Shown here: piece by piece, positions 1 to 64,000 of the stretch
Layout: each line of letters starts with the position of its first letter
Position numbering within the stretch: the first letter of the stretch is position 1
IMG/VR virus record: IMGVR_UViG_3300032083_002615
Coordinates: 5,452-69,451 of that record
Strand: one strand, 5' to 3'
Length of the DNA: 64,000 nt
Source: a virus
The notes under the pieces: generated by a model
What the model was told of the DNA's origin: nothing
The model's database searches: none
The model's input: the letters and a program-made list of their open reading frames with translations, nothing else
Translations under genes and position numbers: made by a program

Positions 1-129
1 AAATATATAGCCAAATCAGTTTGGAAAGAAAAAATTCGTGATATAGAACAACCACAAGAAAAACCTACAAATAAAAAAACAAACAAGATGTCAAAAGCCC
101 AAAAACGACATCTGAGAAAATCTAAGTAA
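1..129 (+). CDS. 3' end of a gene running in from the left edge (KYIAKSVWKEKIRD...KRHLRKSK*)
   Basis: Frame 1 is open from base 1 to TAA at 127-129, directly abutting the next ATG at 130. Confidence 0.6.
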   Translation, partial: KYIAKSVWKEKIRDIEQPQEKPTNKKTNKMSKAQKRHLRKSK

Positions 130-468
130 ATGATAAATATATTATATACAATAATATTATTTTTAATTTGTAATGTACTTGTCTGGTACCAACTCAATTC
201 TCAACTTGTTTGGGATTGGGCTAAAGGTGCTAAATCAATGTGGGTTATGTCATTATTGGGAATACCAATCAGTATGATGTTTTGGTATGCTACGAAGTTT
301 GGGTATGAAGGTCTTAGTAGTTTATGGCAAGTTAGATTGATTGGATTTTCTATAAGTATGTTTGTTTTTCCATTTATGACCTGGTTATACTTAGGGGAAG
401 TGATTACTTTTAAAATAGGGATTTCTATATTGCTAGCTATTATTATAATGCTATTGCAGTTGCTTTAA
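130..468 (+). CDS. Small 4-TM membrane protein (SMR/DMT-like size and topology)
   Basis: 112 aa with four hydrophobic segments; C-terminal 'LYLGEVITFKIGISILL' resembles the DMT/SMR 'GE' end motif. Confidence 0.55.
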   Translation: MINILYTIILFLICNVLVWYQLNSQLVWDWAKGAKSMWVMSLLGIPISMMFWYATKFGYEGLSSLWQVRLIGFSISMFVFPFMTWLYLGEVITFKIGISILLAIIIMLLQLL

Positions 469-515
469 AAGCTTTTAAGCTTTAATGCTTATTGCTTTAA
501 AGCTTTACTGCTTTA
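462..515. repeat. Seven GCTT(T/A) units at ~8-nt spacing
   Basis: GCTT at 462, 471, 479, 487, 494, 502, 510; followed by a TTGTAACAA direct repeat at ~553-572. Confidence 0.75.
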
Positions 516-575
516 TAAGTAGTGTAGTTTTTTAGAAAACCAGAGAAAAAAATTGTAACAATATTGTAACAAAAG

Positions 576-612
576 AAAAAGCTTGACTTATATATGATTT
601 TATTCTTATATT
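576..612 (+). promoter_or_regulatory. Sigma70-like (early/middle) promoter, class AAAAAGCTTG-N16/17-TTCKTAWATT
   Basis: TTGACT at 583-588 and TATATT at 607-612; ATG only 6 nt downstream; same architecture at 27637 and 52607. Confidence 0.65.
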
Positions 613-618
613 AAAACT

Positions 619-1782
619 ATGATAAATAATTTTTTCGACATAAAAGACGAATTTGATTTCGAAACAGAAAAACAGAATCTAATTGATAATTTAGATATGT
701 TAAAATCTATGCCTGTACAAGAACAAACATTGTATAAGAAATGGTTAGAATTTAATAAAGATGAATCTACTCGTCAGAAGTTTATTAAAAATTATCCTAA
801 AGCAGAAATTCTATATAACAATATATGGAAACCAACAAACATATTAGATAAAGAACTTACCATTAAAGAAATTGAAAACCTTGAACCAATTGTTGAATTA
901 GCTAAAACAGCTGAAACTTGGACTTTGTTAAGAACATTAATATCCACTATGGAGTTCTCAGCAAATCCAGGTAGAAACATTAGATTCTTCGTTAGAGATA
1001 AAGTTACAGGAAAATATCTTGGAGTTATCTCAGTTGGTTCAGATGTAACTTCAATTAAAGTTAGAGATGATTATATTGGTTGGACTAAAGATAATAAATT
1101 TGTAGACCATAAACTTAATCATACTTGTATCGGAACATCAATAGTTCCAACACAACCTTTAGGTTTTAACTTTCTTGGTGGTAAGTTATTATCAGCATTA
1201 GTAACCACATCTACAATAAGAGACCAATGGCAGAAAAACTATAATGAAGTTTTAGTTGGTGTTACCACAACATCTCTGTATGGAGTTCATTCTCAATACA
1301 ATGGAATCCCACATTGGAAAACACTTGGTGAATCAATGGGTAAGATTTCAATTAAACCTGATGATTCTGTATATAAAGTATGGAGTAATTGGTTAAAAGA
1401 AAATCATTTCGAAGAGTTTGATAAAGCCATTAATGCTACAGGTCCTAAACAAAATATTTTAAACAGAGTGTTTAGACATTGTGGTATTAAATTAAAAACA
1501 TATGAACACGGATTTAAACGTGGTGTATTTTTTGCTAATATGTATGATAATGGTTTAGAGTATTTGAGAAATGAAATAGAAGAATCTGAATTAGTTATGA
1601 AGAAAAAGTTTGTAGAAGATTATGATTATATCAATAGATGGTGGAAGAAAAAGGCTATTAAACGATATACAAAATTATTAGAACAAGGTCGTATAAAAGA
1701 TGAGACATTATTTTACAATGATATGTTTAATATGACTTGGGAAGAGGCTAGAGAAAAATATTTAGGAGAAGTAGGAAGATGA
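619..1782 (+). CDS. DUF4338 / Druantia DruA-like protein (Mom/GNAT-related fold), a family common in T4-like phages
   Basis: Motifs NPGRNIRFFVRD..TGKYLGVI, IGW, IVPTQPLGFNFLGGKLL, TTTSLYG..SQY. Confidence 0.7.
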   Translation: MINNFFDIKDEFDFETEKQNLIDNLDMLKSMPVQEQTLYKKWLEFNKDESTRQKFIKNYPKAEILYNNIWKPTNILDKELTIKEIENLEPIVELAKTAETWTLLRTLISTMEFSANPGRNIRFFVRDKVTGKYLGVISVGSDVTSIKVRDDYIGWTKDNKFVDHKLNHTCIGTSIVPTQPLGFNFLGGKLLSALVTTSTIRDQWQKNYNEVLVGVTTTSLYGVHSQYNGIPHWKTLGESMGKISIKPDDSVYKVWSNWLKENHFEEFDKAINATGPKQNILNRVFRHCGIKLKTYEHGFKRGVFFANMYDNGLEYLRNEIEESELVMKKKFVEDYDYINRWWKKKAIKRYTKLLEQGRIKDETLFYNDMFNMTWEEAREKYLGEVGR

Positions 1783-2504
1783 TAAATCAAGAACAAATGG
1801 ATAACAATTGGAATGAGTTAATGTCAATCATTGATAAACATTTTGATGGTAAACAAAAAGAAAATATTTTGAAGTTACATAGTGACTTTGAAACAGAATA
1901 TAAAACTGCACCAGCATCTGGTAGACCAAACTACCACAATTGTTTTAAAGGTGGTTATCTTGACCATGTTTTACATGTGATTAAAAATTCACTAATGATT
2001 AAGAAACAATATGAAATGAATGGTGTTAAAGTAATACATTCAGATTCTGATGTTGTGTTAGCAGCTATGTTTCACGATTTAGGTAAACTTGGCGATGGTA
2101 CACAACCTTATTACAAATATCAAACTGATGATTGGAGAAGAAAAAAACTAAAAGAGTATTATACTCATAACAAAGATTTAGATTATATGACAGTTCATGA
2201 TAGAGCTTTATGGTTGTTAGCTAAATATCACGTTGATGTTAATCCACATGTTTACAAAGCTATTTTATGTGCTGATGGTTTATTCGACCCAGCAGCTGAA
2301 ACTTATTTTAAATCTTATGTAGATACAAGACATGTTCTTGGTTCAATAGTTCACTTCGGTGATTGGTTATCTACGATTTGTGAAAAACAAACTTGGTTAC
2401 AAGGTGAAGAAGAACATTCAGATGAAGCTGAAACTAAATTCAAAGAAGTTCCAAAAGAACAAATTGATAATATGAAAGCTAAGTTTGACGAGCTTTTTAA
2501 TTAG
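1779..2504 (+). CDS. HD-domain phosphohydrolase (YhaM-like)
   Basis: APAS..YH..F.GGYLDHVLHV, AAMFHDLGK, HFGD motifs; ATGA overlap with the upstream gene. Confidence 0.85.
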   Translation: MINQEQMDNNWNELMSIIDKHFDGKQKENILKLHSDFETEYKTAPASGRPNYHNCFKGGYLDHVLHVIKNSLMIKKQYEMNGVKVIHSDSDVVLAAMFHDLGKLGDGTQPYYKYQTDDWRRKKLKEYYTHNKDLDYMTVHDRALWLLAKYHVDVNPHVYKAILCADGLFDPAAETYFKSYVDTRHVLGSIVHFGDWLSTICEKQTWLQGEEEHSDEAETKFKEVPKEQIDNMKAKFDELFN

Positions 2505-2513
2505 GAGATTATT

Positions 2514-2792
2514 ATGTGGATATTTTTAACAATATTATTTTTTATAATTAGTATCTTTACATCTACACTGGTGTATTACTCTTTACGAAGAATAACACAA
2601 TACGAAGAATTAATTTTAGAAATTCAACAAGTGATTAAATTCTCAACAGAGAAAATGAAGCTTGTTGATTCTAAAGGACATTATGAATCAGATGATGAGA
2701 CTGGTTTTTTCTTTGAACAATTAAAACAAATACAATTATCTCTTGATGAGATATTTGAAGAGGAGACACAAGATGCCAAAAAAGAAAGCTAA
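2514..2792 (+). CDS. Hypothetical protein with N-terminal membrane anchor
   Basis: AGGAG SD; hydrophobic first ~24 aa followed by a helical region. Confidence 0.7.
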   Translation: MWIFLTILFFIISIFTSTLVYYSLRRITQYEELILEIQQVIKFSTEKMKLVDSKGHYESDDETGFFFEQLKQIQLSLDEIFEEETQDAKKES

Positions 2793-3474
2793 AAGAAAAG
2801 TATATTTTGGAAAAGAAGTTCAAGACGCAATTATAGATTATAATTCTTCAACAGACCACGAAGAACGAAATGTTATTTATCAACATAGAATACATAAAGC
2901 ATTTGACAAGTTAGCTGAGAATATAATTAATACTTTTAAATTTACTTATTTTGATTATGGGTTTGAAGATATTAAACATGAAGTAGTGGCTTTTATGGTA
3001 ATGAATATGCACAAATATGACCACACCAAAGGTTCAAAAGCATTTAGTTATTTTTCAGTTGTGGCTAAAAATTATTTGATTCTTCACAATAATAACAATT
3101 ACAAAAAATTAAAATCTCACGATAATATGGACGCATTGGATAGACAAAGTAAATCAACTGGTTTTAAAGAATCTGATTACACAACATTAACAGAAGAAAT
3201 TGTTGAATACTTTGATAATAATATGAACACTATATTTAAAAAAGATAGAGATTTAAGAATCGGATATGCTATTATTGACTTAATGAAACAAAGAGAAGAT
3301 ATTGAAAACTTTAATAAAAAAGCTATTTACATTTTGATTAGAGAAATGACTGATGTAGAAACCACACATATAACATCAGTTGTCAATACTTTAAAAAAAC
3401 ACTATAAAAAACTATTGGATAAATACTATACCAATGGTTCAATCCTCTTCAATTCATCAAGTTCATTCTTTTAA
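2773..3474 (+). CDS. Phage sigma factor, T4 gp55-like late-transcription sigma
   Basis: YF..EVQDAIIDY, KLAENIINTFKF, region-2-like 'HKYDHTKGSKAFSYFSVVAKNYLI'; start moved to ATG 2773 behind AGGAG at 2761-2765. Confidence 0.7.
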   Translation: MPKKKAKRKVYFGKEVQDAIIDYNSSTDHEERNVIYQHRIHKAFDKLAENIINTFKFTYFDYGFEDIKHEVVAFMVMNMHKYDHTKGSKAFSYFSVVAKNYLILHNNNNYKKLKSHDNMDALDRQSKSTGFKESDYTTLTEEIVEYFDNNMNTIFKKDRDLRIGYAIIDLMKQREDIENFNKKAIYILIREMTDVETTHITSVVNTLKKHYKKLLDKYYTNGSILFNSSSSFF

Positions 3475-3480
3475 ATAATT

Positions 3481-3504
3481 AACCCACTTCATTGTGGGTT
3501 TTTT
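3481..3504 (+). terminator. Rho-independent terminator
   Basis: AACCCAC-ttcatt-GTGGGTT stem followed by a T-run, just after the sigma gene stop. Confidence 0.85.
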
Positions 3505-3530
3505 ATTTCATTCAATTTCTTACAAATTTA

Positions 3531-3545
3531 ATATTTATATATGAA
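3531..3545 (+). promoter_or_regulatory. Putative late promoter ATATTTATATATGAA
   Basis: Identical 15-mer occurs in intergenic gaps upstream of operons at 24353, 32058, 45258, 60906, and as a variant at 55628. Confidence 0.75.
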
Positions 3546-3568
3546 TAAGTACATTCAGAGGAGATTGT

Positions 3569-3967
3569 ATGTCAGACGGAAAAGAAATATTTGAGGGGAA
3601 AACCTTTCAAGACTTAACAAAAGATATTTACGAAAATACTTCAAAACGTAAAGTTCAAATAGATTTGTTAATATCAGAAATACACGGATTCATTACAACC
3701 ATAGATGATGTGGTATTGGTTGCACCTATTATAAAAGAATATATGGATACAGCTGTTCGTAATGACGAACACTTGGTAAAACTTGCTGGTGTATTACAAA
3801 GAATCATTTCTAAATCACAGGGTGAATCCGATGAATCAATGTTATTAAGTGATGAAGAAAAAGCGGAATTAATGGGAACACTTCAAGATACAGTAGAAGA
3901 TTTACAAAGAGAAAGTGATAAACTTGAGGCTACAAAAAACAAAACAATTGATTTGGGGACTAACTAA
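3569..3967 (+). CDS. Hypothetical helical protein, first gene of the baseplate operon
   Basis: GAGGAG SD, 132 aa ORF. Confidence 0.7.
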   Translation: MSDGKEIFEGKTFQDLTKDIYENTSKRKVQIDLLISEIHGFITTIDDVVLVAPIIKEYMDTAVRNDEHLVKLAGVLQRIISKSQGESDESMLLSDEEKAELMGTLQDTVEDLQRESDKLEATKNKTIDLGTN

Positions 3968-5247
3968 TGGGTTCAGTATTTGTAACACAACCTGATAGAA
4001 CTGTAAAAGGATTTTTAAATAAAGAATATCCTGTTCCTTTTTATTTACAATTTGTAGCTGGTTATTGTGTTGAAGTAGTGCATTCAGAAGAAAGTTTAAG
4101 ATACAATGGACCAGAATCTATAAATTCAATCATAGCTTTACCACATTATACTGATAAAGTTTATAAGACAAGAGCTAGTGCTGGTGAGGAATATAGATAC
4201 TATCCTTTGTTAAGAACAATAAATGATGTTCCCTCAAAGGGAGACCCCGTATTGTTGTGTACGATTGGTAAAATAAAATATTATCTTGGACCATTGAATA
4301 CAAATGCCAATAGTCCAACTTGGAATGATGACCCATCATTTAGACGTGAATTAGTTTTAACAAATAAAAATATTGGCCAAGTTAGTCCAAGAGGTTTAAA
4401 AGGTGAGAGTCCTAATTTTAATAAAGAATTATCTTACAGTAGATTAACTAAAAAAAGAGAAATTGGTTTGGATTATGGTAACGCTATTAATGAAACCACT
4501 GGTGATACAATAATTGAAGGTAGACATGGTAATAGTTTAAGAATAGGAAGTCGTAGTAACAATCCATATGTATTCATATCAAACAAAAGATTTCCAGATA
4601 ATAACTTAGAGAGTATCGGTGATGGTAGTTTAATCAGTGTAACATCAAATGGTTCTTTAAGACAACATTTTAAAAATTTATTTGATGAAGATGGTAATCC
4701 AATCACATTTCAATTATCATCTGATAGTGTTGAAGGTAACACATATCCAATTGGTGATATTCAATCTGATTTAAATAATGGTGCTGACTCTGATGAAACA
4801 ATTTACCAATATGGCTCAGTAGACACTGGTGAACTTGATGAAAATGGTGAGAGAATTTTTGAAGGAACTAATGCAAATCAAATTTTATTCCATTCGGATA
4901 GAATAACTTTAAATTCTAAACTTGATGATATTTTTGTATCATCAATAAAAGATATACACATTGGTGCTGGAAGGCATATATCAATTGGGTCTGCTGATAC
5001 TTTGAATCTTTTATCATCAAATGTAAATATTGGTAATAGAGAACGAGCTTTTGAAATGCAACCAATGGTGTTGGGTGATACATTGAAAGAGGTATTGACT
5101 AAAATTATAAATTTAATACCAACAATAACAATTCCTACAAGTCTTGGACCTCAAGTTCCAACACCAGATATACAAACTAAAGTAACGGAAATTACAACAC
5201 TTATTGATAGTATTACAAGTGCTTATCATAACATTGAAGGAAACTAA
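3967..5247 (+). CDS. Baseplate hub/central spike protein (gp5/VgrG-like OB-fold N-terminus, beta-rich C-terminus)
   Basis: YYPL....DVPSKGDPVLL, GDTIIEGRHGNSLRIGS, QILFHSDRITLNSK, QPMVLGD; lies upstream of gp25/gp6-like genes. Confidence 0.6.
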   Translation: MGSVFVTQPDRTVKGFLNKEYPVPFYLQFVAGYCVEVVHSEESLRYNGPESINSIIALPHYTDKVYKTRASAGEEYRYYPLLRTINDVPSKGDPVLLCTIGKIKYYLGPLNTNANSPTWNDDPSFRRELVLTNKNIGQVSPRGLKGESPNFNKELSYSRLTKKREIGLDYGNAINETTGDTIIEGRHGNSLRIGSRSNNPYVFISNKRFPDNNLESIGDGSLISVTSNGSLRQHFKNLFDEDGNPITFQLSSDSVEGNTYPIGDIQSDLNNGADSDETIYQYGSVDTGELDENGERIFEGTNANQILFHSDRITLNSKLDDIFVSSIKDIHIGAGRHISIGSADTLNLLSSNVNIGNRERAFEMQPMVLGDTLKEVLTKIINLIPTITIPTSLGPQVPTPDIQTKVTEITTLIDSITSAYHNIEGN

Positions 5248-5257
5248 AGAGGTAATT

Positions 5258-5656
5258 ATGAAAAAGAAAAAACCAAATATAAAAACTATAATCAGACAAA
5301 TCGTTAGAGAAGAAGTTGCGATGGCTATTAAAGAGGTAATAACCGAATTAAATAAACCAACTGAATCTCAACCAAAACCACAAAAGAAAATAGTTGAGAA
5401 AAAATCATTTACATCTAATTCAGTATTGAATGATGTATTGAATGAAACAGCTCAAGATGATGAATGGAAAACAATGGGTGGTGGACAATATACTTCAGAT
5501 AGAATGAATGAAGTTATTGGGAAGAACTATGGTGATATGATGAATGGAACACAACCAGTTCCATCAAGTGACCCAATGAGTCAGTTCTTAAATAAAGATT
5601 ATAGTCAGGTATTAGAAAAGTCAATAGAAAAATCTAAAAACAAACTTGGAAGATAA
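5258..5656 (+). CDS. Hypothetical virion-associated protein
   Basis: Start moved to ATG 5258 after GAGG SD; 'IKTIIRQIVREEV' and 'LNE' motifs. Confidence 0.65.
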   Translation: MKKKKPNIKTIIRQIVREEVAMAIKEVITELNKPTESQPKPQKKIVEKKSFTSNSVLNDVLNETAQDDEWKTMGGGQYTSDRMNEVIGKNYGDMMNGTQPVPSSDPMSQFLNKDYSQVLEKSIEKSKNKLGR

Positions 5657-5658
5657 CA

Positions 5659-6204
5659 GTGGGATTAAGACAAAAATTAATTGATGCTAAGGTAGATGCT
5701 TTACAAGAATCAGCACAAGAATCTATTGAAGTAGATACAGGCCCTAATTCTTATATTTATTTAGAGGCCGATAAAACAGCTAGAGCTATTCTTGAAACAT
5801 TAAGTGAAGCTAACTTAACCATAACTCAATTAAAAGCTCCTGTTGTGGTTGAGAGTTTGAAAACACCTGACCAACCTGTAAACATAGAATTAGAAACTTT
5901 GTTAGGTGAATATCAACCTGTGTTAAAGGCATTGAGAAAAATAGGTGACCCACTTGGACTTGGTGGTATAATAGATAAGTTAGAGGGTGAAATTGAAAAA
6001 GCTATAACACCATTATTGGAGGGTGGTGCTAAATTAGCTGGATTGGATTTGGGAAAAGATGCTGGTGGTTTAGAATCAATTGGTTATGTTTACATAGGTG
6101 AAGACCCTGATTCTGTTGAAGATTTTGATGTAGAGGATGAAGATGGTCAAAGAGAAAACACAACTGTTCATTTATCAGTTGAAGATATTGAGGACTTAAT
6201 TTAA
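5659..6204 (+). CDS. Hypothetical acidic protein in the baseplate cluster
   Basis: 181 aa ORF tightly packed between neighbours (GTG start). Confidence 0.65.
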   Translation: MGLRQKLIDAKVDALQESAQESIEVDTGPNSYIYLEADKTARAILETLSEANLTITQLKAPVVVESLKTPDQPVNIELETLLGEYQPVLKALRKIGDPLGLGGIIDKLEGEIEKAITPLLEGGAKLAGLDLGKDAGGLESIGYVYIGEDPDSVEDFDVEDEDGQRENTTVHLSVEDIEDLI

Positions 6205-6695
6205 TGGCTATAAAAGATACATCAAGAAAACCATATATTCAAGATAATGATACTCGTGTAAAAGTTGGTATTGATTTACCGATTCGTAGGGGTGATGGAT
6301 TGGATGGATTTTTTGCAACCACTTCAACAACCATTGAAGCTGTAAAAAACAATATAAGAAATTTATTACAAACAGAAGAAGGTGAGAGATTTTTCCAACC
6401 AAATTTAGGAATAGGATTAAGGCGATTATTATTTGAACACATTACAAATGAAAATTTAATCGGTGTACAAGATGCCATATTGGATAAGATGGAATTTTGG
6501 TTACCTTTTGTAGAAGTAAGAAACATACAAGTTTTAAGTAGAGACGACTCTACGGACATAGGAGTAAATGAAATCAGAGTAAAAATAGATTTTAACATTA
6601 AACAAGACCCAAACACTTTGGATTCAATAACATTAGATTTTTCATCTGATATATCAGAACCTGAATCCTCAATAACTAGTGGTGGTGGATATTAA
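6204..6695 (+). CDS. Baseplate wedge protein, T4 gp25-like
   Basis: EAVKNNIRNLLQTEEGERFFQPNLGIGLRRLLFE...WLPFVEV is the GPW/gp25 signature. Confidence 0.9.
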   Translation: MAIKDTSRKPYIQDNDTRVKVGIDLPIRRGDGLDGFFATTSTTIEAVKNNIRNLLQTEEGERFFQPNLGIGLRRLLFEHITNENLIGVQDAILDKMEFWLPFVEVRNIQVLSRDDSTDIGVNEIRVKIDFNIKQDPNTLDSITLDFSSDISEPESSITSGGGY

Positions 6696-6708
6696 TTGGA
6701 GATAAAAA

Positions 6709-8961
6709 ATGCCAACATATGGTAATGAAAATTTTAAAGAATCAAATGTAAATTATTTAAATAAAGATTTTTCAGCATTAAAACAATCATTGATGAATTA
6801 TGCTAAATCTTATTTTCCAGATACTTATCGTGATTTTAATGAAACATCACCTGGTATGATGTTATTGGAAATGAACGCTTATGTGGGTGATGTATTGTCA
6901 TTTTATATTGACCAACAATATCGTGAATTATTATTACCATTAGCTGAAGAAAGAAGAAACATAATCACAATGGCTAAAATGTTTGGTTATAAAGTTAAAC
7001 CAATTGTTCCAGCTTATGTTGATTTAACCTTTACATCAAATGTTGATGTTGATAGTGGTGATACATCAAAAGTAGATTATGATAATGCTGGTGTGTTTGA
7101 CCCAGGTATTGAAATAGTTTCATCAACTAATTCAAACACAACCTTTGTAACATTAGAACCAATTGATTTTAAAATAGAGCAAGAGAATGATACTAATACA
7201 ATTGGAACAACTGCTGATACTGGTTTAGCTTCAACCTATACATTATCAAGAACCGTAAGAGCCGTAAGTGCAACTGAAAAAACAATTACATTCCAAGTTG
7301 GAATACCTGAAAAATTTAAAACACTTACCATACCAGATACTAATGTGATTGATATTATTTCTTGTGTGGATTCGAATAATAACAATTGGTATGAAGTTGA
7401 TTTCTTAGCACAAGACAAAGTTCCAATTTCAACTCATTATACTGATGATGTGGATAGAGAATCTGCATACATTGATTTTCAAGGTAATACATCAGTAGAA
7501 GCCGTACCTTATTCATTGACTTACATCACATCACCGAAAAGATTTACTCGTGAAACAAATCAAGACAATACGACTTCACTTGTGTTTGGTAATGGAGTTC
7601 TAAAAGATGGGGAAACTATTGATGATGGGTTTATTGATATGGAACAAGTTGGAATCATAATACCTGGACAAACAAATGATTTAAATCAATCTATCGACCC
7701 ATTGTTAGGTGATGAGTATTCAACATTAGGTGAAACACCAAACAATACAACTTTAACAATTACTTATCGTGTTGGTGGTGGAATTAATTCAAATGTCCCA
7801 AGTGGTGATTTAACCACTTTACCAACTGTATCAGCTGTATTAGGAACATCTACTTTAACAAGTGTAACTAATGATACACCAGCTCGTGGTGGTAAAGATG
7901 AAGAGGATACGATTGAAATAAAAGAAAAGGCCAAAGCTTTTTTCTCAACACAAAACAGATGTGTGACTAAAGAAGATTATGAAGCGAGAGTATTAAACAT
8001 TCCAGCTAAGTTTGGAAACATAGCAAAAGCATATGTGACAAGAGAAGCTCCTGAAATTGCTGGTGATTCTAATTTAACACAATTACAAAACTATTTTAAT
8101 GATATAGATAGTGGTGTTACTTTTTTCCGAAACTACATTAATTCACCACAATTTACATTAAATTTAAACAACTTAATCGATGGGACAGGCAATATCGAAA
8201 CAGTGATAAATGGATTGGATGCCATTCTAGCATCAGAGATTGACAATATTGAACAACCTGATATAAGTAATTTAGCTAGAGAATTGGAATTAGGAACAAT
8301 AAACATTTATGTATTGGGATATAATAATAAAAAACAATTAGTTGGTAATCCACACTCGAATATATTAGGAACTGATGATAATTTACCAACAACTTTAACA
8401 TCAAATCTAAAAAATTATTTAAATAACTTTAAAATATTGACTGATGTTGTAACAATCAATGATGGGTACATTGTAAACTTTGGGGTGTTTTTTGATGTCA
8501 TAGCTGAAAAATATGCTGATAAACAAAAAGTAAAATTAGATTGTATACAAAAAATAAAAGATTATTTTAGAATTGAAAAAATGCAATTCAATCAACCAAT
8601 TTATAAAAGTAATTTAGAATTTGAATTAATGGGTGTTGAAGGTGTTCGTTCAATTGGACATGTAACCATTACACAAGAGAATGATTATTTTATTCCTGAT
8701 GGTGGAGGTGAAAATTTAGATTCACCAACATATACTTATTCATTTGATAATAGTGTACTTGAAGTTGATATAGATGGTGAACCTGGAGAAGATGGAACTT
8801 TTGTAATAGCTGATGGTGGTACAGATGGTTATGGTTATAAATATGATTTTGCAAGAGCACTATCGGAAGATGGTACAATTATAGTTCCACCAAATGTGGC
8901 AACACCAACGGTTTTTGAATTAAAGAATCCAAACCAAAACATACAAGGGAGAGTTAGATAA
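6709..8961 (+). CDS. Baseplate wedge protein, T4 gp6 / baseplate J-like
   Basis: KDFSALKQSL..YAK.YFP..Y.DF, AYVGDVLSFYID, FGNG, YRVGGG..SNV, QNRCVTKEDYE. Confidence 0.9.
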   Translation: MPTYGNENFKESNVNYLNKDFSALKQSLMNYAKSYFPDTYRDFNETSPGMMLLEMNAYVGDVLSFYIDQQYRELLLPLAEERRNIITMAKMFGYKVKPIVPAYVDLTFTSNVDVDSGDTSKVDYDNAGVFDPGIEIVSSTNSNTTFVTLEPIDFKIEQENDTNTIGTTADTGLASTYTLSRTVRAVSATEKTITFQVGIPEKFKTLTIPDTNVIDIISCVDSNNNNWYEVDFLAQDKVPISTHYTDDVDRESAYIDFQGNTSVEAVPYSLTYITSPKRFTRETNQDNTTSLVFGNGVLKDGETIDDGFIDMEQVGIIIPGQTNDLNQSIDPLLGDEYSTLGETPNNTTLTITYRVGGGINSNVPSGDLTTLPTVSAVLGTSTLTSVTNDTPARGGKDEEDTIEIKEKAKAFFSTQNRCVTKEDYEARVLNIPAKFGNIAKAYVTREAPEIAGDSNLTQLQNYFNDIDSGVTFFRNYINSPQFTLNLNNLIDGTGNIETVINGLDAILASEIDNIEQPDISNLARELELGTINIYVLGYNNKKQLVGNPHSNILGTDDNLPTTLTSNLKNYLNNFKILTDVVTINDGYIVNFGVFFDVIAEKYADKQKVKLDCIQKIKDYFRIEKMQFNQPIYKSNLEFELMGVEGVRSIGHVTITQENDYFIPDGGGENLDSPTYTYSFDNSVLEVDIDGEPGEDGTFVIADGGTDGYGYKYDFARALSEDGTIIVPPNVATPTVFELKNPNQNIQGRVR

Positions 8962-10082
8962 TGCATCATTTTATTTTTCCAAATCAAGACACTTGGATTT
9001 CAAGTGGTTCAAATAAAATAACAGGTGAAACTTTTACAGACCAAAACTTTGGACGAGACCAAATACTTGAAGTCAAGAAAGAATTTGATAATTTTTCATT
9101 TGATTTTCCAACAAGAGCATTGGTTCAATTTAGTGGAACGGAATTTACAGAATTGTCTAAATCAGTAGCGGATGGAACAATAGCTTCTGATGCAAAATAC
9201 TATTTAAGACTTTATGAAGCTGAAGGTAATGCAGAAATGACAGAAGAATATACTTTAGCTATTCAACCAATATCACAATCTTGGGATGAAGGTACAGGTA
9301 AATTTGGTGACAATCCAAAAAATACTAATGGTTGTAGTTTTGATAATCGTAGTAATCCAATTGGTGGAACTGCAACTGCTTGGGCTGATGTGGGTGGTAC
9401 AGTCTTGAGTGTTAGTCAATCAACACAAGCTTTTTCAAATCAGTCACCTGATGTAAATGTAGAAGTAACCGATATGGTAAATATGTGGTTAGAGGGTAAA
9501 GAAGAAAACTATGGAATGTTAATTCGTTTTAGTGGAAGTCAAGAAACAGATTCAACAACATTGGGTAATTTAAAATTCTTTTCAAGAAACACACATACGA
9601 TTTTCTCACCAAGATTAGAAGTTCGTTGGGATGACCATATTGCTTGCAGTGGTTCAAACACAGGTTCATTAACTCAAATAACATCAAGTGGATTAGCTGA
9701 TAACTTTTTATATATGAAAGGATTACGAGAAAGTTATAAAGTAGGTGAGCGAGTTAAGTTTAGAGTTGGTGCTAGAAAAAGATATATTCAAAAAACTTTT
9801 TCTACATCAGTTCAAACCGTAACTGGTTCATTCATACCTGAAAACAGTGGTTCATATGCTATTAAAGATGTGGCTACTGATGAGTTCATTGTTCCATTTG
9901 AAGATAATCAAGATACAAGTTATACAAAACTTAGTTGTGATAGTGATTCAAATTATTTCATTCAATACTTGGATGGTTTCTATCCTGATAGAGTTTATAA
10001 AATTTTATTAAAATTAAAATTAGATGATGGGCAGGAACAAGTATTTGATGATGATTTTGAATTTGTAGTGAAAAGGAAATAG
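8961..10082 (+). CDS. Virion structural protein (DNRLRE-like beta-sandwich)
   Basis: DTWI..., RALVQF, SQSWDEGTG, ENYGMLIR, KFFSRNTHTIFSPRLEVRWDD. Confidence 0.6.
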   Translation: MHHFIFPNQDTWISSGSNKITGETFTDQNFGRDQILEVKKEFDNFSFDFPTRALVQFSGTEFTELSKSVADGTIASDAKYYLRLYEAEGNAEMTEEYTLAIQPISQSWDEGTGKFGDNPKNTNGCSFDNRSNPIGGTATAWADVGGTVLSVSQSTQAFSNQSPDVNVEVTDMVNMWLEGKEENYGMLIRFSGSQETDSTTLGNLKFFSRNTHTIFSPRLEVRWDDHIACSGSNTGSLTQITSSGLADNFLYMKGLRESYKVGERVKFRVGARKRYIQKTFSTSVQTVTGSFIPENSGSYAIKDVATDEFIVPFEDNQDTSYTKLSCDSDSNYFIQYLDGFYPDRVYKILLKLKLDDGQEQVFDDDFEFVVKRK

Positions 10083-10084
10083 TT

Positions 10085-11719
10085 ATGACACCAGAACAAA
10101 GACTAGAATTATTATTAGATAGAATAGCTGAAGCATTAATAGAAAGTCAATATGTTGATTCGAATGATGTTGCAGATGCACAAAAATTTATTCTTAATGG
10201 TCAACTTCAACAAGGTGGTGGTGTTGGAGTTTTAACACTTTTCCAAAAAGATATTAAGGCTAATGAAAATGATTTACAAATAACAACGACTGACCAAAAT
10301 GGTGAACCAATACCTACAATACAAAACATAGCCAATAATATAGATTTTGATACTTTAGAAATTATAATTGGAAATGGCCCTACAATTAACATTAGTGATG
10401 GGGGAACATATGTTGGAGGTTTACCAATTACAGAATATTTATTTGGTGAAAACAATCCTTTAAACGTAAGTCAATTCATCACATTAGAACAATCATCATC
10501 AATTGTAGATGTTGAACGTGCTAATGAATACTTAGATACAAATATATTTGAACTACTTCCAACTGGTGATACAAGACAAGCTAGAATCATTAGATTCTTT
10601 CAAGAGTTAAATGCATTATTACCACCAACAATTGAAACAGAACAATGGGATACAGATAACGATGGAAATGTTGATAGACTTATTGATGGAACTTGGAGTG
10701 GTGCTGAACAATATAGTCAAGACAATAGTATTTCATATGCACAAGATAATCCTGATGAATCCAATATCGGTGAAGAAGATGCGTTTATTCATAGGTTAAA
10801 AGATACAGCGAATGATACCAATTCATCAAGAACCATTGAAGATATTTACAATACAGTTAGACCTTATTTAAGAGATATATTGGAAGATACACCGGGATTG
10901 GAAGGATTACCAGAATATGAAAATCAATCAAGTGGTTATTTAAAATTTAGAAATTTAAATCAAGGTATTATTGTTCGTAATACAAATCAAGAATTTGTTC
11001 AAGGATTAGACCCAAGTAATCCAACTTACCTTGATACAGGTTTTACTATTACAATGTGGGTTAGATTTTTAGACAAGGTTTCAACTGGTACTTTGTTTAA
11101 CTTTGGAAATCCAACACGAAATCAAAATCCATTTGGATTTAAATTAGAAACCTATATATTGAATAAAAATGATGATTATGCATCTGAAAGCCAAACACGG
11201 ACTTGGGGTGAAGTCATAGAAGAAGGAACATTTCAAGTAGGACCTGGTTACGATGAAAGAATATTCAAAGATTCAGACACTGCTAGATTCGTTAGATTAC
11301 AAGTTAGAGAGTCCGGTGATACAACACCAACAGATGATGATGTGGGATTAAGAGATTCCCATGTTGGGTTGGGTGGTGATTTAACATTTGATGGTAATGT
11401 AATTGGAAATGCTAGGAAGTCATACAATGTAGGTGATTTCGATGACTATGGAACTGATGAATTAAGACTTTTACAATCAACCTACATACCTGAAGATTTT
11501 AATGAATGGTATTTCATATGTGCTAGTTATGACCCAACGATACTTGAAGATGAATCAATTTCGTTAGGTGACCCTTATAAATATACTCCTGATTTTTGGT
11601 TAAATCATATTGACCCAACCACAGATAATTATGTAGCTAATTCAGGATATGGAAATAAATGTAAAGTAGAAATAATTTCACGAAGTGATTTATTAAGAGC
11701 TCGTGGTTTTAACACATAG
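10085..11719 (+). CDS. Virion protein with a concanavalin A/LamG-like domain
   Basis: GFTITMWVRFLDK..GTLFNFG and NEWYFICASYD. Confidence 0.6.
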   Translation: MTPEQRLELLLDRIAEALIESQYVDSNDVADAQKFILNGQLQQGGGVGVLTLFQKDIKANENDLQITTTDQNGEPIPTIQNIANNIDFDTLEIIIGNGPTINISDGGTYVGGLPITEYLFGENNPLNVSQFITLEQSSSIVDVERANEYLDTNIFELLPTGDTRQARIIRFFQELNALLPPTIETEQWDTDNDGNVDRLIDGTWSGAEQYSQDNSISYAQDNPDESNIGEEDAFIHRLKDTANDTNSSRTIEDIYNTVRPYLRDILEDTPGLEGLPEYENQSSGYLKFRNLNQGIIVRNTNQEFVQGLDPSNPTYLDTGFTITMWVRFLDKVSTGTLFNFGNPTRNQNPFGFKLETYILNKNDDYASESQTRTWGEVIEEGTFQVGPGYDERIFKDSDTARFVRLQVRESGDTTPTDDDVGLRDSHVGLGGDLTFDGNVIGNARKSYNVGDFDDYGTDELRLLQSTYIPEDFNEWYFICASYDPTILEDESISLGDPYKYTPDFWLNHIDPTTDNYVANSGYGNKCKVEIISRSDLLRARGFNT

Positions 11720-11730
11720 GGGTTTTCATA

Positions 11731-14700
11731 ATGGCAAATGAAAATAAACAAGGGCTCCTTATAACAACAAATACTAATAGAAGAACTGGCTTCGGACAAG
11801 TAAATCCAGATGTTGATGATGATTTAACACCTGCACCAATGCCAAGACCAAGACACCACAATTCTGATGGACACCATCATCATGAACATAGTCATGATGA
11901 CGATGTATTATCAGGAGAAGAACAAGATACTGTTGATGATGGTCCAGGTCCAGGTGATTTAATAGAGCTCTATAACTTCCAATCAGAAAATTTTATTACA
12001 AATACAATATTTGTAACGGACACAGATTCAGACGCAGGTTCTCCTCAAATATTATCATTAAAAGATTTAGGAGTTGATGATGATAGTAGTTATGAAACCG
12101 CTACATCTATTGCTTCACTTTTAAACACCTATCCAACTGAAGGTGATAATTCAATTTTACGATTAGCCATAGAACCAATATTTGATGGTGAAGAACTTCT
12201 TGTAGGACCTTATACACTTCCACGAGTATTAGAGTTAAGGCCTGAACTTATACCAAGTGATAATACAAATGCTGACCATTTAATGAGTTTACCATTTCCA
12301 CAATTCGTTGAAGAATTTGATATTAATGAAGATGGTAGTGTGAGTAATACCGATGGTATTAGTTGGCATGCTGTTGGAAGACCTGACATAAATGTATTTG
12401 TTACAGCTTATGTACTTGGTGGTACACAAGCTATTATCACATTACAAAACTATGAAAATAATACAGGTTACACTTTTACAACAGAACAATACACTCAAGT
12501 GGAAACACAAACCATACCATCAGTAAATGGTAACGATGATTTATTAAATCCATTTTCTTATTATTACAACGTCAGTAGTGGAAGATACTTTTTTGAAATC
12601 CAAATACAAAATATAGGATTTGAAATTGGTGTAAACACAGACTCTAGTTTTCCAAATACAAGATTTAAACTTATTGGTCCTCAAGTAGAATATCAAGATA
12701 TTCAATTTGACCCTATTGAAGAAGATGAAGATATAATTGAAGAAGATGAAGATATAATAGAAGAAGACATTACATTAATTGATAATTCATCTGAAGATGA
12801 GGAAATATCTGATGAATTTGGATTAGGTGATGATTATGATAATGTTATTGAACAAACCTTGTATCGTTCATTTGACCCATTCAGTGCATTAGATGTAAAC
12901 AGTGCTTTGTTTCAAAATGATGAGTTTACAGACACAAGATTGTCACAGATAAATACAGATAAAAGAATTTCATTAGGAATGTTTTCATTTGATGATGAAA
13001 ATACATTACAAGATAATTTTCCAGATGTAATAAGAAATACTAAGTTTAGACAAGTTATTAAACAAAATTTAGTTCCAAATCCAAGAGGACAAAGTTTTAA
13101 AAGTGTTTATAAAAATAAATCAAGTGATACACAATCATTATCATTAGGTAATGACCAAAGAGAAAGATTTTTCATACCCGAAGGTGGTTGGGGATATTGT
13201 ACTTATGATGCAGTAGGACCTGATTTTAGAAAAAGAAACATTGACTTATATGAGGGAGGAACAGACCAATTTTATGATTATATTGAAAACGAACCAAATG
13301 GACAAGCACTCATAGATTCATTTGAACAATCTGAAAATGGAGGACTTAATGATTCAGGTGAAACAACAATAGACCCTCAAAATGTAATTGGTTATGCAGG
13401 TTATTATCCATATTTTTTTGATTATAAAACAGGTAGAAATCAATCAAATTCACTTATAAGATTACAATCTAATTTAATATCAGGTTCTTTTTTCGCAGAA
13501 GGTGAAGTAGATGGTGAGTATAATTTATGTAATAAACTTTTTATGTTAAATCAAATTGATAGTTTCGGAATAGCAAATGAGTATGGTGCACCAAGTGACT
13601 CAGTATCAACTCATGAATCGAGATTAACATGTTATAAATGTAGAGCGATTGGGAGACAAGAACCATCTGATTATGACGTTGAACAAAGTATCCCAGACAT
13701 TTATTTTCCTAACTTTGCTAGATGGGTAATAACAGATGAAGCTTATTCATTCAATAGATGTTTAGAGTTTTTAGCAACTAATTATGTTAATGGTATGTGT
13801 GACTTCAATGATAATGGTACTCGTGATACAGAAATTGAAGCGGATTTCTCTTGGATGAGTGATTATAACATGAATACTAATAATGGTGGACAATTAAACA
13901 ATCAATACAGGTCATTAAATCAAGTTATTAAAATTTACAATCCATATCAAGATACAGTGATAAATCCATTCACTGTAATGGAAGTTAAATTTAAAATGAA
14001 AACATTAGATTTTTTCTATGATGCAAACAATCCACCAATGGTTGAAATAGCTATTGTAGATTCTGATGGTTATGTAGGAGCTCCTGACAGAATTGAAGAC
14101 ACAGTTAATGGTGATAATGAAGACGCATATTCAAGAAGACATGGGTATTGGCCACATGGTGATTTTAATTCCACAAGATATAGTGATGACTTGAATACTG
14201 AAAATACACTTGATACAAAATATTCTAACTTTGGTTCAATGGGTAGATTTAAAAATACAGAAGTGAATGTATGGGAAACATTTAGTTATAAATTCACACT
14301 GGCTCATGTTTTTCGTTATGGTAGTGGAATCATTAGACCATTGTATTTAATCGTTCAAGCTGGTAATGATTTTATTGGTAGAGTTTTATTAGATGAATTT
14401 GAAGTTTATGATTCAGGTGATTTCATTCCTGAGGTTGATGTAAGAAAAAAAATATCTGTTGGTAATTATGGAACGGCAGATTTAACAAAATACTATGATA
14501 AAGAATTACAACCAGAGGAATATAAAGATTCACAAGGTCCATTGGAAGCACAATTTTATTTCTATCCAATGTATCCAACTGATGAAATATTTGATGTAAA
14601 AAGAACACCTGTGTATCAAGACTTTAAAAAAGGATTGTTTTACATTTATGATGTGGATTGGGGTGATGGTTCAAAAAATGAATTTACAAGAGAACCTGTT

Positions 14701-16170
14701 CAAATAGATGAAGAAACTGCATTGTATCACACTTATGAATCCAGTGGTGTGTTTGAAATCACAGGTACTATGTTGAGAATCAAGTTAGACAATCGTGGTA
14801 GAGAGGTTGGGGTTCTAAAAAATAAAAAGTTTAAATTAAGAATAAATATAAATGAGGGAACAGCTGAAGACTTTAAATATTTTGGTAGTGATGGTTTTTC
14901 ATTCATACCTTTTAAAAACACTTTACCAATCATAGGTGGAATTTCAAAACAATCAATTTATTATAAATCATTAAAAAGATTTAACGGATTTATAGATGAT
15001 GAACAAACAAATATTGGATTTAAAAGTAAAGGTGATAAATTAAAAACTCAAATAGCATTTGATAGAATGGATTCAAGTTTTAGTTCAAACTTTAATTTAT
15101 TGAATGAATATAAAAAACCAAGATTTGATTTAGTTTATGACGAAAACAATAATCCGATTGATTCAATTGACATATATAATGGTATACAAACAAATTCAGA
15201 AGAATTAGGAAAAAGTATTGGTGATTGTGATTTAACCAATGTAAAGTATTACAATGAACCAAAATCAATTTGGGAATTGTTTGGATTTGAAGAAGACGAT
15301 TTGGAACAGATTGGAACACCTAATAATCCAAGATATTGGAAAAATATTATTCCTGAAGATTATTCTATTTATAAAAGACAAGGTATTAATTTTTCTCCTC
15401 CAACACAATTAAAAGAATTTTATGAATTAGATGAAGTTTTATCACCAGAATATTTTTCAGGCCTGACAATGGGTTGGTTAGTTTGTGCACAAGATGATGA
15501 AAATTGTCAAAACAAATATGTAAATGGTGCTGAAGCATATGCTTTTCAGGAGCTCCAGTACGATACTCCTGAATGGGAGTGTTCTGGTGATACTGGACCA
15601 CCACATTATGATTGTGATAACATAAATAAAATATATCCTAATATAAATTACAATCTTATGACATTTGTATCAGGTACAGTTGAGTTTTGTCACCCATTAC
15701 TTGGATGTACAGGATTTAATAAAGGTGAGGGAATTATGTTAGAAGGACCAATGAATTATGACCAATTTGATTTCAACGTAATTTATACCGGACCATTTAT
15801 GAGTTTTAATCTTTCCACTTTAGTTGTGAATACTTACTCTGAACAAGAGTGGTTAAATGGTTCATATTATCCTGTGTTACCAAGATATGGTCAAGATGGT
15901 AATTTTATTGAAGGTGATTTTCCTAATGATAATATACCATTTCCAATACAAGGACAAATCACAGATGAGAATGAAACTAATCAAAATTTAATAATTAACA
16001 TTACACGAGAACAAATTGAACCAAATACATTTAGTGACAATAGTGGAAATCAAAATTTAGGATTTGGTATAGTGGATTACAAACCTGAATTTGATAATGA
16101 AACTTTACAACCTAAGAAAAAAAGAAGTATAGATTTAATAAAAAGTTCAACCAATAATGGAGCGTTTTAA
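11731..16170 (+). CDS. Large acidic virion protein (His-rich N-terminus, EF-hand/dockerin-like loop, PKD-like DWGDG module)
   Basis: HHNSDGHHHHEHSH; FDINEDGSVSNTD; YDVDWGDG...HTYESSGVFEI; C-terminal half paralogous to the next gene. Confidence 0.6.
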   Translation: MANENKQGLLITTNTNRRTGFGQVNPDVDDDLTPAPMPRPRHHNSDGHHHHEHSHDDDVLSGEEQDTVDDGPGPGDLIELYNFQSENFITNTIFVTDTDSDAGSPQILSLKDLGVDDDSSYETATSIASLLNTYPTEGDNSILRLAIEPIFDGEELLVGPYTLPRVLELRPELIPSDNTNADHLMSLPFPQFVEEFDINEDGSVSNTDGISWHAVGRPDINVFVTAYVLGGTQAIITLQNYENNTGYTFTTEQYTQVETQTIPSVNGNDDLLNPFSYYYNVSSGRYFFEIQIQNIGFEIGVNTDSSFPNTRFKLIGPQVEYQDIQFDPIEEDEDIIEEDEDIIEEDITLIDNSSEDEEISDEFGLGDDYDNVIEQTLYRSFDPFSALDVNSALFQNDEFTDTRLSQINTDKRISLGMFSFDDENTLQDNFPDVIRNTKFRQVIKQNLVPNPRGQSFKSVYKNKSSDTQSLSLGNDQRERFFIPEGGWGYCTYDAVGPDFRKRNIDLYEGGTDQFYDYIENEPNGQALIDSFEQSENGGLNDSGETTIDPQNVIGYAGYYPYFFDYKTGRNQSNSLIRLQSNLISGSFFAEGEVDGEYNLCNKLFMLNQIDSFGIANEYGAPSDSVSTHESRLTCYKCRAIGRQEPSDYDVEQSIPDIYFPNFARWVITDEAYSFNRCLEFLATNYVNGMCDFNDNGTRDTEIEADFSWMSDYNMNTNNGGQLNNQYRSLNQVIKIYNPYQDTVINPFTVMEVKFKMKTLDFFYDANNPPMVEIAIVDSDGYVGAPDRIEDTVNGDNEDAYSRRHGYWPHGDFNSTRYSDDLNTENTLDTKYSNFGSMGRFKNTEVNVWETFSYKFTLAHVFRYGSGIIRPLYLIVQAGNDFIGRVLLDEFEVYDSGDFIPEVDVRKKISVGNYGTADLTKYYDKELQPEEYKDSQGPLEAQFYFYPMYPTDEIFDVKRTPVYQDFKKGLFYIYDVDWGDGSKNEFTREPVQIDEETALYHTYESSGVFEITGTMLRIKLDNRGREVGVLKNKKFKLRININEGTAEDFKYFGSDGFSFIPFKNTLPIIGGISKQSIYYKSLKRFNGFIDDEQTNIGFKSKGDKLKTQIAFDRMDSSFSSNFNLLNEYKKPRFDLVYDENNNPIDSIDIYNGIQTNSEELGKSIGDCDLTNVKYYNEPKSIWELFGFEEDDLEQIGTPNNPRYWKNIIPEDYSIYKRQGINFSPPTQLKEFYELDEVLSPEYFSGLTMGWLVCAQDDENCQNKYVNGAEAYAFQELQYDTPEWECSGDTGPPHYDCDNINKIYPNINYNLMTFVSGTVEFCHPLLGCTGFNKGEGIMLEGPMNYDQFDFNVIYTGPFMSFNLSTLVVNTYSEQEWLNGSYYPVLPRYGQDGNFIEGDFPNDNIPFPIQGQITDENETNQNLIINITREQIEPNTFSDNSGNQNLGFGIVDYKPEFDNETLQPKKKRSIDLIKSSTNNGAF
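12715..12770 (+). repeat. 21-nt tandem repeat encoding IEEDEDI
   Basis: attgaagaagatgaagatata x2 plus a degenerate third copy. Confidence 0.85.
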
Positions 16171-19100
16171 TGGCTGTTAAAAAACTAATACAAGGCCAAC
16201 CAAAGCTAAATGATTTAAGTCAGTATAATTTTGAGAATCAAGATGATAACTATAAAGAATCACTTGGTTTACCTAAAAACAATGATAAGTTTCAAAACAA
16301 AGACTTGTATACAAAAGCTGTGGGGAGTGAATTAAATAATGCTATCATTGAAAGAAATTTAAAAGTCGAGGGTGAAAGTTTTATTAAAATTAATAGATTA
16401 TTTATTGGAAACGATAATGTTGTTGGTGCAACAGCCAACAACAGAGTAAGATGTTATATGCTTTCACAAAATTATGAAAATTTAGATAATAAATCATATT
16501 CACAAATTAAAAATGTGCTTTCAAGAGAAATATTTGATGCTGATGATAATCAAATATCTGATGTGGCAGACAGATTTTTTAATGATAATCCAGGTGATAG
16601 AGGGGAAGGAAGTGATATTGGAAATGTTCTTAATAATCAAATAATTATACAAAGTTTAAAAAGTGATAGTATTGAGATTGAAGAATTTGAAAACAATACA
16701 CCAGAATATAATGCAAATGTAATGTTGCCATTAAGAGAAACTGATGCTGGAATAATAGATAATTTAAACACATCAATAATAGATGAAAACATATATAATC
16801 CAATTTACATTGTGGTTTATATGGAGGGTAATAAACGATTAGACAATATGTCTGATGCTCAAAGAAAAAAAAGATTCACTGTTTTTAAAATAAATAATTT
16901 GGATTTATTTAATCGTGGTAATGATGGTATAGCGACTGGACCAAAATTAACAACATTTACAAAAGATGATTTATCACATTACAGTCGTACAGGTGATGGT
17001 GATGGTGGTTCAACTGATGCAGCTGCTTGGAGGGTTGAAGAGTTTTCAATAACAATCAGTACTAGACTTGGTGGAGTGAATAATTGGGATGGTACTATGG
17101 ATGAATTATCATCTGATGAAAAATTATATGCAACATATTTTCCAGACGTTCAACCATCAATTAACGTCATTCCAGTTGATTTAAATAAATTTGGTTTATT
17201 GAATTTATCACAAAATATGCAATTAAATAATAATGGTAATCCAGGAGAAAATTATACTGATTTATTTCCAGATTATTTTCCACAAACAACAATAAAGGTT
17301 TTGAATGAAAATAATGAAATGCAAGATGAAGACTTACAGAGTTATTATGATGATAATGAAACTCTATCCATTAAAGCATCAGCTCCTGCAACAATTGCTG
17401 TAGATTTAAATCCAATTGATTTAGTAAATGAAGAATCTATTGGAATCAACTACTTTTATTTTGTAATTGATTGGGATGATGCAACTGATGAAATAAAAAC
17501 TTTAGATGATTGGAATGAAATCAGACCAACTGATGAATTTGAATTATTGGAATTACAAAATCAAAATTTATATAAATTAAAAACTAATGTTGAATCTGTT
17601 GATGATTATACGATTCAATATCAAATAATTTTTCCAATAGAAAAAATAATACCTCAACCACAAACTGATAGTTTTATTGATAATGATGGTGATTATTATA
17701 CTGCTGTTCAGCACTCAAACACAGGAGAAAACAGATTACCATATGTAGGTTTTCCAATCGATATATCAGGTACGTTAGATAATAACGGACAGTATAATTT
17801 GGCTAATCCACCATATACAACATCACCACCACCAAATCCACAAAATGTACTTTTGAAGGGAACATTAAATGCCCAAGAAGAGCCTGGTGGAATAGCGACA
17901 TCACTACGCGAACAAACTTTTAATTCAAATGTTACTTTTGATAACACAATTCCAATGAATACCTATACTACACCAGGAATTAAAACCATTAAAATGGTTA
18001 TGTTTAGTTATGATGGGGAAACTAATCAAGTGGGAAGATGGAAACTCATTACTTCAAGATTTTATTTAGATATACCGATTAATCAATATCCTGATTTTGC
18101 AGAAGTGGGTGGAAGTGATTATACCACAATTCCTTGGCCTTATACAACACCTGTGATTGGTGGTGTGGATAATAATTCAAAATACAAAAAAAGTGTTCAA
18201 GAAGCATTAAGTAGTGGTAATATTGGTGATGCGGATATTATTGATGAAAAGTTTTTAATCAATGATTTGGAAAATGATGAATTGGGTAAATCAATAAATG
18301 AAATGGATTTAGAACAATGTAGGTATTTTGATGCACCATATGATATGAATACATTGTTGTTAATACCTACAAGTGGTGTATCGGGTTGGGATGATTATGA
18401 ATTGGCTAAAGAAACTGATTTATTTGTTATCAATCAAATTGAAGGTACATCTACACAATATTATGGTATTAATTCATATAATTTAGAAGACATTAAAGGC
18501 CGTTGGACTGAGGCTGATTATCAACTTATATTTGATGGAATTAATGAATACACAATGTATAATGGATATGGTTTTGGTGATGGAGCTTTAAGTGATTCAA
18601 ATACATTCATGGATAGATTGTTGAAAAACGAAGTTATATTTGATGGTAATGTTGCAACTCCACACATTTTACCATATAAAACATATGGACCGAGTTTAGA
18701 TATGGAGGCTTATACCTCTGAAGAGATGGTGTTAGAATTTTTTAAAAACGAAAACTTCACACCAACTTTAGATGAATTAGAACCAGGAAATGATACCACC
18801 GTATTGTTTATGAAATCAAGAACTAATGGAACAGCTGGTTATTATCAAGGTTTTGGGTATTTTGGTCAAGTGGCTGAAGTTTTAATGTCAACTTTTCAAT
18901 CTGGTCCTGAAGTCTATGAAGAAGCAGCACCAATGATTAATAATAGCACTGTTGAATGGATACAATTACGAAATAACAGTAATCAAGATATTCAATTCTC
19001 ACATCCTAATTTTCCTCTATTGTTTTATTATTACATAGATGAAGAATTATTTGAACAAAATGGTGAATATAGATTGGATGAATTACAAATGGGAGAAAGT

Positions 19101-19562
19101 ATCCCATGTCCAGTTGGAAAATGGGTATTCATAGTTGTGCCTGACAAACTTTATACAATTGATTTAATTAATGAAATACAATTTTTAAATGAAAGTATTT
19201 CAGTTCAAGAGTTTTTCCAACTCCCATTACCATTGGAAGAAACAATTCCACATCCTTATACGGAAAAAGATTTTTGGGTTGCAAATCCTGAATTGCCAGG
19301 AACATTTTTTCCAAAGGAAAGTTCAGTCGGACAGATATTTATAAGTGACAATCAGGACTTGGATTTAAAACAAAGTTGTAAATTAGAATTAAATACAGGT
19401 GAATTAACTGGTAAATCCATTTATGATTCAAGTGGTAATTCCAACAAAGGATTGTTAATTGGTGATTATAAAGTTAAAAAAGTTAGAAAAGGTGAACCGA
19501 TGAGAAGAGATTCATTTATAAAAATACCAAAAAAGGCAAACAACAATAATGGAGCACTGTAA
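16170..19562 (+). CDS. Large virion protein, paralogue of 11731..16170
   Basis: Shared blocks P(I/V)IGG...S.Y.KS, ELGKSI...DL....Y, DSSGN.N.G..I.DYK, and terminal NNGA(F/L). Confidence 0.6.
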   Translation: MAVKKLIQGQPKLNDLSQYNFENQDDNYKESLGLPKNNDKFQNKDLYTKAVGSELNNAIIERNLKVEGESFIKINRLFIGNDNVVGATANNRVRCYMLSQNYENLDNKSYSQIKNVLSREIFDADDNQISDVADRFFNDNPGDRGEGSDIGNVLNNQIIIQSLKSDSIEIEEFENNTPEYNANVMLPLRETDAGIIDNLNTSIIDENIYNPIYIVVYMEGNKRLDNMSDAQRKKRFTVFKINNLDLFNRGNDGIATGPKLTTFTKDDLSHYSRTGDGDGGSTDAAAWRVEEFSITISTRLGGVNNWDGTMDELSSDEKLYATYFPDVQPSINVIPVDLNKFGLLNLSQNMQLNNNGNPGENYTDLFPDYFPQTTIKVLNENNEMQDEDLQSYYDDNETLSIKASAPATIAVDLNPIDLVNEESIGINYFYFVIDWDDATDEIKTLDDWNEIRPTDEFELLELQNQNLYKLKTNVESVDDYTIQYQIIFPIEKIIPQPQTDSFIDNDGDYYTAVQHSNTGENRLPYVGFPIDISGTLDNNGQYNLANPPYTTSPPPNPQNVLLKGTLNAQEEPGGIATSLREQTFNSNVTFDNTIPMNTYTTPGIKTIKMVMFSYDGETNQVGRWKLITSRFYLDIPINQYPDFAEVGGSDYTTIPWPYTTPVIGGVDNNSKYKKSVQEALSSGNIGDADIIDEKFLINDLENDELGKSINEMDLEQCRYFDAPYDMNTLLLIPTSGVSGWDDYELAKETDLFVINQIEGTSTQYYGINSYNLEDIKGRWTEADYQLIFDGINEYTMYNGYGFGDGALSDSNTFMDRLLKNEVIFDGNVATPHILPYKTYGPSLDMEAYTSEEMVLEFFKNENFTPTLDELEPGNDTTVLFMKSRTNGTAGYYQGFGYFGQVAEVLMSTFQSGPEVYEEAAPMINNSTVEWIQLRNNSNQDIQFSHPNFPLLFYYYIDEELFEQNGEYRLDELQMGESIPCPVGKWVFIVVPDKLYTIDLINEIQFLNESISVQEFFQLPLPLEETIPHPYTEKDFWVANPELPGTFFPKESSVGQIFISDNQDLDLKQSCKLELNTGELTGKSIYDSSGNSNKGLLIGDYKVKKVRKGEPMRRDSFIKIPKKANNNNGAL

Positions 19563-22500
19563 TGCCAGAATTTGAATTTGAATTTAATCAACAGGATAGA
19601 GAATTAGTTGTTAGTCAAGATGCTGGGACATTTGATGGAACGGATTATATTCGTTTAATTGTTTATCCAACCGAAGCTATTAACAACATTGTTGATTTAC
19701 CAGATGATACAAAAGGTATTGATGGTAAAGCTATATTCTTTTCTACCTTAGCTACAGTACATGAGATAAATATATCACCATTCACAGATTCTACTGGTGC
19801 AATAGAACTTAAACAAATTGGTACTGCTTTAGAAAATGATTTTAAAATATATAAAAATGATACCACAAATAATTACTACATAAAACCAAATGAAATATTT
19901 AACGAATTTGAACTACCTCAAGGTGATTATAGAATCCAAATTGATTTTTTAAATCAAATACAAGTAAGTAACGCATTTGTAATTAAACAAGTTTCAACTT
20001 CAAGAAAAGAAGTTAGACTTAAAATATTAGATAAATATCTTACAAATGATAATATTTTCCCTTTTCAAAATTTACTTTCTCCTGATGGTGTCTATCAATT
20101 TAAACATTTCCTAAACATTGGAACTGGTGACCACATTCCAATAATGAATTATGCATTTGATAAATTTACAGATGGTCAAGATAATCAATCCATTATATTA
20201 AAGCTTTATGATGCATTACCAACAAATATTGGTAATTTAAAAATGGTTACAATTGAAGAAGAAGTTTTAACAACACAAATTCAAGACATATTTTATTTTT
20301 CCGATGTACCTGATGTTTTCTTTGGTGATGGATTAATTCCACAACCACAAGAAGATTGGATAAATCCTGATGGTAATGATGTGGAGTTTCAAAACTATGA
20401 TGAATTAAGTGGTTCATTGGATGACATTGTGTTGGATAGTTTAATTTCAGAATCTCAATACAATTATCCAAATCTTAATACGGATTTTAGTGAATTTGAA
20501 AATCATACATTCTTTGGTTCTGCTAAAAAGAAATTAGAAAATTTTAAAACAAAAGTAGAAACCATTCAAGGATATTATTCCGAAATATCAAGTTCATTAA
20601 AAATATCATCTTCAATTGAAGGTGATTCATCATATATTGTTCAAACAAGAAAAAATTTATTTAAAAAAATAAATGATGAAATAAAAACATTTACACCTTA
20701 TGAAAGATTTTTATACTATGATGGACAAAGTGAAACAACTGCTTCTGCTCCTGGATTGGGTAAAAATTATGCTAGTTCAATTCCTGTAAATCAAAGAGAT
20801 GATGATAATTTTGAACAATTAAATGGACATGATGGTTTTAATGTTGTTTATAAACATTCAGACAATAGTTCTGATAAAAACTTTTTATTTAAAAAAAATT
20901 ATTTAGTACACAATAAACCATTTTTTAATTACAGTGGTTCAATTTATTTATCATTTATATTAAAAGGTACTGATGATGTTGTAATAAACACTCAAAACGT
21001 ACAAAAGTTTTCTAATCCAAATGATGGTGGTTCTAATGGATTTGGGTATCCTTTACCCCATGATACAAAATATATAAACAATATTTCCAAACCTGCAATG
21101 TCAGGTAGTGAATATCAAAGGTATGTTTTACAAACATCACATTCTTACTTTGTACCAAATACCACAAATAATGATATGGTGGATTTAAGTTTTGATGATG
21201 GTGATTTTAATGTTGGTTCATCAAAAATTACAATTTTAAATGAAACACCAAAAACAGGTTCATCTCAAATAGCTGACTCGACTGGTAATTATCCAATGAC
21301 AGTCATAACAGAATCTGGTGTTTTCTTTAAAGGTTCAGTAATGCCCGCAGGTGAATTATTTAGAGTAAATTATTCCGTAACAGATTCAGAAGTAACTCAA
21401 TCATTTATTACAGATGTTAAAGTAACATTGAATGACCCAAGTGATGTATTACCATTTGATAATATTTATCACACAAGTTCAACAGAGTGGACTAATTGGT
21501 ACAATGGAATGATTGACTCAGCTTCAACTTTTGATACTGATAACATTCATTCATTTGAAAACAATCTACCTCTTTATATTCAAGACAGTTCTGAATACAA
21601 TGATATGAAAGACTTTTTGAATCTACAAGGTGAACAATATGATTTAATTAGAAACCATATTGATTCAATGGGAACAATTCATAAAAGAGGATATAAGAAA
21701 ACCGATTCACCACCAACCAACACATTACCAATGTTATTATCCAATATGGGTTGGCAAGCTATTAATCCATTTACAGGTAGTTTAACTGATACATTAGGTA
21801 GTTATTTAAGTAGTGTGACTACAATTGATGATATTAAAAACAACACTTGGAGAAAAACTCTAAACAATTTATTATATATTTATAAATCAAAAGGAACAAA
21901 AAATTCAGTAAGAGCATTATTAAATACATATGGTTATCCACCTGATGTATTGGAGTTTCAAGAGTTTGGTGGTTCAACTGAAGAATCAAACCCAAGAGTT
22001 TTCTTAAATACAGCACCAAGTGGTAGTGGTGTTGATTTATCTTTAAGTAGACAAAGTGGAAGTTTTTCATTTACAACGAAAAAAGAAAGACTTTACAGAT
22101 ATATTTTTAATGGAAAACAAGACAGAGTTTTAAATCTTGATTGGTATATGGATAGTGCTGATATTAATTCACTTGAATTTATTTACAAACATGTCAACAC
22201 AACACAAACACAAACTATTTTAGAATCAAGTGGAAGTGGTAATGAAACACTTTGGGATTTAAGATTAGTTCCAAGCACTGATGGAATTAGCTCATCCTTT
22301 GAATTTAGATTAAGTACAGCTAATAGTGGTTCTAATATAGGAAATGATTTAGGAAAAAGTTCAATTTCAATGTCCACATCTTATGAAAAAATTACTAATG
22401 GACAACTTTGGAATGTTATGTTACAAAGAATGACATCAAGTGTTAGTGGTAGTGGAACTAATGAATACAGATTACACGCTGCATTACAAGATGGTAATAC

Positions 22501-24322
22501 AATTGAAACATATAATTATGTAACAATGTCTGTAAGTGGTGGATTAACCAACACTTATGTAACTGGTGGTGATGTGATGACAAGTTCAGTTCATGGATTA
22601 GCTTATTTTGCTAATCAAAACTTTGTGGGAAGTGGTTCAAGACACCATTTATCATCATCTAATTTATTTGTTGGAGAGGTGTTTAGTGGTTCATTAGCAC
22701 AAATAAAAGGTTGGTCTACTGCACTAAGTACATCTAAATTTAGACAACATGTATTGAATAAATTTTCTACTGTTGGTAATACAATTGAATCGTATAAAGA
22801 TGAATTAGTTTATAGTTTTAAATTAAATGAAAATTATTCCTCTGCGTCTGTTTCTGCATCTGGACAAAATTTAACAATTGTAGATTCAGCACCAACGACC
22901 ACTTATTCAGATTATTCAATTGAGAAAGCTGGTACGTTTTTTACAGGTTCATTTATTTATGGATTTGATTTAATACAAGTTGTTAAATTACCTTTACAAG
23001 ATAATTTTAGTAAACCAAATAACAACACTGTTTTAATAAATCCAAGAAGAAACATAGTTGGTGATTTAAGTCCAATTCAATCGGCAGTAATACCTTTAAG
23101 TGTAGAAAATAGTAAACCATTGTTTAAAACTTCACCGAAGTTGGAATTATATCGTTCACCACAAACATTTGTTGATAATTTTATATTAGATAATTTAAGT
23201 GGATTTAATTTAGAAACATTGTATGGTAATCCACTTAACTACTATTCACAATCATACAATGAGTTTGATACATTTAGAAATGATTTCTTTGATGCACATC
23301 CAATAGAAGTTGATGTGAATAAATTCATCAGAGCTCACGAAAGTATGTTTAATCATTCAATTATCGAAGGTGTGAAATCAATAGTTCCAGCTCGTTCAAC
23401 ATTTAGTGATAGAAATTCTAACTTTGGTGTAGAGATAAGACCAACTATGTTAGAAAAACAAAAATATGAAAATGAAGAACATAGTATTGAAGTTAATCCA
23501 AATACAGCCACTGGTAGTATAAATCCAGTAGTATCATCACCAACCTCTGAACGTATATTACCAAAATCAGGTTCTATAAGTGTAAACGCTAATGAAAGTG
23601 GTAGTTATGAATTACCACATACGGCTTCTTTATCACCATCACCTGAAACAATTTCTAATTTAATTTTACCAAAATCAGGTTCAATTAGTACTCAACCAAC
23701 TTACAATGGTTCAACTGTGGTAACATCATCTGATGGAACAATTGATTACGCTTCAATAGCAAATGAATCTTTTATAGACATTCATAAAAATTGGGGTACT
23801 GACGCAGATGATACATATTTTATAAATTACTTTGATAGTGGTTCGGATGGTAAAAATAATACATATCACATCGATACAAGAACTATTTTCCACACCATAG
23901 GTGACCACGAATATTACTCTGCTTCGAAAGGTAACTCTTCTACATTTACTGATTCTTCAAGATTTTATAGTAGATTAATTATAAATGATGATTTTCACGC
24001 AAATGCAATTTATGATGGTAAAAGTTACGGAACAGGTTCAGGAATTGTAAATGGAAGAATGATGGGTAAAACAAGATATTTTACAACAGATTCAGATGGT
24101 GAAATTATTTTACCATCAAATCACATTACTAAATTTAGTTATCCACTAAAAGAAAGAATGATTAAAGGAACACAAAATACAAATCCAGGTATTTTAAATG
24201 TACGATATGAAGACTATTCAAGTGCTTCATTTTACAGAGTTAAAGTAACAGGTGGTGAAAATCAAATTAGAGTTCAAACAGGTACTCCAAGTATAGATTC
24301 TAATAATAAAATAATATACTAA
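19562..24322 (+). CDS. Large baseplate/tail protein with a gp7/P2-gpI-like segment and a LamG-like domain
   Basis: SRKEVRL, FFGSAKKKLENFK, NNLLYIYKSKGTKNSVRALLNTYGYP...EFGG, LWNVMLQR. Confidence 0.6.
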   Translation: MPEFEFEFNQQDRELVVSQDAGTFDGTDYIRLIVYPTEAINNIVDLPDDTKGIDGKAIFFSTLATVHEINISPFTDSTGAIELKQIGTALENDFKIYKNDTTNNYYIKPNEIFNEFELPQGDYRIQIDFLNQIQVSNAFVIKQVSTSRKEVRLKILDKYLTNDNIFPFQNLLSPDGVYQFKHFLNIGTGDHIPIMNYAFDKFTDGQDNQSIILKLYDALPTNIGNLKMVTIEEEVLTTQIQDIFYFSDVPDVFFGDGLIPQPQEDWINPDGNDVEFQNYDELSGSLDDIVLDSLISESQYNYPNLNTDFSEFENHTFFGSAKKKLENFKTKVETIQGYYSEISSSLKISSSIEGDSSYIVQTRKNLFKKINDEIKTFTPYERFLYYDGQSETTASAPGLGKNYASSIPVNQRDDDNFEQLNGHDGFNVVYKHSDNSSDKNFLFKKNYLVHNKPFFNYSGSIYLSFILKGTDDVVINTQNVQKFSNPNDGGSNGFGYPLPHDTKYINNISKPAMSGSEYQRYVLQTSHSYFVPNTTNNDMVDLSFDDGDFNVGSSKITILNETPKTGSSQIADSTGNYPMTVITESGVFFKGSVMPAGELFRVNYSVTDSEVTQSFITDVKVTLNDPSDVLPFDNIYHTSSTEWTNWYNGMIDSASTFDTDNIHSFENNLPLYIQDSSEYNDMKDFLNLQGEQYDLIRNHIDSMGTIHKRGYKKTDSPPTNTLPMLLSNMGWQAINPFTGSLTDTLGSYLSSVTTIDDIKNNTWRKTLNNLLYIYKSKGTKNSVRALLNTYGYPPDVLEFQEFGGSTEESNPRVFLNTAPSGSGVDLSLSRQSGSFSFTTKKERLYRYIFNGKQDRVLNLDWYMDSADINSLEFIYKHVNTTQTQTILESSGSGNETLWDLRLVPSTDGISSSFEFRLSTANSGSNIGNDLGKSSISMSTSYEKITNGQLWNVMLQRMTSSVSGSGTNEYRLHAALQDGNTIETYNYVTMSVSGGLTNTYVTGGDVMTSSVHGLAYFANQNFVGSGSRHHLSSSNLFVGEVFSGSLAQIKGWSTALSTSKFRQHVLNKFSTVGNTIESYKDELVYSFKLNENYSSASVSASGQNLTIVDSAPTTTYSDYSIEKAGTFFTGSFIYGFDLIQVVKLPLQDNFSKPNNNTVLINPRRNIVGDLSPIQSAVIPLSVENSKPLFKTSPKLELYRSPQTFVDNFILDNLSGFNLETLYGNPLNYYSQSYNEFDTFRNDFFDAHPIEVDVNKFIRAHESMFNHSIIEGVKSIVPARSTFSDRNSNFGVEIRPTMLEKQKYENEEHSIEVNPNTATGSINPVVSSPTSERILPKSGSISVNANESGSYELPHTASLSPSPETISNLILPKSGSISTQPTYNGSTVVTSSDGTIDYASIANESFIDIHKNWGTDADDTYFINYFDSGSDGKNNTYHIDTRTIFHTIGDHEYYSASKGNSSTFTDSSRFYSRLIINDDFHANAIYDGKSYGTGSGIVNGRMMGKTRYFTTDSDGEIILPSNHITKFSYPLKERMIKGTQNTNPGILNVRYEDYSSASFYRVKVTGGENQIRVQTGTPSIDSNNKIIY

Positions 24323-24352
24323 TTTAAAATTGAGTATTTTTTCATTTTATTT

Positions 24353-24367
24353 ATATTTATATATGAA
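24353..24367 (+). promoter_or_regulatory. Putative late promoter ATATTTATATATGAA
   Basis: Exact motif copy, 30 nt upstream of ATG 24397. Confidence 0.75.
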
Positions 24368-24396
24368 TTAAAGTATTTCTAAATTAGGAGAAAATA

Positions 24397-25095
24397 ATGG
24401 GATATTTAGATAATTCATCAATTACAGTTGATGCAGTCTTAACAAAAAAAGGTAGAGAGATTTTAAAAAATGGTGGTAATTTAAACATTACTTCATTTAC
24501 AATGTCAGATACAGGAGTGGATTATACACTTTGGAATCCAGACCACCCAAGTGGTTCAGCTTTTTATGGTGAAGCTATTGAGGATTTACCAATGTTAGAA
24601 GCTAGTGTTCACGCTGAGTACAATCTAAGAAATAGATTAATATCATTAAATCAAAACACAGTTGCAGTTCCTGCAATTCAATTAAATAATTTAGATACAT
24701 CTGATGGAAGTTTGTTAACACTTGAAGATGGTAACTCTAGTGTTAGAGTTGGTGTTGATTTAGTTGGTTATACATCAACTGGTGGAGCAACATTAAATGG
24801 ATTTGAATACTATTTTGTAATTCAAGACCCATCAATTGTTTCAACAAATGCTTCATTGATGCAAAATTTAAGTGGAACAAGTCAACAATTTTTACAAGAA
24901 CAAGACATCCCATTTGCTCAACAATATGGATTTAATGGTAACGCATTTGATATGAATGCAATTCAACAAGACACCACAGGTAAAGAAACAAATGTTTATG
25001 TAGTTCACGTTGAAACTGGTGCATATAATTCATTTAGAGTAGTAAACAATGTTACTAAAAATCTAAGAGCAATAAGAACACAAGTAATAAGTTAG
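24397..25095 (+). CDS. Virion structural protein (baseplate/tail-collar-like)
   Basis: MGYLDNSSITVDAVLTKKGREIL...ITSFTMSD..VDY.LW; N-terminus resembles tail-collar 'LT..G..' starts. Confidence 0.55.
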   Translation: MGYLDNSSITVDAVLTKKGREILKNGGNLNITSFTMSDTGVDYTLWNPDHPSGSAFYGEAIEDLPMLEASVHAEYNLRNRLISLNQNTVAVPAIQLNNLDTSDGSLLTLEDGNSSVRVGVDLVGYTSTGGATLNGFEYYFVIQDPSIVSTNASLMQNLSGTSQQFLQEQDIPFAQQYGFNGNAFDMNAIQQDTTGKETNVYVVHVETGAYNSFRVVNNVTKNLRAIRTQVIS

Positions 25096-25106
25096 GAGAT
25101 TTATAA

Positions 25107-26231
25107 ATGGCAATCGCAGGTGGAAATATAATATTAGATTCAACAGAGGGAATGGATAAAATATCACAAACTGAAAAAGTAACCTCACCTTATCATTCAG
25201 ATGGAAGTTCAATATTATTAGCAACTAATATAGTTACATCATCTAATTTAACATCAACAAATGAATCATACTTTTTTGGAATAGCTAATTCTTCAACTGC
25301 TGCAACAGAGGAGTGGAACATAGCGTTTGGTGACACGGAAGGACACGGTGCATTAGTTGAAGCAGACACAAAATCTGAAACAGAGGCCATTTATAAACAA
25401 TATGCTGGATTACTTTTAGCTCCTACGGAAGTAACTGGTGGATTCTTTATTTCTTCTCCTGCTAGTAATGGTGCTTTATCAAGTGGAAAAGATAAAGAAA
25501 TATTTGTTCTAAGTGCAAGACGTTCTAATATGAAAGATAGATTGAATAAAGGAACTTGGACAGTTGTTTTATCAGGTAGTGATGCAAACGGAAAAGCTGG
25601 TTCAGGTCCTTTATCTTTAACTGATGATAGTGCAAATGATTCACCAACTGCAACTCCTGTTGGAGATAGATACAATATCGTTAGTGGAGCAGCTGGAACA
25701 ATAGTTAGTGAATCAACTGCTAGAAACTTTGGTTTCTTCTACCCTGATATGGGAATATTAGTATTCAGTGCAGCTGAGTTATCAGCTTCAATACCTTCTC
25801 ATACAGCTGCTTTAAATAAAGACAAACCAGTTCAGTTTGGACCGGCAACAGACGCTACTGCGGTGTCACAAAGTGGTTTTACAACTTCTGTAAGTCAATC
25901 AGCTAACCAAAATACAGCTTTAAGATTTTTAAATTGTTTAAAACCAAATGGTGCTAAACTTGATTTTAGAGATGAAGAAGACCAAGTAAGTGCTCAATAT
26001 TTTTGTAGAGTTAGAAGTGGACAAATGAACTTTTCAAATAATCCAACATTTGTTTCAGGTTCTTTAAATGAGTTAAGACAAAAAACAATGAGAAGTAACC
26101 CAACAACATTCATTACATCGGTTCAGTTATATAATAACGCTGGTGAAATGGTAGCTGTTGGTAATCTTTCAACACCATTGAAGAAAAACTTCCAATCAGA
26201 AGCTACGATTAAAGTTAAACTTACTTATTAA
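25107..26231 (+). CDS. Virion structural protein with a tail-collar-like C-terminus
   Basis: YFCRV....NFSNNPTF...TFITSVQLYNNAGEMVAVGNLSTPLKK...IKVKLTY. Confidence 0.55.
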   Translation: MAIAGGNIILDSTEGMDKISQTEKVTSPYHSDGSSILLATNIVTSSNLTSTNESYFFGIANSSTAATEEWNIAFGDTEGHGALVEADTKSETEAIYKQYAGLLLAPTEVTGGFFISSPASNGALSSGKDKEIFVLSARRSNMKDRLNKGTWTVVLSGSDANGKAGSGPLSLTDDSANDSPTATPVGDRYNIVSGAAGTIVSESTARNFGFFYPDMGILVFSAAELSASIPSHTAALNKDKPVQFGPATDATAVSQSGFTTSVSQSANQNTALRFLNCLKPNGAKLDFRDEEDQVSAQYFCRVRSGQMNFSNNPTFVSGSLNELRQKTMRSNPTTFITSVQLYNNAGEMVAVGNLSTPLKKNFQSEATIKVKLTY

Positions 26232-26242
26232 GATGGGTTGTT

Positions 26243-27130
26243 ATGTCCAATGTATTCGGAGAAATTGATAAATCATCAACACTAATTGAGAGTAATGTTA
26301 CTAACTACACTCACAACCTTACAACGGCTTCTAGTGGTGTTCAATCAATAAAAATAGTTTCAGGTTCAATAAATAGTAATTATTGGGAATCCTTAAATGT
26401 TTTGTTTTATACAAGTGGTTCACCACAATATGGTGATGAACATAAATTTGGTGCACCTTCAAGTAACTTATCAATTCAACCAACTCGTGGTGAACAATTT
26501 TTAACTAAATATCACAATTATCCAAGTAGTTCAATTATACAAATACCATCTCAATACTATGGTGAAAAAATAAAAGAAGGTTCTTTTACATTTACAGACT
26601 TAAATAATCCTGACAATAGTGGTAACAATCCAATAATTAGAGATGATGGTAGAGGTAATTTATATTCTACAAATGCTCACCACTCACAAAGTACAACAGC
26701 TGTTTCATCGTCTGATAATTATGTTGGTAATATATTTTATGATAAAGGTTTAGCAGTAATTACAGAAACAGGTTCTTGGAGTGGAAGTGTAGATTATTCA
26801 GATTTAGCCACAAACTATACATTAAAATTTGATTCACATCACACAATTACAACACACGAGTATAATGTTACTTTATTACCACAAGATTATAATTTAACAA
26901 TGAATTATTCAATAAGAAATGTTTTGAGTGGAAGTTCTGAACCAGTGACTTTAGGAACACAATATGTAGCATCAACTTTTTCAAGTAGTGCTTGGCAACC
27001 ATACATTACAACAATAAATTTATATCAAGATGGTGATTATGATACACCTGTGATTCAAGCCACTTTACCAAGACCAGTTAGAAAAAGTGATAAGATAAAT
27101 ACAAGATTTAAAATAAAATTAGATTTATAG
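26243..27130 (+). CDS. Virion structural protein, paralogue of the preceding gene
   Basis: YGEKIKEGSF, DDGRGNLY, VGNIFYDKGLAVIT, PYITTINLY...ATLPRPVRK...KIKLDL. Confidence 0.55.
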   Translation: MSNVFGEIDKSSTLIESNVTNYTHNLTTASSGVQSIKIVSGSINSNYWESLNVLFYTSGSPQYGDEHKFGAPSSNLSIQPTRGEQFLTKYHNYPSSSIIQIPSQYYGEKIKEGSFTFTDLNNPDNSGNNPIIRDDGRGNLYSTNAHHSQSTTAVSSSDNYVGNIFYDKGLAVITETGSWSGSVDYSDLATNYTLKFDSHHTITTHEYNVTLLPQDYNLTMNYSIRNVLSGSSEPVTLGTQYVASTFSSSAWQPYITTINLYQDGDYDTPVIQATLPRPVRKSDKINTRFKIKLDL

Positions 27131-27137
27131 GAGACAA

Positions 27138-27647
27138 ATGGTTTCATTAGGATTAGATGCATCGACAACTTGTGTCGGATATGCATTCACAGAAGATAAG
27201 AAGATTCTCGATATGGGATTCATCGACATCAAAAAAGAAAAAACACCCAAAGATAAAGTTGAAAAAGTTCTTGGATTTTTACACGAAAGTCCTTATATTG
27301 ATACTGTTACTGATATTAACATTGAGGATAATTTATCAGGTTTTGCTGGTGGAAGAACTTCACAACAAGTTATTATCAAGTTAGCTAAATTTAATGCAAT
27401 ACTTTGTTTTATGTTAGAAAACTTTGATTATAAGGTTCATAGTATAAATCCAATGACTGCTAGAAAAAATGTATTTGGAGTAGCTAGAGTCAAAGGTATA
27501 AAAGCAAAAGATTTAGTGAAATCAAAAATAGAAGAAATGTATAATACTTCTAAATGGTGTAAAGAAACAAAAACAGGTTTATGGGATAAAAGAAATATTG
27601 ATATGTATGATGGATTGGTTATGTCACTTTTTGAAAAAAAAGCTTGA
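27138..27647 (+). CDS. RuvC-like Holliday junction resolvase
   Basis: LGLDASTTCVGYA (catalytic D), INIED (E), DMYDG (D..D) RNase H-fold motifs. Confidence 0.8.
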   Translation: MVSLGLDASTTCVGYAFTEDKKILDMGFIDIKKEKTPKDKVEKVLGFLHESPYIDTVTDINIEDNLSGFAGGRTSQQVIIKLAKFNAILCFMLENFDYKVHSINPMTARKNVFGVARVKGIKAKDLVKSKIEEMYNTSKWCKETKTGLWDKRNIDMYDGLVMSLFEKKA

Positions 27648-27672
27648 TTATTTCCTAAATTCTTCGTATATT
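27637..27672 (+). promoter_or_regulatory. Sigma70-like promoter of the primase operon
   Basis: AAAAAGCTTGATT ... TTCGTATATT, 7 nt before ATG 27680, no SD. Confidence 0.65.
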
Positions 27673-27679
27673 GTCTTAA

Positions 27680-28600
27680 ATGTATAAATACGAATTAGTT
27701 AAATTATTAGAAAAAGTTTTATATCCAAGTTATGAGATGAAAGGTGGGGAACACGCTTTCCATTGTCCTTTCTGTAATCATCACAAGAAAAAACTACAAG
27801 TAAACTTTGAAACACAAAAGTGGCATTGTTGGGTTTGTAATGCTGGTGGACATAAGATTGGTATATTGCTTAGAAAGATAAACGCACCTAAACAAATCAT
27901 ATCAGAGGTATTGAAAATACTTGGTGATTATAAAGGTGTCAAACACGAAAAAGATGAAAAGACAGAATATAATGTTTCATTACCACAATGTTATCAACCA
28001 CTTTGGAAACCATCAAAAGACCCATTGTATACAAATGCAATCAGTTATTTGAAAAGACGAGGTATTGGTGGTATAGATATATTAAGATATTCTATGGGTT
28101 ATTGTTCGTCTAATGGTTATGCTAATCGTATCATTATACCAAGTTATGATTGTGATGGTAAATTGAATTATTTTATAGCAAGGGATATGTTTCCTAATTC
28201 AAAGTTAAAATACAAAAACCCACCGATGTCAAAAGATACAGTGTGTTTTGAAATGTTTATAAATTGGAATGAACCTATTGTTTTAGTAGAAGGTGTGTTT
28301 GATGCTATTACAATTAGAAGAAATGCTATACCTTTATTAGGTAAGTTTCCAAGTAAAACATTGGTTATGAGATTAGTGGAAAAGAATGTAAAACAAATAT
28401 ATGTAGCATTGGATGAAGACGCAAGACAAGATGCAATTAAGTTATCCAAGTTTTTAATGGATTATGGGATTTCTACATACTTATTAAATATGAAAGACAA
28501 AGACCCATCGGAATTAGGTTTCACAAAATTTTGGGAGTTACTCAACTCAACACAACAATCAACATTTTCAGATATTATAAAAGGCAGATTATATGGTTAA
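27680..28600 (+). CDS. DNA primase (Zn-finger + TOPRIM)
   Basis: CPFC..H...WHCWVC Zn ribbon, RIIIP, KYKNP, LVEGVFDA, VALDEDA, KDPSELG. Confidence 0.92.
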   Translation: MYKYELVKLLEKVLYPSYEMKGGEHAFHCPFCNHHKKKLQVNFETQKWHCWVCNAGGHKIGILLRKINAPKQIISEVLKILGDYKGVKHEKDEKTEYNVSLPQCYQPLWKPSKDPLYTNAISYLKRRGIGGIDILRYSMGYCSSNGYANRIIIPSYDCDGKLNYFIARDMFPNSKLKYKNPPMSKDTVCFEMFINWNEPIVLVEGVFDAITIRRNAIPLLGKFPSKTLVMRLVEKNVKQIYVALDEDARQDAIKLSKFLMDYGISTYLLNMKDKDPSELGFTKFWELLNSTQQSTFSDIIKGRLYG

Positions 28601-31600
28601 AACAATTGCTCACTTAGCAGATATTCATATTCGTAAATTACATAGGTTTGTGGAATACAGACAAGTATTTAAAAAACTTTACAAACAATTAAAAGACTTA
28701 AAACCAGATGTGATTTACATTGGTGGTGATGTGGTTCATGGAAAACTTGATACATCACCTGAAGAAGTCAGAATGGTTGCAAACTTCTTTTTAGAATTAT
28801 GTAAAATAGCTCCTACGATTATCATACCAGGTAATCACGATTGTAATCTAAACAATAAATCAAGAGAAGATACACTTTCACCTATTGTGGATTTGGTACA
28901 GAAAATAACACCTAATTTACATTATTGGAAAAAAACAGGTGTTTATACAATGGATAATGTGGACTTCGCTACATTGTCTATTTTTGATATTGATAAAGAG
29001 GGTAAACAAAGAACGGATACAATGCCTTCACCTGATAATCATAGAGAACAAACCAAGATTGCTTTGTTTCACGGTGGAGTAGATAAACACTTTTATGATA
29101 ATGGATTTCAAGTTCAAGATGATAGGGTGACAAATGACACATTTGCTGGATATGATATGGTATTGTTGGGTGATATACACAAAAGACAATTCTTGAATGA
29201 AGAAGAAACTATTGCATATCCAGGTTCATTGATTCAACAGAATTATTCAGAAGAACCAAGTCATGGATTTCTATTATGGGATGTAGAGAAAAGAAAAGCT
29301 ACATATCATCAAGTAGAGAATGATTATGGGTATAAAATATTAAATGTGGTGGATGGTGAAATACAAAACTCAACAACTGGTAAACCATTTGAATTAACAT
29401 TTATGCCACCTAAAGGTAGAGTTAAAATTAAATTTACAAACACTACATTGGAACAAATTAAAGATATTCAAATCGGTTTAAGAAAACAATATCCAAAGTT
29501 AAAAGAAATAGTAACTGAAAGACAAGATAATATATCCATTGGTGATGATAGAGAGAATAAATTAGACATTGGTGATGTAAGAGATGTTAATTATCAGAAT
29601 GAATTAATTGAAGATTTCTTGAAAAGAAATGTTGATGGTATTGATGAAGCTACGATTAAAAGAGTTCAAGATATAAATGATATGACGAATAATTCACCAG
29701 AAATCTACGATGGTGATATTACAAGGAATGTGGATTGGAAAATAAAATCATTTGAATTTGATAATATGTTTTGTTATGGTAAAGGGAATAAGATTGACTT
29801 TACAAAATTAGATGGAACGATTGGTGTGGTTGCTCCAAATCATAGTGGTAAGTCGGCTATAATGGACGCTATTGCATATACAATCTATGATGTTTGTTCA
29901 AGAACCAATAGAGCGTTGGATGTAATGAATAAAAAGAAAACCACTTTCAGAGCTAAGTTGAATTTAGAAATCAATGGTATGGATTATTGGATTGAAAGAG
30001 ATGCTAAATACAAAAGAGTGAATCATAAGAATGGTAAAGTATCTCATCAATGTCCAGTAAAGGTTAAGTTCTATATGATAGATGATTCAGGTGAAGAAGT
30101 GGATTTAAGTGGAGCAGCCAGATTCAACTCCACATATGGTACAGGTACAAACGAGGAAATCAAGAAAGTGTTAGGAACATTTGACGACTTCATTTTAACC
30201 TCGTTATCACTACAAACCAATGGAATGAACTTCCTTGACAAGAAACAAGCCGAGAGAAAAAAAATTCTTTCCACTTTTATGGACATTGAGGTGTTTGAAC
30301 AATTGGAAACCATCGCTAAATCTGATTCCAATGAAGAAAGAATTATGTTACGACAATTTCAAAAGAAAGATTCCTATAAAGAGATTGGTGTAATTAATCA
30401 AAGAATAGGTGAATTGGAAAAAGATGAACAAGAGTTTAAAACTAAAGACGAAACCATTGGTAATACATTATTTGAATTAGAAGATAAAAAAATAGAGCTG
30501 GTTAGAAAACTTTATAAAATAGATGAAACTTATGATATAGAAGAATTACAATTAAATAAAAGTAATTTAAATACCGAAAAGTCTAATATTGAAACACAAT
30601 TAAAAGATGATTTGGAATATAAAGAACAATTACGTCCAATGTATATGGATTATCATAAAAAGTTATCTGAAATCGATGAAGAGAAAATACAAGAAGATTA
30701 TGAGAATTGGAAAGAATCAAAACAATATTTAACAGAATTAGAAAACAAAATAAAATTAAATGAATCTAAAACCAAGTCTTTAAATCATCACAATCAAGAT
30801 TTAATGAAATTTACATATGATGAGAATTGTGAGTTTTGTATAAAAAATGGTAAAGAACAAATACACGAACAAGAAGAAATACAAAATAAAATAAAAGAAT
30901 TATTTGATGAACATTCTAATCTAACAGCACTTTATAAAAAGACAGAATATTCATTACAGAAGTTAGGAAATGCTGATGAACGAAATCGTGAGTTTAAAAT
31001 ATTCTCTGAAGAATTGAATCAAATACAACACGATGCTGTAAAGATTGGTGGAAAGATTTCCACACAAGAAAGTAGATTAAAACATATTGAATCAGATTTA
31101 AAAACAATAGAATCCAATATAACAAGATACTATGAATTGGAAGAAAAAATTGAAAACAATAATAGACTAAATGATGAAATATCTACTTTAACTACTCAAA
31201 TATCTAATCTACAATTGGAAGCTATAGATATTGATAAACAATATAAAAAAGTTCTTTCCACATTATCAGTAGCTAAAAACCAAAAACAACAAATAGAAGA
31301 TGATATACAGAAACTTGTTGATATAGAACAAAAGATATTGGATTATGATTTATACTTAATGGCTTTATCCAAAGATGGTGTTCCATATGAATTAATATCA
31401 AAAGCTATTCCATCGATTGAAAGAGAAATCAACAATGTATTGGAAAATATGAATGCAGGTTTTCATATTGAATTAGAGATGAAAGATAAAATGATTGATG
31501 CCTTTATATGTTATGGTGAGGATAAATGGAATCTTGAATTATCATCGGGTATGGAAAGGTTTGTTTCATCATTAGCAATTAGAATAGGATTAATCAATGT

Positions 31601-31817
31601 ATCAACATTACCTCGTCCTAACTTCATTATTGTAGATGAGGGATTTGGTGCTTTGGATTCAGACAATATTGCTAATATGCAAGGAGCGTTTCAATACTTG
31701 AGAACTCAATTTGATTTCACTATGATTATTACTCACTTGGATACGATTAAAGATTATATGGATACATTGATTCCAATTAATGTAAATAATGGATTGAGTA
31801 AAGTGGTGATGAATTAG
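28593..31817 (+). CDS. Fused Mre11/SbcD nuclease - Rad50/SbcC ATPase (T4 gp47-gp46-like)
   Basis: ADIH, GGD, GNHD, GDIH, YPGS phosphoesterase motifs; Walker A APNHSGKS; zinc hook CEFC; signature LSSGME; Walker B VDEGFGALD; ITH. Confidence 0.92.
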   Translation: MVKTIAHLADIHIRKLHRFVEYRQVFKKLYKQLKDLKPDVIYIGGDVVHGKLDTSPEEVRMVANFFLELCKIAPTIIIPGNHDCNLNNKSREDTLSPIVDLVQKITPNLHYWKKTGVYTMDNVDFATLSIFDIDKEGKQRTDTMPSPDNHREQTKIALFHGGVDKHFYDNGFQVQDDRVTNDTFAGYDMVLLGDIHKRQFLNEEETIAYPGSLIQQNYSEEPSHGFLLWDVEKRKATYHQVENDYGYKILNVVDGEIQNSTTGKPFELTFMPPKGRVKIKFTNTTLEQIKDIQIGLRKQYPKLKEIVTERQDNISIGDDRENKLDIGDVRDVNYQNELIEDFLKRNVDGIDEATIKRVQDINDMTNNSPEIYDGDITRNVDWKIKSFEFDNMFCYGKGNKIDFTKLDGTIGVVAPNHSGKSAIMDAIAYTIYDVCSRTNRALDVMNKKKTTFRAKLNLEINGMDYWIERDAKYKRVNHKNGKVSHQCPVKVKFYMIDDSGEEVDLSGAARFNSTYGTGTNEEIKKVLGTFDDFILTSLSLQTNGMNFLDKKQAERKKILSTFMDIEVFEQLETIAKSDSNEERIMLRQFQKKDSYKEIGVINQRIGELEKDEQEFKTKDETIGNTLFELEDKKIELVRKLYKIDETYDIEELQLNKSNLNTEKSNIETQLKDDLEYKEQLRPMYMDYHKKLSEIDEEKIQEDYENWKESKQYLTELENKIKLNESKTKSLNHHNQDLMKFTYDENCEFCIKNGKEQIHEQEEIQNKIKELFDEHSNLTALYKKTEYSLQKLGNADERNREFKIFSEELNQIQHDAVKIGGKISTQESRLKHIESDLKTIESNITRYYELEEKIENNNRLNDEISTLTTQISNLQLEAIDIDKQYKKVLSTLSVAKNQKQQIEDDIQKLVDIEQKILDYDLYLMALSKDGVPYELISKAIPSIEREINNVLENMNAGFHIELEMKDKMIDAFICYGEDKWNLELSSGMERFVSSLAIRIGLINVSTLPRPNFIIVDEGFGALDSDNIANMQGAFQYLRTQFDFTMIITHLDTIKDYMDTLIPINVNNGLSKVVMN

Positions 31818-31978
31818 AGTTTTAAAATTCTATCTGTATCTTTTGGTTGGTTTTTAAAGTAGTCAAATAATATTCTTGATATGTTGGCTGATATGGTTAA
31901 TCCTCTTGACTTACTATCAACAATTAGTTTCTCATCTATTCCATATGAGATTGATATTGACCTTATTTTCTTTTCCAT
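31814..31978 (-). CDS. 54-aa ribbon-helix-helix (Arc/CopG-like) DNA-binding protein, not in the ORF track
   Basis: Translates MEKKIRSISISYGIDEKLIVDSKSRGLTISANISRILFDYFKNQPKDTDRILKL*; GAGGA SD on the minus strand at ~31986-31990; alternating beta strand RSISIS then helix-G-helix. Confidence 0.7.
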   Translation of the reverse strand: MEKKIRSISISYGIDEKLIVDSKSRGLTISANISRILFDYFKNQPKDTDRILKL

Positions 31979-32057
31979 AATAAATTCCTCTATTTAATAA
32001 TAATTATTAAGAATTATTAAAAATCAAAAATATAAATTAATATTATTTTCTTCTTTG

Positions 32058-32072
32058 ATATTTATATATGAA
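32058..32072 (+). promoter_or_regulatory. Putative late promoter ATATTTATATATGAA
   Basis: Exact motif copy upstream of the tail-fibre operon. Confidence 0.75.
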
Positions 32073-32091
32073 ATATTATATGGAGAAATCA

Positions 32092-32748
32092 ATGGCTTTT
32101 CCACCAGAGTTCAGTAGTACTGCGACATATGCAAATCGATATGATTTAGATGAAGCGAGTGTTTTTCTTGAAGGTAATGCAAATAATCCAATGTTTTTTT
32201 CAATAGATGGATTACCTGACCAATTATCATTTGGAAAACACTACTTTAATTTATCTATTTTAGATTCAACAAATCAAGATTATGATTTAACACCAAATAG
32301 TCGTATATTGTTTGAATTTAAATCAATAAATAATGTCGTGTTGAAATCAGATGTTAGTAATTTAAAACAAAGAAATGGTGTAGCGACTTGTTTTGTTGAA
32401 GTATTAAAAGACCCATTAAGAACATTTAAAGAGGTTGAAGATGGTGAAGGTACTTTAACCATTGTTGCAAGTTTACAAAATAAAAGAGGTCGTGGACAAA
32501 TAATACCTACTGAGTTTAGAAATGCTATAAATTATAGATGTATTTTTCCAATTCAAATAAGAAAAAATTTAATCAATGCTGACTCACCAAGAGTGTTACA
32601 ATCTAAACACGAATTAAAAACATCATTAGGTAATTTTTCATTTTCAAAAAATAGTGTGACAACTCGTAAAAATTCAATTACTGGAACACTTTATGATGTT
32701 AAAGGTATAGCTACTAACATACCAAAAAAAGGTAAGGCGAAGTCATAA
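32092..32748 (+). CDS. Hypothetical virion protein preceding the tail fibres
   Basis: Start moved to ATG 32092 (GGAG SD); the ATG at 32068 lies inside the promoter motif. Confidence 0.6.
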   Translation: MAFPPEFSSTATYANRYDLDEASVFLEGNANNPMFFSIDGLPDQLSFGKHYFNLSILDSTNQDYDLTPNSRILFEFKSINNVVLKSDVSNLKQRNGVATCFVEVLKDPLRTFKEVEDGEGTLTIVASLQNKRGRGQIIPTEFRNAINYRCIFPIQIRKNLINADSPRVLQSKHELKTSLGNFSFSKNSVTTRKNSITGTLYDVKGIATNIPKKGKAKS

Positions 32749-35700
32749 TGCCAAGTTACGATTTTAGAATATTATTAGAAACCGTTGAAGGTAATAAATC
32801 ATCTTATTACAGTAGTTCATTTGTTAATACATCTGTTGATAATTTTAGATTAACCTCTACACAAGTTTATCATAGAATTACAGGTTCAGTTTCTGCTTCT
32901 TATCAGAATGAAACGATTTTTAGTGGTAGTGACATTAATACAAGTTTCACATTTAAAGATAATAATTTATTAAGTGCTTCATTAAGTGGAAGTGAAGACA
33001 CTGGTTCAATTGTGTTTACAGCATTGGATTCAGATTATGATAGATTATTAAGATATAAATTCATAGGTGAAAAAGTAACTAATGTTTTAGGATTACCAAG
33101 TGACCAGTGGATTTATGTTGACCAAGTTAGATTACCAGTAGATGATGAAGCAAATGTATTTCAAGGTAATGCTAATTTAGGTAATGTAGTTATTACTGAT
33201 AATTTAACATTTGCAGGTGGTTCTAATGTTAATTCTGATGTTCCAATCCTAATAGATACAGCTTCGGATAGATATATAAAATTCGTAGATGAAAGAGGTA
33301 TTTCAGAAGTAGCATTACGAATGGGTTATGATGTAGATACAGATATTTATGAAATAACTGGCTCTCCTGATTTTACTTTTAACATTGGTGGGATTAATAA
33401 CGCAGATATAACAAATATAAGTGGAAACATAACCGCTAGTGGATTTATATTTTCTAAAGATACCGATGGTGGTGATTCTGTAATAACAATAGAAAATACA
33501 AATACAGATACTGGAAGTGTAATTGATGGAAACAATAAAGGCGCTGGAGTTGAATTTAAACATTATGATTCTGCGGGAAATAGTAAAAATGCTGGTAAAA
33601 TTATTGCAAGTAAAGATAATACTTATGCAGCTGGTGGTGTTCCCGGTTCAACAGAGGATTCAAATCTAAAATTCTTTACAGCACTTAATGGAACTGATAC
33701 TGAGAGATTAAGAATAGATTCCAATGGATTAGCAATATTTACAGGTGATATAAGTGCAAGTGGTAATTTAATCATAGAAGGTAGTATACAGGCTACTCAA
33801 ATTACTTCATCAATTGTATCATCCTCTATAATATTTTCAAGTGGTTCAAATATATTTGGTGATGCTGATGATGATACTCACACGTTTAATGGCCACATAA
33901 CCGCAAGTGGAAACATAAGTGCGAGTGGTGATGTAAAAGCTGGAACATTTACGGCTGTTGGTAATATTAACGCAAACGGAAACATTGTTGGAGATGATGG
34001 AACGAATATAACAAATATTGCTAACATATCACTAGATACAATAACAGCTGATGCTAATGGAAATACACAAATTGGTGTTGGTAATACTTCAATAGGTTTT
34101 GATGTAGATGGTGAAACAAGACTAACACTTGGTACTACTAAAATTACAGTGGGTGACACTGTTACAGAAGGTTTGTTTGTTGATTCACACATAACCGCAA
34201 GTGGAAACATAAGTTCAAGTGGAATAATTACTGGTGAGGGATTAGTTATAAGTGATGACGCTGAAATTGCAGATGATTTGACTGTTAAAGGAACATTACA
34301 TATAACAAGTTCTACTGACCCTAATTTAATTTTAGAAGACCCAAATGGTTCTAATGTATTAAGATTTAGAAGAACCGACCAAAATAAAAACTTTGACATA
34401 TCAATGCAAGGAAATGATTTAAGAATTATTTCTACTGATGATGATGGTTCACAAAATGTATTAATAGGTGTTAACGCTGGTGGAACTCCAAGAGACAATA
34501 GGTTGGGTTTAGGTGTACCAAATCCTACTGAGAGATTATCTGTATTTGGTAATGTTTCAATAAGTGGTTCAGGAATGGGCCACATAACCGCAAGTGGAAA
34601 TATAAGTGCAAGTGGAACAATCATAGCAGAACAACTAACAACTTCAGATGACTTAACCGTTGGTGATGATATATTTCTCTCTGATAGTATAGTACATAGT
34701 GGTGATACTGATACCAACATAGCATTTTCAACTGACCAAATAACTTTTAAAGCTGGTGATGTTGAAATGATTAGACTTGTAGAGGGTTCTAATGATTCTG
34801 TTGTTATTAATGATTTAAGTGCTGATGTGGATTTTAGAGTTGAATCCAATAATAATGTGAATATGTTAAAGGTAGATGGTGGAACTGATAAAGTTGGTAT
34901 TGGAACTGGAGTACCAAATTCAGAATTAACTATACACGGTAGTTTAGATACAAGTGGTTCAGCTGGTCACATAACCGCAAGTGGAAACATAAGTTCAAGT
35001 CTAACTGGTTCATTTGGAAGAGTTGGTATAGGTACTGCAAGTCCTGAAGAAGCACTTGATATTACAGACACTTCTAACAACCATCAATTACAATTAACTG
35101 CTGCTACAAATATGAACTCAGGAATTAAATTTTCAGATGGTACAGATGCAGATGCAGGTAGTATATACTATTATCACACTGATAAAAGAATGAGATTTTG
35201 GACAGACAATACTGAACAAATGAATATATTGGCTAATGGTAATGTTGGTATTGGAACAACAAGTCCAATAGCACCACTGCATGTTTCCACAACAAATACA
35301 GATACGGATAATAATTTAGGTGATTTAACCAATCCAAGAGCAGGTATACTTATTAATAATTTAAGTACAGATGCAAATACATATGCAGCTATAGATTTTA
35401 GAGCAGGTACACACGATGCTAGAATAGCTGTTACAAATGGTGGAACTAATGTTGGTAATATGAACTTTATAGTTGATAATGGTAATTCTCCGATTGTAGG
35501 AATGGCTTTAACTTCATTAGGTAAAGTAGGTATAGGTACTACAAGTCCAAGTGCTCCATTAGAAGTATCGGGTAGTGGTATCACAATTCATAATGGAGGT
35601 ACAGACGGAGTTTTAAAAATACAAAGATTTAGTGGTGATATTGGACAATTGTCTGCTGCAAACACAAGACTTACATTAAGAGCTTTAAGTAATAAAAATA

Positions 35701-38700
35701 TATCAATTGAAGATGATGCAGGTAATGTTGGTGTTTTTGTAAAAGATGGTGGAAAAGTTGGTATTGGTGCAGATACAACTCCAACAGTAGCATTACAAGT
35801 AACAGGTGATATAAGTGCAAGTGGTGTAATAGAAGCACAAAGTCACATAAGTACAAGTGGTGATTTAAGATTAATAGGTGGTGCTAATGATATTATATTT
35901 GGAGAACCAGGTGATACGACAAGTCAAAACTATGGTATTAAAACAGATGGTAATTTATTCCTTGATATAGATAAAGATAATGATAACACAGGTAATTTTT
36001 TCCAATTTAGAAGTAATCAAGCCAGTACAAATATAATGAGAATGAAAGATACTGGTGAGGTTGGTATCGGAACAACTGCTCCAACAAAAGAATTAGAAGT
36101 AGCTGGTGACATAAGTGCAAGTGGTGATATATATGGAGATGAATTATTTTCAAAAGGATATGGTAGTGGTTATCAAATACACATAGATGGTAACGATGGT
36201 AGTGGTCCACAAATATTATTTGGAACATATAATGACTCCGACAACTTTATGAGGTTTGGTGCTTTTGGTGGAAAAAATCAAATAGATACAAAAACAAGAG
36301 ACTTCCATTTATTTGGTTCAAATACAACCACTGGATTTTTCTTTGATGAGAGTTTAGGTAACTTTGGTATTAAAACATTAGTACCATCAGCTAGTTTAGA
36401 TGTAAATGGTAATCTTCAAGTTCAATCACACATAACCGCAAGTGGAAACATAAGTGCTAGTGGTAATATATTTGGACACTCAGCTTCATTTGATTCAAGA
36501 GTTGGTATTGGAGTAAAAGACCCTGATGCTAAACTTGAAATTGTATCAGATGGTGATAGTAGTGCTACAAAAGCATTAGAAATAAAAGATAGTGGAGGAG
36601 AAAATTTATTTTATGTAAGAGATGATGGTGTTACAAGTGTAACTCACGGATATTTATTTGTCCAAGCTTCTGCTGGTGCATTCATTACAGGTAAAACAAA
36701 TGCAAGGGGTGGTGTTACAGATGACCAGGGTGCTTTAGGATTAGGTTCAAGTGGTGATGTGGATGATATGGTAATATCAAGTAGTAATGTTGGTATTGGA
36801 ACAACAACTCCAGATGAAAAATTAGAAGTTGTTGGAAACATAAGTGCAAGTGGAACTGGTTCATTTGGAATGGTTGGTATCAATACAGCAAGTCCAGCAG
36901 CTGATTTACACATCAATGATAGTGGGGGTGAGGCAACATTATTATTAACAGGTCCAGGCAGTAATCCAGCAAATGCAGCTAGTCTTAGATTTTCAGAACA
37001 ATCAGATGGTAACAACTATGTAGAACTTAAATACGATGGTAGTGCTAATATTTTATCATTTGATAGTAATAATCAAAATGATATGTTGAGTATTGATAGA
37101 AGTAATAATAGAGTATTTACAGGCACTTCGACAAAATTAGGTGTGGGAACATCAAGTCCAACATTAGGAAGATTACATATATCAGGTTCAGGAGATGCTA
37201 ATAATAGATACGCTGCTTTATTCCAAACCACAGGTTCAATAAGTTATTTAAAGTTTGCGGATAGTACAACTGGAGTTGCAGCTGGTGACGGATTTGATAT
37301 AGGTGCTAATAGTTCAACTGCCTATTTAATAAATAGAGAAAACGCTGCTATGATATTCTCTACCAACAATACTGAAAGAGTAAGAATTTTAGCAGGTGGA
37401 AATGTTGGTATTGGAACAACAAGTCCAACAAAACCATTAACCGTTGAAGGTGACATAAGTGCAAGTGGTAATTTAAACATACAAGGTTCAATAACCGCTA
37501 CATCGATAACATCTTCTTTTGTAACTTCCTCTGTGGTTTTAACAGAAGGTTCAACTCAATTTGGAGATGCTTCAACGGATACTCATACATTTATCGGTAA
37601 CATAACCGCAAGTGGAAACATAAGTTGTAGTGGTATTATAAGAGTAAATGAAATTAGAGATAATTTTAATTCAAGTCATTTAACTATTAGACCTGATGGT
37701 AATTTAAATTTAGGAACAGCGGCTTCAGATGAAATTAACATTGGAAGACAAAGTGGAACTTGTGATATAAATATCTATGCAAATACTTCAACGGTAGCTG
37801 CGAGATTTGTAACAAGTACAATAACTTTTAATCATCCAATAACTGCAAGTGGAAACATAAGTGCAAGTGGAGAAATAGCAGGCCTAAGTTTAGATATAAA
37901 TGGAACATCAAATTTTGCTGATGATATTACAATAGCTGGAGGTAAAAAAATAAAAGTAACTCCTGGAAGTGATGCTACTGGTTCAATACTTTCATTGGCT
38001 AATGACCAAGATGTTTTATTCTCATCACAAAACGATAGTGCTGGTGGTGACCCACAACAATTTGTTTTAAAACATAATTTAGGTGATACTGAATTAATTA
38101 ATAGAAGAGGTGATTTAATTTTATCAGCTTCAACTGATAGAGTTGGTGTAGGAACAAATGCTCCAACATACGCATTGCATGTATCAGGTTCAGAATTAAG
38201 ATTACAAAAAGCTGGAAATGATGCTATCATAACATCAAGAACTGATGGAGCAGGAGCTTACTTTATAGCTGACTCACAAAATGCAAATTATGCTGGATTC
38301 CAAATCAATCATGGTGGAAGTGGTGCGTGGTTTCTTGGTGGATATAATTCAGCTGATTTTAATATTGTTGATGGTAATCGTAATGGTGGTTTCAAACAAT
38401 TCGTTGTAGAAAACTCAACTGGTAATGTATCAATACAAACAGGTAGTTTAAATTTGGTAGGACAAGCTGGTGGTCACATAACTGCAAGTGGTAATTATAG
38501 TGGTTCTGCAGCTTCAACTTTTAGAATTGGTGGAAAACTAATTGCAGGTTCTAAATCATTTGTAATTCCGAGACCAGATGGTGGTATGTTAGAATATGGT
38601 GTTTTAGAAGGACAACAAAATGATGTATTTTTCAGAGGTGAATTAAAAGGTGATAATGTTATTCACTTACCGAAAGAATGGGAATGGTTAGTTGATGAAA

Positions 38701-38882
38701 ATACAATTACAGTTCAATTAACAAGTATTGGAAAACACCAAGAATTGTTTGTTAAAGAAATTAAAGATAATAAAATATTTATAGATATAAATGGTATGTT
38801 TAAAACAAAACAAGATATACATTGTTATCATATCATACACGGAACAAGAAAAGATATAGAATTAATAAGGAATTATCAATGA
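32748..38882 (+). CDS. Long tail fibre (2044 aa) with GNVGIGTTSP and HITASGNISASG repeats and a chaperone-like C-terminal domain
   Basis: Numerous beta-repeat motifs; C-terminal SKSFVIPRP..LEYGVLEG...VFFRG...LPKEW. Confidence 0.85.
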   Translation: MPSYDFRILLETVEGNKSSYYSSSFVNTSVDNFRLTSTQVYHRITGSVSASYQNETIFSGSDINTSFTFKDNNLLSASLSGSEDTGSIVFTALDSDYDRLLRYKFIGEKVTNVLGLPSDQWIYVDQVRLPVDDEANVFQGNANLGNVVITDNLTFAGGSNVNSDVPILIDTASDRYIKFVDERGISEVALRMGYDVDTDIYEITGSPDFTFNIGGINNADITNISGNITASGFIFSKDTDGGDSVITIENTNTDTGSVIDGNNKGAGVEFKHYDSAGNSKNAGKIIASKDNTYAAGGVPGSTEDSNLKFFTALNGTDTERLRIDSNGLAIFTGDISASGNLIIEGSIQATQITSSIVSSSIIFSSGSNIFGDADDDTHTFNGHITASGNISASGDVKAGTFTAVGNINANGNIVGDDGTNITNIANISLDTITADANGNTQIGVGNTSIGFDVDGETRLTLGTTKITVGDTVTEGLFVDSHITASGNISSSGIITGEGLVISDDAEIADDLTVKGTLHITSSTDPNLILEDPNGSNVLRFRRTDQNKNFDISMQGNDLRIISTDDDGSQNVLIGVNAGGTPRDNRLGLGVPNPTERLSVFGNVSISGSGMGHITASGNISASGTIIAEQLTTSDDLTVGDDIFLSDSIVHSGDTDTNIAFSTDQITFKAGDVEMIRLVEGSNDSVVINDLSADVDFRVESNNNVNMLKVDGGTDKVGIGTGVPNSELTIHGSLDTSGSAGHITASGNISSSLTGSFGRVGIGTASPEEALDITDTSNNHQLQLTAATNMNSGIKFSDGTDADAGSIYYYHTDKRMRFWTDNTEQMNILANGNVGIGTTSPIAPLHVSTTNTDTDNNLGDLTNPRAGILINNLSTDANTYAAIDFRAGTHDARIAVTNGGTNVGNMNFIVDNGNSPIVGMALTSLGKVGIGTTSPSAPLEVSGSGITIHNGGTDGVLKIQRFSGDIGQLSAANTRLTLRALSNKNISIEDDAGNVGVFVKDGGKVGIGADTTPTVALQVTGDISASGVIEAQSHISTSGDLRLIGGANDIIFGEPGDTTSQNYGIKTDGNLFLDIDKDNDNTGNFFQFRSNQASTNIMRMKDTGEVGIGTTAPTKELEVAGDISASGDIYGDELFSKGYGSGYQIHIDGNDGSGPQILFGTYNDSDNFMRFGAFGGKNQIDTKTRDFHLFGSNTTTGFFFDESLGNFGIKTLVPSASLDVNGNLQVQSHITASGNISASGNIFGHSASFDSRVGIGVKDPDAKLEIVSDGDSSATKALEIKDSGGENLFYVRDDGVTSVTHGYLFVQASAGAFITGKTNARGGVTDDQGALGLGSSGDVDDMVISSSNVGIGTTTPDEKLEVVGNISASGTGSFGMVGINTASPAADLHINDSGGEATLLLTGPGSNPANAASLRFSEQSDGNNYVELKYDGSANILSFDSNNQNDMLSIDRSNNRVFTGTSTKLGVGTSSPTLGRLHISGSGDANNRYAALFQTTGSISYLKFADSTTGVAAGDGFDIGANSSTAYLINRENAAMIFSTNNTERVRILAGGNVGIGTTSPTKPLTVEGDISASGNLNIQGSITATSITSSFVTSSVVLTEGSTQFGDASTDTHTFIGNITASGNISCSGIIRVNEIRDNFNSSHLTIRPDGNLNLGTAASDEINIGRQSGTCDINIYANTSTVAARFVTSTITFNHPITASGNISASGEIAGLSLDINGTSNFADDITIAGGKKIKVTPGSDATGSILSLANDQDVLFSSQNDSAGGDPQQFVLKHNLGDTELINRRGDLILSASTDRVGVGTNAPTYALHVSGSELRLQKAGNDAIITSRTDGAGAYFIADSQNANYAGFQINHGGSGAWFLGGYNSADFNIVDGNRNGGFKQFVVENSTGNVSIQTGSLNLVGQAGGHITASGNYSGSAASTFRIGGKLIAGSKSFVIPRPDGGMLEYGVLEGQQNDVFFRGELKGDNVIHLPKEWEWLVDENTITVQLTSIGKHQELFVKEIKDNKIFIDINGMFKTKQDIHCYHIIHGTRKDIELIRNYQ

Positions 38883-39070
38883 TAATAAAAATAAATTATA
38901 ATAAATCAACAAAACAAATAGTGGTTTCAAATGATAATAAACAAATATTATTATCAGTAACGGATTCTACAATTATTGATACTGATGATGAGTTATCATT
39001 TGAAATAGCAGGTGATTTATCATCATTTCAAGATATGTTAACACCAAACCCAATGGATGAGATGGAATAA
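38879..39070 (+). CDS. Small hypothetical protein (possible fibre assembly factor)
   Basis: ATGA overlap with the fibre stop and AAGGA SD favour the start at 38879. Confidence 0.55.
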   Translation: MIIKINYNKSTKQIVVSNDNKQILLSVTDSTIIDTDDELSFEIAGDLSSFQDMLTPNPMDEME

Positions 39071-41673
39071 TGGCAGCTTTAACATCAGCACAATCAGGTA
39101 ATTTTACAGCGTCAGCGACTTGGGGTGGTTCAACACCTGCAGATGGTGATACTTTCACTATTGCAGCTGGACATAGTGTTACTTCAAGTACAGTAGATAT
39201 GCCAACAAATGGATATGGTGATATAACTATTAATGGTTGTTGGTCTTTACAAAGTGGAAGTCAATTTAAACTTAATGGTAGGGCTACGGTTTTTGGTGGT
39301 GAATCAAATTATTTTACAGAAGGTGAATCCGATTCAGCTGGTAAGTTTGAAATGAAAGCAGATACTGAGTTAGTTTTAAAAGGAACAAATTCAGAACAAC
39401 ATGCTATATGGTGTGAAACACAAACACGAACTCAAGTTATTTGTGAAGGTACGGATAAAGCTTTAACTACAGTTATAAGTTGTTCAAATTATATTGATTA
39501 TAATCAAGATTTTTTACCTGTAGCTACAGCTTCTAATTTTGTAGAGGGTGATTGGATTTCTGTGTATTCAAGATTTACAGGATATAAACATAGTGACGAT
39601 GAGAGTTTTATAGTTCATGATACTGATACAACAACAGGTGCAAACAAAATTTATTATAGACAATTCGTATCTCCAACTGCTACAATTCAAGGATTCAAAG
39701 GTTTAAGAACAATAGTGGTGGATAACGCTAAGGTATTTAGAGCTGGATATAAAATAATATTCGGAACAGGTGATAATAGAAATGTAGTATCAATAGTTGG
39801 AATTAATTTTAATTTAAATGAAATTGTAGTTGACGCTAATGTAACATCAGCAACAGCTTTAGTAAATTTAATAGGTTTGACAATTTACCAAACAGGAAAT
39901 GAAAGAAGACATTTAAACGGACACGGAAAAGATTTACTTACGGATACTTCACCAGCGACAAACCAACTTTTTGCTGCAAGTGGTTCACAAGTTAGAAGAA
40001 ATGCAACAACTTTAACAACTGCTATAACATCAGCGGATTCAACAAATCAAATTGTAATTGGGAACGCTTCAGATTTATCAGTTGGTGATGAGATTTTAAT
40101 TGATGTAAATAATGACACAGATACGAATTGGGACTATGATACTAAATATACAATCACTGCTATTTCTGGAACTACATTAACATTAGATGACCAAGTTAGA
40201 TATACTCATAAAGTAGGAAGTTTAATTACAATTCTCACAAGAGATTGTGTTATTCGTTCTGAAGATGCAGATGATAGGGTTTTTGTTTATATTGAGAATT
40301 GGACTACGAGCACTAATGCAGCCTTTACGCGGCGTATTAGGTTTAAGGATGTGCAATTCAAAGGATTGGGTGGTAATACGGGTAACAACTTTTACAGAGC
40401 TGGATTCTGTGTAGCTGGATACAATGGTGGATTAGACCCTGACAATACAGGTAATGGATTAAACTATGGGTTTCAAACAGAAGTAACAAATTGTACTTGG
40501 GATGGTAGTGAATGTAATGCTACATCAAGAACTTATATGGGTATGATGTTTAGAAGTACTTGGGGTTTTGAAGCAAGGAATCTTGTTTCTTATGATGGTT
40601 ATTATAATCTTTACAGTTGGGGTTATGGAGCACATGCAAAATATAATGGTTGTTATGCAACTCGTTCTGAACACACAGGATTTTTACAAGATAACCTTAC
40701 TGAAGTGTATTGTGAATCTAATTATCATTACATAACAAGAACTGATGATTATGGAGCATTGTTTTATCATTCAAGAGAAAATGTAAATCGTAGAATGTGG
40801 ATTCTTTTAAACAATGAAAGTAGACCATTTCAAGATTTTTATGGTAATCCAAATCAACTTCTTGATAGATGGTTTATGGATGGATTTAGATATTGGCCTT
40901 ATATTTCAGATTCTAGCCCTCCTGTTCAATTCTTGGATTCACATGCAAAAAACAGATGGGATGCAACAGCACCTGATGGAACTGGACAAGTTTATTCTAA
41001 TTATGTTTCAATGAACTCACATCCAAGAGGTGAGTGGGATAGAACAACTGGAATTATGACAAAAGCTATTTGGCAAGAATTTAACCACGAAATAGATGGA
41101 TTGGCTATGCAAATAGGACAATGTTTAGCGGAGTGGATTAACGATGGTGGTTATTGGAAAGTAAGATTTGGAAACGATAGTGCGGCCGGTTTTATGGATA
41201 GTGTATATGTTCCACCAAGAACAACTGTTAGAATATCTGCAGAAGTTCAATCCGTAGGAACAGATGGTAGTTTTAATTATCCAAGATTAACTGCTAGAAT
41301 GAGTGGTGATTATAAAAGAGGTAGATATAATCTTGGTGAATATGATTCAACAAGTTATACAAGTACCAATCGTCCAAATCCAAACAAAAGTGTAGGATTT
41401 TTAGAAGATATAGGATATGATAATGGTAGTATTGGAAGTTTTCAAGAAAAACAAATAACTATACAACCACAAGATTGTGGATTTTATTTAGTCTATGGTG
41501 TAAGAGGTAGTAATACAAATATGAGAGAAGAACACTTTTTTATCAAAGACCCAATTGTTAGATTTGATAAAGGTCCTTTGGGAGCTGTTAGGGAAGATAG
41601 AAACACCGATAGACGAGTTTCTGTGAGAAGTAATTTTACACAAGTTAGAAAAAGAATTAGTGGGAGAATATAA
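39070..41673 (+). CDS. Tail-associated protein with a G8-like N-terminus and a probable beta-helix region
   Basis: TSAQSGNF..SATWGG..P..GD..TI..GH.VT start; V..LTRDCVIRS; lies between two fibre genes. Confidence 0.55.
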   Translation: MAALTSAQSGNFTASATWGGSTPADGDTFTIAAGHSVTSSTVDMPTNGYGDITINGCWSLQSGSQFKLNGRATVFGGESNYFTEGESDSAGKFEMKADTELVLKGTNSEQHAIWCETQTRTQVICEGTDKALTTVISCSNYIDYNQDFLPVATASNFVEGDWISVYSRFTGYKHSDDESFIVHDTDTTTGANKIYYRQFVSPTATIQGFKGLRTIVVDNAKVFRAGYKIIFGTGDNRNVVSIVGINFNLNEIVVDANVTSATALVNLIGLTIYQTGNERRHLNGHGKDLLTDTSPATNQLFAASGSQVRRNATTLTTAITSADSTNQIVIGNASDLSVGDEILIDVNNDTDTNWDYDTKYTITAISGTTLTLDDQVRYTHKVGSLITILTRDCVIRSEDADDRVFVYIENWTTSTNAAFTRRIRFKDVQFKGLGGNTGNNFYRAGFCVAGYNGGLDPDNTGNGLNYGFQTEVTNCTWDGSECNATSRTYMGMMFRSTWGFEARNLVSYDGYYNLYSWGYGAHAKYNGCYATRSEHTGFLQDNLTEVYCESNYHYITRTDDYGALFYHSRENVNRRMWILLNNESRPFQDFYGNPNQLLDRWFMDGFRYWPYISDSSPPVQFLDSHAKNRWDATAPDGTGQVYSNYVSMNSHPRGEWDRTTGIMTKAIWQEFNHEIDGLAMQIGQCLAEWINDGGYWKVRFGNDSAAGFMDSVYVPPRTTVRISAEVQSVGTDGSFNYPRLTARMSGDYKRGRYNLGEYDSTSYTSTNRPNPNKSVGFLEDIGYDNGSIGSFQEKQITIQPQDCGFYLVYGVRGSNTNMREEHFFIKDPIVRFDKGPLGAVREDRNTDRRVSVRSNFTQVRKRISGRI

Positions 41674-44600
41674 ATGGCTAAAGATGTATTGATAACACCG
41701 TTAGATGGAATAATACAATTTTCAAGTTCAGCAGGGACAGGAACAGGACAAGTAAAAGTTGATGGTGATGATTTAGTTATTAGTAATGCGATTGGTGATG
41801 TATTGTTGGGTGATGGTGCTTCTGATGTTTTTATTGGTAATGGAACTGATAATGTAGATATTGTATTTGAACAAAATGGTGAAATTAGAGATGATGGAAG
41901 TGGTAAAACAATTACTATTGGTAGTAAAACCACAACATTAATATTATCAAGTTCTTCAGATATAACGATGCAAGGTGGTGGTGGAAATGTTGGTATCGGA
42001 ACAACAAGTCCAAAAGCTGAATTACATGTAGAGGGTACAATAAGTGCAAGTCTCACTGGTTCATTTGGAAAAGCGACCATTGGAACACCCACACCTTCTA
42101 ATTCTCAAACACAACTTACGGTTAAAGGTGGTGAGGGTGGTGTTGCAATGGCTCATTTTGAAAGAACTATTGGTGGAACTGGTATTATTAAGATAAATTC
42201 AAATGCATCAGAACCACAAATTCAATTCAAAGCAGATAATGATAATGAAAGAATGAACATTGGTGTTGAAAGAGCTGGTGGTGCATTTGTTATAGCTAGT
42301 GGTAGTAGTATAGCAGACAAAGAAATAGTTGTTGTTACTCAAGATAATAAAGTAGGTATTAATACAACTGCTCCAACAAAAGAATTAACCGTAGAAGGTG
42401 ACATAAGTTCAAGTGGATTCATTTCAACTCTATCACACATAACCGCAAGTGGAGATATAAGTGCAAGTAGACTATTTTTAAATTCAGGTACATCAGATAC
42501 GGTAGCGACTTTCAAAAGTTCAGATAGTACAGCAAGAATACAAATTACAGATGATAATACCACTAATTATATAGTATCAAATACTAACTCGGATAGTACA
42601 CTTTTATCGTTGGGGGCAAACAATTCCACACACGCTGGAAATTTAAACATTTCATCAAGTGGAGCTGTCGGTATCGGAACAACAACTCCAGGATATGCAT
42701 TAGAAGTAGTAGGTAGTATAAGTTCAAGTGCTACTTTAATATCAAAAAATATAAATGTTGCTGAAAAAATAGTCCATTTAGCAGATGCAAATACAGAAAT
42801 ACATTTTGAACCTGATAAAGTAACCCACACAGTTGGTGGTGTAGATTTTATTACTATGACAGAAACCACCAATGATACTCTTGCATTTGGTGATGTTGAA
42901 ACAAGTTTTGCTGGAAACATAACCGCAAGTGGTAACATAAGTGCTAGTGGAACGATAACTGCAAATGCAATAAATGTTAATGGTACTGATGTATTAACTT
43001 CTGTAAGTGGTAACACATTCGCAACAGATTTAAAAATCGGTAGGGATGCTGACAATCTAATTGATTTCACAACAGACAATCAAATACAATTGAGAGTTGG
43101 TGCTAGTAATGAATTAAAATTAAATACATCAACTTTATTTGCAGGTGCTAATGATGGTTTATCATTAGGTGCAGCTGCTATTGGATTTTCTGACTTATTC
43201 CTTGCTGATGGAGCTGTTATTGGTTTTAATAATGGTGAAATACATTTAACACAAACTAATGCAGCATTGGTAATGAGTGGTTCGGGTGCTACAACATTAG
43301 AAGTATTGGGTAATGTAAGTGGTTCATCAACATCAACTGGTTCGTTTGGACATTTAGAAGCAACCAAAGCAATGATAGGAAAACATAGTATTTATGAAAC
43401 AGATTTCCCATCAGCTGATTCAACCTTACACATACACGAAATCGTTAATGATGCAGGTGGTGTAGATTTAGGAAACGAAGCACACATAGTAATTAGCACT
43501 GGAACAACTCAAACTGGAGCTCAAGGTTATCAAGGTTCTTTATGGTTTGGAACTTCTGACCACCCAGCCGCTGGTGGAACTGCAAATGTAGGAACACAAT
43601 TTGTTTGGAGAAATGCAGGGATTGCATCACAGACAAGTGGAGATACTGGTGTTGCAACTGGAAAAGGTAATTTAGAATTTTACACTAATAATGGTTCAGG
43701 AACAGCAACTAAAAGATTAGAAATTACAGAGGGCGGAGCAATCAATGCTTTATCACACATAACCGCAAGTGGAAACATAAGTGCAAGTGGAAAACTATTT
43801 GCATATGGTGCTGATTTTGGTGACCAAAGCATTACAAATGTTAATCAAATAGACCTTGATGGATTTAGAGCTGATGCAGCTACTAATGTTCAAGTTACTT
43901 TAGGTGCATCTGGTGTTGATGTAGTGATGGAGGATGGAGATTCTTTCACAATTAATTCAGGTGAAGTAAATGCAGATTTTACATATTTTGATAGTGGTGA
44001 AGCTTCACTTATACACGGAGATGCTGCTTTATCAAGAGTTGGTATTTCGGATACATCACCTGTATCTAAATTAGATGTTGGTGGAGATTTAAATGTTCAA
44101 TCACACATAACCGCAAGTGGAAACATAAGTTCAAGTGGGGCAATTATTACTGAGCAAATTTATGTTGGTAGTAATATATTTCACAATGGTGATACAAATA
44201 CAAATATAACCTTTGGAACAGATACCATAACTTTTAAAGCTGGTAATGAAACATTTATAACTATTATTGAAGATGGTTCACAAGACAATATAGTGATTGG
44301 TGATGGTGGAGATATTGATTTCCACGTTAAAGCTGGTGGTGATAATACATTGTTTGCTCAAGGTAGTTCTCAAAACATTGGAATTGGAACATCAAGTCCA
44401 ACATTAGGAAGATTACATATATCAGGTTCAGGTACAAGTGCTAATTATTCTATTTTAGCTCAAACCACTAGTTCTGTAAACTATATGAAATTTGCAAATT
44501 CTTCTACTGGTGATGCATCTGGTGATGGATTTGATATAGGAGCAAATGGAACAACAGCTTATTTATTAAATAGAGAAAATGCTAATATGATATTCTCTAC

Positions 44601-45228
44601 CGACGATACTGAAAGAGTAAGAATTTTAGCAGGTGGAAATGTTGGTATTGGAACAACAAGTCCAACAAAAGAATTAACTGTAGCTGGTGAAATAAGTGCT
44701 AGTTCAACCATAACAAGTAAAACAGGTTTTGTTGGTGAAATACAAACAACAGGTAGTTATGATTTTCCAGGTGCGATTGTGGGATACACCAACGTAGGTT
44801 CAAATTCAGGTCATGCATCTTATACCATAACAACATCTTACGCTGTTCCTGATTCTGAAATGAATGTGGTATTCGTTGTACCAAAAAGTGGTAAAGTTGA
44901 AATAATGGTTCAAGTCCAAGTTAATGATACTAGCACTAGTTCTAATACCATCAGTTGTGCATTATCTGATGCTGCTTCATATAATACACTTGGTGCTCAA
45001 CACGAAGTATCGGCATTTTCACAAGATGAAACTGGTACTGATGTAAAAACCATTAGATGGAGTATTGAAGGATTAACAGCTGGAACAACACTTCAATATT
45101 GGTTTGCCGTAAAAGCTAATGTGGGTTCAACAGGACAATCTCTTCAATGGGGTGGAAGTGGAACAGGAAGATTTCCAGACTTTATTATGAAAGCAACAGC
45201 TTTACCATCTAATTCAGTTTTCTTATAA
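41674..45228 (+). CDS. Second tail fibre (1184 aa) built from the same repeat modules
   Basis: GNVGIGTTSP and SHITASGNISASG repeats; distinct C-terminal beta-sandwich tip. Confidence 0.85.
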   Translation: MAKDVLITPLDGIIQFSSSAGTGTGQVKVDGDDLVISNAIGDVLLGDGASDVFIGNGTDNVDIVFEQNGEIRDDGSGKTITIGSKTTTLILSSSSDITMQGGGGNVGIGTTSPKAELHVEGTISASLTGSFGKATIGTPTPSNSQTQLTVKGGEGGVAMAHFERTIGGTGIIKINSNASEPQIQFKADNDNERMNIGVERAGGAFVIASGSSIADKEIVVVTQDNKVGINTTAPTKELTVEGDISSSGFISTLSHITASGDISASRLFLNSGTSDTVATFKSSDSTARIQITDDNTTNYIVSNTNSDSTLLSLGANNSTHAGNLNISSSGAVGIGTTTPGYALEVVGSISSSATLISKNINVAEKIVHLADANTEIHFEPDKVTHTVGGVDFITMTETTNDTLAFGDVETSFAGNITASGNISASGTITANAINVNGTDVLTSVSGNTFATDLKIGRDADNLIDFTTDNQIQLRVGASNELKLNTSTLFAGANDGLSLGAAAIGFSDLFLADGAVIGFNNGEIHLTQTNAALVMSGSGATTLEVLGNVSGSSTSTGSFGHLEATKAMIGKHSIYETDFPSADSTLHIHEIVNDAGGVDLGNEAHIVISTGTTQTGAQGYQGSLWFGTSDHPAAGGTANVGTQFVWRNAGIASQTSGDTGVATGKGNLEFYTNNGSGTATKRLEITEGGAINALSHITASGNISASGKLFAYGADFGDQSITNVNQIDLDGFRADAATNVQVTLGASGVDVVMEDGDSFTINSGEVNADFTYFDSGEASLIHGDAALSRVGISDTSPVSKLDVGGDLNVQSHITASGNISSSGAIITEQIYVGSNIFHNGDTNTNITFGTDTITFKAGNETFITIIEDGSQDNIVIGDGGDIDFHVKAGGDNTLFAQGSSQNIGIGTSSPTLGRLHISGSGTSANYSILAQTTSSVNYMKFANSSTGDASGDGFDIGANGTTAYLLNRENANMIFSTDDTERVRILAGGNVGIGTTSPTKELTVAGEISASSTITSKTGFVGEIQTTGSYDFPGAIVGYTNVGSNSGHASYTITTSYAVPDSEMNVVFVVPKSGKVEIMVQVQVNDTSTSSNTISCALSDAASYNTLGAQHEVSAFSQDETGTDVKTIRWSIEGLTAGTTLQYWFAVKANVGSTGQSLQWGGSGTGRFPDFIMKATALPSNSVFL

Positions 45229-45257
45229 TAAAAAAGTTGTCTTTCTTAACTTTTATG

Positions 45258-45272
45258 ATATTTATATATGAA
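45258..45272 (+). promoter_or_regulatory. Putative late promoter ATATTTATATATGAA
   Basis: Exact motif copy, preceded by an AAAAGTT/AACTTTT inverted repeat (45232-45254). Confidence 0.75.
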
Positions 45273-45298
45273 TAAATTTATACAATTGGAGAACCAAC

Positions 45299-46063
45299 GT
45301 GGTTAAATTAAAACAATTATTAGAAGAAGGTGTGTTTGATAAAGGTATCTTGAAAGCCGTTTTTATGGCTGGAGGACCTGGTTCTGGTAAATCCTATGTA
45401 GCTGGTGAATTATTCGGTATTCCTAAAAAAATCAATGTATCGGTTAGTGGATTGAAAACCATTAATTCAGATACAGAGTTTGAATTTTTATTAAAGAAAT
45501 ATGGATTTGCAACTTATGGAACAGGTAAATTAGATATTGATAAATGGCCTGATGAAGTGTTTGATGCTATCGCTGGTGGTGATGAAGATTCAGAAACAAT
45601 GACAGTTAGAAAGAAAGCCAAGTTAATGACTGCTGATAGAAAAAAACAATACATGACAGGTAGACTTGGAATGATTATTGATGGAACTGGTCATAATTAT
45701 GCAAAACTAAGAAAAGAAAAAGAAAAATTAGAAAAGATGGGATATGATTGTTATATGGTTTTTGTCAATACATCATTAGAGGTTGCGAAACAAAGAAATC
45801 AAGAAAGAGAAAGAAGATTACCAGAAGACATATTGGTAAAATCTTGGAAAGATGTACAGAATAATCTTGGTAAATTTCAATCTTTGTTTGGTAGTAATTT
45901 TGTAATTGTAGATAATTCAAAGTTTTTAAAACCAAAAGAAGCTCAAGCTAAATTTGGAAGATTGACTAAAAAATATATAGATAAATTTATAAAGAGACCT
46001 ATTAGAAATGTAATTGGAAAAAAATGGGTTCAACATAATTTGATTTTAAAAGGTAAGAAATAG
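45299..46063 (+). CDS. Zeta-toxin-like P-loop kinase
   Basis: KAVFMAGGPGSGKS, INSD, IIDGTG, MVFVNTSLEVAKQRNQERER. Confidence 0.8.
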   Translation: MVKLKQLLEEGVFDKGILKAVFMAGGPGSGKSYVAGELFGIPKKINVSVSGLKTINSDTEFEFLLKKYGFATYGTGKLDIDKWPDEVFDAIAGGDEDSETMTVRKKAKLMTADRKKQYMTGRLGMIIDGTGHNYAKLRKEKEKLEKMGYDCYMVFVNTSLEVAKQRNQERERRLPEDILVKSWKDVQNNLGKFQSLFGSNFVIVDNSKFLKPKEAQAKFGRLTKKYIDKFIKRPIRNVIGKKWVQHNLILKGKK

Positions 46064-46110
46064 ATTTTTGATATAAAAGGTTACACTAACGATATAACCA
46101 GGAGACTGAT

Positions 46111-46527
46111 ATGGAAAACGAAATCCAAAATCAGGTTTCATTAATTCTCGGTGAATACGGGTGGTTATTTATAGTTGGTATTTTAACATTACTCTTCCGT
46201 TCTACAATTGAAAAACTTGTAGCTGGATTGATGATTTTTATGGGTAATGATTACAATGAAGACGATGTTGTAGAGGTAGATGGAAAACCAGGACGAATTG
46301 TTCGTTGTGGTGTGTGGAGTACAACATTCTTTACTTATGATGTAGTGGATGGTATTATCGTAGGCGGAAGTAAATTAGTAATTCAGAATGACAAACTGAA
46401 AGACATTAAAATAGAAAAACCTTTACCACTTTTGGATTTGTCAAAATATAAAGTGGATACTTCTTGTGTTGATTTATTAACAGAGTTAACAAGAGTTGTT
46501 AAGAAACACGAGAACAACATACAATAG
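46111..46527 (+). CDS. Minimal MscS-family membrane protein
   Basis: TM helix, then LVAGLMIF..DYNEDDVVEVDGKPGRIVRCGVWSTTF matching the MscS TM3/beta domain; no C-terminal cage domain. Confidence 0.7.
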   Translation: MENEIQNQVSLILGEYGWLFIVGILTLLFRSTIEKLVAGLMIFMGNDYNEDDVVEVDGKPGRIVRCGVWSTTFFTYDVVDGIIVGGSKLVIQNDKLKDIKIEKPLPLLDLSKYKVDTSCVDLLTELTRVVKKHENNIQ

Positions 46528-46537
46528 GAGAAAGTAA

Positions 46538-47626
46538 ATGAAAAAATTACTATCTATATTATTAACAACAGCTATCTTATTTGCTAATGAAGGTAGTAAT
46601 TACTTTGTAGATAACTTTTTAAAGTATTCTACATTCTATACAAGTGTAAGTTTAAATTCACCATTTGAACCAAAACAAAAATTTGACTTCAATCAAGACT
46701 TGGGAACATTTGTTGAAACAACAGAAGAAGTTGAGGGTTCATACAATGTTTCATTTGGTATAAGAAAACTTGCAAGGTTTAAATATCAAGCCAAAGGTAA
46801 GAACTTTTACGATGGTTCAGAAAAGAACTTATCAGATGTGGCTACAATTGGTAATGTGAGTGGTTGGGAATACTTGGTTAAGTACTCAGCTATTCGTTCT
46901 TTTGGTGAAGAGTTTGTAGATACAGAATCTTGGGTTAGATACTTAGGTGATAACTTTGTAATTAAAGGAACTTATGCTAACTTTGGATTAGAAGATTTAG
47001 AGTTTGGACAATTAGATGTTAGGTATAGAAAACCACTTGGAACAAGTTGGAACTTCACTGCAGGTGGTAACTTTAGAGGACACCCAGCATATGGATTGTT
47101 TCCATTTAATGATTGGTTACAAGGTTCACAAGGACAATGGTGGACATTAGCTTATGAGTATGGATATGATGATGAGTATTGGTTTGATGATTTAAACGAC
47201 AATGGTGTTCAAGACCCTGGTGAGTTTGGTAGTTATGAATGGTATAATGAAGATGGTGAATTAATTGCAGAAACCGATGATGAGTTTTATGAATACTATT
47301 ATGGTGATATAATAAATCTTTACAATGAAGAAGAAGTTGATAAACTTGGTTGGCAATATGAGGCTTCATTTGTTATTGGTGTTGATTATTATTTATACAA
47401 TAAACAATATTGGGTTCATGGTTGGGCTTCAATACTACCAATAAGTAAAGGACTTACGGATTATTCTTTCGTTTATGAAAGTGGTGATATAGATTTTGAT
47501 ATAGGTGTAGTGGCTGGATACAAATTTGATAAAAGTTTTGGTGTATTTGGTGAAGGAAGATATTTAAGATATTGGAGTATTGATTCCTATGAATTAAAAG
47601 TAGGATTGAATTACACAGTATTTTAG
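46538..47626 (+). CDS. Secreted outer-membrane beta-barrel-like protein
   Basis: Signal peptide MKKLLSILLTTAILFA; alternating aromatic strands; terminal GLNYTVF BAM-type signal; DLNDNGVQDPGE Ca-binding-like loop. Confidence 0.65.
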   Translation: MKKLLSILLTTAILFANEGSNYFVDNFLKYSTFYTSVSLNSPFEPKQKFDFNQDLGTFVETTEEVEGSYNVSFGIRKLARFKYQAKGKNFYDGSEKNLSDVATIGNVSGWEYLVKYSAIRSFGEEFVDTESWVRYLGDNFVIKGTYANFGLEDLEFGQLDVRYRKPLGTSWNFTAGGNFRGHPAYGLFPFNDWLQGSQGQWWTLAYEYGYDDEYWFDDLNDNGVQDPGEFGSYEWYNEDGELIAETDDEFYEYYYGDIINLYNEEEVDKLGWQYEASFVIGVDYYLYNKQYWVHGWASILPISKGLTDYSFVYESGDIDFDIGVVAGYKFDKSFGVFGEGRYLRYWSIDSYELKVGLNYTVF

Positions 47627-47635
47627 GAGTTATAG

Positions 47636-48307
47636 ATGAAAATAGGTGAAATATTAGTTCAAAAAGGATATGTAACACAACAACAATTAGATGGTGTGTT
47701 GGCTGTTAAAGGTGATGACGCACAAGTAGGACAAGTTTTAATCCAATGGGGATTATTAACACAAGAGCAGTTGATGGAAGCGTTGGACATACAAGCTCCC
47801 CCACCTCCACCGCCTCCTCCACCTCCACCACCAGTTCAACCACAACAACCAATGTATCAACAACCACCTGTTGCTCCACCTCCAAGTGCACCAGATTTGA
47901 CAATGGACAACTTACAAACATCAAAGTTTAACATTGATTTGAAAACTATGATTTACATTGGTTCAATATTGTTTTCAGCTGTAACGATGTATTTTACATT
48001 TATGGGTGAGTTAGATGCTAGATTTGGAGCATTAGAGGATGGTGACAATACAATGATGGTTGATATGGACAAAAGATTAACAGCATTGGAAACAAACATT
48101 GATAAAAGGGTAACAGAATTAGAAAACAAATTCACACCAATTGGTGATGGGGTTTATGCTGTAGACCCTAATTCATCTTGGCCACCATCTCGTGGTGAGT
48201 ATAAGATGAAAGATGAAATGTCAAGAAATAAAATTATGGCTTTAGAAAATGAAATAGATAGATTAGAAAAAACTATCGAAAAGTTAGAAGATAAGTTAGA
48301 TAAGTAG
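47636..48307 (+). CDS. MshEN-domain membrane protein (MshEN - polyPro linker - TM - coiled coil)
   Basis: Tandem KIGEILVQKGYVTQQQLDGVL / QVGQVLIQWGLLTQEQLMEALDIQ match the MshEN RLGxxLxxxGLxxxxxLxxxLxxQ pattern. Confidence 0.75.
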   Translation: MKIGEILVQKGYVTQQQLDGVLAVKGDDAQVGQVLIQWGLLTQEQLMEALDIQAPPPPPPPPPPPPVQPQQPMYQQPPVAPPPSAPDLTMDNLQTSKFNIDLKTMIYIGSILFSAVTMYFTFMGELDARFGALEDGDNTMMVDMDKRLTALETNIDKRVTELENKFTPIGDGVYAVDPNSSWPPSRGEYKMKDEMSRNKIMALENEIDRLEKTIEKLEDKLDK

Positions 48308-48316
48308 GAGAGGGTT

Positions 48317-48691
48317 ATGTTTAAAAAATTATTTATATTTGGTTTAATGATTACATCACTCTTTGGTGTAAGAGAATTAACAGATGAGAATTTCAAGAAA
48401 GCAACCAATAGAGGTTTAGTGGCCGTTGAGTTTTGGGCTACTTGGAATGAAGTGAATAAAGTTACAGCAATTGATGAATGGGATTCATTTGATGCGAAAG
48501 TATATAGATTGAACATTGATAATTTTCCAAAAATTCAAGCTGACAATAATGTAGTAATACTTCCCACTATAATCTTTTTTGATGAAGGTGAAGAAGTACA
48601 ACGACTTCAAGGTGATATGACTTTTACCTTAAAGACAACAACAGATGAACTTGACGAAGTAGTTGAGGAAATACTCGGAAATAAGTTTTAG
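48317..48691 (+). CDS. Exported thioredoxin-fold protein lacking CxxC
   Basis: Signal peptide; ELTDENF...VEFWATWNEVN (WCxxC position), LPTIIFF..GEEV.RLQG; contains no Cys. Confidence 0.8.
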   Translation: MFKKLFIFGLMITSLFGVRELTDENFKKATNRGLVAVEFWATWNEVNKVTAIDEWDSFDAKVYRLNIDNFPKIQADNNVVILPTIIFFDEGEEVQRLQGDMTFTLKTTTDELDEVVEEILGNKF

Positions 48692-48702
48692 GAGGAAATG
48701 AA

Positions 48703-49641
48703 ATGAATAAATTATTAATGTATTTAATGAGTTTTATGTTATTATTCACAATCAGTTGTGATGGTTCAAGTCCAACATCACCTGATGATGGTGGTAATGA
48801 TGACGAACCTGTATTACTTGGTTGTGAAGCAGCTAATCTATATGATTGGAATAGTGTAGAGTTTGAATCATCACTTGATGCAGGAGCAACAACTTGGTTA
48901 GCTTTTGATTTAAGTGAAACAACATTGTTCTCAATTAATTTAAATCAACCTGGTTTTCATTGTGCAATATTTGAAGCCTGTGATGGTGAGGTAGGAGCTC
49001 CACCACCATTGTATTCATTTATGTCAAATGGAAATGGACAAGAGGTTGGTATTGTAACAGAAGGAATTTATTATTTAGAAATAAAAAACACAAGACCTGG
49101 TAGATTAGATTTTGAATTTAGTATTCAATTGGATGATATAGTTTATGGTTGTATGAATGATGATGCTTTGAATTATGATGATACGGCTAATGTTGATGAT
49201 GGTAGTTGTACATTTAACGATTGTAATACACAATATTATTTAGATAACTATGGTGAGATGGTATTGGATTGTGATGGTAATTGTGCACCAATTAGTTGGA
49301 TAGCAGATGGATTCTGTGATGATGGAGCTTATGGTATTTATGATGAAGAAGGAAATGTAGTTCCTATTAATCTATGGTGTGAAGAGTTTAACTTTGACGA
49401 AGGTGATTGTGAAGTCATACCTGGTGAGTGTTCACCTGGATTGATTGAAGATTGTAATGGTATATGTGCACCTGAACAATGGTTGGGTGATGGTTTCTGT
49501 GATGATGGTTCATATTCTTATAATGGAAATCCAATATTCTTTAATTGTGAAGAATTTAACAATGATGAAGGAGATTGTGATGTTATGGGGAGGACAGAAA
49601 CAAGACCATATCCAAACAACAAAATTAAAATTAACGAATAG
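48703..49641 (+). CDS. Cys-rich lipoprotein with GC..ALNY...ANVDDGSC and LNR/Notch-like repeats
   Basis: Lipobox TISC; GCMNDDALNYDDTANVDDGSC; two DCxGxCAP..W..DGFCDDG...C.EFN.DEGDC repeats. Confidence 0.75.
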   Translation: MNKLLMYLMSFMLLFTISCDGSSPTSPDDGGNDDEPVLLGCEAANLYDWNSVEFESSLDAGATTWLAFDLSETTLFSINLNQPGFHCAIFEACDGEVGAPPPLYSFMSNGNGQEVGIVTEGIYYLEIKNTRPGRLDFEFSIQLDDIVYGCMNDDALNYDDTANVDDGSCTFNDCNTQYYLDNYGEMVLDCDGNCAPISWIADGFCDDGAYGIYDEEGNVVPINLWCEEFNFDEGDCEVIPGECSPGLIEDCNGICAPEQWLGDGFCDDGSYSYNGNPIFFNCEEFNNDEGDCDVMGRTETRPYPNNKIKINE

Positions 49642-49651
49642 TAGGAGATAA

Positions 49652-50212
49652 ATGTTAAAAGAGTTATTGCTAGCAACAATTGTATCAACATCACTAAGTG
49701 TAAGAACACCAAATGATGTAGAAAAAGAATTAGATTATGAGTTTTCTGTTAAAATTGAGAACACAAATAAAAATTTTCAATATTTATTAAAAAGAGATTG
49801 GGAAAGAGAATTAGGTGAAAAATACATAGATGATGTGTTTAAATTTTCACACACGATTAATGATTTTATTTATTATGGTGTGGATTATGTGAACAAAGAA
49901 TCAAAAGATATTTTTTACACAACTTATAACATTGGTATTGATGATAACGGATGGAAGTTTGGTTTATCAATAAAAGATAATGATAAGTTGGCTAGTTTAG
50001 GATACAATAAAAAATTAAAAAAAGATGATTTGGAATACAATGTAGGATTGTCTTTTAAATCTGATTTGGGTGAGAACAATATCATCAATCTAAAATCAGA
50101 AGTAAAGAAATGGCTAACAGAAAAGATTAATATATTTGGTTTATATAAACATGAGTATTACAATAAACAAGAAGACTTTCAATTTAAAGTCGGTTTAGGA
50201 GTTAAACTATGA
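49652..50212 (+). CDS. Small outer-membrane beta-barrel-like protein
   Basis: N-terminal hydrophobic leader; amphipathic strands; terminal FQFKVGLGVKL. Confidence 0.55.
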   Translation: MLKELLLATIVSTSLSVRTPNDVEKELDYEFSVKIENTNKNFQYLLKRDWERELGEKYIDDVFKFSHTINDFIYYGVDYVNKESKDIFYTTYNIGIDDNGWKFGLSIKDNDKLASLGYNKKLKKDDLEYNVGLSFKSDLGENNIINLKSEVKKWLTEKINIFGLYKHEYYNKQEDFQFKVGLGVKL

Positions 50213-50547
50213 AACTAACAAAAGAAACATTGAGAGAAATCATCAAAGAAGTGATTGCTGAAAATGATGGACATCCTCAGATTTTAAGAAAAAACAAAGA
50301 AGTTGCCCACAACTGAGCGACTCACATGGAGTGGAAGTCTTCCACTGATAAAGAAAAGTATGGTGATATGATTGGTGAAGTTATACACCACACATTATTT
50401 GAAGATGGAACTATTACAAAATACGATGTAAAGTTCGGAAATAAAACAATAAAAAACATCCCAACAGAAATGTTAGAGGTGGTGGAAATGAAAGAACATT
50501 CTCATAACCCAACTGAAGAGGATGAAGAGGAGAAAGACGATGAGTAA
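50209..50547 (+). CDS. Candidate selenoprotein (112 aa, in-frame TGA at codon 36, H-N-U-A-T-H), His-rich
   Basis: AGGAG SD at 50197-50201; ATGA overlap with the upstream stop; single TGA at 50314-50316 in frame with the tracked ORF 50326..50547; SECIS-like hairpin downstream. Confidence 0.7.
50330..50346 (+). promoter_or_regulatory. Putative bacterial SECIS element
   Basis: AGTGGAA-GTC-TTCCACT perfect 7-bp stem starting 14 nt after the TGA, with apical GU at +21/+22. Confidence 0.6.
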
Positions 50548-50602
50548 ATGCACATGTTGTGAAAATTGCAAATGTGAATGTAATTGTTGTGGAGATGAGT
50601 AG
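50540..50602 (+). CDS. 20-aa, 8-Cys metallothionein-like micropeptide MSKCTCCENCKCECNCCGDE
   Basis: AGGAG SD at 50528-50532; overlaps the upstream stop, and its TAG overlaps the downstream GTG at 50602, filling the gap exactly. Confidence 0.65.
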   Translation: MSKCTCCENCKCECNCCGDE

Positions 50603-51318
50603 TGATTAAATTAACATCATTATTAGTTGAACAAGAACAAGAAAACAAATATCCAGAGGATGCACCTAAACATTTTGGTGGTGGTGAGAACATTGATATA
50701 TTTGGTTATCAAACCAAACACTTTGATATTTGTAGGTCGGCTGTAACTTTGTATGAAAAGTTAAAAGAAAATGAAGAAGCAAAAGATTTAATCATTCAAA
50801 CAGCTAAAGATATGGACCATTTGTTTGAAATGGAAAAACAAGTTGTGGCTCAAGAACCAATGAACCACGACCCAATTGACCACGCCGTTAAATTGTGTAA
50901 TACGATTTCTTTTCAATTAGGTAGAATTGCAGAAATAACTGGACATGGTGAAGAAGAGGAAGATACACACTTCATTCAACTACATGTTAATGTAATCATT
51001 GATAGAGCTCAAAAACAAGAAATGACTAATGAAGATTTAAGAAAGTGGTTTAAAAAAGGTGGAACAGGTGGAACTACTGCTGGTGGTTGGGATAGATATA
51101 GTTCAACAGGTGAAAAACTTGGTAAATGTGGTGGTGGAAAAGAAGGTGAAGCATACGCTGCGTGTTTATCTGCAGCAAAAGCAGCAAAACTTGGAAAGAA
51201 AGGTATAGCGGCTTTTGTTAATAGAAAAAGAAGAGCACAGAAAAAAGGTGGTGACCCTAAAAAAGGTGGTGAGAGAAGAAAGGGACAAAAAACCATTAAG
51301 GTGAAAACAGGTGCGTAA
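50602..51318 (+). CDS. Probable internal head protein (MIKLTSLLVE leader; basic C-terminal module)
   Basis: Leader ending in LVE; EDLRKWF..GGWDR..GKC..AC basic module. Confidence 0.6.
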   Translation: MIKLTSLLVEQEQENKYPEDAPKHFGGGENIDIFGYQTKHFDICRSAVTLYEKLKENEEAKDLIIQTAKDMDHLFEMEKQVVAQEPMNHDPIDHAVKLCNTISFQLGRIAEITGHGEEEEDTHFIQLHVNVIIDRAQKQEMTNEDLRKWFKKGGTGGTTAGGWDRYSSTGEKLGKCGGGKEGEAYAACLSAAKAAKLGKKGIAAFVNRKRRAQKKGGDPKKGGERRKGQKTIKVKTGA

Positions 51319-52024
51319 AGCTTGTAATCCAAGAAGAAGAAAACCAGGTGAGAGTGAAGCTCAATATAGACAAAGATGTGGGCCAAGGCCATTAGGACAA
51401 ATTAAAATGGGTGAAAAAAAGAATCCAAGAATCCCAAGAAAAAAGGGACAACCAGCAGGTTCAAAGAAACATTCTGATTTATACACAGATGAAAACCCAA
51501 AAGGAACTATAAAAGGATTAAAGTTTGCAACTGTAAAAGATGCTAAGGCATCAGTCAGTAAAATTAAAGGTAGTGGTAAATCACATGCTCATAAGATTCA
51601 GGCTGCTGTTGCTATGGAACAAAGAGCAAGAGAGATGGGTAAAACATCTCAAGCAGCTGTTTATAGAGCATTCATCAATAAGATGAAAAAGATTACTAAA
51701 CAAAAAAATGAGGGTTGGAGTGAAAAATATAAAAAATCAATTGATTGTAACAACCCAAAAGGATTCAGTCAAAAAGCACATTGTACAGGAAAAAAGAAAA
51801 AATCGGAGAATGTAATGAAACTTACAAAGTCTAAATTAAGAGAAATGATTGAAGAAGAATACTTTAATTATCTTGTAGAAAAAAACGTACCAACAAATCC
51901 ATCTAAGTGGAGTTATTATAAATCACAAGCTAAAAAGAAGTTTGATGTATATCCATCGGCTTATGCAAATGCTTGGGCTGCTAAGATGTATAAAAAAGCT
52001 GGTGGTGGTTGGAAAAAGGGATAA
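51311..52024 (+). CDS. Highly basic modular protein (probable internal head protein)
   Basis: Modules RIPRKKGQPAGSKKHSDLYTDENPKGT, EGWSEKYKKSIDCNNPKGFSQKAHC and KKKFDVYPSAYAN.W..K.YK..GGGW, separated by xxE junctions. Confidence 0.6.
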   Translation: MRKACNPRRRKPGESEAQYRQRCGPRPLGQIKMGEKKNPRIPRKKGQPAGSKKHSDLYTDENPKGTIKGLKFATVKDAKASVSKIKGSGKSHAHKIQAAVAMEQRAREMGKTSQAAVYRAFINKMKKITKQKNEGWSEKYKKSIDCNNPKGFSQKAHCTGKKKKSENVMKLTKSKLREMIEEEYFNYLVEKNVPTNPSKWSYYKSQAKKKFDVYPSAYANAWAAKMYKKAGGGWKKG

Positions 52025-52026
52025 TT

Positions 52027-52449
52027 ATGAAAATCACAGAAAAAAGAGGAACTTGTTGGGTGGGATACAAACAAGTTGGTATGAAAGAAAAAGGTGGTAA
52101 AATGGTGCCTAATTGTGTTAAAGAAATTTACTATGAGGAAAATGGTAAAGGGTATGGGTACACGTTTGAATTTTATGGTGAGAATCTACAAGAGGCTGAA
52201 TACAAAGGTAGAAAAGTTAAACTTAATAAAATCATGCAAGGTGATAGAAAAAAGTTTAAGGTTTATGTAAAGAATGATAAAGGTAATGTTGTGGTGGTTC
52301 ATTTTGGACAAGGTGGTGATGCTAAGGGTGGAACGATGAGAATCAGAAAATCAAATCCAAAAGCTAGAAAATCATTTAGAGCACGACACAATTGTGATAA
52401 TCCAGGTCCTAAATACAAAGCTAGATATTGGGCGTGTAGAACATGGTAA
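52027..52449 (+). CDS. Basic modular protein (CWxGY...VPNCV plus ARKSFRARHNC modules)
   Basis: Start at ATG 52027; modules I recognise from hypothetical proteins of T4-like marine phages. Confidence 0.6.
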   Translation: MKITEKRGTCWVGYKQVGMKEKGGKMVPNCVKEIYYEENGKGYGYTFEFYGENLQEAEYKGRKVKLNKIMQGDRKKFKVYVKNDKGNVVVVHFGQGGDAKGGTMRIRKSNPKARKSFRARHNCDNPGPKYKARYWACRTW

Positions 52450-52607
52450 AATTAAAAAAATTATTAAACATTCAAGAGGGAAAGGCAGATAGAGCTTTTA
52501 CCAAAATCATTGGTTTATTAAGAAAAGAATCAAGAAAATTAAATGATGATGATTCATATGAGTTAAGCACTAAATTAAAGGCTTGGTTTAATAAAAATGT
52601 TATGTAA
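52443..52607 (+). CDS. 54-aa protein with MVKLKKLLNIQE leader, not in the ORF track
   Basis: Open frame filling the gap; same leader type as 45299 and 50602. Confidence 0.6.
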   Translation: MVKLKKLLNIQEGKADRAFTKIIGLLRKESRKLNDDDSYELSTKLKAWFNKNVM

Positions 52608-52642
52608 AAAAGCTTGTTTTTTTAATAAATAATTCGTAAATT
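52607..52642 (+). promoter_or_regulatory. Sigma70-like promoter (third copy of the AAAAAGCTTG class)
   Basis: AAAAAGCTTGTTT ... TTCGTAAATT. Confidence 0.55.
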
Positions 52643-52657
52643 ACATAGAGGTATATT

Positions 52658-55627
52658 TTGAACAAACTTGTAGAAGAAATAATTAAACCAATTTTAGAAG
52701 CCAATGGTATAAAAAAAGTCATTGGTATTTATGGTGGTAGATTTCAACCATTCGGGCCTCATCATTTAAAAACATATAAATGGTTACAATCCAAAGTTGA
52801 TGAAGCATACATCACAACATCCAATATAAAGAAACCCCCAAGACACCCAATGAACTTCAAAGAAAAAGTTAGACATATGTCAAAGATGGGTGTTCCTGCA
52901 AATCGTATCATTGAAGAAAAATCACCTTATGTTGCAAAAAATTTAGAGAAAAAATATGATAAAAATACTACAGCATTTGTTTATGTATTTGGAGCAAAAG
53001 ATGCTGGTAGATTAGGTGGTGGTGGAAAATACTTTCAAGATTATTTAAAAAACAAAAAGAATTTAAAGGGGTATGGTGAGAATGGATATTATTTAGTTGC
53101 ACCACATGTTTCCATATCAGTTGGTGGTAAGGAAGTTAGTGGAACAACAATGAGAGAATTACTTGGTTCAGACAAATATGATGATAAACAAAGAGTGAAG
53201 TTGTTTAAAAAGATGTTTGGTTATTATGACAAGGGTGTTTTCAATATGATGACTAACAAATTTAGTAAAATGTTTGAGGATACTATTCATACGACTTGGG
53301 ATAATACAAAACCAAAACCAAAAAATCCAAAACACTTTGATAAAAAAGACAAAGATTTATTATTTGATTTAGACTTACCAATTAAAGTTGGTGATACGAT
53401 TATGATGGGTAGATTTAAAAACAAAAAAGTAGTAATAAAAACCATTGACTTCAATGATAAAGGTGATTTGATGATTAACGGAAGACCAGCTTTAAAATTT
53501 AGAATTATTAAATCAAAAGAAATAGATGAGTTTTTAATCCATAATGATGTTAAAAAAATATTAGAGGTTTCAAATACTGGAACTGATGGTGTTCAAGGGG
53601 TGGATTCAGGTCCAAGTTTAATGTTTAAAAACTCAAATGATTATAAAGGTAGAGGTAATCAAGAAGCAGAAAAACTTGGTTGGACTGTAATTAATTATAT
53701 TTTACAAGGTGATATAGATAACTTACCACCAGATGAAAGTGAAATGTTAGATGGATGGCCATTAGGTCCTCACAATTCTGTTACATACTTACCAGCCGGT
53801 ATAGGAACAGGAGTTACACCAAATAACCAAGAAAATCTAACTGGTAAAAAAGGATATAATAAATGGTTAAGGGCTATGAGGACAAAAGCTGAAGAAGTTG
53901 GTATGCAATTAATGAAGTTTACCAAACAAGAAAGAGATATTAAAAAACAAATCGCTAAAGATACTGTGGATACAATTAAACAACAAAAAGAAGAAGAGAA
54001 AGAAAAAAAAGTAGATATTAAAGTTGAAGAAAATGTATTTACAAAAGATTGGTGGGATGATGTTTTAGTTGAAGTATCTGCAAAAACAAAAAAATTCAAA
54101 CAAAAGTTAATGAGAAGAGGTATCAAGATAAGATACGATAAAGCAAAAGCTCAACAAGACTTACAACAAAAATATGGTGGACAAGGTGAAGTTGTTGGAA
54201 AGAAATTTGGTTTGAGAAAAGCTTATTATGCAGTTCCTAAAAAAGGATTTAAGAAAGATACAAAACCAACACTTAAAATTACAAAAAAAGAAATAGATAA
54301 ATTACAAAAAGATAAAGTGTTGGATAAAGGTAATTTAAAAGTAGTATTTTCTGAATCTTGGTGGAAAGAAAAATTATTACTCAAAGAAGGTGGAGCATAC
54401 GGACATATGGCTCATCCATTTGACGACAAAGAATTAACATTCGGTGACTTGAAAAAAATTATTGAATTAGGATTAGGTGGACAATTGAATCGTGAAGATA
54501 ATGTTACAGAGAAACTTGATGGACAGAACATTATGGTTAGTTTCAAAGATGGAAAACTTATTGCAGCTAGAAACAAAGGACATATTAAAAATGGTGGTAA
54601 AACAGCATTGGATAAAAAAGGGATAGCGAGTAAGTTCAAAGGTAGAGGTGCTATAAGAAATGCTTTCGTTTATGCGATGAATGATTTAGAAAAAGCCATC
54701 AAGTCTTTATCAGATAAACAAAGAGATAAGATATTCAACAATGGATATAATTTTATGAATTTAGAAGTTATGTATCCATCATCTGCAAATGTAATTGATT
54801 ATGACATTACACAATTGATATTTCACGGAGCACTGAAATATGATGATAAGGGAAATGTTAAAGGCGAGGTATCAGGTAGTGGTAGAATACTTGCAGGTAT
54901 GATTCAACAAAGAAATCAAAACATACAAAAGAAATATTCAATTGGAAAACCTGTGTTTTTAGATGTTCCAAAACATCAAGACTTTGGTAAAATGAAAGAT
55001 AAGTTTTTAGGAAGATTAAGTAAATTAAAAGCTGAATATGGTTTAAAAGATAATGATACATTAGGATTGTATCACCAAATGTGGTGGGAACATAAAATAT
55101 ATCAAACATTTGGAAGTAGAAATTTAAGTGGGAAACTCACTCAAGGATTAGTTAAAAGATGGGCTTTCTTTGATAAATCATATTCAATATCTGATATAAA
55201 AAAAGATATGGAAAGATTCAGGTCAGCGAATCCAAAAAGAGAAGATGTTTTACAAGCAATATTAGATTTTGATAAAACGAATCATAAACAACAAGTGAAA
55301 AAAAATATGAAACCATTTGAAGAATTGTTCTTTGAAGTAGGAGCTGAGATATTGAAAAATGTAAAAGGATTCATATCAGCTAATCCAAAGAAATCAGTTC
55401 AAGGTATTGTAAAAAGATTAGATAAAGCTATATCAGTTGTAAAAAGTGGTGGTGATGTAAAAAAATTAAAAGTATTGAAACAACAATTAGATAAATTAAA
55501 TGCGATTGGTGGGACAAAAGCCATTGTTCCAAGTGAAGGTTTGGTGTTTAAATATAAAGGAAAGACTTATAAATTCACAGGTGCATTTGCACCAATAAAC
55601 CAAATCACAGGTTTAATTTATTTTTAG
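52658..55627 (+). CDS. Multidomain protein: N-terminal HIGH-type nucleotidylyltransferase plus C-terminal ligase-like (KxDG) domain
   Basis: IYGGRFQPFGPHH ... SGTTMR; GGAYGHMAHPFD, VTEKLDGQN, ARNKG, EGLVF, YKFTGAFAPINQI. Confidence 0.7.
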   Translation: MNKLVEEIIKPILEANGIKKVIGIYGGRFQPFGPHHLKTYKWLQSKVDEAYITTSNIKKPPRHPMNFKEKVRHMSKMGVPANRIIEEKSPYVAKNLEKKYDKNTTAFVYVFGAKDAGRLGGGGKYFQDYLKNKKNLKGYGENGYYLVAPHVSISVGGKEVSGTTMRELLGSDKYDDKQRVKLFKKMFGYYDKGVFNMMTNKFSKMFEDTIHTTWDNTKPKPKNPKHFDKKDKDLLFDLDLPIKVGDTIMMGRFKNKKVVIKTIDFNDKGDLMINGRPALKFRIIKSKEIDEFLIHNDVKKILEVSNTGTDGVQGVDSGPSLMFKNSNDYKGRGNQEAEKLGWTVINYILQGDIDNLPPDESEMLDGWPLGPHNSVTYLPAGIGTGVTPNNQENLTGKKGYNKWLRAMRTKAEEVGMQLMKFTKQERDIKKQIAKDTVDTIKQQKEEEKEKKVDIKVEENVFTKDWWDDVLVEVSAKTKKFKQKLMRRGIKIRYDKAKAQQDLQQKYGGQGEVVGKKFGLRKAYYAVPKKGFKKDTKPTLKITKKEIDKLQKDKVLDKGNLKVVFSESWWKEKLLLKEGGAYGHMAHPFDDKELTFGDLKKIIELGLGGQLNREDNVTEKLDGQNIMVSFKDGKLIAARNKGHIKNGGKTALDKKGIASKFKGRGAIRNAFVYAMNDLEKAIKSLSDKQRDKIFNNGYNFMNLEVMYPSSANVIDYDITQLIFHGALKYDDKGNVKGEVSGSGRILAGMIQQRNQNIQKKYSIGKPVFLDVPKHQDFGKMKDKFLGRLSKLKAEYGLKDNDTLGLYHQMWWEHKIYQTFGSRNLSGKLTQGLVKRWAFFDKSYSISDIKKDMERFRSANPKREDVLQAILDFDKTNHKQQVKKNMKPFEELFFEVGAEILKNVKGFISANPKKSVQGIVKRLDKAISVVKSGGDVKKLKVLKQQLDKLNAIGGTKAIVPSEGLVFKYKGKTYKFTGAFAPINQITGLIYF

Positions 55628-55640
55628 ATATTTATATATA
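55628..55640 (+). promoter_or_regulatory. Putative late promoter variant ATATTTATATATA
   Basis: Core motif copy upstream of the lysis/terminase/portal operon. Confidence 0.65.
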
Positions 55641-55657
55641 CAAGATTAAGAGGTATT

Positions 55658-56188
55658 ATGGCAAAAGAAAGTAAAAATTTACAAAAAGTCCAAGATATGT
55701 TGGATGGAACTTATGGTGGAAAAACACAAGTTGGATACTCAGAGGTTGAACAGGTTAGAAAAGTTGGTGATAAATGGACAGATAGTGATGGGTATGAATG
55801 GGAACAGAAAGATGGGTATAAACTAAAAAGTGGTGGTAGTATGCCTGCAATGGGTATGTTTAATCACCAATGTAAAGATTGTGGAAAAAATTGTAGTCCA
55901 AAAATGGCAAAGCCGTGGGATAGAGATTGTTGGAAAGCTGATGGTAGGTGTTATTATTGTCAATTAGATTATGAGGTAGATTTAAAAGTTAAACCAATAA
56001 GGTGGTTTGCTTATAGAAGATTAAAAGATTTACAAAATATGGAATCCATTGAAAAAGATATGGAACAATGGGTAGAAGAATTTACAAAAATGAAAAAAGA
56101 AAATCCATTTGATGAAACAATTGCTAACGCTCTTGCAAATGGAGAGGTTGATATGCAATTGAACAAAGTAACTAATAAACTCGTATAG
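55658..56188 (+). CDS. Hypothetical Zn-finger protein
   Basis: RKVGDKWTDSDGYEWEQKDG; CKDC...CYYC. Confidence 0.65.
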   Translation: MAKESKNLQKVQDMLDGTYGGKTQVGYSEVEQVRKVGDKWTDSDGYEWEQKDGYKLKSGGSMPAMGMFNHQCKDCGKNCSPKMAKPWDRDCWKADGRCYYCQLDYEVDLKVKPIRWFAYRRLKDLQNMESIEKDMEQWVEEFTKMKKENPFDETIANALANGEVDMQLNKVTNKLV

Positions 56189-56198
56189 GAGAAATAAA

Positions 56199-56351
56199 AT
56201 GACAGAATGGCTATTAGCAAATTGGGAATGGGTAATGTTAGGATTTTATACATTAGAAAAAATCGTAAAATTATCACCAAGTAAAAAAGACGACATTATA
56301 TTCGATGCAGTGATTAAACCTGTATGGGATAAATTACCCTTTGGTAAATAA
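56199..56351 (+). CDS. 50-aa holin-like membrane peptide, not in the ORF track
   Basis: AGGAG SD; MTEWLLANWEWVMLGFYTLEKIVKLSPSKKDDIIFD..., with a TM segment and a 'TPxxxDD'-type motif. Confidence 0.55.
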   Translation: MTEWLLANWEWVMLGFYTLEKIVKLSPSKKDDIIFDAVIKPVWDKLPFGK

Positions 56352-56353
56352 AA

Positions 56354-56659
56354 ATGTTTAGTAAAATAAAAAAATATGTTATAGGATTTTTTGTTTTGTG
56401 TGGTGGAATCCTTTTTGCATTTCTATCTGGTAAAAGCGCAGGTAGAAAAGATGAGAAAGTTAAAGGATTGAAAAAACAGTCTAAAAAAGTTTCTGATATA
56501 TTAAAGGATAAAGAGAAGTCACAGAAAGCAATTAAAAAGAGTTTAAAAAGTAAGAAAAAGGCTCTTGAAGACATCAAAAAGAAAAAATATAAAAAAAAGA
56601 AAGTCGCTAAAAAAGAAGCAGAGGACTTTTTAAAAAACTTTAGCAAGGAGAAAAAATAA
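56354..56659 (+). CDS. Membrane-anchored Lys-rich coiled-coil protein (inner-spanin-like)
   Basis: N-terminal TM followed by a coiled coil; adjacent to the holin-like gene. Confidence 0.45.
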   Translation: MFSKIKKYVIGFFVLCGGILFAFLSGKSAGRKDEKVKGLKKQSKKVSDILKDKEKSQKAIKKSLKSKKKALEDIKKKKYKKKKVAKKEAEDFLKNFSKEKK

Positions 56660-57117
56660 TGCCACACGAACCAGGACATAATGGAAATACAACTCAAGCT
56701 TCTTATAGAATAGTTGGTACTGATAGAACTTATAGTGGATTGGTGGTTATGGTAGGTGGACATCCATATACAACAGATGGAGGGACATTACAAGGAAATT
56801 CACAACAACTTGAATTAGTAGGAAATAATAACACATCACAAACTCAAACACAAAATGATAATCCTGTCACAAGAACTTTTATTTCAAGAGTTCTTTATTA
56901 TAGACAAGATGGGACAACTGTTCCAGTAGGAACTGAAATGCACGAACACGCCAATGGAACAATTATGTTAGGGCACGACCCTGAAAATATGGGTGAGATT
57001 GTTACAAGAACTTCAACTCAAAGAACTCAAACTCAAAGAACTCAAACTCAAAGAACTAGAACATCGACTGGTAGAATGGGTGGAGGAAGAACAGGTGGAG
57101 GTAGAAGTGGTTACTAA
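56659..57117 (+). CDS. Hypothetical protein with TQRTQ repeats and an RGG-like tail
   Basis: 152 aa ORF with AAGGAG SD. Confidence 0.6.
   Translation: MPHEPGHNGNTTQASYRIVGTDRTYSGLVVMVGGHPYTTDGGTLQGNSQQLELVGNNNTSQTQTQNDNPVTRTFISRVLYYRQDGTTVPVGTEMHEHANGTIMLGHDPENMGEIVTRTSTQRTQTQRTQTQRTRTSTGRMGGGRTGGGRSGY
57004..57060 (+). repeat. 15-nt tandem repeat (caaagaactcaaact)
   Basis: About three copies encoding QRTQT. Confidence 0.8.
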
Positions 57118-57463
57118 ATTACTATTGATATTATTACTATCTTTTTCATTCACACAAGACATTTGTGAAGGAACTTGTTTTTCAGAAGAGGAAGTACAGA
57201 ATATGTATAATAACATAAAAGCTCTTGAATTTAAAAGAGAAACTTGTGAAAGTGCTTATTTGAATTTTGAAAGTCAATTGGAAGAATGTGATGAATATAT
57301 AGATGAATGTGATGAACAAGCACAACTGTATAAAGAACAAATTAAAATTAAAGATGAAATGATAAAAACAATAAAACCAAAATGGTATGAAAACAAATAC
57401 CTTTGGTTCTTTGGTGGAGTTATATTTACAAGTGGTTCAGTATTTTTAGCAGGACAATTGTAA
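57107..57463 (+). CDS. Secreted coiled-coil protein with a C-terminal TM (spanin-like)
   Basis: Start moved to GTG 57107 behind GGAGG; signal peptide, coiled coil, KPKWYENKYLWFFGGVIF. Confidence 0.5.
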   Translation: MVTKLLLILLLSFSFTQDICEGTCFSEEEVQNMYNNIKALEFKRETCESAYLNFESQLEECDEYIDECDEQAQLYKEQIKIKDEMIKTIKPKWYENKYLWFFGGVIFTSGSVFLAGQL

Positions 57464-59076
57464 TGAGTGATTTAAAACAAGCGATACAAAGGGAGTATTT
57501 GAAGTGTGCATCTGACCCTGTACATTTTATGAGAAAGTATTGCACTATTCAACATCCTACGAAAGGTAAGGTTAAGTTTGATTTATACCCATTTCAAGAA
57601 AGATGTTTGACAGAGTTTAAAGACAATCGTTATAATATAATTTTAAAAGCTAGACAATTAGGTATATCTACTTTATCAGCTGGATATGCATTGTGGTTGA
57701 TGTTGTTTCACAATGATAAAAATATTCTTGTTATTGCAACTGGTAAAGACACTGCAAAAAACCTTGTTACAAAAGTAAGAGTAATGTATGACGGTTTACC
57801 TCAATGGTTAAAAACTGGAACAGAAGAAATAAATAAATTATCATTAAGATTTAAAAACGGTTCACAGATAAAAGCAATTGCATCTAATGAATCAGCAGGT
57901 CGTTCAGAAGCATTATCATTATTGATAATTGATGAGGCGGCGTTTATTGACAAGATTGATACAATATGGACTGCGGCACAACAAACACTTGCGACTGGTG
58001 GTGGTTGTATTGCTTTATCAACACCTAATGGTGTGGGTAATTGGTTTCATAAACAATGGATGGGTGCTGAAGAAGGCACGAATGAATTTCATACCATTAG
58101 ATTACATTGGACAGACCATCCTGATAGAACAGAAGAGTGGAGAAAAGAACAAGATAAGATTTTAGGACCTTCACAAGCAGCTCAAGAGTGTGATACAGAC
58201 TTTCTATCAAGTGGACAATCAGTGGTTGACCCACAGATTCTACAATGGTATAAAGATGAATTAACAGAAGCACCTGTTGAGGAGTTGGGAGTAGATAGAG
58301 GTTTATGGATATTTAGACAACCTGATTATACAAAAGAATACATAGTGGTTGCTGATGTGGCTCGTGGTGATGGAACGGATTTCTCAGCTTGTCAAGTGTT
58401 TGAAGTTGAAGATATGGAACAATGTGCAGAATATAAAGGACAATTAAGTACAACGGATTATGGAAACTTCTTAATTGAAGTTGCAACGAAATATAATGAT
58501 GCGTTATTAGTAGTTGAAAACAACAATATAGGTTGGGCTACAATACAAACCATCATAGATAGAGGATATAAGAATTTATTTTATCAATCAAAAGATTTAC
58601 AAGTGGTTGATGTTGAACATCAGATAAACAATAAGTATAGAGCACAAGATAGAAATATGGTACCTGGTTTCTCAACCACACAAAAAACTCGTCCATTGGT
58701 GATTGCAAAAATGGAAGAATATACGAGAGAAAAATTAGTGAAGATTCATTCAAATCGATTAATTGATGAATTGTTTGTATTTATATACAAGAGTGGAGTT
58801 TCACAATCAAAAGCAGAGGCAATGCAAGGTTATAACGATGACTTGGTTATGTCGTATTCAATAGCCCTTTGGGTTAGAGATACAGCGTTGAGATTACAGA
58901 AAGACAAAAATGACCAACAATGGGCAACAATGAACTCAATGTTGAAGTCAAATGGAAATCAATCTGAACACGCTGTAGGTTTCGGAGTAGGTTCTACTGG
59001 ACAACCACGAAAGAATCCATATGAAATGGATAATGGGGTGGGTGAAAAAGAAGATTTAACTTGGTTAATTAAATAA
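57463..59076 (+). CDS. Terminase large subunit (T4 gp17-like)
   Basis: LYPFQ, Walker A LKARQLGIST, Walker B LIIDEAAFI, STPNG, nuclease ADVARGDGTD, DDLVMS; start at ATG 57463. Confidence 0.95.
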   Translation: MSDLKQAIQREYLKCASDPVHFMRKYCTIQHPTKGKVKFDLYPFQERCLTEFKDNRYNIILKARQLGISTLSAGYALWLMLFHNDKNILVIATGKDTAKNLVTKVRVMYDGLPQWLKTGTEEINKLSLRFKNGSQIKAIASNESAGRSEALSLLIIDEAAFIDKIDTIWTAAQQTLATGGGCIALSTPNGVGNWFHKQWMGAEEGTNEFHTIRLHWTDHPDRTEEWRKEQDKILGPSQAAQECDTDFLSSGQSVVDPQILQWYKDELTEAPVEELGVDRGLWIFRQPDYTKEYIVVADVARGDGTDFSACQVFEVEDMEQCAEYKGQLSTTDYGNFLIEVATKYNDALLVVENNNIGWATIQTIIDRGYKNLFYQSKDLQVVDVEHQINNKYRAQDRNMVPGFSTTQKTRPLVIAKMEEYTREKLVKIHSNRLIDELFVFIYKSGVSQSKAEAMQGYNDDLVMSYSIALWVRDTALRLQKDKNDQQWATMNSMLKSNGNQSEHAVGFGVGSTGQPRKNPYEMDNGVGEKEDLTWLIK

Positions 59077-59086
59077 GAGGTAAAAA

Positions 59087-60880
59087 ATGGCAGACGAAAA
59101 TATATTAACGAGATTAGGAAAATTATTCCAAAATCAAATCGTAGTTAGAAAAACAGACGATGGACAAGTAAAAGTCAAAGATGTCGAGTTTTCTCAAACT
59201 GCATTAACATCAAATTTTATTGATAGATACAATAGAATTAATTCAAGTGGATATGGTGGTTCATCATATCAAGCTAAACAAAATGCAAATGCATATGACG
59301 TGGCTCGAAAAGAGTTGTTTAGAGATTATGAATTAATGGATGCTGACCCAATCATATCATCTGCATTAGATATTTATTGTGATGAATCTACGGTTGATAA
59401 TATTGAAAACAGAATAATGAAAATCAAAACCGACAATCCAAAAGTCCATAAAATTTTACATAATCTGTTTTATGATATAATGAATATTGAATTTAATCTA
59501 TGGAGTTATATAAGAAATATGGCTAAATACGGTGATTTTTATTTACATTTAGATATATTGGATAAACACGGAGTTGTGAATGTAAAACCTCTTTCAGTAT
59601 ATGAAGTGAATAGATTAGAAGGGCATGACCCATCAAATCCTAAATTGGTTCAATTTGAAGTTCAACAATATTCAGAAACAAGAAGAAGTAATAAACCAAA
59701 TGATATTCACGAAAATTATGAAGTAGCTCACTTTAGAAATATGGCAGATACAAACTACCTACCTTACGGTAAATCAATGTTAGAGGGTGCAAGAAGAGTA
59801 TTTAAACAATTAACTCTTATGGAAGATGCTATGTTGATTCATAGAATGATGAGAGCACCAGAGAAAAGAATATTCAAAGTAGACATTGGAAACATTCCAC
59901 CGAATGAGGTTGATAACTTTATGCAACAAATCATTGGTAAGATGAAAAAAACACCTGTGATGAATGCAAATGGTGAATATAATTTGAAATACAATATGGA
60001 ATCCATTACAGAAGATTATTATTTACCTGTTCGTGGTGGTGATAGTGGAACGAATATTGATACTTTACCAGGTTTGGGTAATGATGGTGCGATTGAAGAT
60101 GTTGAGTATTTAAGAAACAAAATGATGGCAGCGTTGAAAATACCAAAAGCATTTTTAGGATATGATGAAAATGTAGGTTCAAAAGCTACATTGGCTGCTG
60201 AAGATGTAAGATTTGCAAGAACGATTGAAAGACTACAAAAAATCATTGTAGCAGAATTAGAAAAAATAGCTATCGTTCATTTATACACACAAGGATTTGA
60301 TGATGCAGAATTGATTAATTTTGAATTAGAATTAACAAATCCATCAATGATACATCAACAAGAGAAGTTAGAATTATTAACACAGAAAAAAGAAATCGCT
60401 AATGACTTGATTGAAAACAAATTATTTTCAAGACAATGGATATATGATAATATCTTTGAATTAAACGACCAAGAGAAAGTGGATGTATTCAATGGTGTGA
60501 TTGAAGATAGAAAACAAGCATTTAGAATGGAACAGATTGAAACTGAGGGAACAGACCCAGCCGAAGGTGGTGGTGAAGAACCAGATGGTGATGATGAGTT
60601 TGAAGAACAAGTCGGACAACATGGTGGTGATAGAAGAAGTGGAACTGGTAAGAAAGAATTTGGGAATGAATACTCAGCAAAAGACTTAAAAGATGCAACA
60701 AAATACGAAAGAGAACGATATGGAAAACGAGAGTTTAAAGGTAAATCACCATTAGCTATGGGTAAAGGTGGAACGATTGTTGCAAGAGAGGGATTGTTAA
60801 ATCAATTAAAAGATAAGTTTGGTAAAGATTTAGACAAATCAATCTTGAATGAAGAAATAATTATAGATGATGAAGAATAA
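59087..60880 (+). CDS. Portal protein (T4 gp20-like)
   Basis: QLTLMEDAMLIHRMMRAPEKRIFKVDIGN, EDYYLPVRGG..GT.IDTLPG, ALKIPKAFL. Confidence 0.95.
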   Translation: MADENILTRLGKLFQNQIVVRKTDDGQVKVKDVEFSQTALTSNFIDRYNRINSSGYGGSSYQAKQNANAYDVARKELFRDYELMDADPIISSALDIYCDESTVDNIENRIMKIKTDNPKVHKILHNLFYDIMNIEFNLWSYIRNMAKYGDFYLHLDILDKHGVVNVKPLSVYEVNRLEGHDPSNPKLVQFEVQQYSETRRSNKPNDIHENYEVAHFRNMADTNYLPYGKSMLEGARRVFKQLTLMEDAMLIHRMMRAPEKRIFKVDIGNIPPNEVDNFMQQIIGKMKKTPVMNANGEYNLKYNMESITEDYYLPVRGGDSGTNIDTLPGLGNDGAIEDVEYLRNKMMAALKIPKAFLGYDENVGSKATLAAEDVRFARTIERLQKIIVAELEKIAIVHLYTQGFDDAELINFELELTNPSMIHQQEKLELLTQKKEIANDLIENKLFSRQWIYDNIFELNDQEKVDVFNGVIEDRKQAFRMEQIETEGTDPAEGGGEEPDGDDEFEEQVGQHGGDRRSGTGKKEFGNEYSAKDLKDATKYERERYGKREFKGKSPLAMGKGGTIVAREGLLNQLKDKFGKDLDKSILNEEIIIDDEE

Positions 60881-60905
60881 AATTGACTTATTTAATAAAA
60901 ACATT

Positions 60906-60920
60906 ATATTTATATATGAA
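60906..60920 (+). promoter_or_regulatory. Putative late promoter ATATTTATATATGAA
   Basis: Exact motif copy upstream of the head operon. Confidence 0.75.
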
Positions 60921-60961
60921 TAATTACATATATAGTAGCCAATTAAAATGGGGACTCGACA

Positions 60962-61837
60962 ATGCGTAAAGTTAAACATAACAAAATCCGCAACACAGGG
61001 TTATTGTTTGAATTTTTGCTTAGGCAGATTACATCTGATGTGCTAAATGAAAACAATGGAACAGCGGTTAAGATTGTTAAAGAGAAATTTAATGAAAACA
61101 CAGAGTTAGGAAAGGAATTAGCCTTATACAACGTGTTAATAACAAAGAAATTTAAATCAGATTCAAAGGCTGATTACTTCATAAATGAAGTTATGAAAGC
61201 TAGAAATGATTTAAACAATTCGGTTCTAAGAAGAGAAAGATATAATTTAATAAAAGAGATTCAATCGAATTACAATCTTCAAAAATTTATGTCTTCTAAA
61301 GTTCCAAATTATAAAACTTACGCATCCATTTATACTTTATTTGAATATGATAAATCTTTATCACCAGACCAAAAAACTGAGTCTTTTTTTAATATAGTTG
61401 AACATGTTACGACAAATGATAATAGTATTAAATTATCAGAAACCGTAAGAACATTACCTGATGATGAAGATTTAAGAATTTTAACCTACAAAACTCTTTT
61501 AGAGAAATTCAATCAAAAATATACAAAATTAAGTGCAGCTCAAAAAAATCTATTGAGAGAGTATATTAACAATGTATCTAATACAAATTCTTTAAAAGAT
61601 ACTTTGAAAGAGATTGTAAAAGGATTGAAACAAGATTTAAAAAAACATTCTAAAAATCTTAAAGATGAAGTAGTGAAAATTAAAATGACAGAGGCTTTGA
61701 AATCAATTAATAAATTTTGTGGATTGAATGATAAATCTGATGTTGTTAAAGATGAATATGTTGTTCAAACAATGAGATATTTAGAACTATTAAAAGAGTT
61801 GAAGAAAAGTGGAAATAAAGACAAGAAAGTTATTTAA
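60962..61837 (+). CDS. Head-module protein between portal and protease (function unknown)
   Basis: KHNKIRNTGLLFEFLLRQIT; genomic position. Confidence 0.6.
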   Translation: MRKVKHNKIRNTGLLFEFLLRQITSDVLNENNGTAVKIVKEKFNENTELGKELALYNVLITKKFKSDSKADYFINEVMKARNDLNNSVLRRERYNLIKEIQSNYNLQKFMSSKVPNYKTYASIYTLFEYDKSLSPDQKTESFFNIVEHVTTNDNSIKLSETVRTLPDDEDLRILTYKTLLEKFNQKYTKLSAAQKNLLREYINNVSNTNSLKDTLKEIVKGLKQDLKKHSKNLKDEVVKIKMTEALKSINKFCGLNDKSDVVKDEYVVQTMRYLELLKELKKSGNKDKKVI

Positions 61838-62114
61838 GGAGTTAGTTAAAAAACTAACTATGGAACTCTTGGATGAAGAATCCTTAGAGGAAATATCAAC
61901 CACTGCTGGTGTAGATGGATACTCAACACCTTTTGCTTTTAGTTCAAAAGAAGATGAAAAGAAAAAGAAAAAAAGATTAAAAAAGAGCACTGGTTATAAA
62001 TTTGTAACAGAAGCTCTTGATAAAAAAGATTTAGAACAAATAAATAAATTAATTAGAGATGTCGTTGGTGATATATTAAGAGATATATGGTTGAAACGAA
62101 ACGCTTGGAAATAG
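61809..62114 (+). CDS. Small head-associated protein
   Basis: LEEISTTAGVDGYSTPFAF motif after an LxE junction. Confidence 0.6.
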   Translation: MEIKTRKLFKELVKKLTMELLDEESLEEISTTAGVDGYSTPFAFSSKEDEKKKKKRLKKSTGYKFVTEALDKKDLEQINKLIRDVVGDILRDIWLKRNAWK

Positions 62115-62124
62115 GAGATAATAA

Positions 62125-62559
62125 GTGGCTGAAGTAACATTAACATCAGGATATGGAACTGGTTTAACTGATAAACAAAAACTCGCTAGAGCTTGGGTAT
62201 TGAAACCAACTGTTTACAGTACTGAAACTGTCGCCGCAGGTAGGGGTGCAGGTGGTGCAACAATTTTATCACCAACAACCACAGTCTCTTTAGTAACCAC
62301 TGCTACTAATTCAACACATGTTTCATTAGGTAAAGGTGTTGAAGGACAATTAAAAATAATTATACATAAGACACTAAGTAATGGTGCTAGTTTAGTTATC
62401 ACACCTGAGGATGGGATTGGTGGCACTGATATTTTTGGAGCTGGTGTAACCTTAACTTCAGATTCAGCAGCTAGAGCTGTTCAATTATTATTCGATGGTG
62501 TGAATTGGCAAGTGGTTGGTGGTGAAATATCAGATGAAGCGGAAATGGTGATAGCATAA
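62125..62559 (+). CDS. Virion (decoration-like) protein, paralogue 1
   Basis: Beta-rich; LGKGVEGQLKIIIH...LLFDGVNWQV. Confidence 0.55.
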   Translation: MAEVTLTSGYGTGLTDKQKLARAWVLKPTVYSTETVAAGRGAGGATILSPTTTVSLVTTATNSTHVSLGKGVEGQLKIIIHKTLSNGASLVITPEDGIGGTDIFGAGVTLTSDSAARAVQLLFDGVNWQVVGGEISDEAEMVIA

Positions 62560-63014
62560 TGGCTACAAAACAAACATTAACATCAGGATATGGAACTGGT
62601 TTAACTGATAAACAGAAAAAAGCTTTAGGATTTGCATTAGACCCTGGAATTACTGATTCACAAAATGCTGGTGGTGGTACTGCAGAAGACATAGAGAGTG
62701 TACAGGCAACTCCATTAGATGAGGCACCTCTTCAATTATCTTTAAAGACCACAACATCATTAGTTATCTCTGCAGCTTTAAGTGGTGATTCACATGTAGC
62801 ATTGGGGGATGGGGTATTAGGACAAGTAAAAAGAATTATACATTTCACCAAAGTAGGTTCTAATGATTTGCAAATCAAACCAGATAATTTTGCAGCTGGT
62901 TCAAAACTAACATCAGATACAGCTAGAAGAAGTGTAACTTTAATGTGGGATGGAGATAATTGGCAAGTAATAGCAGGTGAGATAACAGGAACTGCAGAAT
63001 TTGTAATAGCATAG
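62559..63014 (+). CDS. Virion (decoration-like) protein, paralogue 2
   Basis: LGDGVLGQVKRIIH...LMWDGDNWQV; shares 42 identical nt near the N-terminus with paralogue 1. Confidence 0.55.
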   Translation: MATKQTLTSGYGTGLTDKQKKALGFALDPGITDSQNAGGGTAEDIESVQATPLDEAPLQLSLKTTTSLVISAALSGDSHVALGDGVLGQVKRIIHFTKVGSNDLQIKPDNFAAGSKLTSDTARRSVTLMWDGDNWQVIAGEITGTAEFVIA

Positions 63015-63023
63015 GAGACAAAA

Positions 63024-63644
63024 ATGTCAAAACAAGTAATAGTAGATTATATACCATTTGAGGTTTCCCCTCAACAAATAAATGAGTCAATTAATGAAAA
63101 CAATGGAAGACTTGTTGTTAAAGGTGTATTGCAAAGAGCAGAAGCTAAAAATCAAAACGGAAGAGTTTATCCAAAAGAAACCTTGATGAGAGAAGCTAAG
63201 AAATACCAAGAGATTCAAATAGCTGAAAGAAGAGCATTGGGTGAACTTGACCATCCTGATTCATCTGTTGTTAACTTGAACAATGTATCTCACAATGTAT
63301 TGGAAATGCATTGGAAAGACAATGACTTGGTTGGAACGGTTGAAGTATTGGGAACACCAGCTGGAAACATCTTAAAAGAATTATTTAAATCAGGTATTAA
63401 ACTTGGTATATCATCAAGAGGATTAGGTTCTGTTAAAGAAATGAATGAAAATGACACAGTTGAGGTTCAACCAGACTTTGAATTGATTGCATTTGACTTT
63501 GTATCCAATCCATCCACACATGGAGCATTTTTATCACCAACAAATGAAGGTAAATTAAATGAAGGTGTTGGTACAAGAGATGGTGTGTGTTGTCATGATT
63601 GTAAAATTGAAAACATAATCAACGATATATTCAGAGGAGAATAG
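63024..63644 (+). CDS. Prohead core protease (T4 gp21-like)
   Basis: NQNGRVYP, ALGELDHP, VSH, TPAG, LGISSRGLGS, DFVSNPST. Confidence 0.95.
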   Translation: MSKQVIVDYIPFEVSPQQINESINENNGRLVVKGVLQRAEAKNQNGRVYPKETLMREAKKYQEIQIAERRALGELDHPDSSVVNLNNVSHNVLEMHWKDNDLVGTVEVLGTPAGNILKELFKSGIKLGISSRGLGSVKEMNENDTVEVQPDFELIAFDFVSNPSTHGAFLSPTNEGKLNEGVGTRDGVCCHDCKIENIINDIFRGE

Positions 63645-63645
63645 A

Positions 63646-63951
63646 ATGGATTATAAATCTTTAATGGGATATGGTGATAAGAAAAAAGAATCAAAACCTA
63701 AACAGAATAAAATCGTTGAAGAGTTAAAACAAGAATTTAATATCAATGAAGGTCCTGCTTACGAGTATAAAAAACATTCTAAAAAAATAGACAAATCTCT
63801 AAAAGACTTACAGAAAAATTATTTAGACTTTTATGAGGTTTTAAGAAAAAAAGGTTTGAATGATGAGGCTTCGGACTTTTTGGATAATTATAAAAAGAAT
63901 GTGGTTGGATTTACTAAAAAGTATAAAAAAGATTTTGGGAAGTTAATGTAA
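63646..63951 (+). CDS. Hypothetical head-associated protein
   Basis: GAGGAG SD; INE junction. Confidence 0.6.
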   Translation: MDYKSLMGYGDKKKESKPKQNKIVEELKQEFNINEGPAYEYKKHSKKIDKSLKDLQKNYLDFYEVLRKKGLNDEASDFLDNYKKNVVGFTKKYKKDFGKLM

Positions 63952-64000
63952 TGCCAGCATCATCAAAAGCCCAACAAAGGTTTTTTGGTGTTGTGAAAGC
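63951..64000 (+). CDS. 5' end of a gene (MPASSKAQQRFFGVVK...), DUF3008-like start
   Basis: TAATG overlap; resembles the MPAKSKAQQ N-terminus; truncated by the window edge. Confidence 0.5.
   Translation, partial: MPASSKAQQRFFGVVK

What the first reader, a model, noticed from the sequence alone, without database searches (positions are those of the whole stretch)
50197..50547. Candidate phage-encoded selenoprotein with a bacterial SECIS hairpin
Seen: a strong start (AGGAG SD; ATG 50209 overlapping the upstream stop as ATGA) reads MKLTKETLREIIKEVIAENDGHPQILRKNKEVAHN. It then hits one TGA (50314-50316) and continues in frame ATHMEWK...EHSH to TAA at 50547. The ATG at 50326 used by the ORF track has no convincing SD. 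A perfect 7-bp hairpin AGTGGAA-GTC-TTCCACT (50330-50346) sits just downstream, with apical GU at +21/+22 after the UGA. Established: the E. coli fdhF SECIS has the apical sequence AGGUCU at almost the same distance (here AAGUCU), and bacterial Sec insertion requires such a stem immediately 3' of UGA. Inference: the UGA encodes selenocysteine in an H-x-U-x-x-H metal/redox motif, using host SelA/SelB/tRNA-Sec (none are in this window). From memory, not a search, related phage proteins read H-x-C-A-x-H here. TGA is a normal stop elsewhere (1782, 27647, 38882, 50212) and Trp is TGG, so this is not genome-wide recoding. Selenoproteins in phages are very rarely described.
Basis: partly seen in the sequence, partly recalled or inferred. 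Interest (0 to 1): 0.92.

Follow-up and report, generated by a model that had tools for sequence, protein, structure and literature searches.

The report
Phage gene encoding a probable selenoprotein
A small gene of an uncultured marine T4-like phage keeps an internal UGA "stop" exactly where related phage proteins have an invariant cysteine, followed by a conserved RNA hairpin, so it most likely encodes a selenocysteine protein made with the host's machinery.

Summary
ATG 50209, in-frame TGA 50314-16, TAA 50545-47 and the hairpin 50330-46 are as described.

The TGA is neither an error nor a recent mutation. All 85 of 85 related copies examined keep it: the window, 5 viral contigs and 79 metagenome contigs. 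71 more distant relatives have TGT or TGC, i.e. Cys, at the aligned and otherwise invariant position.

Both sides of the TGA evolve as one reading frame. pN/pS is 0.19 upstream and 0.20 downstream, and the three codons before the next ATG change synonymously.

The hairpin core (6 bp, loop GUC, 20 nt from UGA to loop) is built from rare codons fixed in 62-63 of 63 unique sequences. It meets three of the four published bacterial SECIS criteria. It is weak, at -6 kcal/mol alone, and shows no compensatory changes.

No Sec machinery is found in this phage or in a 95%-complete relative. The host is unknown.

Selenocysteine insertion by host SelB is the best reading (about 0.72). I found no paper on phage selenoproteins. 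This scan has already flagged the same family on other phage DNA (e1-5780561 and others).

The parts
50197..50201 (+). Shine-Dalgarno AGGAG, 7 nt before ATG 50209
   Evidence: SD-like motifs precede 27 of 48 long ORFs in the window, against a 7% background.
50209..50547 (+). Full read-through coding sequence: 112 codons with UGA at codon 36, plus the TAA stop
   Evidence: The same frame with an ATG start is kept in all 85 copies. pN/pS is 0.19 for codons 1-35 and 0.20 for codons 37-100.
50209..50262 (+). N-terminal leader (codons 1-18, MKLTKETLREIIKEVIAE), ending in [IL]-[AS]-E. Possible capsid-targeting / prohead-protease leader (inferred only).
   Evidence: Codon 18 is GAA in 63 of 63 sequences and codon 16 is I/L in 62 of 63. 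The model shows a helix at 5-19 followed by a low-confidence linker. The likeness to the T4 internal-protein leader is recalled; the lead came from earlier notes.
50308..50310 (+). His34 codon, invariant across the whole family and lying upstream of the UGA
   Evidence: Alignments A2 and A4.
50314..50316 (+). In-frame UGA, read as selenocysteine (codon 36)
   Evidence: TGA in 85 of 85 clade members. TGT (69) or TGC (2) in 71 more distant loci. No other letter in laid contigs.
50317..50325 (+). Codons Ala37-Thr38-His39, between the UGA and the next ATG. They evolve as codons.
   Evidence: pS 0.27 against pN 0.011. Variation falls at third positions 50319, 50322 and 50325.
50326..50328 (+). ATG (Met40) used by ORF callers as the start of a 73-aa ORF. 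No SD motif precedes it.
   Evidence: It aligns with Val or Met inside the continuous Cys-form proteins.
50331..50345 (+). Conserved hairpin core, GUGGAA-GUC-UUCCAC (6 bp, 3-nt loop): candidate bacterial SECIS. In this window a seventh A-U pair extends it to 50330-50346.
   Evidence: Synonymous sites 50331, 50337 and 50340 are invariant, and 50343 is C in 62 of 63 sequences. The only stem changes keep G.U pairing.
50389..50391 (+). His61 codon, invariant
50497..50505 (+). His97-x-His99, both invariant

Best explanation
Positions 50209-50547 are one gene for a 112-residue selenoprotein.

How it would work: host ribosomes reach UGA36. Host SelB carrying Sec-tRNA(Sec) binds the small hairpin, whose stem starts 14 nt and whose G-U-C loop starts 20 nt after the UGA. 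SelB delivers selenocysteine instead of allowing termination.

Sec replaces the invariant Cys of an H-x-C ... H ... H-x-H cluster on a small all-beta (SH3-like) domain. I infer that this cluster is a metal or redox site.

The phage encodes none of the Sec machinery, so the gene works only in a Sec-competent host.

Shown: the conserved in-frame UGA, the Sec/Cys pair, one-frame purifying selection on both sides, and RNA-level constraint on the hairpin.

Inferred: that the residue inserted is Sec, that SelB reads this hairpin, that the host has selABCD, and what the protein does.
For: 1. UGA conservation. TGA is present at codon 36 in 85 of 85 copies: the window, 5 viral loci and 79 of 80 metagenome loci. 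The 80th, L114, lacked the motif my script looks for. The search patterns lay downstream of the codon, so they did not select for it.

2. Sec/Cys pair. 71 more distant viral loci have TGT (69) or TGC (2) at the aligned position (4 of the 80 loci had no motif). So do four named cyanophage proteins. The column is invariant alongside H34, H61, H97 and H99. Homology spans the UGA in single tblastn segments, query residues 13-99.

3. One translated frame.
- pN/pS is 0.19 for codons 1-35, 0.085 for codons 20-35, and 0.20 for codons 37-100.
- The three codons between the UGA and the next ATG show pS 0.27 against pN 0.011 (63 unique of 72 full-length copies).
- In the four viral relatives whose full-length products were aligned, length differences lie in the N-terminal leader and C-terminal tail; all 85 copies keep the two halves in one frame.

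4. Hairpin constraint.
- Its four degenerate codons are GAG, AAG, TCT and TCC. These are minor codons: 17.7%, 14.1%, 17.8% and 3.5% of their families.
- They are fixed in 63, 63, 62 and 62 of 63 unique sequences.
- Their mean minor-synonymous fraction is 0.4%, against 14% for 76 other codons. This is the lowest of 77 runs of four codons.
- The two variable stem positions change only to G.U pairs.

5. bSECIS model, as given in the Fig. 2 legend of PMC13188914 (passages read).
- Loop of 3 nt and stem of 6-7 bp: met.
- G then U at the loop start: met.
- 20 nt from UGA to loop, within the allowed 16-37: met.

6. Gene-specific recoding. This is the only credible interrupted gene in 64 kb and in a 169-kb relative. 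TGA terminates 4 of 48 long ORFs.

7. Not an assembly error. There is no alternative letter at 50314-16 in contigs of runs X1, X10 and X15.
Against: - The hairpin is weak. Alone it gives -6.0 to -6.6 kcal/mol, above the model's -7.5 threshold. The 45 nt after the UGA give -7.4 to -8.7. The 71-nt fold has z = -0.73.
- No base pair shows a change on both sides: 0 of 7 pairs. Four pairs never vary. The structure therefore rests on conservation, not covariation.
- Only one clade carries the TGA, so there is no independent second origin.
- No tRNA-Sec, SelA, SelB or SelD is found in the phage records, and the host is unidentified.
- Met40 is fixed in all copies, which also fits a downstream start.
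- No Rfam family matched.
- There are no protein-level data.
Confidence: 0.72

Rival explanations
1. Split gene. The UGA is a true stop. A 35-aa peptide and a 73-aa protein that starts at ATG 50326 (termination-reinitiation, 9-nt gap) are made separately and may reassemble.
For: ATG 50326 is kept in all copies. ORF callers take it as the start. Overlapping or abutting genes are usual in this operon. A conserved stop would also explain 85 of 85 TGA.
Against: - The 9-nt 'spacer' evolves as three codons: pS 0.27, pN 0.011, with variation at every third base.
- It encodes A37 and H39 of the family motif H-x-C-A-x-H, which is continuous in all Cys forms.
- The invariant H34 would sit on a separate 35-aa peptide.
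- No SD motif precedes ATG 50326, whereas 52-66% of long ORFs have one.
- A hairpin starting 3-4 nt after a start codon would hinder initiation (inference).
- The two parts never drift out of frame in 85 copies.
Confidence: 0.1
2. Programmed UGA read-through without selenium. A near-cognate tRNA (Trp, Cys or another) reads the UGA at low efficiency, and the hairpin acts as a read-through stimulator.
For: UGA read-through is known in a phage (the Qbeta coat extension; recalled, not searched). The hairpin is weak and shows no covariation. No Sec machinery could be tied to the system.
Against: - The codon sits at an invariant Cys flanked by invariant His. The identity of the residue therefore matters, and Sec is the only UGA-encoded functional equivalent of Cys.
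- If Cys were wanted, TGT would serve: there are 111 TGT codons in long ORFs. Yet 0 of 85 copies have reverted.
- The hairpin's position and G-U loop fit the SelB-type model.
Confidence: 0.1
3. Pseudogene or sequencing/assembly artefact.
For: A single in-frame stop in a short gene of an uncultured phage contig.
Against: 85 of 85 copies from many independent assemblies carry the TGA. Purifying selection acts on both sides. No alternative letter appears in laid contigs of three runs.
Confidence: 0.02
4. Genome-wide reassignment of UGA (code 4 or code 25 host), or a phage suppressor tRNA.
For: TGA is the rarest stop, ending 4 of 48 long ORFs. The genome is AT-rich at 31% GC.
Against: Only one in-frame TGA lies inside credible coding sequence in 64 kb and in the 169-kb relative. 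The window has no tRNA genes. The 95%-complete relative has only tRNA-Ala(TGC) and tRNA-Pro(TGG).
Confidence: 0.02

Closest known systems
Bacterial SelB-dependent selenoprotein genes with an in-ORF SECIS (prototype E. coli fdhF; bSECIS consensus as summarised in PMC13188914)
   Same: In-frame UGA aligned with Cys in homologues. A stem-loop lies inside the coding sequence just 3' of the UGA. The loop is small and starts G-U. The UGA-to-loop distance is 20 nt, within the allowed 16-37.
   Different: The gene is carried by a phage that encodes no Sec machinery. The protein family has no cellular member found: 0 confirmed relatives in 185,579 species genomes. The hairpin is shorter and weaker than the model's energy threshold. 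No SelB partner is known.
Poxvirus selenoproteins (glutathione peroxidases of molluscum contagiosum and fowlpox viruses; passages of review PMC8310308 read)
   Same: A virus-encoded selenoprotein decoded entirely by host machinery. In fowlpox the SECIS lies in the coding region.
   Different: Those are eukaryotic viruses with a eukaryotic SECIS and captured host GPx genes. Here it is a virus of bacteria, a bacterial-type hairpin, and a phage-specific protein family.
Cys-form domain inside cyanophage 'possible cytitidyltransferase' proteins (phrog_764, phrog_22379, phrog_11470; e.g. P-HM1 PHM1_163, Syn33_183)
   Same: A homologous domain of about 75 residues with the same invariant H-x-C ... 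H-T-L-x-E-D-G-x-[IV]-T-x-Y-D ... P ... L ... H-x-H.
   Different: Those proteins have Cys (TGT/TGC). The domain is embedded in proteins of 435 aa (P-HM1) to about 630 aa, whereas here it is a stand-alone 112-aa protein with Sec. The 'cytidyltransferase' name has no Pfam support.
Hypothetical selenoprotein families GOS_A and GOS_B from the Global Ocean Sampling selenoproteome (PMC2398784; Table 4 and legends read)
   Same: Marine metagenomic Sec/Cys families of unknown function with bacterial-type SECIS: 2 Sec / 155 Cys and 11 Sec / 125 Cys sequences.
   Different: Identity with this family could not be checked, because the figures and Dataset S2 are not held. That paper does not mention phage (0 occurrences).

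Membership tests
Bacterial SelB/SECIS-dependent selenoprotein gene | In-frame UGA conserved among orthologues, with coding sequence under selection on both sides | tested here: met
   85 of 85 copies have TGA. pN/pS is 0.19 upstream and 0.20 downstream.
Bacterial SelB/SECIS-dependent selenoprotein gene | Cys-containing homologues align at the UGA (Sec/Cys pair) | tested here: met
   71 loci have TGT/TGC, plus four named cyanophages. The column is invariant.
Bacterial SelB/SECIS-dependent selenoprotein gene | bSECIS criterion i: apical loop of 3-9 nt and upper stem of 4-16 bp (PMC13188914, Fig. 2 legend) | tested here: met
   3-nt loop GUC. The stem is 6 bp and conserved, 7 bp in this window.
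Bacterial SelB/SECIS-dependent selenoprotein gene | bSECIS criterion ii: G in the first two loop positions, followed by G or U | tested here: met
   The loop is G-U-C, or G-U-U in 1 of 82 copies. G 50337 is a synonymous site that never varies.
Bacterial SelB/SECIS-dependent selenoprotein gene | bSECIS criterion iii: 16-37 nt between the UGA and the apical loop | tested here: met
   20 nt (50317-50336), with no indel in any copy.
Bacterial SelB/SECIS-dependent selenoprotein gene | bSECIS criterion iv: minimum free energy of -7.5 kcal/mol or lower | tested here: inconclusive
   The hairpin alone gives -6.0 to -6.6. The 45 nt after the UGA give -8.1 (window), -8.7, -8.6 and -7.4. The result depends on the stretch folded.
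Bacterial SelB/SECIS-dependent selenoprotein gene | Stem supported by compensatory base changes | tested here: not met
   0 of 7 pairs change on both sides. 2 pairs vary on one side only (to G.U), 4 never vary, and the outer pair is unpaired in 11 of 21 distinct rows. Little variation was available to test.
Bacterial SelB/SECIS-dependent selenoprotein gene | SelA, SelB, SelD and tRNA-Sec present in the translating cell | not testable with these tools
   None is found in 5 phage records, including one that is 95% complete. The host is unknown: no relative in species genomes, and hairpin scans were uninformative.
Bacterial SelB/SECIS-dependent selenoprotein gene | Selenium actually incorporated at the UGA | not testable with these tools
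   Needs 75Se labelling or mass spectrometry.
Cyanophage 'cytidyltransferase' domain family (phrog_764 / phrog_22379) | Significant sequence match to the family profile | tested here: met
   phrog_764 at E 1.1e-6 and phrog_22379 at E 1.6e-6. tblastn finds 192 phage records.
Cytidylyltransferase enzymes (as the annotation name implies) | A recognisable nucleotidyltransferase domain | tested here: not met
   No Pfam family matches the window protein or the full P-HM1 protein at E <= 0.01. No PDB sequence relative (best E 0.09). The predicted fold is a small beta-barrel.
T4-type capsid-targeted internal proteins cleaved by the prohead protease | Short N-terminal leader ending in (L/I)-x-E, in a head-gene neighbourhood (motif recalled from T4 literature) | tested here: inconclusive
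   [IL]-[AS]-E at codons 16-18 in at least 61 of 63 unique sequences, with E18 in 63 of 63. The gene lies about 7 kb upstream of terminase and portal. No cleavage or virion data exist.
SH3-like / KOW small beta-barrel fold | Structural match clearly above background | tested here: inconclusive
   Best Z is 5.3 (rmsd 2.8 over 56 residues) with many ties. Foldseek's best E is 0.52. Model pLDDT is 70 overall and 74-90 in the core.

The most novel reading that the evidence does not exclude
Marine T4-like phages of a still-unknown, Sec-competent host make a selenoprotein of a phage-only family. An N-terminal leader would target it into the capsid, where the prohead protease would trim it. The virion would then carry a His4-Sec metal or redox centre that enters the cell with the DNA. 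On this reading the selenium dependence also ties the phage's host range, and part of marine selenium demand, to the host's selABCD genes.
Probability: 0.15. Interest if true: 0.92.

Novelty: new variant of a known kind. Interest (0 to 1): 0.8.

Why it matters
If confirmed, selenocysteine coding extends to viruses of bacteria. The reviews I read list only two poxvirus selenoproteins (PMC8310308), and a 2026 review of prokaryotic selenoproteomes does not mention phage at all (PMC13188914).

Practical consequences:
- Gene callers truncate this gene to a 73-aa ORF in every copy, so a widespread marine phage protein is mis-annotated.
- A phage that needs SelB and tRNA-Sec can only be fully functional in Sec-competent hosts, which gives a testable host-range marker.
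- The family offers a natural Sec/Cys pair in a His-rich site of unknown chemistry. The Cys form occurs in cyanophages. Among the tool's control genomes, the only cyanobacterium, Synechococcus elongatus, gave no SelB match above the cut-off.

The mechanism itself, SelB plus an in-ORF hairpin, is the known bacterial one. What is new is the carrier and the protein family.

Tried and rejected
- Rfam scan of 50100-50600 at E <= 10: only noise hits.
- Same hairpin after a UGA in unrelated phage genes. A 16-letter pattern in viral contigs gave 53 stretches. None had a convincing in-frame UGA with coding on both sides.
- Host SECIS look-alikes. Most were one conserved Oscillospiraceae/Clostridia gene read out of frame. 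No low-GC marine candidate appeared.
- Protein relatives in species genomes: none.
- Other TGA-bearing clades of the family. A degenerate pattern gave 11 stretches: 4 from this clade and 7 out-of-frame matches in Cys forms.
The Rdx family gave no credible match in 5 phage records; the one hit, at E 0.0068, contains 5 stops.
- Host via SelB sampling. 54 of 401 sampled genomes of the class of G006 (an alphaproteobacterial MAG) have SelB, all in genomes of 2.3 Mb or more. The tool gives no taxon names for these genomes, so nothing can be said about SAR11 or any particular host.
- Fold and sequence searches for function: no specific match.
The clustering of the five His/Sec side chains is therefore inferred from strand positions only.
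- RNA-library contigs of X15 cover the gene, but DNA carry-over cannot be excluded, so expression is not shown. X18 covered only 50667-50700.
- The figures and Dataset S2 of PMC2398784 could not be seen. GOS_A or GOS_B may be this family.
Full report
WHAT IS THERE

The window is part of a 69,451-base virus record that CheckV estimates to be 37% complete. It has 31% G+C. It carries a T4-like structural module: baseplate wedge, large terminase at 57403-59076 and portal at 59087-60880.

The portal is closest to Microcystis phage Mel-JY01 (53% identity) and Flavobacterium phage immuto (48%). It is only about 26% identical to cyanomyovirus portals. Gene order resembles immuto: a large nucleotidyltransferase-like gene, then terminase, then portal.

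At the finding's coordinates everything reads as described:
- AGGAG at 50197-201.
- ATG 50209 overlapping the upstream TGA.
- 35 codons, then TGA at 50314-16.
- The same frame open to TAA at 50545-47.
- The hairpin AGTGGAA-GTC-TTCCACT at 50330-46.

IS THE TGA REAL AND OLD?

A scan of viral contigs with the read-through protein found five relatives with 72-90% identity. All of them have TGA at the same codon.

I then scanned metagenome contigs using only the part downstream of the TGA. The patterns were [AS]THMEWK and [TA]DKE[KR]YGD, so the codon itself was not selected for. 117 of 333 stretches encoded a relative, and the best 80 were kept.

In 79 of these 80 my script found the motif (L114 did not). 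All 79 have TGA, each preceded by an in-frame ORF with its own ATG. Together with the window and the five viral loci, that is 85 of 85.

Contigs of two DNA runs and one RNA library, laid on the window, show the neighbouring polymorphisms at 50310, 50325, 50344 and 50346. They show no other letter at 50314-16. A sequencing error or a recent nonsense mutation is excluded.

SEC/CYS PAIR

tblastn against cultured phages found 192 records, all cyanophages apart from one 'Marine' record. Single alignment segments run across the TGA position, covering query residues 13-99.

In four of these records the domain lies inside proteins annotated 'possible cytitidyltransferase', 435 aa in P-HM1 and about 630 aa in the longest. 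There it reads H-D-C-A-K-K or H-S-C-A-T-K.

A profile scan of viral contigs found 342 relatives among 489 stretches, of which the best 80 were kept:
- 5 are the TGA clade.
- 71 have TGT (69) or TGC (2) at the aligned codon.
- 4 lacked the motif my expression looks for.

In the 27-sequence alignment the invariant columns are H34, U/C36, H61, E65, D66, G67, T70, Y72, D73, P85, L89, H97 and H99. The UGA therefore sits at an invariant Cys, inside a cluster of four invariant His.

ONE READING FRAME

I took 72 full-length copies, 63 of them unique, and measured substitution rates:
- Codons 1-35: pN/pS 0.19.
- Codons 20-35: pN/pS 0.085.
- Codons 37-100: pN/pS 0.20.
- The three codons between the TGA and the next ATG (Ala-Thr-His): pS 0.27 against pN 0.011. 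They vary at 50319, 50322 and 50325, i.e. at every third base.

These three codons encode part of the family motif H-x-C-A-x-H. This argues against two separate genes.

THE HAIRPIN

Across 82 copies the variants are:
- ...TTCCACC in 54 copies (outer pair lost).
- ...TTCCGCT in 14 copies (U.G wobble).
- ...TTCCACT in 12 copies.
- One copy with a GTT loop.
- One copy with ...TTCTACC (G.U wobble).

The conserved element is therefore a 6-bp stem, GUGGAA/UUCCAC, with loop GUC.

A formal pair count on 21 distinct rows gave the following:
- 4 pairs never vary.
- 2 pairs vary on one side only, keeping a wobble pair.
- No pair changes on both sides.
- The outer pair is unpaired in 11 of 21 rows.

There is no covariation. 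The evidence is conservation at synonymous sites. The stem and loop use GAG, AAG, TCT and TCC, which make up 17.7%, 14.1%, 17.8% and 3.5% of their codon families in this phage. Yet they are fixed in 63, 63, 62 and 62 of 63 unique sequences. Their mean minor-synonymous fraction is 0.4%, against 14% for 76 other codons. That is the lowest of 77 runs of four consecutive degenerate codons.

I compared the element with the published bacterial SECIS model (PMC13188914, passages and the Fig. 2 legend read):
- Loop and stem size: met.
- G followed by U at the loop start: met.
- UGA-to-loop distance of 20 nt: met.
- Energy threshold of -7.5 kcal/mol: borderline. The hairpin alone gives -6.0 to -6.6, and the 45 nt after the UGA give -7.4 to -8.7.

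The 71-nt fold is no better than shuffled sequence, with z = -0.73. It was not tested.

NOT A CHANGED GENETIC CODE, AND NO PHAGE-BORNE MACHINERY

- TGA ends 4 of 48 long ORFs; TAA ends 27 and TAG 17.
- 50314 is the only TGA with credible coding on both sides in the window. The same holds in the 168,793-base, 95%-complete relative G005.
- The window has no tRNA genes. G005 has only tRNA-Ala and tRNA-Pro.
- tRNA-Sec, SelB, SelD and SelA profiles found nothing in the phage records searched: six for tRNA-Sec and five for the three proteins.

HOST

The host is unknown.
- No bacterial species genome encodes a relative.
- Scans for the same hairpin in other phage genes and in bacterial genomes gave only chance or out-of-frame matches.

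One hint comes from SD-like motifs upstream of long ORFs:
- This window: 52%.
- G005: 66%.
- Flavobacterium phage immuto: 2%.
- Pelagibacter phage Mosig: 36%.
- Prochlorococcus phage P-HM1: 25%.
- Microcystis phage Mel-JY01: 32%.

So despite the portal's kinship with immuto, a Bacteroidota host seems unlikely. This is inference.

SelB occurs in 54 of 401 sampled genomes of one proteobacterial class. Without taxon labels this says nothing about a particular host.

THE PROTEIN

- No Pfam family matches.
- PHROG matches are to phrog_764 ('cytidyltransferase', E 1e-6), phrog_22379 and phrog_11470.
- No PDB sequence relative exists for the Cys-form profile; the best E is 0.09.
- AlphaFold2 on the 27-row alignment gave pLDDT 70 overall and 74-90 for residues 31-100. 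The model has an N-terminal helix at 5-19 and six strands.
- Fold searches gave only generic SH3/KOW/Tudor-like barrels: best Z 5.3, best Foldseek E 0.52.
- H34 and U36 lie on strand 31-42, H61 on strand 56-63, and H97 and H99 on strand 89-99.

I infer that these residues form one metal or redox site, but I could not inspect coordinates.

The leader MKLTKETLREIIKEVIAE ends in [IL]-[AS]-E in nearly all copies. This resembles, from recall, T4 capsid-targeting leaders cut by the prohead protease. It is a lead, not a finding.

VERDICT

Four signals together form the standard computational signature of a bacterial-type selenoprotein gene:
- The conserved in-frame UGA.
- The Sec/Cys pair at an invariant site.
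- Single-frame selection on both sides.
- A correctly placed hairpin held by rare codons.

I put Sec insertion by host SelB at about 0.72. Rivals:
- Split gene with re-initiation: 0.10.
- Non-Sec read-through: 0.10.
- Artefact or pseudogene: 0.02.
- Code change: 0.02.

LITERATURE

Five searches found no report of a selenoprotein encoded by a virus of bacteria:
- bacteriophage + selenoprotein + SECIS, 30 papers, 20 listed.
- phage + selenocysteine + virome, 17 papers, 15 listed.
- bSECISearch, 25 papers, 12 listed.
- selenoprotein + cyanophage, 2 papers.
- six phrases such as 'phage selenoprotein', 8 papers, all on animal viruses.

I saw listings and abstracts for these searches. I read passages of PMC8310308, which names only the two poxvirus cases. 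I read passages of PMC13188914, where 'phage', 'virus' and 'viral' each occur 0 times. I also read passages of PMC9402790, PMC7029224, PMC12013277 and PMC2398784.

PMC2398784 lists unnamed marine families GOS_A and GOS_B. I could not compare these with the present family, because figures and supplements are not held.

This scan has already reported the same family on other phage DNA. Those notes are leads, not independent evidence. Some of them speak of a co-varying hairpin, which I did not find in this clade.

Noticed in passing
window 50540-50602 (+): A 20-codon ORF with 8 Cys (CxCC, CxCxC and CC clusters) overlaps the stop of the Sec gene and ends at the GTG of the next gene. A similar ORF start is seen in L003, while L001 and L005 instead end the Sec protein with ...EEGSCS. 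One RNA-library contig skips 65 bases between 50537 and 50603, i.e. essentially this ORF (table 5). It is a variable insert; metallothionein-like is only a guess.
   Followed up: partly
window 48317-48691 (+): A thioredoxin-fold protein (Pfam PF00085, E 9e-9) with a signal-like N-terminus. It has no CxxC: the site reads W-A-T-W-N-E-V-N.
   Followed up: no
window, all long ORFs; loci L170-L178, L353, L355-L357: SD-like motifs precede 52% (window) and 66% (G005) of long ORFs. The figure is 2% in Flavobacterium phage immuto, the second-closest cultured relative by portal, and 25-36% in Pelagibacter, Prochlorococcus and Microcystis phages. This suggests a host that uses SD strongly, so probably not Bacteroidota.
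   Followed up: partly
window 52009-52449 (+) and L008 (P-HM1 PHM1_163 C-terminus): A short C-W-x-G-Y-K ... G-G-K-x-V-P-N-C-V module is shared between a separate window gene and the C-terminus of the cyanophage multidomain protein that also holds the Cys-form domain. The cyanophage proteins look like fusions of small modules that are separate genes here.
   Followed up: partly
window 51311-52024 (+), internal; also 50602, 52443: The leader-like motif M-K-L-T-K-x-x-L-R-E recurs inside the 237-aa ORF (MKLTKSKLREMIEEE).
   Followed up: no
window 50311-50313 (+): The codon just 5' of the UGA is AAC in 63 of 63 unique sequences. The other Asn codons, at positions 29 and 83, alternate between AAC and AAT. 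This may be a context requirement for recoding.
   Followed up: no
window 51423-51802 and 52166-52450: Stretches of DNA 68-77% identical to cyanophages (P-TIM68, S-SM2) and to Pelagibacter phages (Mosig, Aegir, Kolga, HTVC111P). These small basic-protein modules seem to move between phages of different hosts.
   Followed up: no
loci L233-L352 (species genomes): Most of the 120 hits to the hairpin-plus-TCA pattern are one conserved sequence in Oscillospiraceae/Clostridia MAGs. The TGA frame there is open for only 8 + 14 codons, so this is a conserved gene read in another frame, not a SECIS.
   Followed up: partly

Follow-up and report, generated by a model that had tools for sequence, protein, structure and literature searches.

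A micro-gene for an eight-cysteine peptide

A micro-gene of 20 codons was found in the genome of a T4-like marine phage, and its eight-thiol product, to judge from its sequence, quite possibly works like a miniature metallothionein. The window, i.e. the whole stretch of 64,000 nucleotides that was analyzed, belongs to an IMG/VR record of 69,451 bases (37% complete according to CheckV), is encoded entirely on the + strand and has a G+C content of about 30%. It harbors genes for a T4-type portal protein, large terminase, prohead protease, gp25-like and further baseplate wedge proteins and a primase, as well as a fused Mre11/Rad50-like protein and giant tail-fibre-like proteins. Because of these genes the DNA is assigned to a large tailed marine phage. 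The micro-ORF is located in a run of small genes without assigned function between the fibre genes and the terminase.

The micro-ORF (50540..50602, + strand) starts with ATG at 50540, comprises the 20 codons MSKCTCCENCKCECNCCGDE and ends with TAG at 50600-50602. Eight of the 20 residues (40%) are cysteines, arranged in the groups CxCC, CxCxC and CC with CC pairs at codons 6-7 and 16-17, and the calculated mass of the peptide is about 2.2 kDa. A Shine-Dalgarno sequence, AGGAG (50528..50532, + strand), precedes the ATG with a spacer of 7 nt and is embedded in the codons for the acidic tail of the upstream gene. The ATG is part of ATGAGTAA and thereby overlaps the stop TAA of the upstream frame at 50545-50547. 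At the other end, the final G of the TAG also opens the GTG at 50602, the start of a downstream gene of 238 codons (50602..51318, + strand); relatives have an ATG at this place. The downstream protein begins with MIKLTSLLVEQEQ, carries a basic, Gly/Lys-rich C-terminus and matches no Pfam or PHROG family, and homologues occur at 26 IMG/VR loci. A GGAG within codons 18-19 of the micro-ORF (Gly-Asp; 50591..50594, + strand) is positioned 7 nt 5' of the GTG and is likely the downstream gene's ribosome-binding site. This arrangement of AGGAG, ATG, eight cysteines and overlaps on both sides is the one described in the first-pass annotation and is borne out by the letters of the window. An alternative version of 26 codons starting at ATG 50522 lacks a Shine-Dalgarno sequence, and the corresponding position is not a start codon in two relatives (L221 and L222); for these reasons ATG 50540 is regarded as the common start.

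Cysteine accounts for only 123 of the 20,445 residues (0.60%) encoded by 47 + strand ORFs of the window, and at this frequency the binomial probability of at least eight cysteines among 19 residues is 1.2e-13. In all six frames of the window, just four stop-free stretches of 20 codons contain eight cysteines, all of them on the micro-ORF, and one contains seven. The pattern CxCxCxCC has a single match in the window and none in 100 shuffled versions. The composition of the micro-ORF is beyond chance. As a separate observation, the codon TGC is rare in this phage (2 of the 123 cysteine codons in the 47 ORFs), yet it makes up two of the eight cysteine codons of the micro-ORF, and 7 of 12 in a micro-ORF of a second family described below (L155). 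The excess of TGC may reflect a foreign origin or selection on decoding.

Distribution and junctions in related phages

IMG/VR was searched with the downstream protein, without use of the cysteine pattern, and this search provided the 26 loci. One of them (L001), whose downstream neighbour is 88% identical, contains MSNCKCCENCKCECDCCQGNHND followed by a stop codon at the same place. Another (L003; neighbour 57% identical) harbors a different Shine-Dalgarno-led micro-ORF, MCTCNCGCQCCNS plus stop, directly 5' of the homologous gene. It is preceded by an unrelated membrane-protein gene, and locus L192, obtained in a later search, is on the same contig. Loci L002, L004/L005 and L011 from this search have no micro-ORF. 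The upstream protein retrieved five loci on five contigs, among them the contig of L001; on the remaining four contigs (L027, L029, L030, L031) the upstream gene is present without the micro-ORF. Counting the window's own record, the micro-ORF is present in two of the six IMG/VR contigs with the upstream gene. A profile search with the upstream protein added no further IMG/VR loci.

A pattern fixing the eight cysteines, two D/E positions and one K/N position retrieved eight metagenome loci (seven distinct). Their peptides read MDKCKCCENCKCECECC(S/L)GHD; MSKCKCCEDCKCECNCCQGKYSD; MSKCKCCENCKCECDCCGDK; M(S/N)NCKCCENCKCECDCCQGHNND; and MSKCTCCENCKCECDCCQGHNND. Conservation of the cysteines in these eight loci is circular, since the pattern forced all of them together with the three charged positions. 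The resulting family comprises 10 loci (window, L001, L221-L228) with nine distinct sequences, and ATG, reading frame and stop are kept in all 10. M1, the eight cysteines, E8, K11 and E13 are invariant across the nine sequences, the cysteines, two D/E and one K/N positions being imposed by the pattern in the metagenome loci. As the family sequences are close (mean column identity 81-83%), statistical power is low. No frame other than the cysteine frame is both open and provided with a start codon at every family locus. GGAG is positioned 7 nt 5' of the ATG in nine of the 10 loci, and the remaining one (L224) has GAGG at 9 nt.

Both junctions vary. On the 5' side three forms occur: an overlap with the upstream gene through ATGAGTAA, an overlap through ATGAATAA, and a free-standing micro-ORF in L221 and L222, where the upstream stop is followed by a spacer of 14 or 10 nt that contains the GGAG. 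On the 3' side the forms are TAGTG, TAATG and (A/G)TGATTAA, followed by one of two different, unrelated downstream genes. The downstream start is an ATG at the same place in eight of the 10 loci and a GTG in the window and L223, and relatives have AAGGA or AGG at the matching position of the tail (QG, SG, LG, GD). The tails differ in length, so that the frame relation to the downstream gene varies between loci.

The Shine-Dalgarno sequence and the ORF behave as a single unit of insertion or deletion. Loci L027, L029 and L031 differ from L221 by a clean indel of spacer plus ORF, 72 nt as counted from the letters. In seawater data, one contig each in X13 and X15 joins 50537 to 50603 and lacks the micro-ORF; read on the letters of the window, this join recreates an overlap of both neighbouring genes, ATGATTAA. 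Contigs with an alternative QGHNND tail are also present in the seawater and estuary data. Absence from close relatives, which the first-pass annotation had named as evidence against the ORF, was literally found, but it takes the form of clean gain or loss of a cassette, with no decay seen. These comparisons indicate that the micro-gene is accessory, mobile and dispensable. Gain or loss of the cassette would barely disturb the operon, because both junctions keep translational coupling. The cassette is thus an example of how a micro-gene can be inserted or removed while coupling is spared, which bears on the evolution of phage operons and could serve as a design principle.

A minor observation concerns the end of the upstream gene, which reads ...SNCS, ...SHCS or ...GSCS before the stop in L221, L222, L027, L029 and L031, i.e. 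in front of the b-type downstream gene. In L221 the DNA of this ending shares 11 consecutive bases with the opening codons of the micro-ORF (MSNCK...) and may be the remnant of an older copy in the upstream frame. In that case, more than one gain or duplication of the cassette would have taken place.

Further poly-cysteine micro-ORFs and in-frame inserts

The pattern M-CxCxCxCxCC matched 65 loci in IMG/VR, of which seven (L155, L156, L164, L167, L205, L218 and L192) were kept; all seven are intergenic and have a Shine-Dalgarno-like site. The others were dropped: nearly all of them were located inside ORFs of at least 70 codons, mostly on the opposite strand, or in simple repeats. The repeat L163 and the ambiguous L217 are among those left out. 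A second family with the sequence MCKCDC(S/T/K)CCCCCDKCDCKC(IY)NG before the stop is represented by six loci in a different type of phage. Its micro-ORF overlaps both neighbours, through TAATG and ATGGCTAA, and is positioned directly 5' of genes that, from our reading of the sequences, are likely structural. A search with the downstream protein of this family returned only four contigs, none of them new. Shine-Dalgarno-led poly-cysteine micro-ORFs thus occur in three unrelated phage contexts (the families of the window, L155 and L003).

A scan of IMG/VR for CKCECxCC gave 21 loci, one of them on the L001 contig and two in frame inside proteins; the remaining matches were in other frames or on the opposite strand of long ORFs. 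The first in-frame case (L246) is a protein of 128 residues ending in ...KVW-CKCECSCCG-NDIDD, whose tandem paralogue (41% identical) ends in ...NFW-NDIDD. The second (L241) is a protein of the Hsp20 family (PF00011, E = 4.7e-8) with a cysteine-rich loop insert, CPQCEANGCDGCCKCECDCCKKE. The latter is encoded at 874-1512 of a 155-kb marine phage contig, and we note that it has a second cysteine-rich stretch, CGCGCSQGCLC, at its C-terminus. Two other scans were set aside. The full cysteine skeleton matched at least 122 stretches of IMG/VR, almost all of them simple TGY repeats or poly-cysteine frames, and was uninformative. A scan of genome contigs matched only Streptomyces (L229-L231), in unrelated cysteine-rich C-terminal tails of proteins with 400-520 residues. 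These bacterial tails are long runs of CxC and CC groups, e.g. ...CCDCCNCDCGCCDC.

Together, the three micro-ORF families and two fused forms point to a recurring class. It can be proposed, tentatively, that poly-cysteine mini-modules of the type CxCxCxCC form an undescribed class of mobile genetic elements that is widespread among ocean phages and is made up of Shine-Dalgarno-led micro-genes of 13-23 codons, placed between translationally coupled genes, and of in-frame inserts in proteins such as Hsp20. They would be the smallest gene-encoded metallothioneins known, would manage Zn, Cu or Cd or the thiol redox state in trace-metal-limited hosts, and would have been missed by gene finders.

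The fused forms also bear on roles at the protein level other than metal buffering. The peptide could be a Zn-stabilised knuckle that binds to a protein of the phage or the host and modulates it, in the way that small proteins act as partners of larger ones; it could also cross-link thiols and disulfides or be associated with the virion. An add-on module for interaction or stabilisation would suit the attachment of the motif to differing proteins, as a tail in L246 and as a loop in the Hsp20 protein of L241, and the place of the second family just 5' of the likely structural genes would also fit a role at the protein level. However, no partner is identifiable, the neighbours vary between loci, and a micro-ORF fused to either neighbour was never seen among the loci examined. 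A role of this kind is considered unlikely, if still worth keeping in mind.

Selection on the cysteine codons

Selection was assessed on cysteine codons that the search patterns did not force. L001 had been found through the neighbouring gene, and its comparison with the window reveals three changes in the eight cysteine codons, all of them synonymous exchanges of TGT and TGC and none non-synonymous. In the second family, the five pattern-free cysteine codons of L155 are all kept in L205, four of them with synonymous changes, while the flanks are identical at 181 of 197 (92%) and 182 of 234 (78%) positions. All unforced changes are thus synonymous, three of three in the window family and four of four in the second family.

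Variation within populations was examined in contigs of seawater or estuary origin, which came from three DNA runs and a single RNA library. Among the 40 differences listed, with 36 further ones beyond these, the only change inside 50540-50602 is 50551 C>T, which converts TGC to TGT and is synonymous; the flanks of the micro-ORF carry many differences in these contigs. Contigs from the RNA library also cover the micro-ORF, for which carry-over of DNA is possible. Syntenic small ORFs with conserved cysteines and a bias towards synonymous changes, the check suggested in the first-pass annotation, were found. On this comparative evidence the micro-gene is real and is kept by selection in uncultured ocean phages.

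It is, by contrast, very improbable that the cassette is a short, self-propagating or neutral insertion without function, in which the frame is open by chance. Such an element would fit the finding that close relatives, and also members of seawater populations, differ in whether they have the cassette, and it would likewise fit the short, compositionally simple sequence and an 8-nt direct repeat, GATGAGTA, whose two copies (50539-50546 and 50594-50601, + strand, as read from the letters) bracket the micro-ORF in the window. This repeat is not general, being absent from relatives with the QGHNND tail. The synonymous nature of all unforced cysteine-codon changes is at odds with neutrality, and all 10 loci retain the start, the Shine-Dalgarno spacing and the stop over different junctions. 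The recurrence of such micro-ORFs in three unrelated phage contexts also speaks against it, and no frameshifted or degraded copy was seen among the loci examined.

The upstream gene

The upstream reading frame (50209..50547, + strand) consists of 35 and 76 codons split by an in-frame TGA, the position of which is corrected here to 50314-50316; its stop overlaps the start of the micro-ORF. The context HN-TGA-(A/S)TH was present in 17 of the 17 rows examined, and the three codons after the TGA show only synonymous changes at the third position or an exchange of Ala to Ser. In L221 and L222 no start codon follows directly after the TGA, as GTA takes the place at which others have ATG. For this reason the TGA is probably read through, and the product would be a single protein with about 112 residues. 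No other internal TGA of this kind occurs in the window. An Rfam search of 49500-52700 identified no SECIS element or other family above noise, and a hairpin located 17 nt 3' of the TGA (7 bp with one compensatory pair) is not significant (z = 0.14).

The micro-peptide had been proposed to form a joint metal/redox module with the putative selenoprotein encoded by this gene. This part of the first-pass annotation is not supported, because the micro-ORF comes and goes independently of the upstream gene: four of the six IMG/VR contigs with the upstream gene lack it, as do the seawater contigs with the 50537 to 50603 join. Moreover, the similar micro-ORF of L003/L192 follows an unrelated membrane-protein gene, and the motif also occurs inside unrelated proteins. 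A nearby thioredoxin-like gene has no CxxC and encodes WATWNEV at the expected active site, where WCGPC would presumably stand.

Metallothionein-like properties of the peptide

Metallothioneins are small, cysteine-rich proteins that bind metal ions in metal-thiolate clusters and have CxC, CC, CxxC or CxCC groups and few or no aromatic or histidine residues. The window peptide combines a low mass with a very high cysteine content (20 residues, eight cysteines), and its cysteines are grouped as CxCC and CxCxCxCC without any histidine or aromatic residue. Some relatives have His or Tyr in the variable tail (QGHNND, QGKYSD), and tails of the second family contain Ile-Tyr. Searches against curated collections were negative. 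Four micro-peptides matched no family in Pfam, including its metallothionein models, and nothing in NCBIfam or among the PDB sequences at E values up to 10, with HMMER filters that discard most weak, compositionally biased matches. Likewise, tblastn with the peptide against 50,697 isolate phage records produced no match at E values up to 10 with the low-complexity filter on. As the descriptive definition fits and the curated models gave no match, the peptide is described as one that would work like a metallothionein and not as a member of a known family. The real gene, the translationally coupled arrangement and the metallothionein-like composition put forward in the first-pass annotation are all upheld in this form.

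For the metallothionein-like function, the likeliest of the readings considered, the following course is envisaged. Ribosomes would reach the micro-ORF from the upstream gene or initiate at the micro-ORF's own Shine-Dalgarno sequence. The peptide would then wrap soft metals such as Zn, Cd or Cu(I) into a metal-thiolate cluster and would buffer, store or hand over metal in the infected cell; alternatively, it would act as a thiol or redox buffer. Pfam and PHROG scans detected no metal transporter, metal regulator or thiol enzyme encoded in the window. A RiPP maturase (radical SAM, YcaO, lanthionine synthetase or similar) was likewise found neither among the 49 window ORFs with Pfam nor in the PHROG scans.

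The residues between the cysteines were compared across the three independent micro-ORF families. None of 17 is hydrophobic or aromatic (six in the window, seven in L155, four in L003), which has a probability of 1.3e-3 if the frequency of the proteome (0.32) is taken as reference and of 1.3e-4 if base composition is. These polar-only spacers and the in-frame CKCECxCC inserts favour a function of the peptide over one that acts purely at the level of codons.

The shortest fungal Cu-thioneins, such as that of Neurospora crassa, have about 25-26 residues and seven cysteines. They share with the micro-peptide the very small size, a cysteine content of about 30-40%, CxC and CC groups, polar or small spacers and an aromatic-free core. 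Unlike them, the micro-gene has a mere 20 codons, is phage-encoded and unannotated, and forms a coupled cassette inside an operon; it has no Pfam metallothionein match and no metal-responsive regulator nearby. The bacterial metallothioneins SmtA/BmtA and mycobacterial MymT have about 50-55 residues, and SmtA possesses a zinc-finger-like fold with histidine ligands and a repressor of the ArsR/SmtB type. These are cysteine-rich, metal-binding products of the prokaryotic world, as the micro-peptide would be, but neither their size nor the fold, histidine ligands and repressor of SmtA were seen for the micro-gene.

In the literature, judged by titles and abstracts, no description of phage-encoded cysteine-rich micropeptides or phage metallothioneins was found. 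Should the peptides bind metal, no smaller metallothionein-like product made by ribosomes would exist, and phages would have a new auxiliary function, the management of metals or thiols during infection in waters with scarce or toxic Zn, Cd and Cu. ORFs as short as these are skipped by gene callers, so that a whole layer of phage coding may be invisible. The isolate phages contain no counterpart of the downstream 238-residue protein, and the locus of the second family has only a 72-base match there, to the DNA polymerase gene of a Clostridioides phage; for lack of such counterparts, no cultured system is in sight.

Cysteine codons as a possible supply sensor

Conservation of the cysteine codons is equally expected if the codons and not the peptide are functional. 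In such a device, the run of cysteine codons would sense charged tRNA-Cys, i.e. the supply of reduced sulfur in the host, and the peptide would be irrelevant. When cysteine is scarce, ribosomes would stall at codons 16-17 and cover the downstream GGAG and GTG, thus blocking termination-reinitiation, and the downstream genes would be made only in well-supplied cells. The layout is compatible with this: the stop overlaps the downstream start, and the ribosome-binding site in codons 18-19 can be reached by a ribosome stalled at codons 16-17. Cysteine codons are otherwise very rare in the phage (0.60%), and those of the micro-ORF are conserved.

There is also a bacterial precedent. According to a study on mycobacteria (10.1101/834739), polycysteine sORFs are leaderless first ORFs that serve as cysteine-responsive attenuators 5' of cysteine and sulfur genes and act by freeing a sequestered ribosome-binding site, two consecutive cysteine codons being enough for the response; the micro-ORF has two CC pairs. 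Both systems involve a short unannotated ORF with consecutive cysteine codons directly 5' of operonic genes (10.1101/834739). Unlike the mycobacterial sORFs described there (10.1101/834739), however, the micro-ORF is Shine-Dalgarno-led and located in the middle of an operon instead of being the leaderless first ORF of a transcript, it shows no significant structure, and the genes downstream are unrelated to sulfur metabolism.

Several results for the phage loci also argue against a sensor. The RNA fold of 50510-50640 is not significant (z = -1.42; 13 of 200 shuffled sequences fold equally well), and its predicted stem lies within the micro-ORF and off the downstream GGAG. No terminator or promoter was detected nearby beyond chance. 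The downstream genes have no link to sulfur or cysteine, are not cysteine-rich (1.7%) and differ between loci, and relatives have the same downstream gene without the micro-ORF. The polar-only spacers would be left unexplained, and a sensor of the leader type cannot account for the in-frame protein inserts. A sensor is considered rather improbable on these grounds; if it did exist, phages would have their first case of a coupled short ORF that senses an amino acid.

Other features of the window

Three genes in a row were noticed at 46538-48691. The first encodes a protein of 362 residues with a signal-peptide-like start and the C-terminal sequence ...NYTVF, which looks like an outer-membrane barrel. 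The product of the second has 223 residues, a poly-Pro stretch and the appearance of a coiled coil, and the third encodes an exported thioredoxin-fold protein (PF00085, 9e-9), the one with WATWNEV instead of CxxC. At 50209-52607 and in L192, successive small genes and internal segments share a type of N-terminal motif, i.e. MKLTKETLREII, MIKLTSLL, MKLTKSKLREMI (inside 51311-52024) and MVKLKKLL. Their domains resemble parts of large phage proteins with several domains (phrog_764 'cytidyltransferase', phrog_22379 and phrog_11470), as if modules had been shuffled here that other phages carry in fused form. Finally, a phage ORF at 619-1782 of the window matches the Druantia defence protein DruA (PF14236, 1.7e-21).
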